From Octopus bimaculoides (lineage: Eukaryota), in assembly GCF_001194135.2 (NCBI RefSeq), contig NC_069000.1:37539318-37592784 (forward strand): a stretch of DNA of 53,467 nt, written 5' to 3'. Position 1 is the stretch's first letter. Every line of letters begins with the position of its first letter. The notes beneath the pieces are model-generated. The model saw only the letters and a program-made list of their open reading frames with translations. It was not told the DNA's origin and searched no databases. Positions 1 to 53,467 of this stretch are shown one piece after another. The position numbers and the translations under genes are program-made.

Positions 1-191
1 TATATATAAATATATATATATATATATACACTCACACACACGTTAATTAGTTGCTTACAAATTATATGTTTATGAATCGTCGATTTGTAAACATCTAATT
101 ATTAAAGTGGATAGAAGTTATCAGAGAAGTTACTCTTATTCATCTTTTAAAATACATAAAACTTACCAGGGACTTCCTATTTCTAATTATA

Positions 192-244
<53 letters not shown>

Positions 245-318
245 TATAGCCAAAAAACGAGAAAACAAAAGCAACGAACGTGCACAAGAAGTATATTGGC
301 TTGACGCTCGGTGCTAGA

Positions 319-480
319 GGCTTCCACACCGTTTCTATCTACCAAATGCATTCACAATACATTAGTTGGTCGGCCTGGGACTATAGTAGAAATCACTTGC
401 CCAAGATGCCGTACAGTAGGACTGAACCTGAAATCACGTGGCTGCAAAGCGAGCTTCTTAACAACACGGCCAAACATGGC
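319..480 (-). mobile_element. SINE family B head half. Other B copies or fragments: 4012-4177(+), 4183-4327(-), 13031-13301(-), 19626-19876(+), 20891-21035(-), 22529-23075(-), 27639-27795(+), 28385-28522(-), 30083-30413(+), 30905-30972(-), 34250-34395(+), 37377-37763(-), 41212-41585(-), 50324-50985(-, interrupted)
   Basis: Visual alignment to 32763-33181. Boundaries are approximate. Confidence 0.8.
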
Positions 481-848
481 CATGCTTGTACCTATAACGA
501 AATTCATTTACAAATACGATGTTTGAAAAATCAAAGCTAACATCAAAAACTTAAGAATAGCGATTAGGAATTCTTGTAATGTCGTTATGTGTCAGAACGT
601 CTGAAAAATCAAAAACCGTGCAGTCATAATGATGTAGTCTTGCCCAAAACGACATTCCCGAGTGGCGACTAAGATTCGTACAGATCTACTTTGGCGGTTT
701 ACATTCAGATACCCGACAGTCATCACAGTTGTCGTTTTCTACTTAAAAGTTAAGCAAACATCTTTTCTTATAAGGTATGCAGTGCCAGATTTAGCTTTTC
801 CTGTAAACAGAGGTATCTTAAAACAAGAGTGAAAGTCCAACAACATTA

Positions 849-894
<46 letters not shown>

Positions 895-1699
895 ACGAAG
901 GGTAAAGGAAGGAAAAATTAGGTTAGTAGAGAGTTGCAAATTAGATTACAATAATAAAACAAAGGGCTTGATAACAGCGAAAATGATTTTATTCACGTCT
1001 TCTGCTGGTCAGGAAAGCAATTTATCTGTGACTAGCAACATCGGCAACGAGACCGCAAAAAAAAAAACATATATAATTGAATGAGTTTTCTTTTCCATTT
1101 CTTTTTTTCCGACTTGAAAATTAATAACAGCAGATGCATGTTACAGACATTTCCGAAAGTACTAGAATTACAGATATGCTCAAAAAAGTGTGAATGGTAT
1201 AGAGATAAACCTGGCATTTTTTCCTGAATTAGTTGATGTATTATACATCCATGTGTGTATATGTGTGTATACGTGCGTGTATGTGTGTGTATGTGCGTGT
1301 GCTGTGGTAGGTTGTGTTTTTTTTTTAGTCAGATGCAAAAAGTACTGAACTATATAAATATTACGAAGGGTGTACACATAGTTTAATTATGATCATACTA
1401 AAAAAAGACGATAGTCATTATTCCATGTTTCGTGTAAATGTGATACCAATTCCGGCACAACCCTACCACCACGATACCAAAAACAGGAAGCAGGAACAAA
1501 CTTACTCAAAACTTTATCAACCAAATTCATTGTTGGATTACATGAAGCAAAGATTTTCTGAAAACAAAATGCAAACCAAAATGAGTATTTTCAACAATCT
1601 CAAATTCGACCTACCACCAAGCTCCCAAAATTTAACAGACTAATTGGAAGAGTCTTACGGAAGCCAAGAGGATTAAATTCCCATGTAATGTTGGAAGTT

Positions 1700-2040
1700 T
1701 CTGTAAGAGGGTGGACAAGAAACTTTTAGACAGGGTTGTCGTGGAACTTCGCTCAATTGCTGAGAAAACCGAACTGAAGCCTTCTCCAAAGTCAAGATGA
1801 ATAACCTTTCTAGCTCTCTTTTGTCAGTGAAACCGGATGGCGGAGATGGGGAACTTCTCGTTCAAACTTGGAAGCGCAAGATCCGTATCGGCCAATGCGG
1901 ACGATGTCACCTTAATGGTTTCATACACCACTGAAATCGAGGTGATTTATAAAGAAATACGAGGCTTTGATACGAGCAAAAAGAAAGCAGGACAAGTTAG
2001 TGGGCTTAGAGTTAAGAACCTGAAGAGATACATCTCATGA
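1700..2040 (+). mobile_element. Degenerate reverse-transcriptase remnant, L1/Tx1-like
   Basis: RSVSANADDVTLMVS resembles the [Y]ADD catalytic motif. The upstream frames are broken. Confidence 0.45.
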
Positions 2041-3574
2041 CCACCTCATACCTCTTGTGTTTTAAGCATTTAATAAGCGAAAAATGTCCACGTAGGCTAA
2101 CAGCTTGGTAACAGCTTGGCGTGTTACTATGGAAGCAGGCTTGTTACTACGTCTGTGGTTTTTGATTAGATAGAATTATCCAAAATTTACAAACTTTAAA
2201 AGCTATTAAATCTTTATTTACTGACTTATGGTGAAAATGAATTTCATGTTAATGATTACCATACAAAACAACTTAAATACACCAGATATGAAATCAACTG
2301 AAACAAAAATTGAAGAAATTGAGAAGTGGCAGCTAAACAAAAAAGATCCCCGAACTGTCCAAAATCCAATGAGTTTAATCATTAATTAGTATTCTATCTG
2401 AGAAAATATATCGTTTGTAAGAGCATCTGTACGCCCGAGATTTATTATTTTACTTATTAACACCGAGAGATTAAAAAGAAATAACGAAATTAATACGCAA
2501 CAGCAGCCGATACACGTTTCAATACAATCACGCTTGCATACGACAATAACTCAGAAACAGCAGCCGACACATATCCAACATTCACTGCTGCATGCGACAA
2601 TAATTTAGAGACTATAATTACTTCCTGCCAAGCATATATTAGCTTGAAAAGTTACCTGCTTCATTCTTTAGTTTAGGACAAATGTATACGGGTAATTATA
2701 GTAGTTTGAACATAATCGTGAAACGTGTAAAGTGAATATAATTCAATACTTTTCGTCTCATCTTTGAAAATAACTTGACTTACAGAATTCACGTCGACAA
2801 TAATAGAACAGAACATTGCTGTGGAGACAAAGATGGCAGTCATACACTTGATTACTTTTATTTATATTCTTCTTTTTTTTTTTTTTTTTTTTTTGTAAAA
2901 GAAATAATTTCAAAGACAGTTATTGTTATCAGATACAGAATGAAGCAGGAACACAGTCGGTGTGACTCATTCTAAAGCTGTCTACGAAAACGTTTGAATT
3001 AGTAAAAACGTTGCAGTTTTACTTTCATTTATTCAATAATCGACTGGATTCTAAGTGATTAATCGAAGGAAAAAAAAAAATAAATAAAAAGCTTTTCTTT
3101 CTGTAGACATACTTGCTAGACTTTAGATCGTTATATTTTCAAATCAGATACTTGGATTTTTTTATTTGTATTTTCTATAAGTTGTTTCAAAAAGCAACGT
3201 CTATCTAATTCTGCAATTGCAGTGCAACTTCGTTAGCAAAATTCACATCAAAATAAGAGACGTGAATCACAAAATAAAAGTGGTCTGTATGACTAATTTA
3301 AATTAGGGAGCCTGAAATAATTTTATCTTCTAGGACTTCATACTATATGCAAATGAAATATTCAGGGAAAGATTAACTTCAATACATCTCACACCATTAG
3401 AATCTATTATATATTTCAGAATGTATGTGAGCCTGTAGTGGTGGTGGTGGTGGTGGGGAGTCCATTTTTGTCTCCTCCAGCTCTTTCTTTTGTATGTACT
3501 GCTATCGCCTACCACTCTGCTACCACCACAGTACTGAATCACTGTGTTTTACACACCCTCACCCTGTTCCAGTT

Positions 3575-3610
<36 letters not shown>

Positions 3611-4380
3611 TCCCTTTGTCCCAGTTCTTTTATCTTCCTTTCGTTGTCTTTTATTGCTCCTTATCTCTACTACCAATACCTCTTTCTCACTTTCTCACTT
3701 GGTGTTTTTAATTTTCTCACCGCCCCACCTCCGCGCTCTCTCTCTTTTTCTCCGTTTTTCTAATCTTTTTAATTTCTCTTACTCCCATTTTCTGTCTCCC
3801 CCCACCCTCATATTATTGCCAGTTCCTACAGCTAGGGTTCTTCCACTTCAAGCTAAGAAAGATTAGGATTGGATTACTAAATGCCAAATATCTGAACGAA
3901 CAGATGTCACTTGTATATCGTAGAGTGGTAAAACAGGGGCCTGCCACATGCACAATCAAACCGATTCTTTCATATCAGCAAACTTTCAAGAAAGCATTCT
4001 TTAATTTTATCGGCGCAGGCGTGACTGTGCGATATAAAAGCTCGCTTTGCAACCACATAGTTTCAGGTTCAATCTCACTACACGGCACCTTTTTTTTACT
4101 GTACCCTCAGGTTGATGAATGCCTTGTGAGTGGATTTGGCAGACGGAAACTGTGTTGAAACCCGTCGTATATATATATTTTTATTCTTTTACTTGCTTCA
4201 GTCATTTGACTTTGGCCATGCTGGAGCACCACCTTTAGTCGAGCAAATCGACCCCTGGACTTATTCTTTGTAAGCCACTAGGCTTATTCTATCAGTCTCT
4301 ATTGCTGAACTGCTAAGTTACGGGGACATCCAATATGCTAGAAAGAGGTCATCAACGACCCAATCATAAAGAAAAATAAT

Positions 4381-4823
4381 GGTCTCCAGAAAAATTCCAC
4401 AAAACACTAGAACAGGACAAAATGAGAAATATACAGAGTAAAGAATTATCTTTGGACTGCAGTTTCGAACATTAACGTTATACTTAGGTAACAACATCCG
4501 TGTTCTCATCAGCATAGATGTTCTAGAATCAATATAATTTGCAGAACTATACACGAATTGTCTTCATGAAATAAGACTTGCATATAGTTCTACCGATTAC
4601 ATTGGGGCTATTTTTCAAAATTCCTCAGCTCCGGCGCGCAAAATTCTGGAAACAATTCTGCAGAGAATAATTCACTGCAGTATATGTTGCCGGCTGGAGA
4701 ACATAACTATTTAAATTATTATTTATATAGATAGGGTGATAAATTGAATATTAATTCAATTTAAAACCAAATGGCCTAGCATATAAAAAAAAATCTGATA
4801 ATTCAGAAAAAAATTGTATTACA
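4381..4823. repeat. Unclassified dispersed repeat with inverted plus direct segments (possibly Penelope-like pLTR); second copy at 28787-29087
   Basis: 4733-4823 matches 28787-28875 and 4548-4650 matches ~28904-29012. 4381-4440 is the reverse complement of ~29020-29087. Confidence 0.6.
4420..4525 (-). ncRNA. Degenerate hammerhead-like motif inside a dispersed repeat
   Basis: The minus strand has CTGATGA (4512-4506), stem II gaaca/tgttc, GAAAC (4466-4462), a partial stem III and GTA (4434-4432). Stem I is weak. Confidence 0.4.
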
Positions 4824-5899
4824 NNNNNNNNNNNNNNNNNNNNNNNNNNNNNNNNNNNNNNNNNNNNNNNNNNNNNNNNNNNNNNNNNNNNNNNNNNNNN
4901 NNNNNNNNNNNNNNNNNNNNNNNNNNNNNNNNNNNNNNNNNNNNNNNNNNNNNNNNNNNNNNNNNNNNNNNNNNNNNNNNNNNNNNNNNNNNNNNNNNNN
5001 NNNNNNNNNNNNNNNNNNNNNNNNNNNNNNNNNNNNNNNNNNNNNNNNNNNNNNNNNNNNNNNNNNNNNNNNNNNNNNNNNNNNNNNNNNNNNNNNNNNN
5101 NNNNNNNNNNNNNNNNNNNNNNNNNNNNNNNNNNNNNNNNNNNNNNNNNNNNNNNNNNNNNNNNNNNNNNNNNNNNNNNNNNNNNNNNNNNNNNNNNNNN
5201 NNNNNNNNNNNNNNNNNNNNNNNNNNNNNNNNNNNNNNNNNNNNNNNNNNNNNNNNNNNNNNNNNNNNNNNNNNNNNNNNNNNNNNNNNNNNNNNNNNNN
5301 NNNNNNNNNNNNNNNNNNNNNNNNNNNNNNNNNNNNNNNNNNNNNNNNNNNNNNNNNNNNNNNNNNNNNNNNNNNNNNNNNNNNNNNNNNNNNNNNNNNN
5401 NNNNNNNNNNNNNNNNNNNNNNNNNNNNNNNNNNNNNNNNNNNNNNNNNNNNNNNNNNNNNNNNNNNNNNNNNNNNNNNNNNNNNNNNNNNNNNNNNNNN
5501 NNNNNNNNNNNNNNNNNNNNNNNNNNNNNNNNNNNNNNNNNNNNNNNNNNNNNNNNNNNNNNNNNNNNNNNNNNNNNNNNNNNNNNNNNNNNNNNNNNNN
5601 NNNNNNNNNNNNNNNNNNNNNNNNNNNNNNNNNNNNNNNNNNNNNNNNNNNNNNNNNNNNNNNNNNNNNNNNNNNNNNNNNNNNNNNNNNNNNNNNNNNN
5701 NNNNNNNNNNNNNNNNNTTTAATGCATTTAATGTAAGTGTATGTTTTCTTAAATGAGCGTATGTATATTTGAAAAAGCGGCTAAAGTTCCCAAAAGGAAT
5801 ATAAAAATCCTGTTTTCTTTGGCGAAAGCTTGGAGACCCAACGCGTAAGGTAAAGGTGAAAAAAAAAAAAAAAAAAGGAGAGGGTTGCTGGGTGGTATG

Positions 5900-7880
5900 A
5901 TTTGCTGAGAGTAAACGACGAGCGACAGGTGATCCCTCGTCGATCTAGATGTCTCTTGGGTACTTTGTGAATTTGTTGGTTAAACTTCGCTTAGTTTATA
6001 CAATGTAAGCCGATCCGCATAATAGTAACCTTAAGCAGTATATGAGTCTTTTGGAGGTGCAGTAAGAGGACTGTTTGATGTAAGGAAGTAGTGATTATGA
6101 GGACCGGTACGGGTGATGGTGTTGATGTATGTTTGGCAGCGAAGACATGAGTTGGAGTGGGGAAGATTCGGCTTGATTTGTGAGGAGTGGTAGACTTATA
6201 AGTTACGTTGATTTTGCGAGTTCTTAAAAGAGCGGAAAAAGAAGACTGAATGGAAAGTGTGACGTAACTTGTTGCATTTGATAAACCGGAAGTGTGGTAG
6301 AATGAAACGTAAGAAAGGTAAGACAGAACGGATGATAAATAGACGGAGGTAGGGCGGTTGGTTGTGAACTGAATACGTGTGAGAGAGGACGATGGTGCAG
6401 ACGACTTGATGAGTGCAGGTGAATGAAGCTTGGTCTAAGGTGGTGGGAATACTTGTCGTATAAGAAACTAGAACGGAACATAAACGGCACGGTTCATGTC
6501 GACCATTTTAACGACTAATCATCTCTACAGATTTTCTATAGAAATTATAGCCAGCACTAATTTGTAACGACGTTTCGTGTCCGAGACGGCAGATGTAAAC
6601 ATCAACAATGAGATCGAAGATGAAAAAATGGGTAATAGGCGTATAAAATATATTTCAGGAGTTTTTTTGTTAAACACATTCCCAAAAGTTGGTACGTAAA
6701 TATTCCTTTCTACTCTAGGCACAAGGCCCGAAATTTTGGGTGAGGAGGGGCCGGTCGATTAGATCGACTCCAGTACGCAACTGGTACTTAATTTATCGCT
6801 CTCGAAAGGATTAAAGGCAAAGTCGACCTCGGCGGAATTTGAATTCAGAATGTAAAGACGGAAGAAATACCGCTAAGCATTTCGCCCGGCGTGCAAACGT
6901 TTCTTATTTCTTTATTACCCACAAGGGGCTAAACATAGAGGGAACAAACAAGGACAGACAAAGGGATTAAGTCGATTACATCAACCCAGTGCGTAACTGG
7001 TACTTAATTTATCGACCCCGAAAGGATGAAAGGCAAAGTCGACCTCAGTGGAATTTGAACTCAGAACGTAACGGCAGACGAAATACCGTTAAGCATTTCG
7101 TCCGGCGTGCTAACGTTTCTGCCAGCTCGCAGCCTGTTGGTACGTAAATATTAATGACGTGTAGAGACGCCGTATTTCGTTATGCAACCATGATATACGA
7201 CAAAGTCTATTAAATGCTTTATAAGTCAATACTGTGTTCTACATCACATGATAAGGTTATCTTTACAGATTTCCTTTTGAAGTTATTGTCGGCACTGACT
7301 TTGTCATGTCTTATAAAAACGTTTGATATACATTGTAATACGTTATGGTTACATATCGAAATATTATGCCCCTACAAGTCATTCATTTAATGACGATGTT
7401 ATCGCGGCATCGGAATCAGCGGAGTGCGTAGAGAGTTCAATCCAGTCCGTGTAATGTTGAGAAGTTGAGTACATCCTCCGAAATTATGAGCAGTTCACCG
7501 AGAGGCTGCATAGATTAAATCTGCAAACAAGTCTGACATTGTAAACTAATGAATAGGGCCAGGCGTCCATTGCGATGGATGGCGAAGAAGGGCCGTGGAG
7601 CAGAGGTGCTTGACGCTGCTGGAGTGTCATGGAAATTAGCGCACAGTCTGGAGCAATACAGCAATCGCTCGACATCGGCACGGACTTGAAACCCGTTGCT
7701 GGAAGACATCAAAGTCATGAAAGAAGGTCTCCTGCAGAGGGAGAAGGGTTCAGGTTTGTGAAGTAGTGGGTCGGGATGGGGGTAACAACAGTGGGTCGTG
7801 TTATGGGAGGTAGGTTTGGATGTGGGGCGTGAAAATAGAAGGGGTCGGGGAATTTTAGGGAGACGGAGATGGGGAGTATG
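5900..7880 (-). mobile_element. Possible old LINE remnants (5900-6500 and 7440-7880), split by the SINE dimer
   Basis: Strong G-rich plus / C-rich minus skew and coding-like complexity, but no decisive motif. Confidence 0.3.
6705..7135 (-). mobile_element. Dimer of tRNA-derived SINE family A with two different 3' tails and a 17-bp TSD
   Basis: Two copies of the B-box-like gttctgagttcaaattc and the core gtcgactttgcctttcatcctttcggggtcgataaattaagtaccag. Direct repeat gttggtacgtaaatatt at 6688-6704 and 7136-7152. Confidence 0.85.
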
Positions 7881-7889
7881 GAATAATTG

Positions 7890-7980
7890 GAGTGTGTTCG
7901 TATGTATGTGTACACGCACACGTTTTTCATACAAACGCAAAGCACACACACGACGCGTAAACACATGCAAACACACACGC

Positions 7981-8022
<42 letters not shown>

Positions 8023-8395
8023 CCACACGTGCGCATGATGCGTACACATACACATGCTTCATACACACTGCGTACACACATATATATGTACACAATCCGT
8101 AGACACTCATGCTTTATACAAACACACACACACACACACACACGCAACACATACATGCATTCGATGCGTACACACATACATGCTTCATAGACACAGACAC
8201 ACATGTACGCGATGCGTTCACGCAACACACACAAACACACACACAAACACACACACACAGATACTTGTCTCTCCATTCATTTACTCAAGCATCCGCATAA
8301 GATGCACCGTGCACCAACAAGCATTACGAAAGTGAGAAAGTGCAAGATTATAGAAATTAAGCTTACGCAGATGTACGAAGATTATTAAAAATATA

Positions 8396-8426
<31 letters not shown>

Positions 8427-8500
8427 CAAAAAATTTTAAATATATAATATAATATAATATAATATAATATTTATATATATATATATATTTATATATATAA
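7890..8500. repeat. Compound (CA/TA/TACA)n microsatellite field; similar fields at 11741-12620, 16806-17410, 21723-22035, 23560-23960, 31275-31600 and 52860-53210
   Basis: Direct reading. These fields generate most of the spurious ORFs in the track and border many of the N-gaps. Confidence 0.95.
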
Positions 8501-8753
8501 GACATTAATTACTTCTACTTTTTTTTTTTTTTGATTCACGTTGCTCTAATTAAATATTCGAAATGACCTGAGATACTCGTCCTGCCTTGGTTTTGCTTTC
8601 CTTTTCCTTAAATATATACTTACTGACTCGGAAGCCTACTACGGGTCCCTATCTCCAGCACCAGCTGTGAGCTTGGAACCTAACAGATGACCAATTATAG
8701 CACTTGCGCAGTATATCAATGAACTAAACCCCTCATATTCGTTACACACACGC

Positions 8754-8984
8754 GGCGGCGAACTGGCAGAAACGTTAGCACGCCGGGCGAAATGCTTAGC
8801 GGTATTTCGTCTGCCGCTCCGTTCTGAGTTCAAATTCCGCCGAGGTCGACTTTGCCTTTCATCCTTTCGGGGTCGATCAAATAAGTACCAGTTACGCACT
8901 GGTGTCGGTATAATCGACTTAATCCGTTTGTCTGTCCTTGTTTGTCCCCTCTGTGTGTAGCCCCTTATGGGTAGTAAACAAATA
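8754..8984 (+). mobile_element. SINE family A, full-length monomer (tail type 1)
   Basis: Head ggcggcgaactggcagaaacgttagc, B box, core, and tail ...gggtagtaaacaaata. Confidence 0.88.
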
Positions 8985-9139
8985 ACACACACATATATAT
9001 ATTGCCTCCACAGTTACTTTGGGGCCGCTTAGGGACATACGTTCTTTATTTGCATCATCTTCAGCCACGGCATTAGTTTAGGATAAATTCGTTGCTGGTT
9101 TCTTTATTCGCGCTTGGCTCGGACAAACCACATCTCTAA

Positions 9140-9760
9140 GATTGTCTAGAAGGCTGAGAGGGTGCTAGCATCACTCAGTAAGACCTTTGTCAGCCGCTCT
9201 CCAGCTATATATTTCAAAATTGTATACGACAATGGTACGTCCACTCTTGGAATTTGCATCACCAATCCGGAACCCCTATCTTGCTCAGCATATAAATCTC
9301 CTGGTTCAGAAGCGTGCGACCAAACGAATACTCACAGTCAGACATCTACCGTTCACTGAACGTCTTGCTTCCCTGGGCATGGATACATTGAAGCTCAGAC
9401 GTCTGGCAACTGACTTGGTAGGCACCCACAAGATTATCCACCATCTTTCCAACAACAACCTTGGGCGCCTTTTTGAATTCCATATGACAAACACTCGCAG
9501 ACATACTTATAAAATAAAAAAAAACAAAACAATACAGCACCCATTTTTACACGCTCAGAATTGCTGAAGCATGGAATAAACTACCCGTATCAGTTGTTAG
9601 CTGTCGAGACACTACGTCCTTCAAAACTTCCATGCTTCCTGGAATCCGCCAACAGTACACCTGATGGCCTTTTTTTTCTTGTAGTGCACCTGAGCACTGT
9701 ATACAATACTTTCCTTCGCTATTCTCGCTGCTTCGAATTGTCCAATAGATTTATGTATGT
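9140..9760 (+). mobile_element. 5'-truncated CR1-clan LINE 3' end
   Basis: Frameshifted KLYTTMVRPLLEFASP...QKRATKRI...ERLASLGMDTLKLRRLATDL...RIAEAWNKLP, then a 3' UTR and (TATG)n. Confidence 0.85.
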
Positions 9761-9941
9761 ATGTATGGCTTCTCAAAGACATAAGAACGAACGTTTTCGT
9801 TCTTTTTTTTTTTCTAATTGTACCATTGATCTATCGAAGCCACTGATCTATCGAAGCTATATCTCTCTAGTTATCCTGTAATCATATTATTGGGTGGAAT
9901 GCCTTCGATTGATTTCCATCCACTAAGAACAAACATATTGA

Positions 9942-10002
9942 ATAATTTTTTTGAATAATTGGTTTTTCAAAATTTCACCTTCGTTGGCGTTCATCAGATT
10001 AT
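9942..10002 (-). ncRNA. Hammerhead ribozyme-like motif, probably inactivated (U16.1 to A)
   Basis: The minus strand reads ataat-CTGATGA-ac gccaacgaag gt-GAAA-ttttgaa aaaccaatta ttcaaaa-AA-attat. Stem I 5 bp, stem III 7 bp and exact spacing, but the NUH site reads AAA. Confidence 0.55.
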
Positions 10003-10151
10003 AAAGGAATGTTTTTCTTTTTGTGTTGTTGCACGAGAGGAAAAAAAAAAAACAAAACGAAAAGCTATTTCGGATGAAAGTTGAATTGTTAAGATAATTA
10101 ATTTGCTTAATTATTAACCAAACGAGATAAGATAATGAAGAGAGATAAATA

Positions 10152-10209
10152 AAAGGAAATGAAATATAAAGGAAATGAAATATAAAGGAAATGAAATATA
10201 AAGGAAATG
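10152..10209. repeat. Minisatellite, 3.6 copies of aaaggaaatgaaatat (16 bp)
   Basis: Direct reading. Confidence 0.9.
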
Positions 10210-10673
10210 GGATGCATGAATTTTGTTTGTTTTAGGTTTGTATCTAAAAAATATTAAAATATTTCGTATCATTTTGCAAATAAACTTACGAAGATCGGTG
10301 CAAACTTTGTGGGTGTTCTTCCGTTAAGATTNNNNNNNNNNNNNNNNNNNNNNNNNNNNNNNNNNNNNNNNNNNNNNNNNNNNNNNNNNNNNNNNNNNNN
10401 NNNNNNNNNNNNNNNNNNNNNNNNNNNNNNNNNNNNNNNNNNNNNNNNNNNNNNNNNNNNNNNNNNNNNNNNNNNNNNNNNNNNNNNNNNNNNNNNNNNN
10501 NNNNNNNNNNNNNNNNNNNNNNNNNNNNNNNNNNNNNNNNNNNNNNNNNNNNNNNNNNNNNNNNNNNNNNNNNNNNNNNNNNNNNNNNNNNNNNNNNNNN
10601 NNNNNNNNNNNNNNNNNNNNNNNNNNNNNNNNNNNNNNNNNNNNNNNNNNNNNNNNNNNNNNNNNNNNNNNNN

Positions 10674-11080
10674 TATTATATATTTGTAAGTCCTGGTGTT
10701 TTTGTTATGTATTTGTCTGAATATTTTTTCATTATACCTAAGGCACCTACTATGATAGGAATTGTTTCTGTTTTTAGATTCCACATTCGAGTTACCTCTA
10801 TTTCCAGGTCTTTGTATTTTGAAAGTTTTTCCATTTCTTTTAGAGAAACGTTGTCGTCTGCTGGTATTGATACATCAATTACAAAGCATTTTTTTTCTTC
10901 ATGATCTTTGAGAACTATATCTGGTCTATTTGCCTTAATTTCTCTATCTGTGTGTATTGGCATATCCCAGAGTATGGTTGCTTTCTCGTTTTCTGTGACC
11001 TTTTCTGGCGTGTGTTTATACCATCTTTTTTCTGTTGTTATTCCATAGTGTTGGCATAGCTTCCAGTGTATATAGGTCCC
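10674..11080 (-). mobile_element. R4/Dong-clade non-LTR retrotransposon fragment (restriction-like endonuclease domain)
   Basis: IHWKLCQHY...ILWDMPIHTDREIKANRPDIVLKD...VIDVSIP...EKLSKYKDL...IPIIVGALG, a PD-(D/E)xK-type RLE. The frame is open and runs into a gap. Confidence 0.88.
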
Positions 11081-11124
11081 TGCTAAACAACACCACGGAG
11101 AAATCGACGTAAGCTTAAATGATA

Positions 11125-11200
11125 AACCGCGATAGGTGAACCGCGATAGGTGAACCGCGATAGGTGAACCGCGATAGGTGAACCGCGATAGGTGAACCGC
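11125..11200. repeat. Minisatellite, 5.4 perfect copies of aaccgcgataggtg (14 bp)
   Basis: Direct reading. Confidence 0.95.
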
Positions 11201-11834
11201 CATATGGCGATGGATTACTGTATATCTCCTAGATACATTCAACTCTATATCTATCTAATTTTACTATCTATTATGCACTTTGTAATCGACTTCACCCCCA
11301 CTGCGTGCTTATAGCTATCCATATTAGCTACACGTTGTTCTGCTTTAACTAACACTATCTTAACTTAACAACCATCTGGTTTTCCCTTGTCGCTCTCCTT
11401 GTCTTTTTCCGTCCTTCCCTGGCCATTCTCTCTCTATTCTTCTTAGCTTCTGTGCGTTTCTCTTCCTTCTACTTTCTCACATGACTGCTATCCCTCCCAC
11501 CCCTATAGTAAGCTCTTTTAATCATTTATTTATTTATCATTATATATTTATTTGTTCACTTTGATTTTTTTTTTGCGTTTATTTTGTACTTATTGTTTGT
11601 GCTACTCATTCACCCTTTTTATAAATTTATATATATATATTTTTTTTTAATCTTCATCGCTTTACAACATTTATCAGTAACTCTTAAATTCATGAAAGGG
11701 CCTTTTCCACTCTGTAATTTTTATGCCTGTTTCTGAAACGTGTGTGTGTGTGTGTGTGAATGTATACAAACATGCACACATACATACATACATACATACA
11801 TACATACATGCATGCATACACACACACACACACA

Positions 11835-11886
<52 letters not shown>

Positions 11887-12849
11887 CAAATAATACACCT
11901 ATATAGAGAGAAACGTATGTATATACATAACGTACACATACGTGTACACACACACAAACATATATATATATATATATATACATATATACATACATACAGG
12001 CATATCCAGCTGTAAACATATATATAGATATATACATGCATGTATGNNNNNNNNNNNNNNNNNNNNNNNNNNNNNNNNNNNNNNNNNNNNNNNNNNNNNN
12101 NNNNNNNNNNNNNNNNNNNNNNNNNNNNNNNNNNNNNNNNNNNNNNNNNNNNNNNNNNNNNNNNNNNNNNNNNNNNNNNNNNNNNNNNNNNNNNNNNNNN
12201 NNNNNNNNNNNNNNNNNNNNNNNNNNNNNNNNNNNNNNNNNNNNNNNNNNNNNNNNNNNNNNNNNNNNNNNNNNNNNNNNNNNNNNNNNNNNNNNNNNNN
12301 NNNNNNNNNNNNNNNNNNNNNNNNNNNNNNNNNNNNNNNNNNNNNNNNNNNNNNNNNNNNNNNNNNNNNNNNNNNNNNNNNNNNNNNNNNNNNNNNNNNN
12401 NNNNNNNNNNNNNNNNNNNNNNNNNNNNNNNNNNNNNNNNNNNNNNNNNNNNNNNNNNNNNNNNNNNNNNNNNNNNNNNNNNNNNTATCATGTATGTGTA
12501 TGAGTATATATATATATATGTGTGTGTACATATATGAATATATATATATATATGTATACATGTATAAATGTACACACACACACATACAAACATGTATACA
12601 CAGACACACACATACAAACAAACATCTCCTTCCCGATCCCCCCCCCCCTGCTCGAGATTGATAAAATAGTTCCACTCAGGCACCCGGGGTCCATGTCATC
12701 GACTCGCCCCTCTACCGAAATTTTCTTTCCTTGTTCCAAAATTAGAAAGAATTATTCCTGCTGTCTTAACCTCCTTCCAGCAACCACCATATTAACCCAA
12801 TAACAAATAGATTGGCAACTTTACTGGCAACTTTATTTGTTATCAACAG

Positions 12850-13884
12850 CAGTGGTTCTCTCCCGGGGTTCATCGGACCCTTGAGGGTACATATAAGATT
12901 TTGCGGTTAAAATTTATGTACAATAAACTGGAGAAGAATTCTGGTTTAAGTACCCCCATATAACACCTCGTAACTATTTAATTTTTTTTATTTTGGGGAA
13001 TTTTCAGAAACATTTTGCGACTTATATCTTAAGCCTAGTACTTATTTCATCGGTCTCTTTTGCCGAACTGCTAGTTTACGGGGATGTAAACACACCAGCA
13101 CCGGTTGTCAAGCGGTGATGGGGGGACGAACAGACACAAAAACACACACGCATGAATATATACCTGGGTGTACGACGGGCTTTTAATTTCCGTTTGCCCG
13201 ACTCTATAGTAGAAGATTGTCCAAGATGCCGCGCAGGGGGACTGAATCCGGAACCATGTGGTTGGGAAGTAAGTTTCTTACTACACAGCTACGCCTGCGC
13301 CTATAAATTGCTTTAAAAAAATTGTGTGTGATTTGAGGGCGATTTGGCTATTGTTTTTAGCATATCTCACGACCACCTGATATCTTCTTCGTTTCTTTAT
13401 CACTCTGACATGCATTGACGTTTCTTAATATTTCTCTCCCCATAAACACATTTAATAGAATGATGATGGTCCATTGCTGAGATTTAAGCAAAAAAATTCA
13501 GAATGCCCGCATTTTAAACTCTGATTAAAAACATAAAACATTCATGGAGATGGAGGAGTTAAGAATTATTTTTTTAATTTGTCCTAATCGCATGAATTCC
13601 CGTGTGTAGAACACACATTCGCCAAAAATTTCTGAAAATTCCAAAAACTAAAAATGTTATGAGAGGTTATATATGGGGGTGATGAAACCAGAATTTCCGC
13701 CAAAATTGGTTATATTTCTAGAGTACACAAAACATTTTAACAATTCTTTTGAAATGTAATTTCTAATAATATTTTATAAAAATTTAAAGGCTTTTTTAAA
13801 TCGAATTACTATGAAGATCAACTCGAGTAGAATAGGAATCAACGGGGTCCACTGATAATTTTTTAAAATGGCTGAGAACCACTG
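12850..13884 (+). mobile_element. Non-autonomous hAT element with nested insertions
   Basis: TIRs cagtggttctc...gagaaccactg. 8-bp TSD atcaacag/atcaacaa (7/8). Confidence 0.85.
12935..13700. mobile_element. Inverted-repeat element (~75-bp imperfect TIRs) nested in the hAT element and itself carrying a SINE-B
   Basis: ttctggtttaagtacccccatataac...gaattttcagaaacattttgcga versus tcgccaaaaatttctgaaaattcc...tatatgggggtgatgaaaccagaa. Confidence 0.7.
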
Positions 13885-14098
13885 ATCAACAAGTTATAAC
13901 CTTAGAATTTGAACTATGCTTTGTTATTAGATATTGCATTTGGTATGATACACAGTTGTCTATTTTAATTAGTTTGTTGTTTCAATTTTTTTCCTATATC
14001 ATATTTTATATCTTTATGTGTTTTCTTATAGAATATTCTTTAAAACTGAATATTTTCTCTTATTTTTATAGGTTTGCTGTTAAAGTATCGAAGCGAAT

Positions 14099-16789
14099 AT
14101 GTTAAATTGGTGGTCGTTGGTGTTTATGGTGTTATTAGCTGTATCGAACTGTCAAGATCTCACGTATACAGTAATGGAAGGTGAAAAACCAGGAACTTAC
14201 CTTGGAAATATAGCTTTTGATACGAGTCTCATGAAAAATGTTCAGACAGAGGAAATGAATCTGAGATTTATTCTACTAAAACCAGCACATTCCACTGAAC
14301 ATCAACAATTGTTTAAGGTTAATGAAAAGACTGGTAAATTCTACACAGCACAAGTGATTGATGCGGAAGCAGTTTGTACACAAGGGTCAGAATGTTTCCA
14401 AATGGTTGATGTCATTGTTCAGGATGGGGAAGCTCTCTTGAAAATATTGAAAATTAAAATTATCATCGAAGATATCAACGATAACAAACCGATATTTCCT
14501 CGTAGAAATATAAATTTATATTTTTCTGAGGGTGGGAGCGGAATGAGAAAATCAATTCCAAATGCTGTCGACCAAGATATTAGTGAAAAAAATTCAAAGA
14601 TAAGTTATCATCTTCAATCAAAGAATAATGAAACATTTTCATTGATTGTCACAGAGCGAATTGATGGAACATCAAAATTAAGCATCAACGTCAACAAAAA
14701 ACTTGACCGTGAAGTACGAAGTAGTTACGTTTTAGAAATCATTGCACAAGATGGCGGCCAACCGCCTTTACAGACACAATTGAATGTCAATATTTCAGTG
14801 ACAGATGTAAATGATAATGCACCTGTATTCATGCAAGATGTCTATAATGTGACAATCAAAAATGAGTTAAATGAACAGGCACCCATAATCACGGTGTCTG
14901 CAACTGATGCAGATAAAGACGAAAATGGCAAAGTGTCTTATCGATTTAGTTCAAGAACATCAGAAATAACGCTTTCTCATTTTCAATTGAATGAAACTAC
15001 TGGAGAAATATTTTTCCGTCGGATATTTTCTTCAAGTGAAAAATATATGCATTTGTTTATCGAAGCTTATGATGGGGCCAACCCGCCTTTAAGTGTTATA
15101 GGAATGGTACAAGTTAATATACAATACACAACGAACAATCCACCAGAAATAAGGATTAATTTTGTATCTTCTGTAACACCAAACACTGCAATAGTCAGCG
15201 AGGCTATAAGTGAAGGCAGTTTTATTGCTTACGTTCAAGTTTTTGACCATGATGTGGGAAATAACGGACAAGTCAGTTGTAATTTAAGACACGATCATTT
15301 CCAACTTCAGAGCCTCGGGAAAACAGGATATAAAGTTATCGTAAAGAAAAAAATTGATAGGGAAAAAAAAGATAACTTTAACGTCACTGTCACATGTCAA
15401 GATAAAGGAACCCCAGCCTTGTTCACGGATTATTCCTTCTTAATTGAAGTATCAGATATCAACGATAATGCACCATTATTTGAAAAGTCCTCATACGCCG
15501 CTTCTTTCTTTGAAAATAACGTTATAGGTTTATCAATTGTGAAGGTGTCGGCATATGATAAGGACAAAAGGGAAAATGCTCAAATTACTTACTTCCTTCA
15601 ATCTGATTTACCATTTAGCATTGGTAAACTGTCGGGTATTATAAGAGCAAAAACTTCTTTCGATCGAGAAGTGAGCTCTTTTCTAACTTTCCCTGTATTT
15701 GCTAAAGATCAGGGAAATCCATCATTAACTGGCAGCACTACACTTACGGTATCTATCCTTGATGTTAATGATATGTCGCCTAAATTCACACAGCCAACAT
15801 TCGAATTTTCAACTTACGAAAACCAACAACCAAATTTTCCTGTTGGGCTTATAAATGCTACCGATGCCGATCAAGGTTTAAATAGTCAGCTTACTTATTC
15901 ATTGATCAGGAACAAAGGCAGCTTTATTCCTTTTCAAATTTCTAACGATGGATTTCTGTCAGTTGTTCAAGTTCTAGATCGCGAACTCCAGCCAGAATAT
16001 CGCTTCAAAGTTTTAGTCAACGACAAAGGTTCACCAAGTTTAAACAATAGCGTTAATGTCCGCGTAAAAGTCATTGACGAAAACGATAACTCACCGGAGT
16101 TCGTATTCCCGAGTGGAAATAATTTTAGCATGACTGTCTATTATCAACGTTATACCAATAAAGAAATCAGCATTGTGCAGGCGCATGACAATGATGTTGG
16201 CAAAAATGCCGTTCTTCGATACAACATCATTGGAGGAAATGAGAAAAAGTTATTTGACATTGATAAAATCAAAGGATCCATATATTTTGCACGTGCTGCA
16301 ACAGTACAAGACTCCGGTTTGTACAAATTACAACTTGTAGTATTCGATTCTGGTGAGCCTATGAATTCAGCCGAGTCTAATCTTTCATTGAGCATTATTG
16401 TAAACAATGATACTGCATCAATCAACAAAGGTTTTGAACATCACACGGGCATCATGCTACAGCACAATCTCCTAATTGTTATTGTGTTAACGGTTATTAC
16501 GGTATCAGTGGCTGTTATCGTCATAACCACTATTTGTGTCATTCGACGAAATGACATTCGAAATGCGACGACGAATACACAAGTTTCGAATAACAGCGAC
16601 CATTCCCAGACTTTATCAAAACAGTTTACTTTCAATTCGGATCCCTCTTTGAGGGTACCAAAGGGCAATGGTCGACGAAATCGGTGTGGATATAACTATT
16701 CTACGGTGCCAGAGGATCTTGGTCTTGGATGTAACACTTCAGCTATTTCAGAAAACTCTAATCACTCAACGGGAGTCAATAAAGCACAG
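14099..16789 (+). CDS. Protocadherin coding exon 1: signal peptide, 7 extracellular cadherin repeats, transmembrane helix and juxtamembrane tail (897 codons)
   Basis: The ORF has MLNWWSLVFMVLLAVSNC (signal), linkers DINDNKP, DVNDNAP, TTNNPP, DINDNAP, DVNDMSP and DENDNSP, DRE/DxD/xDxG motifs, and TM LLIVIVLTVITVSVAVIVITTICVI (~16469-16543). Acceptor ttttatag|G at 14071/14072 lies 27 nt before the ATG. Donor CAG|GTAAGA at 16789/16790 is phase 0. Confidence 0.96.
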
Positions 16790-16811
16790 GTAAGACTTCA
16801 AAACACGCACG

Positions 16812-16868
<57 letters not shown>

Positions 16869-18162
16869 NNNNNNNNNNNNNNNNNNNNNNNNNNNNNNNN
16901 NNNNNNNNNNNNNNNNNNNNNNNNNNNNNNNNNNNNNNNNNNNNNNNNNNNNNNNNNNNNNNNNNNNNNNNNNNNNNNNNNNNNNNNNNNNNNNNNNNNN
17001 NNNNNNNNNNNNNNNNNNNNNNNNNNNNNNNNNNNNNNNNNNNNNNNNNNNNNNNNNNNNNNNNNNNNNNNNNNNNNNNNNNNNNNNNNNNNNNNNNNNN
17101 NNNNNNNNNNNNNNNNNNNNNNNNNNNNNNNNNNNNNNNNNNNNNNNNNNNNNNNNGACATACCACAACATACACACACCATCTCCACCATCACACACAC
17201 ACACACCATCTCCACTATCACACACACACACACACACACGAGGCCACCACCGCCACCACAGACATACCACAACATACACCATCACGCGCGCGCACACACA
17301 CACACACACATACACACACTAAACCACCACTGCATACACACACCATCACCACCACCATCACGCACGCACACATACACGCAAATAAATAAGCAAATATATC
17401 CATACACACATATATTTGTTTAACTTGGAATCACAAGATCCCGAATTCAAAGGGGACACTTTGCCTGGTGTGCAATTAGAAATTCATTCTCTAACACAAT
17501 AATAACTCTCGGAATGTTCATATACCCCCATTACCTATTTTCTCTCTCTTCGATTGCATTGTCTACATAAACGTATTCGTATACGAACCGCTGTAACTTT
17601 CAGCGCTGGCTCTAAATTCTATAGAAAATTCATAGAGATAAACTTTAAACTGAGAATATCGCACTGCTAACACAAGATAAGACACAATATTGACTTGTAA
17701 ACTTGTAAATATATTTGGTAGTATATTATGGTTGCAAAACGAAATACTGTGTCCTTGCTAGTAATTAAAAAAGTTAGTATGGTTATCAAGAAATTTTTAT
17801 TACTTTAGCTCCATGGAATCGTTTCATTGCTTTACAGTAATTGTATTAACACTTCGTCCGGGAAATTTGCATCGGTTTAAAAAAAAAAAAAAAAGACTTA
17901 AGTTTGTAGATAACAACCAAAATTAACATTGAATGAAAATGGGAATAGACAAATAATAATAATAATAATGATGATGATGATGATGATGATGATACAAAAC
18001 GGTAAAGGAGAAAGGGCAGAGAGATGAATTCGCGAGAGGAAAATGAGTTTGAATGATGTCAATGGTCATTAGTGTTGGTCTATAACAGCGATCCGCATCC
18101 TTTTTTTGCTTAGATTCGGCGGCACACCTAAACTAAAAGTATAGCATTCCAACGGTCCCGCC

Positions 18163-18264
18163 AAGGCAAAGTCGATCTCGGCGGAATTTGAACGCAGAAT
18201 GTAAAGACGGACGAAATACCAATGAGCATTTTTCCCAACGTGCTAACGATTCCGCCAGCTTGCG
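18163..18264 (-). mobile_element. SINE family A, partial (further partial copies at 20113-20225 and 23131-23274, both minus)
   Basis: Head plus the start of the core, by alignment to 8754-8984. Confidence 0.8.
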
Positions 18265-18532
18265 ATCTTAGTAAAACTAATATTAATAATGCTTAAGTAA
18301 ATATTATTGCGGAGTCAGGCTAGATAGAAGAGACCGTCTGGGTTAAACACTAGCTTGTAGTAGTGAATGTCAGGGACAAAAATTGGCGTATAGGAGGCCC
18401 AACTTCGCATGTAGGACCAAGGATGATTTTTTTTTTAGACAACTTCAGGGGAAAAAAATGCATCTTATATACCATCAGACATGATATCATGTGAAAATAG
18501 AAATATTTTGCAACCTATTGAGTTGCTTCTAA

Positions 18533-18972
18533 TCCATATGACCAGGGTTCATATGACCCTTGGGGGAGGGGCATATAAGACTTTGTTAAAATTTATGTGC
18601 AATAAATTGGTTATATGAGGGGTTGCTGAAAAGTTCCTGGCTAAAAGAAAATACAGGAGGATCAGTTAATTATGATTTTATTCAACATATTCCCTTCTCA
18701 GATTCACACATTTATTGCAGCAGTCCTTCAGTTTTTCTAAGCCCTGTAAAAGAATTGGGAAGGTTGGGCCTCCAACCAGGCCTTTCACGACACCCTTAAA
18801 GTCAGGAACTTTTCGGAACTATAATACACGAAATGTTTCAACATTGTTTTAAACCAATTCCTAATAATATTTAATCATAAAAATACAATAGGGGTTTTCT
18901 TAAATACCAAATGGCTATGGAGGTCTAGGGGAGTAAAATAGGGATCGAAGGGATCCATAGTCAAGAACCACT
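18533..18972 (+). mobile_element. hAT MITE of the 12850 family with a nested mariner-type MITE (18614-18814)
   Basis: Shared internal sequence and the end aagaaccact. The nested element starts TA-tgaggggttgctgaaaagttcctggct and ends aaagtcaggaacttttc. Confidence 0.75.
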
Positions 18973-20287
18973 TCTTTAGATGTATTTATTTCAAGAAACA
19001 GCCAAGCTTCTTTCTCCGTTTTACATNNNNNNNNNNNNNNNNNNNNNNNNNNNNNNNNNNNNNNNNNNNNNNNNNNNNNNNNNNNNNNNNNNNNNNNNNN
19101 NNNNNNNNNNNNNNNNNNNNNNNNNNNNNNNNNNNNNNNNNNNNNNNNNNNNNNNNNNNNNNNNNNNNNNNNNNNNNNNNNNNNNNNNNNNNNNNNNNNN
19201 NNNNNNNNNNNNNNNNNNNNNNNNNNNNNNNNNNNNNNNNNNNNNNNNNNNNNNNNNNNNNNNNNNNNNNNNNNNNNNNNNNNNNNNNNNNNNNNNNNNN
19301 NNNNNNNNNNNNNNNNNNNNNNNNNNNNNNNNNNNNNNNNNNNNNNNNNNNNNNNNNNNNNNNNNNNNNNNNNNNNNNNNNNNNNNNNNNNNNNNNNNNN
19401 NNNNNNNNNNNNNNNNNNNNNNNNNNNNNNNNNNNNNNNNNNNNNNNNNNNNNNNNNNNNNNNNNNNNNNNNNNNNNNNNNNNNNNNNNNNNNNNNNNNN
19501 NNNNNNNNNNNNNNNNNNNNNNNNNNNNNNNNNNNNNNNNNNNNNNNNNNNNNNNNNNNNNNNNNNNNNNNNNNNNNNNNNNNNNNNNNNNNNNNNNNNN
19601 NNNNNNNNNNNNNNNNNNNNNNNNNAGATTTGGTGGACGGAAACTAAAAGAAGCCCGTCATGTGTGTGTGTGTGTGCGCGCGCGCGCGTCTCCCACTACC
19701 GCTTGACAATCGGTGTTGGTGTGTTTACGTTTCTGTAACCTAGCGGTTTGACAAAAAGAAACCGATAGAATAAACCCAGGATTTAAAAAATAAATAAATA
19801 CCGGGGTCGATTCGTTCGACTAAAATTCTTCAAGGCGGTGCTCCAGCATGGCCGCAGTAAATGACAAAAGATAAAGTGGTACAGGACATTATGAATCACT
19901 GCGTATAATGAATATTCGTTGATTGACACTGTCAGATTAGGCCTGTGAATAGGATAGAAACATAAGAGAGAGAGACTACCACACGGAGTAAAGCAACCGA
20001 TTCATACAAATACTGAAACAGCTGTTAAGTTGAATCGACTCACCTATAAATAACTGTCGGCCCAGAAGGTTCCAGAATACGTTTGGTGGCAAAATTTCGG
20101 CACAAAACCAGCAAAGGATGAAAGCTAAAGTCGATCTTAGCAGAATTTTAACTCAGAATGTAATGGCGGACGAAATGCCGTTAAGTATTTTGCCCAGTGT
20201 GCTAACGATTTGTCAGCTCGCCGCCATACTAGTACTGATTATTATTATTATAGAATGCAAATGTCTTGCAATATTTTATCACAGTCT

Positions 20288-20345
<58 letters not shown>

Positions 20346-20857
20346 AACAAACTCACAGGTAGCCCGTCCTCTACCTCATCGTTTAATATGCTAAAGATAG
20401 CAAGGATCACGAGTGCTTCAAAAGTGATTGCTTGTTCAACATAATTGTAATCTACGTCATCAAAAAGTTTGAAGAAACAAAATCGAGATGCGTGAAATAT
20501 CCGCCTCCACACATTTTTATCGCATTNNNNNNNNNNNNNNNNNNNNNNNNNNNNNNNNNNNNNNNNNNNNNNNNNNNNNNNNNNNNNNNNNNNNNNNNNN
20601 NNNNNNNNNNNNNNNNNNNNNNNNNNNNNNNNNNNNNNNNNNNNNNNNNNNNNNNNNNNNNNNNNNNNNNNNNNNNNNNNNNNNNNNNNNNNNNNNNNNN
20701 NNNNNNNNNNNNNNNNNNNNNNNNNNNNNNNNNNNNNNNNNNNNNNNNNNNNNNNNNNNNNNNNNNNNNNNNNNNNNNNNNNNNNNNNNNNNNNNNNNNN
20801 NNNNNNNNNNNNNNNNNNNNNNNNNNNNNNNNNNNNNNNNNNNNNNNNNNNNNNNNN

Positions 20858-20892
<35 letters not shown>

Positions 20893-21435
20893 CGACAGGC
20901 TTCTTTCCACTCACAAGGCTTTGGTCGGTCCGTGGCTATAGTAGAAGACACTTGCCCAAGGTGCCACGCAGTGGGAATGAACCCAGAACCATGTGGATGG
21001 TAAGCAAGCTACTTACCACACAACCACTCCTGCGCATACGTAATTTCTAGAAAATTTCATTAAAAAATACCCATTTTTCTGAAAGTTGTGAGGGATCAAA
21101 GTCGAGACGTGTGAGTTAGCTGAAATTCGTCTTCCCACGTCTCCGAAAAGGTTTTGCCACAACATAATCCGATAAAATCGTAATCTACACCATTTAAGCT
21201 GTTAGAATTCAGAAACTCCAAGAAAACTGCATGAAGGGTGTGAGTTTCAGAGTGGTCAAATGCTATCGATGAAGGACTGGCTGGTCATAGTATTAGTGCG
21301 GGACTTTAGGGTGGACACAGTCTGGGGAATGAAAGAAATAGAGACTTGTGCATTGAGAGTGGAGGTGACAGGAAACTAGTCTGCTCCAAGTTGTAGGGGG
21401 CCATCTTAGTAACACTTTGAGATGTGGATGAGCGT

Positions 21436-21723
21436 AAGGGCTGTTTAATACCCAGAAGCAACTCGTTAAGTTAACGTGCAAGTGGCTGAGCACTCCACAG
21501 ACACGTATACCCTTAACGTAGTTCTCAGGGAGATTCAGCGGGACACAGAATGGGACAAGGCTGGCCCTTTGAATTACACGTACAGTTTATTTTTGCCAGC
21601 CTGTAGAGTGGAGCAACGTGAAATAAAGTGCTTTGCTCAAGGATGCAACGCGTCGCCGGGAATTGAACTCACGACCTTACGATCTTGAGTCGAATACCCT
21701 TACCACTAAGCCATGCGCCTTCA
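21436..21723 (-). mobile_element. SINE family D (different head plus CORE-like block, 3' half shared with family C); second copy at 26656-26935(-)
   Basis: Minus head gtgaaggcgcatggcttagtggtaagggtattcgactc...gagttcaattccc, then ccttgagcaaagcactttatttcacgttgctcc, then the C-type block. Confidence 0.85.
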
Positions 21724-21993
21724 CCATACACACATACATACATACATAGATACATACATACACACACACACATATATATATACACATACATACATACATA
21801 CACACATACGTAATACAAACATACGTATCCACATATACATACATGCACACATATATACATACATACAGACAGACATATATATGCATACATACACACACAC
21901 ACATATATACATATACATACACATATATATATACATACATACAGACATACATATTCTTACATACACACATACACATATATACATACATACACA

Positions 21994-22025
<32 letters not shown>

Positions 22026-23558
22026 CACATACATGCTTTGCAAAATTTTAGATGTGAAATTGCCTGTTGAAACGTACTGTTTTGTTTTGTATGTATAGAC
22101 ACAGACGAGGAACTGAAAGCACCCAAAAACTATCCCCTCAACATCGCTAAGGCAAGGCATGTTGTGCTGATTTGGAAACACCCAAGCAGGTGGTTCAGTT
22201 AAAACGCTTTATTCCCTGGGTGGATCTTACTGAGGAGGGAAATGGGAGAAAGAGAATAAAGTACACTGAGGTGGCAGAATAATGTTAAAACAGTGGGTGT
22301 CAAAGAAGGTGAAATGCTGCTGAGTAGGATGCAAAGGGTTTGCAGACTAGTCCCTGTACAGAGCTTATAACCTGCTGGGCATCACGGAGAAGTATATTAA
22401 GTTGCCCGTAGAGGCAGTAGAGGTTGCCTCTGCATGGCTGTTAATCAAGGGGTGTGAGTCTTGAAAGGGGTTGTGCTAACTGGACACAAGTTGGGATCTG
22501 ATCAAACCTGGTCGGATTGGTGAATTTTAATCAAATGAATTGACCCCAGTACTTTTTTCTGTTTTTTTTTAGAACTGGTACTTATTCTATTGGTCTTTTT
22601 TGGGCGAACCATTAGGTTATAAGGATGTAAACACACCAACACCAGTTGTCAAGTGGTGAGGAGAGAGAAATGCACTTAAATACACACAAACACATGCACA
22701 CATATTTATAGATATATATCTGAGTTTGTCTGAGTGGAGTATAGAAGATTATATTAATCAATGAAATTCCAACTAAGTCTGATTTTCACGTTTTATTATT
22801 TGCAATTTTTACAATTTTACCATATTGAAATAAACTAGTACTTTCATGTGAACGCAATCGTCAGGTTTATGGAGTGACAGTCGCATTCCACTATTGAGAA
22901 CTGTCAATTGTGGAATATATATACTGGGCCTCTTTCAGTTTCCAAACACCAAATCCACTCACAAAGCTTTGGTCAGTCCAGGGTTTTAGTAGAAGACACT
23001 TGTCCAAGGTGCCACACAGTGGAACTGAACCCAGAACCATGTGGTTGGGAAGCAAGATTCTTACCACACAGCCACACATTACCATACATTTACACATTCA
23101 CAAATGCACACAGTTACGCCAATATACATATGCAACTGGTACTTAATTTATCGATCCCGAAAGGATGAAAAGCAAAGTCAACCTCGGCGGAATTTGAACT
23201 CAGAACATAGTGATGGACAAAGTACCACTAAGCATTTCACCCGGTGTGCTAATGATTCTGCCAGCTCACTGCCTTAGGTTCATCATTATATTCATAATTG
23301 AATCATAATTAAAGAGTATAATTAATGAGGATTGTGAGAATTTAACTGAATTACCAAAATGTCTGACTAAGTGCATGTTTCAGAATAATTAAATTATGAA
23401 TCATCTTACACCATGCATAAATCTACACATTATATAATTACTAAGCCTTAATGAATTTACAAAAATGATAAAGAACCTATTGTAAAAAAAACCCAACACG
23501 TGCAAATTGCAAGAAATTATTTTGTTTTGAAATGAGCTATTGTTATACGAGAGAAGTG

Positions 23559-23621
<63 letters not shown>

Positions 23622-23890
23622 TATATCATATATACATACATATATGTGTGTGTGTGTATATGCATAAAGATGCATACATATATATATATACACACACACA
23701 CACATATGTATATAATCTCGTAGGCATCGGTGTCGATTTTTTCTTCCTCCATTTTTCCATTCTTTGAACTTTCCTTGTTTCCGCCCAAAACGTCATACTC
23801 TCTCTCTTTCCTTTCTCGAGCGTCTAATAACACTATCCGTATCACGTCCTCACGTTGTCTTTTGTTATTGTTTTTTTGTCTTTTTTTGAA

Positions 23891-23940
<50 letters not shown>

Positions 23941-24208
23941 TATATATATATATATAGAAAGAGAGAGAGAGAGGGGGGAGACAGTCAGGCAGATAGAGAG
24001 TGAGAGAGAAAGGCTAGAATATTATTTTCTCACAGATGGGGGTTGGCAACAGGAAGGGCATCTGGCTGTAGAAAATGACTGCCCCCAACGTACTCTTGTC
24101 TGACCCCTGCAAGTATACAAAAATAGATGTTAAAACAATGATGATGTTATATCTCTATCTATTCATATCTATATACACATACATACATACATACATACAT
24201 ACATACAC

Positions 24209-24549
24209 ATCAGAGTGTAAGTATCTTGAGAGAAAAGCTGAACATTAGAAGCATCAGTTGCGGTGTGCAAGAGAGACGATTGCGCTGGTATGGACATGTG
24301 GTGAGAATGGATGAGGATAGCTGCGTGAAAAAGTGCCACACCCTAACAGTTGAGGGAACCCGTGGAAGAGGTAGGCCCAGGAAGACCTGGGCTGAGGTGG
24401 TGAGGCAAGACCTTCGTACATTGGGCCTCACCGAGGCGATGACTACTGACCGAGACCTTTGGAAATGTGCTGTGCGTGAGAAGACCCGGCAAGCCAAGTA
24501 AGATCGTTGCCAGTGCCCCTGGACTGGTTCTTGTGTGGGTGGCACATGA
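24209..24549 (+). mobile_element. 5'-truncated RTE-clade LINE (ORF C-terminus plus start of 3' UTR); decayed copy at ~25745-25990(-)
   Basis: LREKLNIRSISCGVQERRLRWYGHVVRM...RGRGRPRKTWAEVVRQDL is a typical RTE C-terminus. Confidence 0.9.
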
Positions 24550-27500
24550 NNNNNNNNNNNNNNNNNNNNNNNNNNNNNNNNNNNNNNNNNNNNNNNNNNN
24601 NNNNNNNNNNNNNNNNNNNNNNNNNNNNNNNNNNNNNNNNNNNNNNNNNNNNNNNNNNNNNNNNNNNNNNNNNNNNNNNNNNNNNNNNNNNNNNNNNNNN
24701 NNNNNNNNNNNNNNNNNNNNNNNNNNNNNNNNNNNNNNNNNNNNNNNNNNNNNNNNNNNNNNNNNNNNNNNNNNNNNNNNNNNNNNNNNNNNNNNNNNNN
24801 NNNNNNNNNNNNNNNNNNNNNNNNNNNNNNNNNNNNNNNNNNNNNNNNNNNNNNNNNNNNNNNNNNNNNNNNNNNNNNNNNNNNNNNNNNNNNNNNNNNN
24901 NNNNNNNNNNNNNNNNNNNNNNNNNNNNNNNNNNNNNNNNNNNNNNNNNNNNNNNNNNNNNNNNNNNNNNNNNNNNNNNNNNNNNNNNNNNNNNNNNNNN
25001 NNNNNNNNNNNNNNNNNNNNNNNNNNNNNNNNNNNNNNNNNNNNNNNNNNNNNNNNNNNNNNNNNNNNNNNNNNNNNNNNNNNNNNNNNNNNNNNNNNNN
25101 NNNNNNNNNNNNNNNNNNNNNNNNNNNNNNNNNNNNNNNNNNNNNNNNNNNNNNNNNNNNNNNNNNNNNNNNNNNNNNNNNNNNNNNNNNNNNNNNNNNN
25201 NNNNNNNNNNNNNNNNNNNNNNNNNNNNNNNNNNNNNNNNNNNNNNNNNNNNNNNNNNNNNNNNNNNNNNNNNNNNNNNNNNNNNNNNNNNNNNNNNNNN
25301 NNNNNNNNNNNNNNNNNNNNNNNNNNNNNNNNNNNNNNNNNNNNNNNNNNNNNNNNNNNNNNNNNNNNNNNNNNNNNNNNNNATGTATTTGTATTTATGT
25401 ACTTGAGTATATTCCACCGATGAAGGCAAAGCATTATTATTTATGCAAAGCCAGAAATCCAGGATCTGGAATTATCTTATTTTTACTGGTTTATTTAGTC
25501 TTCGTCTTTGCTACTCGTGCTATGTGGACATTTATTGTGGTTTTTAGAGTCAGGATTTGACTGCTATTTTTCAGCGTGGTGGCATCTCTTAGATACCCTG
25601 TATTATAATTTTAAATAATTTATATATATATATATATATTCATCACCATCATATCACATTATGTCTGTTTTTCTATTTTGGCATGAGGTTTTTTTGACAT
25701 CTATTTTATGAGTTTCTGCATTCTAAGACCAAACCTTACCACTTCTCACATTTTGTCGGGGAGCAGAAGCCGGGTGTGTGGGGGAAGATCCCTACTCAGC
25801 AGGCTCCCACCACTTGCATCATTTGACACTTTGTCATGCATAGTCTGCGAGAAGGAAGAGTGTGTTCTGTTACAGACATGTACCAGATATCCATATCAAT
25901 GCAGTCTTTTCCCCAACACATTACAACAATACCCCTCATGATGCCCAGTTTTTCTCTTAGCTCACTCTTGCTTCTTGCATTACACACCCTTCTTCACTTG
26001 GAGAGAGAAAAACAGGGCTACTATGCATTTTTTTAAAGCCACATCTGCCTGCCCCCTACTGCTAATTAGGTTACCTAGGTAACAGAAGCCATCAGCGACA
26101 ACCAGCGAGTATTCTGGGTACTTAAAAGACTTCAGTTTTTGAGAATTTTGCTTTTGTATTTTGTTTGTAAGAATTTTGATGTGAACTCCTGTGTTGAAGC
26201 AGATTTTGCTGTATATCAGAATAGAGGTGGGTGGTTATTGTTGCCAATATCTATGTTGATAAATAAATTATAGCTAATTAAAAGACAAACAGGTCTGAAG
26301 CTGACATGGAGCGGAGAGGGTCTGTCACCAAAGAGGTCAGTTATAAATGGCACTGGATAGACTTTGATAAACATCACCAATTGATTAAGCCTTTTGCATT
26401 TAAACTGGCTATATCCAGTCAAAATATTCTATATGTTTTATGTTCAAACCAGATAGGCCTGGCCTCTTGCACCTACCCTACAATGTCATTCTAAAAAATA
26501 AACAGTCATGTCAACAAAGTCTCAAAATCACAAGATAATGTATGATCAATTCAAAGCATTGTGAATAAATATGGGATACATTTAACAGAGTAATCTAAAT
26601 GCTAAGGAGTGAATTACCTTGCATTCGATTGGTTACAAACATAAATAAGGGTTCTAGTTGATCTGGTCACTGGAACAGCTTGCTCATGAAATTAACATGC
26701 AAATGGCTGAGCTCTCCACAGACATGGGTACCCTTAATGTAGTTCTCAGGGAGATTCAGTATGACACCGAATGTGATAAGGCTGACCCTTTTGAAATACA
26801 GGTACTACTCATTTTTGCCTGCTGAGTGGACTGGAGCAACATGAAATAAAGTGTCTTGCTCAAGGACACAACATGCCACCGGGAACCAAACTCACGACCT
26901 TACAGCCATGAAATACCTCTAACCACTAAGCCACTGAATGATTGACCAGACAATCAATTAGTTAATTAGTTAAGTACTTAACTAATAATTGAATAATGAA
27001 GAAGTGCAACGAACCAGAGCATGTGTCTTTTTTTAGCTGCTTTTATTCTTCACTATTCCTGTACATCTAATACCTATAATGTTCTCCACTTTTATCATAA
27101 CTGAAATGTTACCACACCTTAGTGCATCCATAATTATCAATGAGTATACAGTATAAAGTTTCTACTTACACCTTTTCTGAATATCAAATATAGCCGTTTC
27201 CTAAATGTCAAAAGAAGAAAAAGGGATTGTGGGTTTTTTTTCTTTCCCTTGTAAACTAAAGCTTTTATCTTCCACTAAGTTGACCTTTAGACCCTTTCAT
27301 TCCAGGCTTTAAAATTCTTCCCCTAATTCTTCGACTGATTCAGTTTTTAACGACTGGGTCTTGTTTTGTTGTTCCTTCTGTCATGTTAATGTTACACTTG
27401 TTCTCTATACCTAAAGGCTTGGCATGTGATAATACTGGGAGTTGATTGTGAAGACTGTGTACATAGTGATTCATGATAATGAAATGAAATTAATTTGCTT

Positions 27501-27808
27501 AGAATTTGCACTACGAGGCCTCGAAGCACTGTTTTTGGCTGGTGACGTAAAGTTATGAGTAAGGTGTTTGTTTTTGTTCAGTTTCTTTTTCTAATTATAG
27601 CAAACTACTTACCTTATTGTTTTTGATTTTGTTATGATGTGTGGCGGTGTGGTTAAGAAGTGTGCTTTCCAACCACATAATTTCAGGTTCAGTCCCACTG
27701 CATGGCACCTTGGGTGAGTGTTTCCTACTACAGCCCTGTGCCAACCAAAGCTTTGTATTTGGTAGATGGAAACTGAAACAAGCCTACCATACCAAGTGTG
27801 TGTGTGTG

Positions 27809-27844
<36 letters not shown>

Positions 27845-28124
27845 TATGTGTGTGTGTGTGTGTGAGTGTTTCTCTTGGCATCAGGCAGTACTGGCAATGG
27901 CCATGCTCAAATGGTGTTTTATGTGCCACCTGCACAAGAGCCACTCCAGCGACACTGGCAACAACCTTGCTCGAATATTGTTTTTCACGTGCCACCGGCA
28001 CAAGTGCCAGTAAGGCAACGCTGGTAATGATCACACTCAAATGGTGCATTTTACGCGCCACCGGCATGGGAGCTAGTCAGCGGCCCTGGCAATGATCACA
28101 CTTGGATGGTGCTCTTAGCGCTCC

Positions 28125-28738
28125 ACTTAGTTAAGTAACTGTTTTGAACAGATGAGATGGTTTTCCTGTGACTTTGCAGGCACAAATTGGCCTTTCCACA
28201 TTACATAGGACTTGTATCAAATGTCACGACGTATCACAGTTCTGTTAGTCCACTCTGACACCTGAAGTTCTTTAGTAATGGACCTCATTGATATTCTGGG
28301 GGTTTCATCGATAATGTTTTGAACATGTATAAAGTCCAGTGTCCTTTTATTTAGTGTCTGAGTGTTGTGAGTGTTTTTTGCCTCTTTGATACAGGCCATG
28401 CTGGAGCACCGCCTTTAGTCGAGAAAATCGACCCCAGGACTTATTCTTTGTAAGCCTAGTACTTATTCTATCGGTCTCTTTTTGCCGAACCGCTAAGTTA
28501 CGGGGATGTAAACACACCAGCATCACATGCCTCCAATTCCAACCGAACTTTGTGTACAAATGATCTTGTGAGATTTAGAAAGTTGCTAATTTCTAAATTA
28601 TTGTGGTTTGCATGTTTTTTCATTTCTTAAGTTAGCATGATATCTTGAAAGGGTTATCTAAAAAAAAAAAGATACATTAAATAATTTGAAGGTGTAATGC
28701 ACTAAAAACGAAATGCCCTCAAATACCTCTGGTACCCT

Positions 28739-28740
<2 letters not shown>
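28125..28740 (-). mobile_element. Tc1/mariner-superfamily transposon 5' part (HTH remnant), interrupted by SINE-B
   Basis: KRTLDFIHVQNIIDETPRISMRSITKELQVSEWTNRTVIRRDI followed by YKSYVMWKGQF. Terminus acagggta next to (TA)n. Confidence 0.75.
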
Positions 28741-28784
<44 letters not shown>

Positions 28785-28786
28785 TG

Positions 28787-29087
28787 AGGGTGATAAATTG
28801 AATATTAATTTCAATTTAAAGCCAGTGGTCTAGCATATAAAAAAAATCTGATAATTCAGAAAAATTGTATTACATGCGTATAAGAAACGATGAACCATAG
28901 GTCAACTATACACGAATTGTCTACTTAAAATTAGACGTGCGTACAGTTCTACCGATTACATTGGGGATATTTTCAAAATGTCTCAGCTCTGGTGCGCTAA
29001 ACTCCGGAAATAGTTATTTTATATATTTTTCATTTTGTCCTGCCCGCCTAAGCTGTGTATATTTGCTGAATTTTTTCTGGAGAACAT
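28787..29087 (+). repeat. Second copy of the 4381-4823 repeat family, inserted between (TA)n tracts
   Basis: Shared blocks agggtgataaattgaatattaat..., aactatacacgaattgtc...gttctaccgattacattgggg and the end ctggagaac. Confidence 0.65.
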
Positions 29088-29175
29088 TATATATATCTAT
29101 GTATATATATGTATGTATATGTATGTATGTATGTATCTATCTATCTATATATATATACATATATATGTATGTATG

Positions 29176-29210
<35 letters not shown>

Positions 29211-29322
29211 ATATATATATATANNNNNNNNNNNNNNNNNNNNNNNNNNNNNNNNNNNNNNNNNNNNNNNNNNNNNNNNNNNNNNNNNNNNNNNNNNNNN
29301 NNNNNNNCTTTATGACTTAAAG

Positions 29323-29638
29323 CAGTGATTCTCAACCCTTTTTTGCCTATGGACCCCTTTGATTCTTATTTTATTCGGATGGACCTCTATAGCCATTTGA
29401 AGTATATAAAAAAAAAATCCTATTCTATTTTTATAATTAAATGTTATTAAGAATTGTATTAAAAAAAATTAAAATATTTTGTGTATTGTAGACATATAAG
29501 CAATTTGTTGCACATAAATTTTAACAGCAAAGTCTTATATGGACCCCCAAGGGCCACATGGACCACCAAGGGCCATATGGACCACCAAGGGCCATATGGA
29601 CCACCAAGGGCCATATGGAGTCCACTTGAGAACCACTG
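29323..29638 (-). mobile_element. Uninterrupted hAT MITE (same family) with 4 x 19-bp internal tandem repeat (29541-29616)
   Basis: TIRs cagtgattctcaa...ttgagaaccactg. Unit ggaccaccaagggccatat. Confidence 0.85.
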
Positions 29639-29715
29639 ACCCACTGATTTAAACTTTCGTCCTACGAGCCTACGATACATCACACTGCATGGAGCTGAGT
29701 TCAAATAATATACAA

Positions 29716-29936
29716 GGCAGCGAGCTAGCAGAATCGTCAGCATGCTGGGCAAAATGCTAAGTGGCATTCCGCCCATCTTTACATTCTGAGTTCAAATTCC
29801 ACCGAGGTCAACTTTGCCTTTCATATTTCCAGGGTCGATGAAATAAGTACCAGTTGAGCACTGGGGTCGATGTAATTGATTAGTTTCCCCTCCCCCAAGA
29901 ATTTCAGGCCTTGTGCCTATAGTAGAAAGGGTTATT
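29716..29936 (+). mobile_element. SINE family A, full-length (tail type 2)
   Basis: Head aggcagcgagctagcaga, core, and tail ccccaagaatttcaggccttgtgcctatagtagaaagg. Confidence 0.85.
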
Positions 29937-30171
29937 AAATAATATAGGCACANNNNNNNNNNNNNNNNNNNNNNNNNNNNNNNNNNNNNNNNNNNNNNNN
30001 NNNNNNNNNNNNNNNNNNNNNNNNNNNNNNNNNNNNNNNNNNNNNNNNNNNNNNNNNNNNNNNNNNNNNNNNNNNNNNNNNNCACCTTGGGCAAGTGTCT
30101 TCCTCGGGCCGACAAAAGCCTTGTGAGTGGATTTGGTAGATGGAAACTGAAAGAAGCCCATCGTATATATG

Positions 30172-30202
<31 letters not shown>

Positions 30203-32762
30203 TTGTGTGTCTGTGTTTGTCCCCCACTATCGCTTGACAACCGGTGCTGGTGTGTTTACATCCCCGTAACTTAGCGGTTCGGCAAAAAGAGACCGATAGA
30301 ATAAGTACTAGGCTTACAAAGAATAAGTCCTGGGGTCGATTTTCTCGACTAAAGGCGGTGCTCCAGCATGGCCACAGTCAAATGACTGAAACAAGTAAAA
30401 GAATAAAAGAGTAACTCCAACCAAACGTGTCAAGTGCCACTTTCTTTTTGTTTGTACACACACTTATATATTGGAAGTAAGTTTCATTATCTTTTCTTTA
30501 TGATCTCATTCATAATCCATATTAAACATCGAAAATGTGATATGAAAACTAAAGGCCAAAATTACAAAAATAACCTGCATTTGAAAACTTGCTTTATACA
30601 CATAAAGCTGGAATTTACTTGTCTGCATCTCTGGTATCTAACTGCTATGATTATTGTAAGGGAGATAACTGGAGGAAAAATACCAAATACGAAATTTTTT
30701 TTTATCCCTCTACAAAAATACATTGTCTCAGATTTATAAAACTTTCAGGATTCAAATCTAAATTTAATTCTTTTCAGAAAGGATATTCTCAGGTGGAAGA
30801 AAACATTATGAGTAACAAGTTTTGTTAGTTTAAATTCTTTGGAAAGCAAGAAGGCATAGACTATTTTGCTATTTTTCAATCAATTTATTAGTAAAATGAA
30901 CAGGTACCATGCAGTGGGACTGAACCCAAAACCATGTGGTAGGGAAGAAAGGTTCTTACCACACAGCCACACATGTACTTATATAATATATATAAAAATA
31001 TATTCAGTTGCAGATTCGCTAGAATTTAGGCATTTTAACATGTAGGATGCCAGGAAAGGCCAGGTACAGGGCTTGCAATATTTGCTTGCTATTTGCTGGT
31101 TGTATGCTGCAAGTATGATCATATGCATCTACGCATCTATCCATATATAACTGCACATAGACAAATGTATATATACATATATAGGTATTGGATCCTAAAC
31201 AAATGTATTTAAAACCAACCTAGTGGGTGGTTACAAGTGTAGTGCATGTATAACAGAAGAAAACAAGTGGTTCTTCCTTATGTATGTATGTATGTAAGGT
31301 ATGTATGTGTGCATTTATGCATGTATGTGTATGTGTGTGAATCTGTGTGTATGTATGTACATATGTATGTATGTTTGTATGCATGTATGTATGTATGTAC
31401 GTATGTATGTATGTATGTATGCAAGAATGTGTGTATGTATGTGTATATGTAATTGTATGTGTGTATGTATATATGTATGCATGCGTTTATATATGTATAT
31501 GTATATATGTATGTATGTATGTGTGTGTGTGAGTATGTATGTATGTATGTATACATGTGTACATGTGTGTGTGTGAGTATGTATGTATGTATTGTTACAA
31601 TTTATCAATTGAACATGCTTTCCACCTCCTCAATCACATAAAGAGAAATATACTTACACACATAGAGAGAGAAAGAGAGAGAAGATACAGAGAGAGATAG
31701 AGAGAGAGAGAAAGAGAGAGAGAGTAATGAGAAAGAGAAAGACGAAGAGGAAAGGAAAGAGAGAACAAGAGACGCATTAAAACATCTGATGTCCAATAAG
31801 TCAACATGTAATCAGCGATGCTAAATAGTTGACACCCAAAGCATCTGTGCCATTATAAGTGCCATGGCACATCTCCTGTGGGGCAGTGCATTTTCTAGTT
31901 TGTCTGCTGGAATCATGAGACAGTCTGAATTACAGGAAATTGTGCAATATGGCATCATGTGAAAACACCTGTGTGGCATCACGTAAAAGTGTCCATGTAG
32001 TGCCACATGAAGCACACATGTGGTACCATGTAAAAGCACTCAGCTCAATCTGTTAAGTGGTTGGTGTTAAGAAGGGCATCCAGCCGTAGAAGCCATGCCA
32101 AATCAAACTGGAGTCTGGTGCAGCTCCCCAGCTTGCCAGCCCTGGTCAAACCGTCCTACCCATGCCAGCATGGACAACAGACGTTAAATGATGATGATGT
32201 ACATAACTCTCCTTAGCTTTTAGCATGCTGCATTTTCTCTAGAATTGTTTCCCCTGCCACTGCCCTGTTACTACAAGGGAGAAAACTCATGCAGTGATAT
32301 GCTACACCTGCAGGGTGCTAAAGGTAAATGTAAAATTACCCCCGACAGAGGTAAAATAGTTGAATGACTGCAGTACAATGTGACATTACAACAAGAGACT
32401 GTTTCTTCTCAATTGTTGTTTCTTGTCTCTCTTCAACCTTTTAGCATTCAGATTAATCTCTCATTTGTCGTTCTTATTTATTTACATTGCTTTGAATTAA
32501 TTATGCATTATCTCATAGCTTTGAGATTTCAATGATGTGATTATTTTTTTAGAATGACATTGTAGGATAGGTGTAAGAGGTCGGATCTAGCTGGTTTGAA
32601 CATGAAAACAAATAGAGTATTTGGACCAGATATGGCCAGTTTAATCCTTTTGTGTTTAAGCTGGCCATATCCAACCCAGATATTTGTTCTGTTTTAAGTT
32701 CAAACTGGCCACATCCATCCACTCACACCTAGCCTCTAATATCATTCTATTAATAAACAATA

Positions 32763-33181
32763 GGCGTAGGAGTGACTGTGTGGTAAGTAGCTTGCTTACC
32801 AACCACATGGTTCCAGGTTCAGTCCCACTGTGTGGCATCTTGGGCAAGTGTCTTCTACTATAGCCTTGGGCCGACCAAAGCTTTATGAGTGGATTTGGTA
32901 GACGGAAACTGAAAGAAGCCTGTCGTATATATGTATATATATGTGTATGTATGTATGTGTGTGTATATGTTTGTGTGTCTGTGTTTGTCCCCCCCAACAT
33001 CGCTTGACAACCAATGCTGATGTGTTTACATCCCCGTAACTTAGCGGCTTGGCAAAAGAGACCGATGGAATAAGTACTAGGCTTACAAAGAATAAGTCCT
33101 GGAGTCGATTTGCTCGACTAAAGGCGGTGCTCCAGCATGGCCACAGTCAAATAACTGAAACAAGTAGAAGAGTAAAAGAGT
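32763..33181 (+). mobile_element. SINE family B (tRNA-like head, central (TA/GT)n, A-core-like tail), near full-length
   Basis: ggcgtaggagtgactgtgtggtaag...ggttcagtcccactg...ccttgggcaagtgtc... through gctccagcatggccacagtcaaataactgaaacaagtagaagagtaaaag. Inserted into a piggyBac-like MITE. Confidence 0.88.
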
Positions 33182-33377
33182 AATCACATCATCAAAATCT
33201 CGAAATTATGAGATAATGCACGATTAATTCAAAAGAATATAAATAATTAAGCATTACATTATAACAAAGTAATCCAAAACACTAAAGGGTTAATTTTATA
33301 TGCACTTAATAAAGCATGAAATATACTTATAAAACAATTTAAAATTCATAAGCACCAAAATCAACCTGTATTTCTAG

Positions 33378-33516
33378 GTTACTTTCCAGAATGTTGTCGC
33401 TGCAACAAATAGATCTGTACATGACTGTATGAGTGATATATCAACTGGTTCATCAAACAATGACAGTGGCCGAGGATGGAGTGATGCAGATGCTGGAACT
33501 GTGCAAGAACTGCAGA
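33378..33516 (+). CDS. Protocadherin coding exon 2 (cytoplasmic): VTFQNVVAATNRSVHDCMSDISTGSSNNDSGRGWSDADAGTVQELQ
   Basis: Acceptor tatttctag|GTT and donor CAGA|GTAAGC. The 139-nt exon is open in phase 0, matching exon 1, and ends in phase 1, matching exon 3. It contains DSGRGWSD (33462-33485), which resembles the DSGxGxS cytoplasmic motif of protocadherins. Confidence 0.88.
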
Positions 33517-33547
33517 GTAAGCAAACTTCTCTGACCTCTGCACGATT

Positions 33548-33578
<31 letters not shown>

Positions 33579-33599
33579 TCTTGAAATAGCAATTCACAT

Positions 33600-34237
33600 A
33601 ATCTTTTATCTTTTATCTTTTACTTGTTTCAGTCATTAGACTACGGTTATGCTGGGGCACTGCCTTGAAAAATTCTTAGTCGAATGAATAGTCCCCAGTA
33701 CTTTTTTTCTTTTTAAGTCTGGTACTTATTCTATTTAGTGGAGGTGCAATGGACTAGTGGTTAGGGCAGCAGACTCGCGGTCATAGGATCACGGTTTCAA
33801 TTCCCAGACAGGGCATTCTGAGTGTTTATTGAGCGAAAACACCTAAGGCTCCACGAGGCTCCGACAGGGGATGGTGGCGAACCCTGCTGTACTCTTTCAC
33901 CACAACTTTCTCTCACTCTTACTTCCTGTTTCTGTTGTCCCTGTAATTCAAAGGGTCAGCCTTGTCACACTCTGTGTCACGCTGAATATCCCCGAGAACT
34001 ACGTTAAGGGTACACGTGTCTGTGGAGTGCTCAGCCACTTGCACGTTAATTTCACGAGCAGGCTGTTCCGTTGATCGGATCAACTGGAACCCTCGACGTC
34101 GTAAGCGACGGAGTGCCAACAATTATTCTATTGGTCACTTTTGCCAAACTGCTGAGTCATGGGGGATGTAAACACACCGATGCTTGTTGTCAAATGGTGG
34201 TGGGGGGACCGAACACAAAACAAAAGTCGCACACATA
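33600..34237 (-). mobile_element. SINE family B tail interrupted by a family C SINE
   Basis: B sequence resumes after 34122. The insertion duplicated ttattctatt (33726-33735 and 34123-34132). Confidence 0.82.
33736..34122 (+). mobile_element. SINE family C, full-length, young, with a 10-bp TSD
   Basis: tRNA-like head gtggaggtgcaatggactagtggttagggcagcagactcgcggtcataggatcacggtttcaattccc, tail ...ggagtgccaacaa, and TSD. Confidence 0.88.
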
Positions 34238-34460
34238 GCTACATAAAACCAGTGTTGGTTTGTTTATGTCCCCGTAACTTAGTGATTCAGCAAAAGAGAG
34301 CCACTAGAATAAGTAGCAGGTTTAAGAAAGAAATAAGGCAGTGCCCCAGCATGGCCACAGTTCAATGATTGGAAGCAAATAGAGGATAAACATAAAGGAT
34401 TAATCCTCTTTGGCCAACTCATCAGTTTTTTCCTCACAGCATGCCTAAGTCTACTGTTAG

Positions 34461-34730
34461 TCTTTTAATGTCCAGACACTTTCCGCCAAGGTCGACTTTG
34501 CCTTTCATTCTTTCGGGGTCAATAAATTAAGTACCAGTTGCGTACTGGGGTCGATCTAATTGACTGGTCACCCTCCCCAAAAATTTTGGGCCTTGTGCCT
34601 AGAGCATAAAAGAATATCCAAACACTTTCCGCTGAAGTCGACTTTGCCTTTCATCCTTTCAGGGTCAATAAATTAAGTACCAGTTGCATTCTGGGGTCGA
34701 TCTAATCGACTGGCCACCCTCCCCAAAAAA
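34461..34730 (+). mobile_element. Two tandem 5'-truncated SINE-A cores
   Basis: Both begin tcca(g/a)acactttccgc followed by the core. Confidence 0.8.
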
Positions 34731-35312
34731 TCAACCAGGCTCACCTCTTATGTCCATTTTATACCTGTTACAGCCCACATCCAACTTATTCCTCTCCAAT
34801 CATAGTCTTTTTTTCTTTCAGTGTCATATCAATTCCTTGTAGCTTTGTGGGTTGGTTCTTTTGATTCCTGGATCGGAAAGTGCATTGTTTCCTTGAGCAA
34901 AACACTTCATTTCGCATTGCTCCAGTTAGCTCAGCCATAAATGAGTAGCCTTGTTAAGGACTGGCTTTCCATTAAGAAAGAACATTGTAACTTTGGTTAC
35001 TTACATACCATGGAAACTAAGCAACCAGCCTCATGAGTTCTTGGACTGAAGACAGAAATGTTCAGGGGTACTTACTACTACCACTTAGCCAGTTTTCTGG
35101 CATGAGGTTTTGTCAAATTCCTTTTATAGGTGGAGCATGATAACATTGTCTGTGTTCCAGCCCTGAGGTTGATATCTCCCTCTGTGCTTATATCAATATT
35201 TTTCAGTCATTGTTATTGTGTAGACCCAGGTCAACTCTGGTTAAACAATCATTTAATTAAAGCATTTCAACCTTACCCATCCTACTATTATATGAAGTGT
35301 ATATATGTATGT

Positions 35313-35344
<32 letters not shown>

Positions 35345-35510
35345 ACATGTACACACATGTACACACACAAACGCACGCATACACTGAATATAATTTTCAT
35401 CAGAAAAACTTTGCTATACAATAAGTTCAATTAGCAAACTCTTTGTACATACTCTCCCAAGCACTCTAAACACACATTGTCTATTCATGGTTGTTCATAT
35501 TTTAGCTAAC

Positions 35511-35990
35511 TACAAGGTGTTCAAGCTAAATTCGACAGTTTGCATAAAAGGAAAAGAAAACACAATATTCCATCCAAAAATAAAAGTTTTTTTTTTTAAA
35601 TCAAAACATATCAGCTATATTATGGCTGGAAGAAAACGGTTTACTCAATGTAACCTGCTCTCAGCTTCCACCATGGCTTCAAGATGCTCTGGAATTTGGC
35701 ACATGCATTCCTTGTTGTGTCACTGGGAGGATCTTAAAACGCCTCCTTGATCTTGGCCTCGGTGTTGCAGGAACAGGGTTTGGTGTATTTCTCAACTAGA
35801 CTCCACACATAGGGATCCATGGAATTACAATATGAGGAACCAGGAGGCCTGAAATTGGAATTGGTAAATTCAGAGAAATCTTCTTACAAACACTTTTGAC
35901 TCTTGCTGGAGGAATGGCAAAGAACCAAATCCTTGAGCAGCAATGCTCTCCAGCTAGGGTTTGACCACAGACTCCAACAGCTTCACACAG
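35511..35990 (-). mobile_element. Tc1/mariner-superfamily transposase C-terminal remnant plus right TIR
   Basis: Decayed KLLESVVKP...PPGSSYCNSMDPYVWSLVEK...RNACAKFQS. End tacaaggtgttcaagctaaattcgac. Confidence 0.75.
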
Positions 35991-36998
35991 TCGTTTGGAT
36001 TGAGCCCTAAGGCCTTGTTCATCAGTTGTTGGAAGAATTCTGACCAGCAGACACAGTCAGAACACCTGTTGTGTACCTTTCTGATGACCATGGCTTTGTA
36101 ATCTCCATTGCAGCTATCCTTGTCACATCTTATTGTCTCTACAGTGTTTACAAGTATTGAGCACTAGTTGTGTTGGCATTTTGGCACCCAACAGGCATCA
36201 TTGTGTGATACAGGTAACTCTTTTCTAATATTCATATGGCTTCCAATCCTCCATGTCAGCTAACTCTCTCTCTCAACGACATCTTTAATATGGAAACTAA
36301 AAGAGGCAGCACATATGCTAGGACACAACAACCTCCTAAGCAGACCTAGTGCAGATATGAATAGAACCTGTGAACCAGTATTAAGGAAGGATACAAAAAT
36401 ATTAGGTTTATAAGCCCTAAAATTCACTCTATAATTGCCCATGGGCATATAGCATAATGGTTAAGAATGCTAGATACTAACCCCAAGATTGTGAGTTCAA
36501 TTCCAGGCAGTGCCTTGAATAAATAATAATAATAATAATAATACCTTAGGAATGAGAACTCGGGGTTGGGTTCAAAATTCTACCAGGAGGCTGGAGAGTA
36601 AATCAGCTGAAGCGTTGTGGTAACAACAAACAAGATGAGGACACATATCTGTCAAATGTAAATAATGTACCGAATTCCTCATCTCTAAAATATAGAACAG
36701 CATCTTTAATCTTTATGCTCTCCAACACTGTTGACAATTCACCAATACGTCAAGCTGTTCTTGAAGGAAAAAAAGAGGAGACATATGAATATCATCAAAT
36801 TTAGCCTGAACACCCATGGATTCTAAGTCACATGCATGTATAATCTGCTTGTTGCTTGTTGATCAAATTTCAGCAAGCTGAGTATATCTTCAGAAAAACA
36901 GATTCCTATTCAATCTGTTCGTTGAGAGAACCGTTTATATATGGGTGTCCCATTCTATTGAAACCAGACTGACCTGCAGAAAACTGACTTTAGATTAA

Positions 36999-37203
36999 CC
37001 CCTTAATATTCAAATTATTCTGCTAAATATAATGTTGATTTATATATATTGCTTTGAATTAATTATACATTATCTCGTAGTTCTGAGATTTTGAAAATAT
37101 GATTATATATATTTAGACTGATATTGTAGGAGAGTTGTGAGAAGCTAGATCTAGCTGATTTGAACATAATATTTGGGCAGGATATGACTTAAATGCTAAA
37201 GGG
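36999..37203 (+). mobile_element. piggyBac-like MITE; other copies at ~26420-26610(-), 32435-32645(+), 32650-33295(-, SINE-interrupted), 47885-48075(+) and 48270-48725(-, SINE-interrupted)
   Basis: Flanked by TTAA at 36995-36998 and 37204-37207 with CCC/GGG termini. The interior is shared among copies. Confidence 0.75.
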
Positions 37204-37824
37204 TTAAAGTGTTAAAGGATTAAAAGGGTTTAAAGGCTAAAGGGTTAAAATCACATTGGGTAGTTCACTTTATCTTATTTCAGAAAAATTCTGATAATTC
37301 TGTCAACAATTTGAGCATTGGCTAAAAACCAACAGTAAATATACAAATAAACAAATTTTACAATATAACTTCTAACTTTATTTTTACTTTCTATGTGGCT
37401 TCAGCTATTAGACTGTGGCCATACTGGGGCACAACTTTGACCGTTTTAGTCAAACAAATTGACCCCAGTACTTATTTTTTAAATCTGGTACTTATGTTAT
37501 TGGTCTCTTAGGATGAACTGCTAAGTTACAGGGACATAAACACACCAACACTGGTTGTCAAGCTGCAGTGGTCAAACAAGCACAAACAGAAACACACATG
37601 CATACACAATAAACTTCCACACATTTTCCATCTACTAAATTCACTCCCAAGGATTGGTTTATCCAGGGCTATAGTAGAAGACACTTGCCCAAGGTATCAT
37701 GCGGTGGGACTGAACCTGAAACCATGTGTTTACAAAGCAAGCTCCTTAACCACACAGCCATGCATGTAGCAACTATTCAATATGAATTTAACCAAATTTC
37801 TATCTTTTTTTTCTTATTTTGCAG

Positions 37825-38354
37825 GTATGGCTGAAAACGTCACCCCATCATCACAGTGTGCAATACCATTATTAAACTGTCGTCAAAAAAGTAATACAGT
37901 TCCTGTTTCATTCACATCTCGAGAAAATGGTTTCAAACCGAACCAAAGGAGTTCCTTCAAACCGAATTCTTCATCGCAAAATTCCCCCATGAATAATTTA
38001 AGATCTAACCATCACTCTCTGTCAATGTATCCCAAAATACAACAACAAGAAAGCACTTACCAAAAAAGTCCTTACTCTACCTCACAGCAAGTCCAGCCTC
38101 CTCATACGCCATACTCACTTGTTGCCATTCCTATCAGAACAATTCCAAACAAACTGCATTACTCATTAGTACAACCGCAATTAATGCCAAAACAACAAGT
38201 GGTAAGTTGTGGCGCTAATTTATCTCAAGCTGAGACTTCATTTTGTGAAAACCAAAGTTCTTCATCAACTGATAGCTGTCATTTGTTAGATGATATAAAA
38301 AAACATTCATATAGTGATCGCAGCAATTTCATACTAAAGGATGTCATTGTATGA
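37825..38354 (+). CDS. Protocadherin terminal coding exon 3: S/Q/P/N-rich tail ending ...FILKDVIV*
   Basis: Long polypyrimidine acceptor tttttttcttattttgcag|GT. The phase-1 join A+GT=Ser continues in the frame of the 37782..38354 ORF. Stop TGA at 38352-38354. Confidence 0.82.
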
Positions 38355-38510
38355 ATGAAGACACTGCTGTTGATTTCTGTTGTATTGTAATTTGGTGATA
38401 ATTTTGCAATATAAATGTCGAACTGTGCCATAAATGTACAGAGTTTACTCTACGAAGGCTGTTATTTTCTGTGTGAACCAAACAAGTGGCTGTGGCAGTT
38501 TCCTGTCACC

Positions 38511-38516
38511 AATAAA
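38511..38516 (+). promoter_or_regulatory. Candidate polyadenylation signal of the protocadherin (alternatives at 39312-39317 and 39664-39669)
   Basis: AATAAA 157 nt after the stop. Position only, with no transcript support. Confidence 0.4.
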
Positions 38517-38883
38517 CAATGGATTTGCTATTCAGAAAATTTGCTCACTTCAATAACTGGACCATTTTCAGAAGAAGAAAAAAAAAATTAGTAATAAAAT
38601 TATACTGAGGTACATGGATTGAGATGATTTCATGCTGCTGTTTGGATACAGACAATTTGGCATGGCTGATTGGATGTTCAGCCTGTTTTGGTGACAGAAC
38701 TTTTTTTGGTGGTGGAAGCAAACACGGACATGTGTGCACATCTACAGAAATATACACATAGAGAAAGGGTGAGAGGGAGAGGAAGAGAGAGAGAGAGAGA
38801 GATTACAGTTTATTAACTGGACATGATTAACATAAAGGCTTTCCCTCTCATATACATAAATAGAAATATGCTCACACACATAA

Positions 38884-38924
<41 letters not shown>

Positions 38925-39784
38925 GGGAGAGAGGGAAAGAGAGAGAGATTCATTCAATTTATTACTTGAACACAATTGACACAAACCTTTTCCCTCTCCT
39001 CATACACATAAAAAAAAATATCCCCATACACATTAACAGAGAGGAAGGGAAAAAGATGAAGGTGAGAGAGGAGAGAATGAAAGAAACTTTAAAATGAGTG
39101 AAACATTAAAATGTTTGATGTCAGGTAAGTCTGCTCTGAATCAGCAACACCAAATAAGCAAGGCCAAATTGGCTGTGGCAAAACGTATCTTTTGAGTTAT
39201 TCTTCAAAGTATCCAGGCTCCTTAAGAATCTTTGATGAGGTATTTTGAACTTGGCAGGGCCTATCTCCATATTTAAGTAACCCTTTCTAATTATGCAGGC
39301 ATATACTCCTAAATAAACAACCTCTTACAACCTGGAGAAATTAATGTTTCATTGGAATTCCATGATGTTGAAAATAATTTGAAATGAAAGAAGAACAGTC
39401 ATGTTCAAAACAAAAAAAACAAATCACTTCCTAAAAATGGGGAAAAACCATACAAGGCTACCAGTGACTGGAAAATATTAAGGATCTTTGTACAGAGTAG
39501 AAAAAGCAAAAGTAGATAAGTTTCAATACTAATTTTCCGGAGACTGATAGTCCAGAACCATTTATAATTTGCATTAATTTATGAACAGGATTTCCAAATT
39601 TCTGCTGGTGCCAGGCTAGTTTACTGGGCGGCCCTGTTTCTCAGTACTTTGATGAACAGTATTAATAAACTTATTTTTTAACAAGCTCTCTGGCTTATCG
39701 CAGCAACAACACCTGTTATGATGTTGTTTTTCTATATATTGCTGGCAGGGATATGAATCACTACTATTTCTAGCAGTCAAGCAC

Positions 39785-39831
39785 CCATCACTGATGAGAC
39801 CAAAGAAGGTCGAAATCACATGATCTGGTGG
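39785..39831 (+). ncRNA. Type I minimal hammerhead ribozyme motif (Penelope-like-element style)
   Basis: ccatca-CTGATGA-gacc aaagaa ggtc-GAAA-tca ca tga-TC-tggtgg. Stem I 6 bp with one G-U, stem II 4 bp closed by G-C, stem III 4 bp and near-palindromic, AUC cleavage triplet. All conserved core nucleotides are present. Confidence 0.8.
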
Positions 39832-39956
39832 TCTTGGCACTGGTGAGGGGGGATTTATCTCCCTGCTAGCAGTATAAACAAGTGTGTATTTTGCCCCAAA
39901 AGCCAATATGAGAGTTTCTCTTATGTCGTCTACCACAGTATATTTTGTTCTAACAG

Positions 39957-40072
39957 TATCCCCATTTAAATGTGGATGTTCTCATCATCATCATCATCAT
40001 CATCGTTTAAAGCGGACGTTAAACGATGATGATGATGATGATGATGAGAACATCCACATTTAAATGGGGATA
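39957..40072. repeat. Perfect inverted repeat, 54-bp arms and 8-nt spacer, centred on an RTE 3' terminus
   Basis: 39957-40010 is the exact reverse complement of 40019-40072, including 7 CAT/ATG units in each arm. Confidence 0.95.
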
Positions 40073-40403
40073 AATACCACTTCTCTGTATTAATACTGTC
40101 TCTGTTGCAAATATATTTTTATATTAAGGTACAGGTACTTGTATTTCATTTAACTCTTAAAGTAAATTAAATATTTGCTTAATTCAGAGGTGACCACTCC
40201 TGGTTTGGAAAACTCAGGGAGAGATTTGGAACCAATGGTTCTGGAAAATTGGTGTTCGGTCCATCTTCATTACTCTTAAATTTAAAATTCTAACTTCCAC
40301 ACCCTTCCGTGATTTAGGATTGATCTAGAAGTGATTATCTCCCTTACAGTAACTGCTGACCAGGCACTGCATGTTCAGACTATTGATAATATTGCATAAA
40401 ACA

Positions 40404-40888
40404 GAGGCGGTTAGCTGGCAGAAACATTGGCACACCGGGCGAAATGCTTAGTGGTATTTCATCTGTCTTTACATTCTGAGTTCAAATTCTGCTGAGGTCG
40501 ACTTTGCTTTTCATCCTTTTGGGGTTGATAAATTAAGTACCAGTTGTGTACTAGAGTTGATCTAATCAACTGGCCCCCTCCCCCAAAATTCTGGGCCTTG
40601 TGCCAAGAGTAGAAAAGAATAAATATATATATATATATGGGGAGGGGGCCAGGCGTGCTGGCAGGAACATTAGCCCACCGGGTGAAATGCTTAGCAGAAT
40701 TTTGTCTGTCTTTATGTTCTGAGTTCAAATTCTTTTAATGCCCAGACACTTTCCACCGAGGTTGACTTTGCCTTTCATCCTTTTGGAGGGGATAAATTAA
40801 GTACCAGTTGCGTATTGGGGTTGATCTAATCGACTGGCCCCCACTCCCCCCAAATTTCGAGCCTTATGCCGATGGTAGAAAAGAATCT
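40404..40888 (+). mobile_element. Second SINE-A dimer flanked by a 12-bp direct repeat
   Basis: Two head-core-tail units. ttgcataaaaca at 40392-40403 and 40889-40900. Confidence 0.8.
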
Positions 40889-41727
40889 TTGCATAAAACA
40901 ACAATTGTTTTGTTTTTGTTAGATCTTTTATAGAATCCTACTTAGGTCCATTTATGCTGAAGTTCTTTGGACACAAGAATGACTGAGGAAGCATTGTAAC
41001 ATAATTTGCAATATTATCTTATGAAATTATAAGTAAAAAAAACTTGATGAGATCAGGTCTCGGGACTTCACAGACAACACATCAGGCCTCAAAAGCAAGA
41101 TAGTAGAGGACCAAAATGAATGGCAATCTGGGAAACTTCCAGATCCATTCGCCCGCAAACCAACATGGAAAAATAGGCAGTGCGATGGTTATATATATAT
41201 TTTGCCTTTTATTTTTTACTTGTTTCGGTCTTTGGACTGTAACCATGCTGGAGCACTACCATGAAGAATTTTAGTGGACCGAATCGACCCCAGTTCATAT
41301 ATTTTAAGTCTGGTCCTTATTCTGTCAGTCTCTATTGCCAAAGTGGTAATTTACAGGGATGTAAACAAAGTAGTGCTAATTGTCAAGGGGTGACAGGGGA
41401 CAAACGCAAAACAGGAATAGACACACACACTCATAATACACAATGGGCTTCCATACAGTTTCCATCAACCAAATTCACTCACAAGGCATTGGTCAGCCCA
41501 GGGCTGTGGTAGAAGACACTTGTCCAAAGTGCTATATAGTGGGACTGAACCTGAAACCATGTGGTTGCAAAGCAACCTTCATACATGTGTTTGTATTATA
41601 CACACACACACACACACGCATAAAGTAGGCAAAGATAGAGAGAGAGCAAGATAATGACAGTAATCAAAAGATATACAAAGCACATTTCTTTTTCCAAATT
41701 GGGCCTTTGTCAGTAAGGCATCCAAGC

Positions 41728-42024
41728 GAGATTGTTGTCAGTGCTGATGGACTGGCTCCTGTGCAGGTGGCACGTAAAATACACCATTTCGAGTGTGGCC
41801 GTTGCCAGTACCCGCTTGACTGGCCCTCGTGCCAGTGGCACGTAAAAGCACCCACTACACTCTCGGAGTGGTTGGCGTTAGGAAGGGCATCCAGCTGTAG
41901 AAGCTCTGCCAAATCAGATTGGAGCCTGGTGTCGCCTCCTGGTCCACCAGTCGTCAGTCAAATCGTCCAACCCATGCTAGCATGGAAAGCGGACGTTAAA
42001 CGATGATGATGATGATGATGATGA
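41728..42024 (+). mobile_element. RTE 3' UTR-only insertion ending in (GAT)n; related pieces at 24030-24148, 27891-28127(-), 31855-32198 and 45481-45656
   Basis: The start aligns with the 3' UTR at 24503-24549. The end is gcggacgttaaacgatgatgatg. Confidence 0.8.
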
Positions 42025-42885
42025 TAAAATGAAAACATTGATTCTCTTTTGTTGTCATTGTTATGCAAAACAGAAGGGGAAAGATACTCAGCCATAATTT
42101 GAATGTTTTTAAGGCTTTTTTTGTCTAAATCCTCCATCTTGTTTTTTTTTGTCTCTAATTTCTTCTTTTACCCACTCTGTGTATATATATATTTCTGTCT
42201 TTGTCACTGTTCTACTTCACTCATTTACTCCCCCCCCCACACTTTTTCCTGATTAATTTTACGTACACAAACACACTAAACTCTCCACTTATCACACGAG
42301 AAATACTCATGGGTGGAATATACCCTTGACAAATGTAAATAAAACCGATTTATGCTTCAAGAAACTCGCCTCCCCCCACAGCCATCCGAGGATGTCTTAA
42401 CTAATACCTACCCAATCTATACATATTATAATTTCTATCAATGATGTGTGAGAATTTTGAATAAAAAGATACTTTTCTAATACCTGTCTTGTTTTTTAAA
42501 TATATTTTTGCAATACCATATAACTTTTGGTCCTTTTAATCGAAAATGCATTGGTATCACAATCACCGTGATGAGACTAGCTTACAACTTTTAGTACTAC
42601 TAAAAGAATGTTGGTAGTCTATATAAACAGGTAACAGAGCTTTCATTACTGTTTTGTTGACACGGGACTTCATTGAGCAGAACATTAATTATAAGACCTG
42701 TTAGGCAACCCTGATTTATTGCATTTAGATTTCTATCTTACAAACTGAAAAGGGAGCTTAACAAAATTAGTTAAATTAGTATAGAATAATGGTTTCATAT
42801 TTTTTTATAAACTGTTAATATATGAATGTGAAAGAGATAGTTGAATAACTGTAAACCTACTTTTGGGCCACCCTGTATATATGTA

Positions 42886-43789
42886 CTAGCAGACATACCC
42901 GATGTTGCTCAGGATTTAAATGGCATAGTTTGTATATATGGTACAGTTAAGTTGAAACATGTGATACAGGGAAGTGCAGCATTGAGGACAAAACATTTGT
43001 GGAGTAAATGAAGGACTAATTCGACTAAGCGACATGTAATATGTCCGTCTGGAGGATTCCAGGCCCTAACCTTGTCATGGAAAAGTGGGTGCTGGGTATG
43101 TGATTTTTGAATGTACCAAAAAGCTCTCAGTGGATATACTCCCCTTTGCAGCTGTCGGTGCTGCTGCTACCACACAGAACAATCAGCAGACATAGGAACT
43201 ACATCTGTGTGATAAATTAAACCTGTGGGTGCTCTCAACAGCACCACATGAGAGAAATCTACATGAAAGAAATGATGTGGTAAGGAGGGAGGGGATTGAC
43301 TGAAGCTGTTAATGCAGCATTCCTGGCGAATATTATGCTGCTCATCGCTTTCCATTGCTTTTGCAGTAGGTGTACATGCGGCGTTTTGTGATTGTCTAAT
43401 TGAAGTCTCATGTGAGGATTCATATGCTCTCCTTCTTTTCAATTTCTCTGCTACTGCCATTTTTTGACGAATGGAAGGTCTTTTCTTTGGAGACATTATG
43501 TCAAGAAATATAATGTAATAAACTAAGATGACAATTGTATGTTAATAAAGAAATGTCAATAAACCAAGGTAAATAATATCAATATCTTAGCAAATTTTAA
43601 GAGGTTACTTCGCAAAGAGTTACCTCCCTTCTCCAAAGTAGTTGGACTTACTCCAGGAAAGGGGGTTTTCTGGCCCCAGAAGCCCCATTACTTATTATGT
43701 GAAAAGTTTTAAGAGTCTAAAACCATCTCTGGAACCTAAGTAATGTATGTTCCCAGTTTGAAGAAAATCAATTGCAAACTACAGAAGTT

Positions 43790-43822
<33 letters not shown>

Positions 43823-43845
43823 TAAATAGATAGATAGATATGGTT
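42886..43845 (-). mobile_element. Non-autonomous Helitron-like element with an N-terminal coding remnant
   Basis: Minus 3' end cctgagcaacatcgggtatgtctgCTAG|t (hairpin plus CTAG). (TCTA/TCTG)n near the 5' end. Basic MSPKKR...RRRAYES...E-Q/R-rich peptide typical of RepHel N-termini. Confidence 0.55.
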
Positions 43846-44028
43846 AAAAAGTATACAAAAAACAGAGTCAGGTGAAAGAACAACGAAGAAGTTGTATGAG
43901 TTTAATGCTCAGGAAAAATGGAAGAGTCTTTGACGTTTTGAGCCTACACTCTTCTACAGAACGGAACAAGGAGAGAAAACAGATGGAGACATTAAAATAG
44001 TGTCTGAATTAATGATGCTATGTATATT

Positions 44029-44069
<41 letters not shown>

Positions 44070-44390
44070 NNNNNNNNNNNNNNNNNNNNNNNNNNNNNNN
44101 NNNNNNNNNNNNNNNNNNNNNNNNNNNNNNNNNNNNNNNNNNNNNNNNNNNNNNNNNNNNNNNNNNNNNNNNNNNNNNNNNNNNNNNNNNNNNNNNNNNN
44201 NNNNNNNNNNNNNNNNNNNNNNNNNNNNNNNNNNNNNNNNNNNNNNNNNNNNNNNNNNNNNNNNNNNNNNNNNNNNNNNNNNNNNNNNATAATTGACTGT
44301 TGATATTGATGAATGAAATGAGATTCTCATAACTAACATTTTATCTAGGCTATATAGCTTTATAATGATGTTTTTTTTTTCTTTCTAACT

Positions 44391-44743
44391 CAGTGGTTCT
44401 CAACTAGGGTCCATATGGCCCTTGAGGGGGTCATACAATATTTTTGTGGGTCCGCACAACAAAATAGTAAATTGGGGATTCACAATAGTATTTTAAGGAA
44501 CCCTGAAAAAATTTTGCTTTAGATGTATGTATTGGTATGTATTGCAAGAAAGGGGTAGGCTTCTTTCTCTAACATTTTACATAGTTCAACCTACACAAGT
44601 GAATGTGTGAAAAACAAAATAAGAATTTTGAAAGAAGTTTCAATGAAACTAGCTTTTAAATATCAAATGGCTACGGGGGGCTCCACTTAAATGAAATAGT
44701 AATCAGAGGGGTCCATTGATAAAAAAATGGTTGAGAATCCCTG
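44391..44743 (+). mobile_element. hAT MITE, related subfamily with a different interior
   Basis: TIRs cagtggttctcaac...gttgagaatccctg. 8-bp TSD ttctaact/ctctaacc (6/8). Confidence 0.8.
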
Positions 44744-45179
44744 CTCTAACCTGTAGCAGAGAAGCAAGAAATATATAATTGTTGATAATGCCAAATATGA
44801 ATAAAGGGAGAGAAGAAAAAAATAAATGCTTCACTGCCATGTAGCATGGCTGTTCACACACAGTATTCAAATTTTTTACAATTAGACGAAAAAAAAAAAA
44901 CAGCTAACACCAGCTCTAGCTCTTATTGTGTGAAACTGTTCATAAAAAAATCCTGCATTCTCTTGGAGCATTTAAATCAGTCATGAACAAACTGCGACTC
45001 ACAGGACTTTCTGAATGGCACACCTTACAAAAAATTATCTTGAACACTGGTGCTAGTACCACATAAAACCGTGTACAGATAATTCACCAACAGACAAATC
45101 CCACTGTTGTGTTGATGCCCCCAGGTGAAGAAGTAGGATCTCCCAAGGCATAAATAGAGGTAGTCTGGCCGTGGTAAGA

Positions 45180-45257
45180 GTGTTGAGTAGCAGTCGAGTA
45201 GGTGTTGAGTAGCAGTCGAGTAGGTGTTGAGTAGCAGTTGTGTAGCGGTTGAGTAGA
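45180..45257. repeat. Minisatellite, ~3.5 copies of gtgttgagtagcagtcgagtag (22 bp, two 11-bp subunits)
   Basis: Direct reading. Confidence 0.9.
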
Positions 45258-45289
45258 GATCATCGGAAAGTGCTAGATAGCAGTAGCTT

Positions 45290-45435
45290 GAGACATAACA
45301 CCCACACAGCCTCAAACTCAACACGGAGGCCAACATCAAGTGCCTGGAAGAGGTTTTGCTGCACTGGGTCAAGAGGGTGGCTGCTGGAACACCCTATGTC
45401 TGGCAACAGGACTCTGCACCATACCCCACACAATT
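45290..45435 (+). mobile_element. Tc1/mariner transposase catalytic fragment
   Basis: LKLNTEANIKCLEEVLLHWVKRVAAGTPYVWQQDSAP contains the second-Asp motif QQDxAP. Confidence 0.8.
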
Positions 45436-48400
45436 GTTCTGTCTGTAAGTTGTCTGTCGACGAATTGTTCATCTACCCATAAAACACACCCAGTGCACTC
45501 TGTAAAGTGGTTGGTGCTAGGAAGGGCATCCAGCTGTAGAAACCATGCCAAAATGGACTACGGAACTTGGTGCAGCTCATGGCCTTGCCTGTTCCTGTGA
45601 AAACCATCTATCCATGCCAGTATGGAAAACAGACATTAGATGATGATGATGATGAATGTAGTCCACCTGGTGATGAACCATATCTCATGTGGCTCACTTT
45701 TAGGTAAAAAAGGTTACCCATGTCTGGTTTAAATCATATTTACCTCTGAAAGACACACCACTGAGATTTTCAGTTACTGTATTTCTCTTTTCATTTATCA
45801 CAGATTAAAGAAGACATACCTTGTTCTTAAATTACAAAACATAAATTTCAATTACACTGATGGAAAAGAAAAAGGTGGGGAACAGTTTGACTCAGGTAAC
45901 TGGGATTTTGAAGTAAAATGCATTCCTTTTAGTGTCAAAACATTTTGCTTAACAATATCAAAGGGGTCTATAGAAAAAAAAATAAATAAACACAAAAAAC
46001 AAAAAATACTTCCCATTAAAAAAGAAATGGAAAATAAATTTTGCAATAGAGTTGGTACTTATGGTACTAACTACTTGATTAATTTTTACCCCTTTGCCTG
46101 TCTAGAGCATTTTTATAAGTTTGTCCAAAATGTCCATACTTATTTTCAAACTTTTTAGTTCGCCCATGCTCCATACATTCTTGGTAATATAAAGTGTTCC
46201 CTTGTTATAAGTAAGTCCCAAGTTATTCTGGTGATTGATGCATGGACGCCAGAAAAATATGTCCTGTGTATCACGTATAATAAATAGGACAAGCAAAAAG
46301 TTAAAATGCATTTTACCTCTTAAGCCTGAACATGGATTTTTACCAAATATCATTCCAATAAGTCAACAACCGGAATCAAGAAAGGATGAAATTGATATTT
46401 TATTTACTGTAGCTGAAAATCTATCTTCACACTATGGCACCTGCCAACTTATAAAGTAGTCTATCAAATTTTGGTTTGATTCTGTTTTTTTTTTTTTTTT
46501 GTGGTATAATCTCTTGTAGTCTTAATTAACAATCAATCAGGTTTAATCATAATTTCTTTCAGTGAGGTACAAGATAATTTCTTACTTTTTCTTGTTTTGT
46601 TTTGTCTTTTATTCTTTTTTTTTTTTAAGTAGAGGAAAGGTATAGTAGCTCAAATCAACTTTCAGTAAACTGATGACAAATTTAGTAGCCCCTGGAAGAG
46701 GAAAAAGTGAGTTCAATTTAAACTAAGAATCTAAATAAAAGTAAGCTAAAATATTCTAAGGCACTCTATTTAGATCTGTCAGTTCAGTTCACTATTCAGT
46801 TTCATAAAATATTTAAAATCAATTAAAATATTTACTGCAAATTTACAGAAACAGAAGTCTGATAATGATGTGAATTTATAAAATTGACTATTTATGACAC
46901 AATAATAATAATAATAATAATATATAAATAAATTATATATATATATATATATTCGCTTAGGCATTGCAAGACAAATAATCTAGTGTAGAACTCAATATAT
47001 ATGTTTCAGAATGAAGCGTTTGTCAAGTACAGAGTGGTAATGAGAAAATGAAATGACAAAAGAATAAACTAGCTAAGAAGTTCAAAAGATAATTATTTCT
47101 TTGTCATCTCAATTTCTTATATATATACATACATACATATATATATATATTGTAAATAAACTAATATTTATTGAATTAGATACTTGTTCAGCTTCTTTCA
47201 ACAATAAATGATATATCAAACCGTTTCCTTTGTATAAATGATACTATAAGATTACATATTAAAACTGATGACCAAACCTTTGCTAGAGGAAAATAAAATT
47301 TGCTGTAAATCAATATAGATATAAAACAGAAGAAAAACATAGCAGAAATTATAAAATGAAACCGTAGATGATAATAGAAAAGTATTATCAAAGAAAAGAT
47401 CTTGCAGCATTTGAAACCATCTAACTCACTATAAATATATAAATGTGTTACCTTTCAATGAAACTATATGACTGCCAGACCTGTCACCACATAGGACAGA
47501 TTTCTTCTTCAGAATTGGAAATAGCTCTGATCAATTCCTTCTACAAAAGCACAACCATGAGTCACACAGCAATACTACTAACATATCTAGAGTGGTACTA
47601 CAGCTGCTATACATACACAAACATCATAGACCACATTAGAAAAAAAAAAAAAAAAAAAGCAGTTGATTGTCAATGATTCACTTAAGGGCATACTACAAAA
47701 GATAGCTTTCAGATGAACTGTTTTGTTTCTCTCTCTTCTATTGCTATTATAGTGTCTTATATTCCTCTGAGCAAGCAAACTGCATACCACTTAACATGCC
47801 CATTATTTATTATGACATCCACACCCTTCTGAGAACAGAAACCCTCTGGAGCTATCCACATTTTCCTTACAAGTATCAATTGTTCAGCATTCAGATCACT
47901 CAGTCAAATGTAATGCTTATTTATTCATATCATTTTTAATTAATCAAGCATTATCTCGCAGCTTTGAGATTTTGATAATTTGTTTGTTTTTAGAATGACA
48001 TTGTAGGTTAGGCATGAGAGGCTGGAGCTGGCCTGTTTGAACATAAAAGGACTAGTTTAAATACAAAAGGGTAAACTTCACTAAGAAATCACATTGACCT
48101 CACAATTCAAAGAAGACCCATGAACAGAAAAGTGAGGGGACTACAAAGGTTCTCTGCCAGTTTAATAAAAAAAATTAACTATTATTTTATAGAAATAAAC
48201 TAAAATATAATTTTATCACAATAGCAAAATAAAATAAATTATAAAAATAAAAATAAAATCAATGTGGAGATTAAGCCCTTTAGCACTCAAACTCGCCATA
48301 TTCCAGCTCAAATATTCCATGTTTTATATTAACACTGGTCAGATCCAGCCTCTCACACCTACCCTACAATATCACTCTAAACATGAGCAATCACATCATC

Positions 48401-48444
48401 AAAATCTCAAAAGCTATGAAGTAATGCATGAGTATTGCAAAATA

Positions 48445-48660
48445 ATTCTTGCTGCTGAAGGTACAAGGCCTGAAATTTTGGGGGGAGGGGACTAGTTGAT
48501 TACATTGACCCCAGTGTTTCACTGGTACTTAATTTATTGACCCCGAAAGAATGAAAGGCAAAGTTGACTTTGACAAAATTTGAAATCAGAATGTAGAGAA
48601 GGACCGAAACACCGTTAAGCATTTCGTCTGGCATGCTAACAGTTCTGCCAGCTCACTGCC
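48445..48660 (-). mobile_element. SINE family A nested in a piggyBac-like MITE
   Basis: Full head, core and tail. MITE sequence continues on both sides. Confidence 0.8.
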
Positions 48661-49708
48661 ATCGTTAATTCAAAATAATGAGAATGAATAAGCATTACAT
48701 TTCACAGAGTAATCTGAATGCTAAATGATTCATCTAGCATATCATCAGGGAAACAAGAAATACTAAGATACTTTCACAACCAGAACTGAAAAGTCTCAAT
48801 TCATGAAAAACTGAAAAACTTAACATTTTGCAAACTTTTCGCAACAATATTTGACATTTATTGTGGTAAGTACCATAGAGCAAAAAATAAGCACTTCATG
48901 AGCTACAAACTTCTCTTCATCTATACAATGAATATAATTGAAAAAGACCCGAATGTCACAGCATTCTATTTACTTTTCTAAAGCAAAAAAAAACTCTATA
49001 TTTTAGAGTCACTGGTTTTAATTTAAAACAGCAAAATATGACAATGATTGAATGATAACCTAACAGACTTATTGAAATTCAAAGACCATAATGACCGATA
49101 TTTCAACTAAAGAACTTGAAAATTCAATGCTTATTAAAACCTGTTCAAACACACACACACACACATGCTCAATTATTTTTGTGATATAGATGAAAAGCAA
49201 AATGAAACAAGTCTAATCTATAGAAAATTAGGGACAGTAATGAGAAAATACATTTGTAAACAGTTGCTATAATTTATTTTTCACTGACTTATCTTTAGCA
49301 CATAAGTCAAACTGTCATGAATCAAGAGTATAAATATCAACAGCAAATTTAAAGTACTTTTACATCAATATCAACAATTTTTTTTTTTTATTAATTTAAA
49401 TTTTTTTTTTTTTTCTAAATTCATTTTCAATCACTCAGTGTGAAAGAAAAATGCTTAGAACTTTTTTTTGAAACCATTAATAGAAAAGTTTCTTCATTCA
49501 GAAATAATTGTTTATTAAATTACATTTTTTTTTTTTTTTTTTACGGTTTTTACTAAAAGTAGTAATAATATATTCCATTTCTATCACACAGTAAATAACA
49601 TTGCTGAGGAGAAAAAAACAAAAAAAGGTCTTTCAAATTATGCAGTTTGCTTTTCTCTTAATTCTCTTAATTTTGTTTACAATTTGCTAGATTTCTTTGT
49701 ACTCAAAA

Positions 49709-50100
49709 TCACTGTTGCACCAAGAACAGAACAAGCCGAACATTAATGGTTTTCGATGCAAGTAATTTGTTGCATTCAAGAACATCGACTGTGGGTAGTG
49801 TATGGTATTCACTTTCTGTAGAATCGTTTGAGAACTCAAACTCGTAGACATACGGGGTCACGTTCAAATCTCCGTAAGGTCCTTTCAGGGCCATGAACAA
49901 GACTTTCAGAGGATTACTTGTTCGGCTTTTTAGAACCAGTTGGTAACTGAGGGTGCGTTTACTACTGTGAGTTGGATCTTTCTGGTCGTGGTCAACACGG
50001 GCTTTCAAAACCCACTGATGCTGGAAGGATGAGAAACGACTTGTCTCGTAAAAGAGTTTGGTGATGAAATCGTCAGTTCTGAAGGGTCGTAACTGGAGAT
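49709..50100 (-). CDS. CYHR1: CYHR1/ZFTRAF1 terminal coding exon
   Basis: (D)LQLRPFRTDDFITKLFYETSRF...LECNKLLASKTINVRLVLFLVQQ* matches the recalled CYHR1 C-terminus. Acceptor tttattatag|AT at 50101/50100. The phase-1 join G+AT=Asp is in frame with the upstream exon. Confidence 0.92.
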
Positions 50101-50377
50101 CTATAATAAAAAAACAAAACAAAACAAGGAAAAACAAAAACAAACCATTAAATGCAAGACAACAGACATAAAGTAATGTTGCTCCATTACTAGACATGTT
50201 TGCACAAAAGACTGATAATGAAACACATGGCTTGCATGATGGTGACATGTGCTTACAATTATACATGATATCTAGGCAAAGAGACAGCAACACAAACACA
50301 CACACGTACATACATATTCTTTTATTCTTTTACTGGTTTCAGTCAGAGGCTGGGGCCATGCTGGAGTACCACCTTTC

Positions 50378-50690
50378 AGTGTTTTTGGGTCCTCTCTACA
50401 CTGTGAGTTGGACAGAGCTGCTCTTCTTTGTGCTTCCTGCCACAATGTGGGTTCATCTGGGATTTCAGGTAGGACTTTGTCCAAGTGCTTTTTGAAGGTT
50501 TCCATATCTACACCTAGCAAATCTCTGAGGTTGTTTGGCAGGATGTTAAACAGTTGTGGTCCCCTAGAACTCAAACTGTTGCAATACTGGGTCCTAATCT
50601 GAGATGAAGAAGACAGGATCTTTTGTATTATGCAGTGCCATTCAGTTCGGTCGTTGGTTGGTAGAGCTTTTAATTCCAAAGTTGTGTACT
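50378..50690 (-). mobile_element. 5'-truncated CR1/L2-clan LINE 3' end inserted in a SINE-B within the last CYHR1 intron
   Basis: RTQYCNSLSSRGPQLFNILPNNLRDL...FKKHLDKVLPEIPDEP...RAALSNS. SINE-B halves lie on both sides. Confidence 0.75.
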
Positions 50691-51074
50691 TTTTTTGTTA
50701 CCTTTAAAGCCTGCTACTTATTCTATCAGTATATTTTGCCAAACTGCTAAGTTGCGAGAATGTAAACACACCAACACTGGTTACCTAGCAATGGTGAGAG
50801 ACAAACACACATACACACACATATATATATGATGGGATTCTTTCAGTTTCTGCCTACCAAATCCACTCACAAGGCTTTGGTCAGCCTGAGGTTATAGCAG
50901 AAGACACTTGCCCAAAGTGTCACACATTGGGACTGAACCCAGAACCATGTGGTTGGGAAGCAAACTTCTTACCACACAGCCATGCAGGTGCCTGTATTTG
51001 ATGACACAAAATTTAATCAAAAGCATATAAAATAATTACAAAAGATCTCTACAAGGTTCCATGTATGGCCTTAC

Positions 51075-51286
51075 CATTGAATGTTATTTTCTCATAGGAG
51101 AGCAGTGCAAATATATCTTCATAGAGTTTCAGTTGTTCTGTATTTTGTTTATCAATTGCCTGTAAGGCATCCATAAGTTCAATGCCAGTTTTCTGAGGGT
51201 GATTGCAGTTTTCTTCATGCTCTCTGAGTTCATGGTATGGACCACGCCAGGGGCACCCAAGCTGGGCATATTTGCACGAACTCGGC
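51075..51286 (-). CDS. CYHR1: Cysteine/histidine-rich protein 1 (zinc finger TRAF-type containing 1), penultimate coding exon
   Basis: RPSSCKYAQLGCPWRGPYHELREHEENCNHPQKTGIELMDALQAIDKQNTEQLKLYEDIFALLSYEKITFN matches my recollection of the CYHR1 TRAF-type zinc finger and following helix. Acceptor ttctgcag|G at 51287/51286. Donor G|GTAAGG at 51075/51074. Confidence 0.9.
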
Positions 51287-52865
51287 CTGCAGAATACAGA
51301 AGCCAAAACTTTAGACAGTAAATATTTTATGTTTAAATGCTGTTTTTTTTGTTTTTTTGTTTTTCTTTTTTCGGGAAAAAAATACAGAAAAAATAAAAAT
51401 GATAAAAAAACTGTAATAATAATAATAATAATAATAATAATGATAATAATAATAATAATAAACAATTTTCAGAAAAAAGAGTTTCAATCATCTTCAAACA
51501 AATTAATGACAGACATCAACCTTGGACAATGACAGCATACTTACTCGGATGATAAGTCTTGGTGAGAGGTCTGGAAGCTACTGATGGAAATGGACAGACC
51601 AGCACCTGAAACCTTCTAAGTCTNNNNNNNNNNNNNNNNNNNNNNNNNNNNNNNNNNNNNNNNNNNNNNNNNNNNNNNNNNNNNNNNNNNNNNNNNNNNN
51701 NNNNNNNNNNNNNNNNNNNNNNNNNNNNNNNNNNNNNNNNNNNNNNNNNNNNNNNNNNNNNNNNNNNNNNNNNNNNNNNNNNNNNNNNNNNNNNNNNNNN
51801 NNNNNNNNNNNNNNNNNNNNNNNNNNNNNNNNNNNNNNNNNNNNNNNNNNNNNNNNNNNNNNNNNNNNNNNNNNNNNNNNNNNNNNNNNNNNNNNNNNNN
51901 NNNNNNNNNNNNNNNNNNNNNNNNNNNNNNNNNNNNNNNNNNNNNNNNNNNNNNNNNNNNNNATTAATTGCTAACAGAAAAATTAACTAAATCCTTCAAT
52001 TATGATTTTATTAGTAATTTAACTAGTGAGTTATATATTTTAACTAAGTTATAATATACATCACAAGAATTTAGAAACTTCGAGAGAATGTGAAATAATT
52101 GATTTTAAACTGTGGAACTCGAAGTAGATAAAGCTATAAATAATAGCATGTAGATACTGGGTTGAAAACCCTTAGAAATAAAAACCATTGTTTTTAATCA
52201 CGCAAGTTCCAGGTAATAAGAAAAAAAAATACAAATCTCATTATTAATTCCAGAAAAAAACATTTACATATGATTCTTTAAAAGAATTTTTTAGATTATT
52301 AAAAATCTAGTTTAAAAATTTCAAAAGGTAAATTATACAGCAAAGAGAAAAGATACAAAAACAATTAATTTAGTTGACACAGTTAGAGCCAAATGAACCA
52401 GATTTCATTAAATATTATAAAAAGAAGCTTAATGTTAAGATAATAAATGTAATGAGTGTATGTATGTGTCTGTATGTGTGTTGTGTGCACATGTGATGCA
52501 ATTTATACTTTAATAAACTACAATTCACAAAATAAGATTTCTTTATTATATTCATGTAAAATCAATCATTCAGCAAGCTGCTTATTGCAACCAACAAACG
52601 AATCTAAAGATGGTACTGATATACCATGGATGAGAGTCGGTTGCAAACAGTAGCTATACAGAATTGAAATATATTTATTTTAAATTGTATGAATGGCAAG
52701 GAACAATGGTAGGAGCAAGGAGGCAGCAGCAGCTTATAACACAGTGGACGTGAAAGTAGTTCCCCTTGGAAACATTGACCAAACATACTGACAGCTGCTG
52801 AATCATCTGCATTGAGCGTCTGTCAAATAAAAATATGAGAGAGAAAAAAAGACAGAAAAGCAATA

Positions 52866-52897
<32 letters not shown>

Positions 52898-53027
52898 ATA
52901 GATATATATATAATAATATATATATATATATAAATATGTATATACATAGTATAACATATATATATATGTTGTATAATATATATATATAATATATATATAG
53001 TATATTATAAATATATACTGTATATTT

Positions 53028-53065
<38 letters not shown>

Positions 53066-53169
53066 TACTATATATATAAATATATATACTCACACAATAT
53101 AACACATATACACACACACACACATATATATATATACATATATAGTATATATACCATATATAAATATAT

Positions 53170-53210
<41 letters not shown>

Positions 53211-53467
53211 ACATTAATTCCACTAAATATTTGAACATCTCAGAAAATCTCAGATTTAATTATCGACTGAGCTGGCTTACTTCTTGCTTGCCAGCAGACA
53301 CAAACAAACCATCACTTACCTAACAAGATACAAAAGTATTCCAAAGATGAAATATCTCAAGCCAGACTTAGGATAAAAACGTTTCTCTTTTTTTTTTTTT
53401 GTATATCATTCTTAAAGTTTCTCAATGAAAAATGATTCAAATAAAACTTTTCCTCATAAGGAACATT

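What the first reader, a model, noticed from the sequence alone, without database searches (positions are those of the whole stretch)
39785..39831. Intact minimal hammerhead ribozyme downstream of, and sense to, the protocadherin
Seen: a complete type I hammerhead. Stem I is ccatca/tggtgg, then CUGAUGA, stem II gacc/ggtc, GAAA, stem III Atca/tgaU, and AUC with predicted cleavage after 39825. Stem III (atcacatgat) is one CpG-type transition away from the perfect palindrome atcacgtgat. Established: Penelope-like retroelements carry such minimal hammerheads with palindromic stem III that cleave best as dimers. Seen: it lies about 1.43 kb after the stop, about 115 nt after an AATAAA (39664), in the interval between two convergent genes, and about 125 nt before a perfect hairpin. 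Inference: it may be a retained self-cleaving element in a long neuronal 3' UTR, or a co-transcriptional cleavage or termination aid. It could equally be a neutral young PLE relic.
Basis: partly seen in the sequence, partly recalled or inferred. Interest (0 to 1): 0.85.

Follow-up and report, generated by a model that had tools for sequence, protein, structure and literature searches.

The report
Intact hammerhead ribozyme in retrozyme relic
The self-cleaving hammerhead RNA motif is real and fully intact, but it belongs to one stranded copy of a roughly 370-base mobile repeat (a "retrozyme"), and the matching site in Octopus vulgaris lacks it, so it is most likely an ordinary transposon remnant and not a regulator of the protocadherin gene.

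Summary
Window 39785-39831 (+) is a complete type I hammerhead with every core nucleotide intact and cleavage predicted after C39825. Rfam's HH9 model matches 39773-39847 at 34.1 bits (E = 5.5e-7), below its 52-bit gathering score.

It is not a minimal Penelope-type motif. Helix I is 6 bp and continues past an internal loop into about 46 pairs. Helix II is 4 bp and helix III is 3 bp with a 4-nt loop. The hairpin 39735-39880 folds at -63.5 kcal/mol (z = -7), with 9 G·U and no A·C pairs.

The motif lies in one repeat unit of about 367 nt (39672-40127, interrupted by an 89-nt palindromic insertion). Three independent Logan loci carry the same family, two as head-to-tail tandems of about 309 and 360 nt, with 31-42% GC. 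All their ribozyme cores are mutated. This is the non-LTR retrozyme architecture.

At the orthologous O. vulgaris site, window 39682-40790 is missing. No hammerhead is found downstream of the protocadherin in O. vulgaris or Argonauta.

Verdict: a solo retrozyme monomer, probably still able to cleave, with no evidence of host function. It is a new member of a known kind, of low to moderate interest.

The parts
39785..39831 (+). Hammerhead catalytic domain as reported: helix I (6 bp), CUGAUGA, helix II (4 bp, loop AAAGAA), GAA, helix III (3 bp, loop ACAU), C17
   Evidence: Read directly from the sequence. My descriptor reports helices I/II/III of 6/4/3 bp. Rfam HH9 alignment.
39825..39826 (+). 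Predicted self-cleavage site, between C17 (39825) and U1.1 (39826)
   Evidence: Position follows from standard hammerhead numbering applied to the alignment. Cleavage itself was not tested.
39776..39838 (+). Full ribozyme, including the internal loop (loop 1 equivalent) and the distal helix I, GUCAAG/CUUGGC
   Evidence: The HH9 model aligns both helix I segments. Pair 39779/39835 is A-U here, G-C in two other copies and G-U in one, which is a compensatory change.
39735..39880 (+). Long imperfect hairpin (extended helix I, about 46 pairs) with the ribozyme at its tip
   Evidence: MFE -63.5 kcal/mol, z = -7.0, 0 of 200 shuffles as good. 9 G·U and no A·C pairs; the plus strand folds at -63.5 versus -48.1 for the minus strand. 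Across 5 copies, 84% of cells are paired versus 39-49% with slid partners, and 9 pairs change on both sides.
39672..40127 (+). One unit of a retrozyme-like repeat family: 39672-39956 plus 40046-40127, about 367 nt, interrupted by a palindromic insertion
   Evidence: BLAST to Logan loci L006-L012 covers 39672/39674-39977 and 40049/40059-40122, at about 70-80% identity. In the tandem copies the sequence matching 40122 is followed directly by the sequence matching 39674. nhmmer E = 2.9e-88. GC is 38% on the 355 nt measured.
39957..40045 (.). Secondary insertion inside the unit. Together with 40046-40072 it forms the 116-nt palindrome (51-nt perfect arms) made of a SINE head, (ATC)7GTTTAA, and an inverted copy of the unit's own GAGAACATCCACATTTAAATGGGG
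   Evidence: Self-BLAST. The other family copies lack this segment.
37796..38354 (+). Last coding exon of the protocadherin; the stop codon ends at 38354 (context)
   Evidence: The ORF translation matches the C-terminus of O. vulgaris P0095, 'protocadherin beta-15-like'. The nucleotide sequence matches the annotated Argonauta cadherin gene in L003/L004.
49709..50134 (-). Last coding exon of the convergent CYHR1/ZFTRAF1-like gene (context)
   Evidence: ORF translation. 99% identity to the O. vulgaris protein P0001. BLAST to the Argonauta loci.

Best explanation
Window 39672-40127 is a single stranded unit of a cephalopod non-LTR retrozyme. This is a short, non-coding, AT-rich retroelement that depends on Penelope-like elements. 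Its RNA folds into a rod with a canonical type I hammerhead at one end.

In the family's life cycle, as established for coral, mussel and axolotl retrozymes, tandem copies are transcribed as multimers. Each hammerhead cuts after C17, releasing unit-length RNAs with 5'-OH and 2',3'-cyclic phosphate ends. These are ligated into circles and copied back into DNA by a PLE reverse transcriptase.

The window copy has only one hammerhead, so it cannot release a unit-length RNA. Any transcript crossing it should simply be cut once at 39825/39826. Its ribozyme is intact because too little time has passed for decay, not because the host uses it. It lies between two convergent genes and is missing from the same site in O. 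vulgaris.

Shown: motif integrity, family membership, tandem organisation of relatives, strand-specific covarying RNA structure, and absence at orthologous sites. Inferred: catalytic competence, PLE dependence, the circular RNA cycle and neutrality.
For: - All core positions and all three helices are intact. The HH9 model matches at E = 5.5e-7.
- Three independent loci carry homologous sequence over about 300-350 nt. Loci A and C are head-to-tail tandems with periods of about 360 and 309 nt, 5'-truncated at the upstream end.
- Unit GC is 31-42%. The published retrozyme traits are 170-400 nt units, GC below 45%, a type I HHR and highly self-paired RNA (PMC7229834).
- The rod structure is specific to the plus strand and covaries.
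- No RT or endonuclease ORF lies nearby.
- PLEs are present in O. vulgaris, with 31 families (PMC13282606). A 2026 preprint derives animal retrozymes from PLE pLTRs and reports many monomeric copies.
- O. vulgaris lacks window 39682-40790 at the orthologous site. No hammerhead is found in 10 kb downstream of its protocadherin or in either Argonauta interval.
- Five other family ribozyme copies carry core mutations (G12A, C3U, G8A, helix II deletion) and give no Rfam hit, as expected for neutral decay.
Against: - Only six family copies were seen, five of them from an unidentified species. Copy number, intact tandem arrays and a matching autonomous PLE in the window's own genome were not examined.
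- No RNA data were available, so circular RNAs and self-cleavage are untested.
- The nearest-neighbour MFE prefers a fold that pairs part of the core: -63.5 versus -58.0 kcal/mol for the active fold, and -23.0 versus -17.3 for the 75-nt core region.
- The window copy is the only intact ribozyme of six. This is compatible with neutrality, roughly a 20% chance by my estimate at about 5% lineage divergence, but it does not exclude lineage-specific retention.
- The window copy ends 47 nt beyond the 3' end shared by the three Logan arrays, which I cannot explain.
Confidence: 0.78

Rival explanations
1. Exapted ribozyme. The hammerhead is kept by the host in a long protocadherin 3' UTR, or just past the poly(A) site. 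There it cuts the nascent RNA to limit mRNA output or help polymerase II terminate before the convergent CYHR1-like gene.
For: - It is in sense orientation, 1431 nt after the stop codon.
- The ribozyme is intact while all other family copies seen are dead.
- The flank 38355-39677 is 75-98% identical to O. vulgaris in 100-nt bins, apart from one 51% microsatellite bin. Some bins are as high as the coding exon, so a long UTR is possible.
- The preprint notes that the rare exonic retrozymes tend to lie in 3' UTRs.
Against: - The element is absent at the orthologous O. vulgaris site, and no hammerhead is present in Argonauta.
- Two conserved AATAAA sites (38593, 39312) lie upstream, and the nearest one (39664) is not conserved.
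- The sequence is plainly a transposon unit carrying later junk insertions (palindrome, SINEs).
- There is no transcription evidence.
Confidence: 0.07
2. Solo pseudo-LTR fragment of an autonomous Penelope-like element, left after loss of the RT/GIY-YIG ORF, and not a dedicated non-autonomous retrozyme.
For: - PLE pLTRs carry hammerheads (PMC4209133).
- Retrozyme consensus sequences in Xenopus match PLE termini.
- PLEs exist in octopus.
- PLE insertions often carry inverted or tandem partial copies (PMC8557442).
Against: - Three independent related loci show 309-360-nt units directly abutting each other, or unrelated flanks, with no ORF.
- The ribozyme has the canonical build, not the min-HHR build.
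- No RT-like ORF was found near the motif, and none of the nine large window ORFs scanned matched an RT family.
Confidence: 0.12
3. Chance occurrence of the hammerhead consensus in AT-rich DNA.
For: Relaxed hammerhead descriptors hit random sequence at about 0.3 per Mb per strand, which means thousands of hits in a 2-3 Gb genome.
Against: - The covariance-model E-value is 5.5e-7.
- Helix I extends with z = -7.
- Homologous copies share the motif and its flanks, with compensatory changes.
Confidence: 0.01

Closest known systems
Metazoan non-LTR retrozymes (Cervera & de la Peña 2020, NAR; coral about 230 nt, mussel 350-390 nt, axolotl 330-350 nt)
   Same: - Canonical type I hammerhead.
- Non-coding unit of about 310-370 nt.
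- GC below 45%.
- Head-to-tail tandems in related loci.
- Strongly self-paired, rod-like RNA.
- Co-occurrence with PLEs in the host clade.
   Different: - The window copy is a lone monomer carrying secondary insertions.
- Circular RNA expression is untested.
- In the literature I could search I found no cephalopod retrozyme family described.
- Helix III, at 3 bp plus a tetraloop, is at the stable end of the published range, so monomeric cleavage is plausible.
Rfam Hammerhead_HH9 (RF02275), the conserved intronic hammerhead of amniotes
   Same: Same architecture, aligned end to end: bipartite helix I with an internal loop, 4-bp helix II with an A-rich loop, and 3-bp helix III.
   Different: The score is 34.1 bits against a gathering score of 52. 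HH9 is a single-copy, deeply conserved intronic element, whereas this is a repeat-family copy not conserved between octopus species.
Minimal hammerheads of Penelope-like element pLTRs (Cervera & de la Peña 2014; Lünse et al. 2017, the latter from my own knowledge)
   Same: Type I topology, retroelement association, and a near-palindromic helix III (AUCACAUGAU) that could also pair between two copies.
   Different: Min-HHRs have helix II of 7-8 bp, helix I of 4-5 bp and little or no helix III, and they flank an RT-EN ORF. None of these holds here.
Schistosoma Sm-alpha and newt satellite 2 hammerhead repeats
   Same: Repeats of about 330 nt, each carrying a canonical type I hammerhead, dispersed and in tandem.
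   Different: No sequence relationship was tested. The amphibian motifs have 1-bp helix III and need dimers.
Host-gene hammerheads in 3' UTRs (rodent Clec2 discontinuous hammerhead, Martick et al. 2008; from my own knowledge)
   Same: A sense-strand hammerhead downstream of a stop codon could lower mRNA output by self-cleavage.
   Different: Those are conserved across species and lie within mapped UTRs. This one is not conserved, and its transcription is unknown.

Membership tests
Hammerhead ribozyme, type I | Conserved core: C3 U4 G5 A6 N7 G8 A9, G12 A13 A14, A15.1-U16.1, H17 | tested here: met
   All positions are present, with N7 = U and H17 = C.
Hammerhead ribozyme, type I | Three helices around the core, with helix I open-ended | tested here: met
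   Helices are 6+6 bp, 4 bp and 3 bp. Helix I is extended by the flanks. Compensatory changes occur in helices II and III and in distal helix I.
Hammerhead ribozyme, type I | Self-cleavage after position 17 | not testable with these tools
   Needs in vitro transcription or end mapping.
Rfam Hammerhead_HH9 (RF02275) | Score at or above the curated gathering threshold (52 bits) | tested here: not met
   34.1 bits. No hit at gathering thresholds.
Non-LTR retrozyme | Canonical type I hammerhead within a short (about 170-400 nt) non-coding unit | tested here: met
   The unit is about 367 nt in the window and 309-360 nt in relatives. The only ORF across it is a 106-aa antisense ORF whose only clear homologues, of five hits, are three translated copies of the repeat.
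Non-LTR retrozyme | Head-to-tail tandem arrangement (dimers to multimers) | tested here: inconclusive
   Met in related loci A (about 1.5 units) and C (about 1.7 units). Not met in the window, which holds a single unit. Monomers are reported as common.
Non-LTR retrozyme | Low GC (below 45%) | tested here: met
   31-42% in six units.
Non-LTR retrozyme | Highly self-paired (rod-like) RNA | tested here: met
   z = -7 for 39735-39880. The predicted pairing continues out to 39683/39917. Covariation supports it.
Non-LTR retrozyme | Expression as linear and circular unit-length RNAs | not testable with these tools
   No RNA data were reachable. The window ORFs I looked up are not on record.
Non-LTR retrozyme | Co-occurrence with autonomous Penelope-like elements | not tested
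   Literature only: 31 PLE families in O. vulgaris (PMC13282606). No PLE was found in the window.
PLE minimal hammerhead / pLTR | Long helix II (7-8 bp), short helix I (4-5 bp), helix III absent or minimal | tested here: not met
   Helix II is 4 bp, helix I is 6 bp plus its extension, and helix III is 3 bp plus a tetraloop, against the definition.
PLE minimal hammerhead / pLTR | Location in direct repeats flanking an RT + GIY-YIG ORF | tested here: not met
   No such ORF was found around the motif in the window or in the Logan contigs.

The most novel reading that the evidence does not exclude
The intact ribozyme is functionally engaged in the window's species. One version is that it cuts protocadherin read-through transcripts, giving lineage-specific control of 3' ends or termination between the convergent genes. 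Another is that it marks a still-active cephalopod retrozyme family producing abundant circular RNAs, possibly in neural tissue.
Probability: 0.08. Interest if true: 0.6.

Novelty: new member of a known kind. Interest (0 to 1): 0.3.

Why it matters
Retrozymes and their circular RNAs are documented in corals, mussels, amphibians and other animals. I found no description of a cephalopod family in the searchable literature. This locus, together with the related tandem copies, gives a seed for finding the whole family in octopus genomes and for asking whether octopus tissues carry ribozyme-processed circular RNAs.

For the protocadherin gene the result is mainly a caution. An intact ribozyme next to a neuronal gene is not evidence of regulation when the element is a transposon copy that a sister species has lost.

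Tried and rejected
- Rfam at gathering thresholds on the whole window gave nothing. The motif only appears in E-value mode.
- A second copy or partial hammerhead in the window: none by self-BLAST, pattern search or nhmmer.
- Other copies in about 240 kb of O. sinensis, O. vulgaris and Argonauta loci: none by sensitive BLAST. nhmmer gave only a weak fragment at L005 48873-48955 (E = 0.0012).
- Exact look-up of two window ORFs in public assemblies: not on record.
- Homology search with the 190-aa terminal exon returned nothing, although P0095 later proved about 90% identical over it. That was a false negative of the word index.
- P0215 and P0216, the top two hits of the representative search with 22 and 13 matched stretches, looked like translated tandem arrays of the family. 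They lack the ribozyme-derived peptide signature and are Cys/Ser-rich repeats, so I treated them as compositional matches.
- The idea that the window's left flank is a decayed preceding unit, or the unit's 'leader', which would have proved the element ancestral. Local alignment was within shuffle noise. An anchored comparison gave 23-25 matches of 60 against a random 21 ± 2.7, while true leaders share 40-42. Rejected.
- Identifying the species behind SRR11869385-94 from the literature: no paper cites these runs.
- Ancestral perfect palindrome in helix III: not supported by the family alignment.

Full report
**1. The observation**

Reading 39500-40100 confirms the motif.
- Helix I is CCAUCA (39785-90) paired with UGGUGG (39826-31), 6 bp with one U·G.
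- The core CUGAUGA is at 39791-97.
- Helix II is GACC/GGUC with loop AAAGAA.
- G12 A13 A14 lie at 39812-14.
- Helix III is A15.1-U16.1, U-A, C-G, closed by ACAU.
- C17 is 39825, so cleavage falls between 39825 and 39826.

A whole-window Rfam scan at gathering thresholds found nothing. In E-value mode, Hammerhead_HH9 (RF02275) matches 39773-39847 over its full 77 positions at 34.1 bits, E = 5.5e-7, against a gathering score of 52.

Beyond an internal loop, helix I continues with GUCAAG (39776-81) paired with CUUGGC (39833-38).

A stem-aware descriptor of my own finds exactly this site in the window. In Markov-shuffled sequence it finds 0.3 hits per Mb per strand, even at laxer thresholds. The bare sequence pattern, without stem requirements, hits 5 times against 1.1 expected, so the stems carry the signal.

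**2. Context claims**

- The large ORF 14099-17389 is a protocadherin with six cadherin domains.
- The ORF ending at 38354 is its last coding exon. From 'MAENV...' to '...KDVIV' it matches the C-terminus of O. vulgaris 'protocadherin beta-15-like' P0095, which is 94% identical to the large exon. It also matches the annotated Argonauta cadherin gene.
- The motif therefore starts 1431 nt after the stop codon, in sense orientation.
- The convergent gene is a CYHR1/ZFTRAF1-like gene whose last exon ends at 49709 on the minus strand.
- AATAAA is at 39664.

**3. The motif is the tip of a long, strand-specific RNA hairpin**

- 39735-39880 folds at -63.5 kcal/mol, against -36.9 ± 3.8 for shuffles. That is z = -7.0, with 0 of 200 shuffles as good.
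- With the hammerhead fold enforced, helix I runs for about 46 pairs and the energy is -58.0 kcal/mol.
- The 53 pairs include 9 G·U and no A·C. The minus strand folds less well, at -48.1.
- A decaying DNA palindrome should give G·U and A·C equally often, so the structure is constrained as plus-strand RNA.
- Predicted pairing continues more loosely out to 39683/39917.
- The nearest-neighbour MFE pairs part of the catalytic core. The active fold is therefore not the predicted ground state. Catalytic competence is an inference, not a result.

**4. It belongs to a repeat family that occurs in tandem**

No second copy exists in the window or in about 240 kb of other octopod loci.

I then used the antisense ORF that happens to span the element (39616-39936, 106 aa) as a protein query against 1.84 billion representative proteins. 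Three short Logan ORFs (P0217, P0218, P0219) carry the translated ribozyme signature, for example 'PPNQVVLTFLGLLSDG' against 'PPDHVISTFFGLISDG'. The two top hits were compositional repeats and were set aside.

The encoding contigs (L006-L012, runs SRR11869385-94, species unknown) define three independent loci. These align to window 39672/39674-39977 and 40049/40059-40122, with block identities of about 70-80%.

In loci A and C the units abut head to tail. The sequence matching 40122 is followed directly by the sequence matching 39674. The periods are about 360 and 309 nt, and the upstream unit is 5'-truncated.

- The window holds one unit, 39672-39956 plus 40046-40127, about 367 nt.
- Units are 31-42% GC.
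- Across the five aligned copies, 84% of cells in the window-derived structure are paired, against 39-49% when partners are slid.
- Nine pairs change on both sides; only 5 of 500 shuffles reach that. These include pairs in helices II and III and in distal helix I.
- Several G·U pairs are conserved.
- Caveat: the structure was derived from one of the five sequences.

**5. Comparison with what is known**

Canonical metazoan type I hammerheads have helix I of 6 bp, helix II of 4 bp and a short helix III. The minimal hammerheads of PLE pLTRs have helix II of 7-8 bp, helix I of 4-5 bp and essentially no helix III, and they flank an RT-EN ORF (PMC4209133). The window motif is of the canonical type.

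Canonical type I hammerheads in animals sit in non-LTR retrozymes. Their traits are tandem units of 170-400 nt, GC below 45% and highly self-paired RNAs expressed as circles. Mussel units are 350-390 nt (PMC7229834).

A 2026 preprint relates these elements to PLE pLTRs. It reports abundant monomers and notes that the few exonic copies lie mostly in 3' UTRs. PLEs are present in O. vulgaris (PMC13282606).

No searchable paper links retrozymes with cephalopods beyond a passing mention.

On every feature I could test, the element fits a non-LTR retrozyme. Circular RNA expression and the PLE partner remain untested.

**6. Conservation at the orthologous site**

The window is 88-92% identical to O. 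sinensis and O. vulgaris across the CYHR1 side. It runs 75-98% in 100-nt bins from the protocadherin stop to 39677, apart from one microsatellite bin at 51%.

In O. vulgaris (L005), homology stops at window 39677-39682. It resumes inside the 3' part of a SINE, at window about 40790. The junction lies in a TTTT microhomology.

In the window, the SINE1-(TA)n-SINE2 block is flanked by a 12-nt duplication, TTGCATAAAACA, at 40385-96 and 40888-99. Other copies of this SINE do not carry that sequence, so it is a target-site duplication. O. vulgaris keeps only the right copy. At least 40128-40790 was therefore deleted in O. vulgaris.

One 1.1-kb deletion that also removed the retrozyme is the most economical reading. 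A later insertion in the window's lineage, at a coincident breakpoint, cannot be excluded. An attempt to prove ancestry from the left flank failed.

Either way the ribozyme is not shared.
- Rfam in E-value mode finds no hammerhead in the 10 kb downstream of the O. vulgaris protocadherin.
- It finds none in either Argonauta intergenic interval, and my descriptor agrees.
- The AATAAA at 39664 is TATAAA in O. vulgaris, whereas the sites at 38593 and 39312 are conserved.

**7. State of the other copies**

The five other ribozyme copies carry G12A (twice, at the CpG), C3U, G8A, multiple core changes or a helix II deletion. None gives an Rfam hit at E ≤ 1. The window copy is the only intact one.

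At roughly 5% lineage-specific divergence, I estimate about a one-in-five chance that the core and helices escape disruption. Intactness therefore does not require selection.

**8. Verdict**

This is a real, intact, probably cleavage-competent canonical type I hammerhead. It belongs to a lone unit of a cephalopod retrozyme-like family, lying in the intergenic interval downstream of the protocadherin.

'Minimal PLE type', the ancestral perfect palindrome and the 3' UTR or termination function are not supported.

It is a new member of a known kind. Interest is 0.3.

Noticed in passing
window 39957-40072: A 116-nt palindrome with perfect 51-nt arms. The right arm ends in the retrozyme's own sequence (GAGAACATCCACATTTAAATGGGG). 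The centre is the head of an abundant octopus SINE, (ATC)7GTTTAA.., in both orientations. It looks like a SINE insertion into the retrozyme followed by a fold-back inverted duplication.
   Followed up: partly
window 40385-40899; L005 45142-45260: Two SINE copies (about 40397-40622 and 40650-40887), separated by (TA)n, are flanked by a 12-nt target-site duplication, TTGCATAAAACA. O. vulgaris keeps only the last ~105 nt of the second SINE plus the right duplication. It is joined to the left flank through a TTTT microhomology, which indicates a deletion of at least 0.66 kb and probably 1.1 kb.
   Followed up: yes
window 38355-39677 vs L005 43097-45142: The 1.3 kb after the protocadherin stop codon is 75-98% identical to O. 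vulgaris in 100-nt bins, apart from one 51% microsatellite bin. For example, 39190-39389 is 94-98% identical, as high as the coding exon. AATAAA at 38593 and 39312 are conserved. This suggests a conserved long 3' UTR ending before the retrozyme. O. vulgaris has its own SINE insertions right after the 38593 signal and at about 39400.
   Followed up: partly
(window 37782-38354): The word-indexed protein search returned no hit for the 190-aa terminal exon. Yet the O. vulgaris orthologue P0095, found later through the large exon, is about 90% identical over it. That search can therefore give false negatives for low-complexity tails.
   Followed up: yes
L003 and L004 (Argonauta hians, two contigs): The same convergent pair (CYHR1-like gene and protocadherin) occurs on two different Argonauta contigs, with intergenic intervals of 8.5 and 6.8 kb. 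This could be haplotigs or a segmental duplication.
   Followed up: no
L001 5489-7855 and 33545-34526; L002 5050-5950: The 3' half of the same SINE forms satellite-like tandem arrays with a period of about 183 bp in O. sinensis and O. vulgaris, upstream of and inside the CYHR1-like gene region.
   Followed up: no
window 50272-50679 (-): A 135-aa ORF whose translation (..RGPQLFNILPNNLRDLLGVDMETFKKHLDKVLPEIPDEPTL..) looks like the C-terminal tail of a LINE ORF2. It lies in an intron of the CYHR1-like gene. I did not check it against any library.
   Followed up: no
L012 1-25 (reverse complement 1091-1115): The Logan contig ends in an Illumina adapter sequence (AGATCGGAAGAGCGTCGTGTAGGGA). The same loci were assembled from 2-5 runs at 99.6-100% identity, which suggests resequencing of several individuals of one unidentified species. 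That species shares both the retrozyme family and a SINE family with the window at about 70% identity.
   Followed up: partly
L005 48873-48955: A weak nhmmer match (E = 0.0012) to the 3' part of the retrozyme unit, next to (TG)n/(TA)n microsatellites, inside a 1.85-kb O. vulgaris-specific insertion. It may be a family fragment in O. vulgaris.
   Followed up: partly
window 16869-17156 and ten other N runs: The window has 4498 N in 11 gaps. One gap interrupts the protocadherin's large exon, so the 1096-aa ORF is read through unknown sequence.
   Followed up: no
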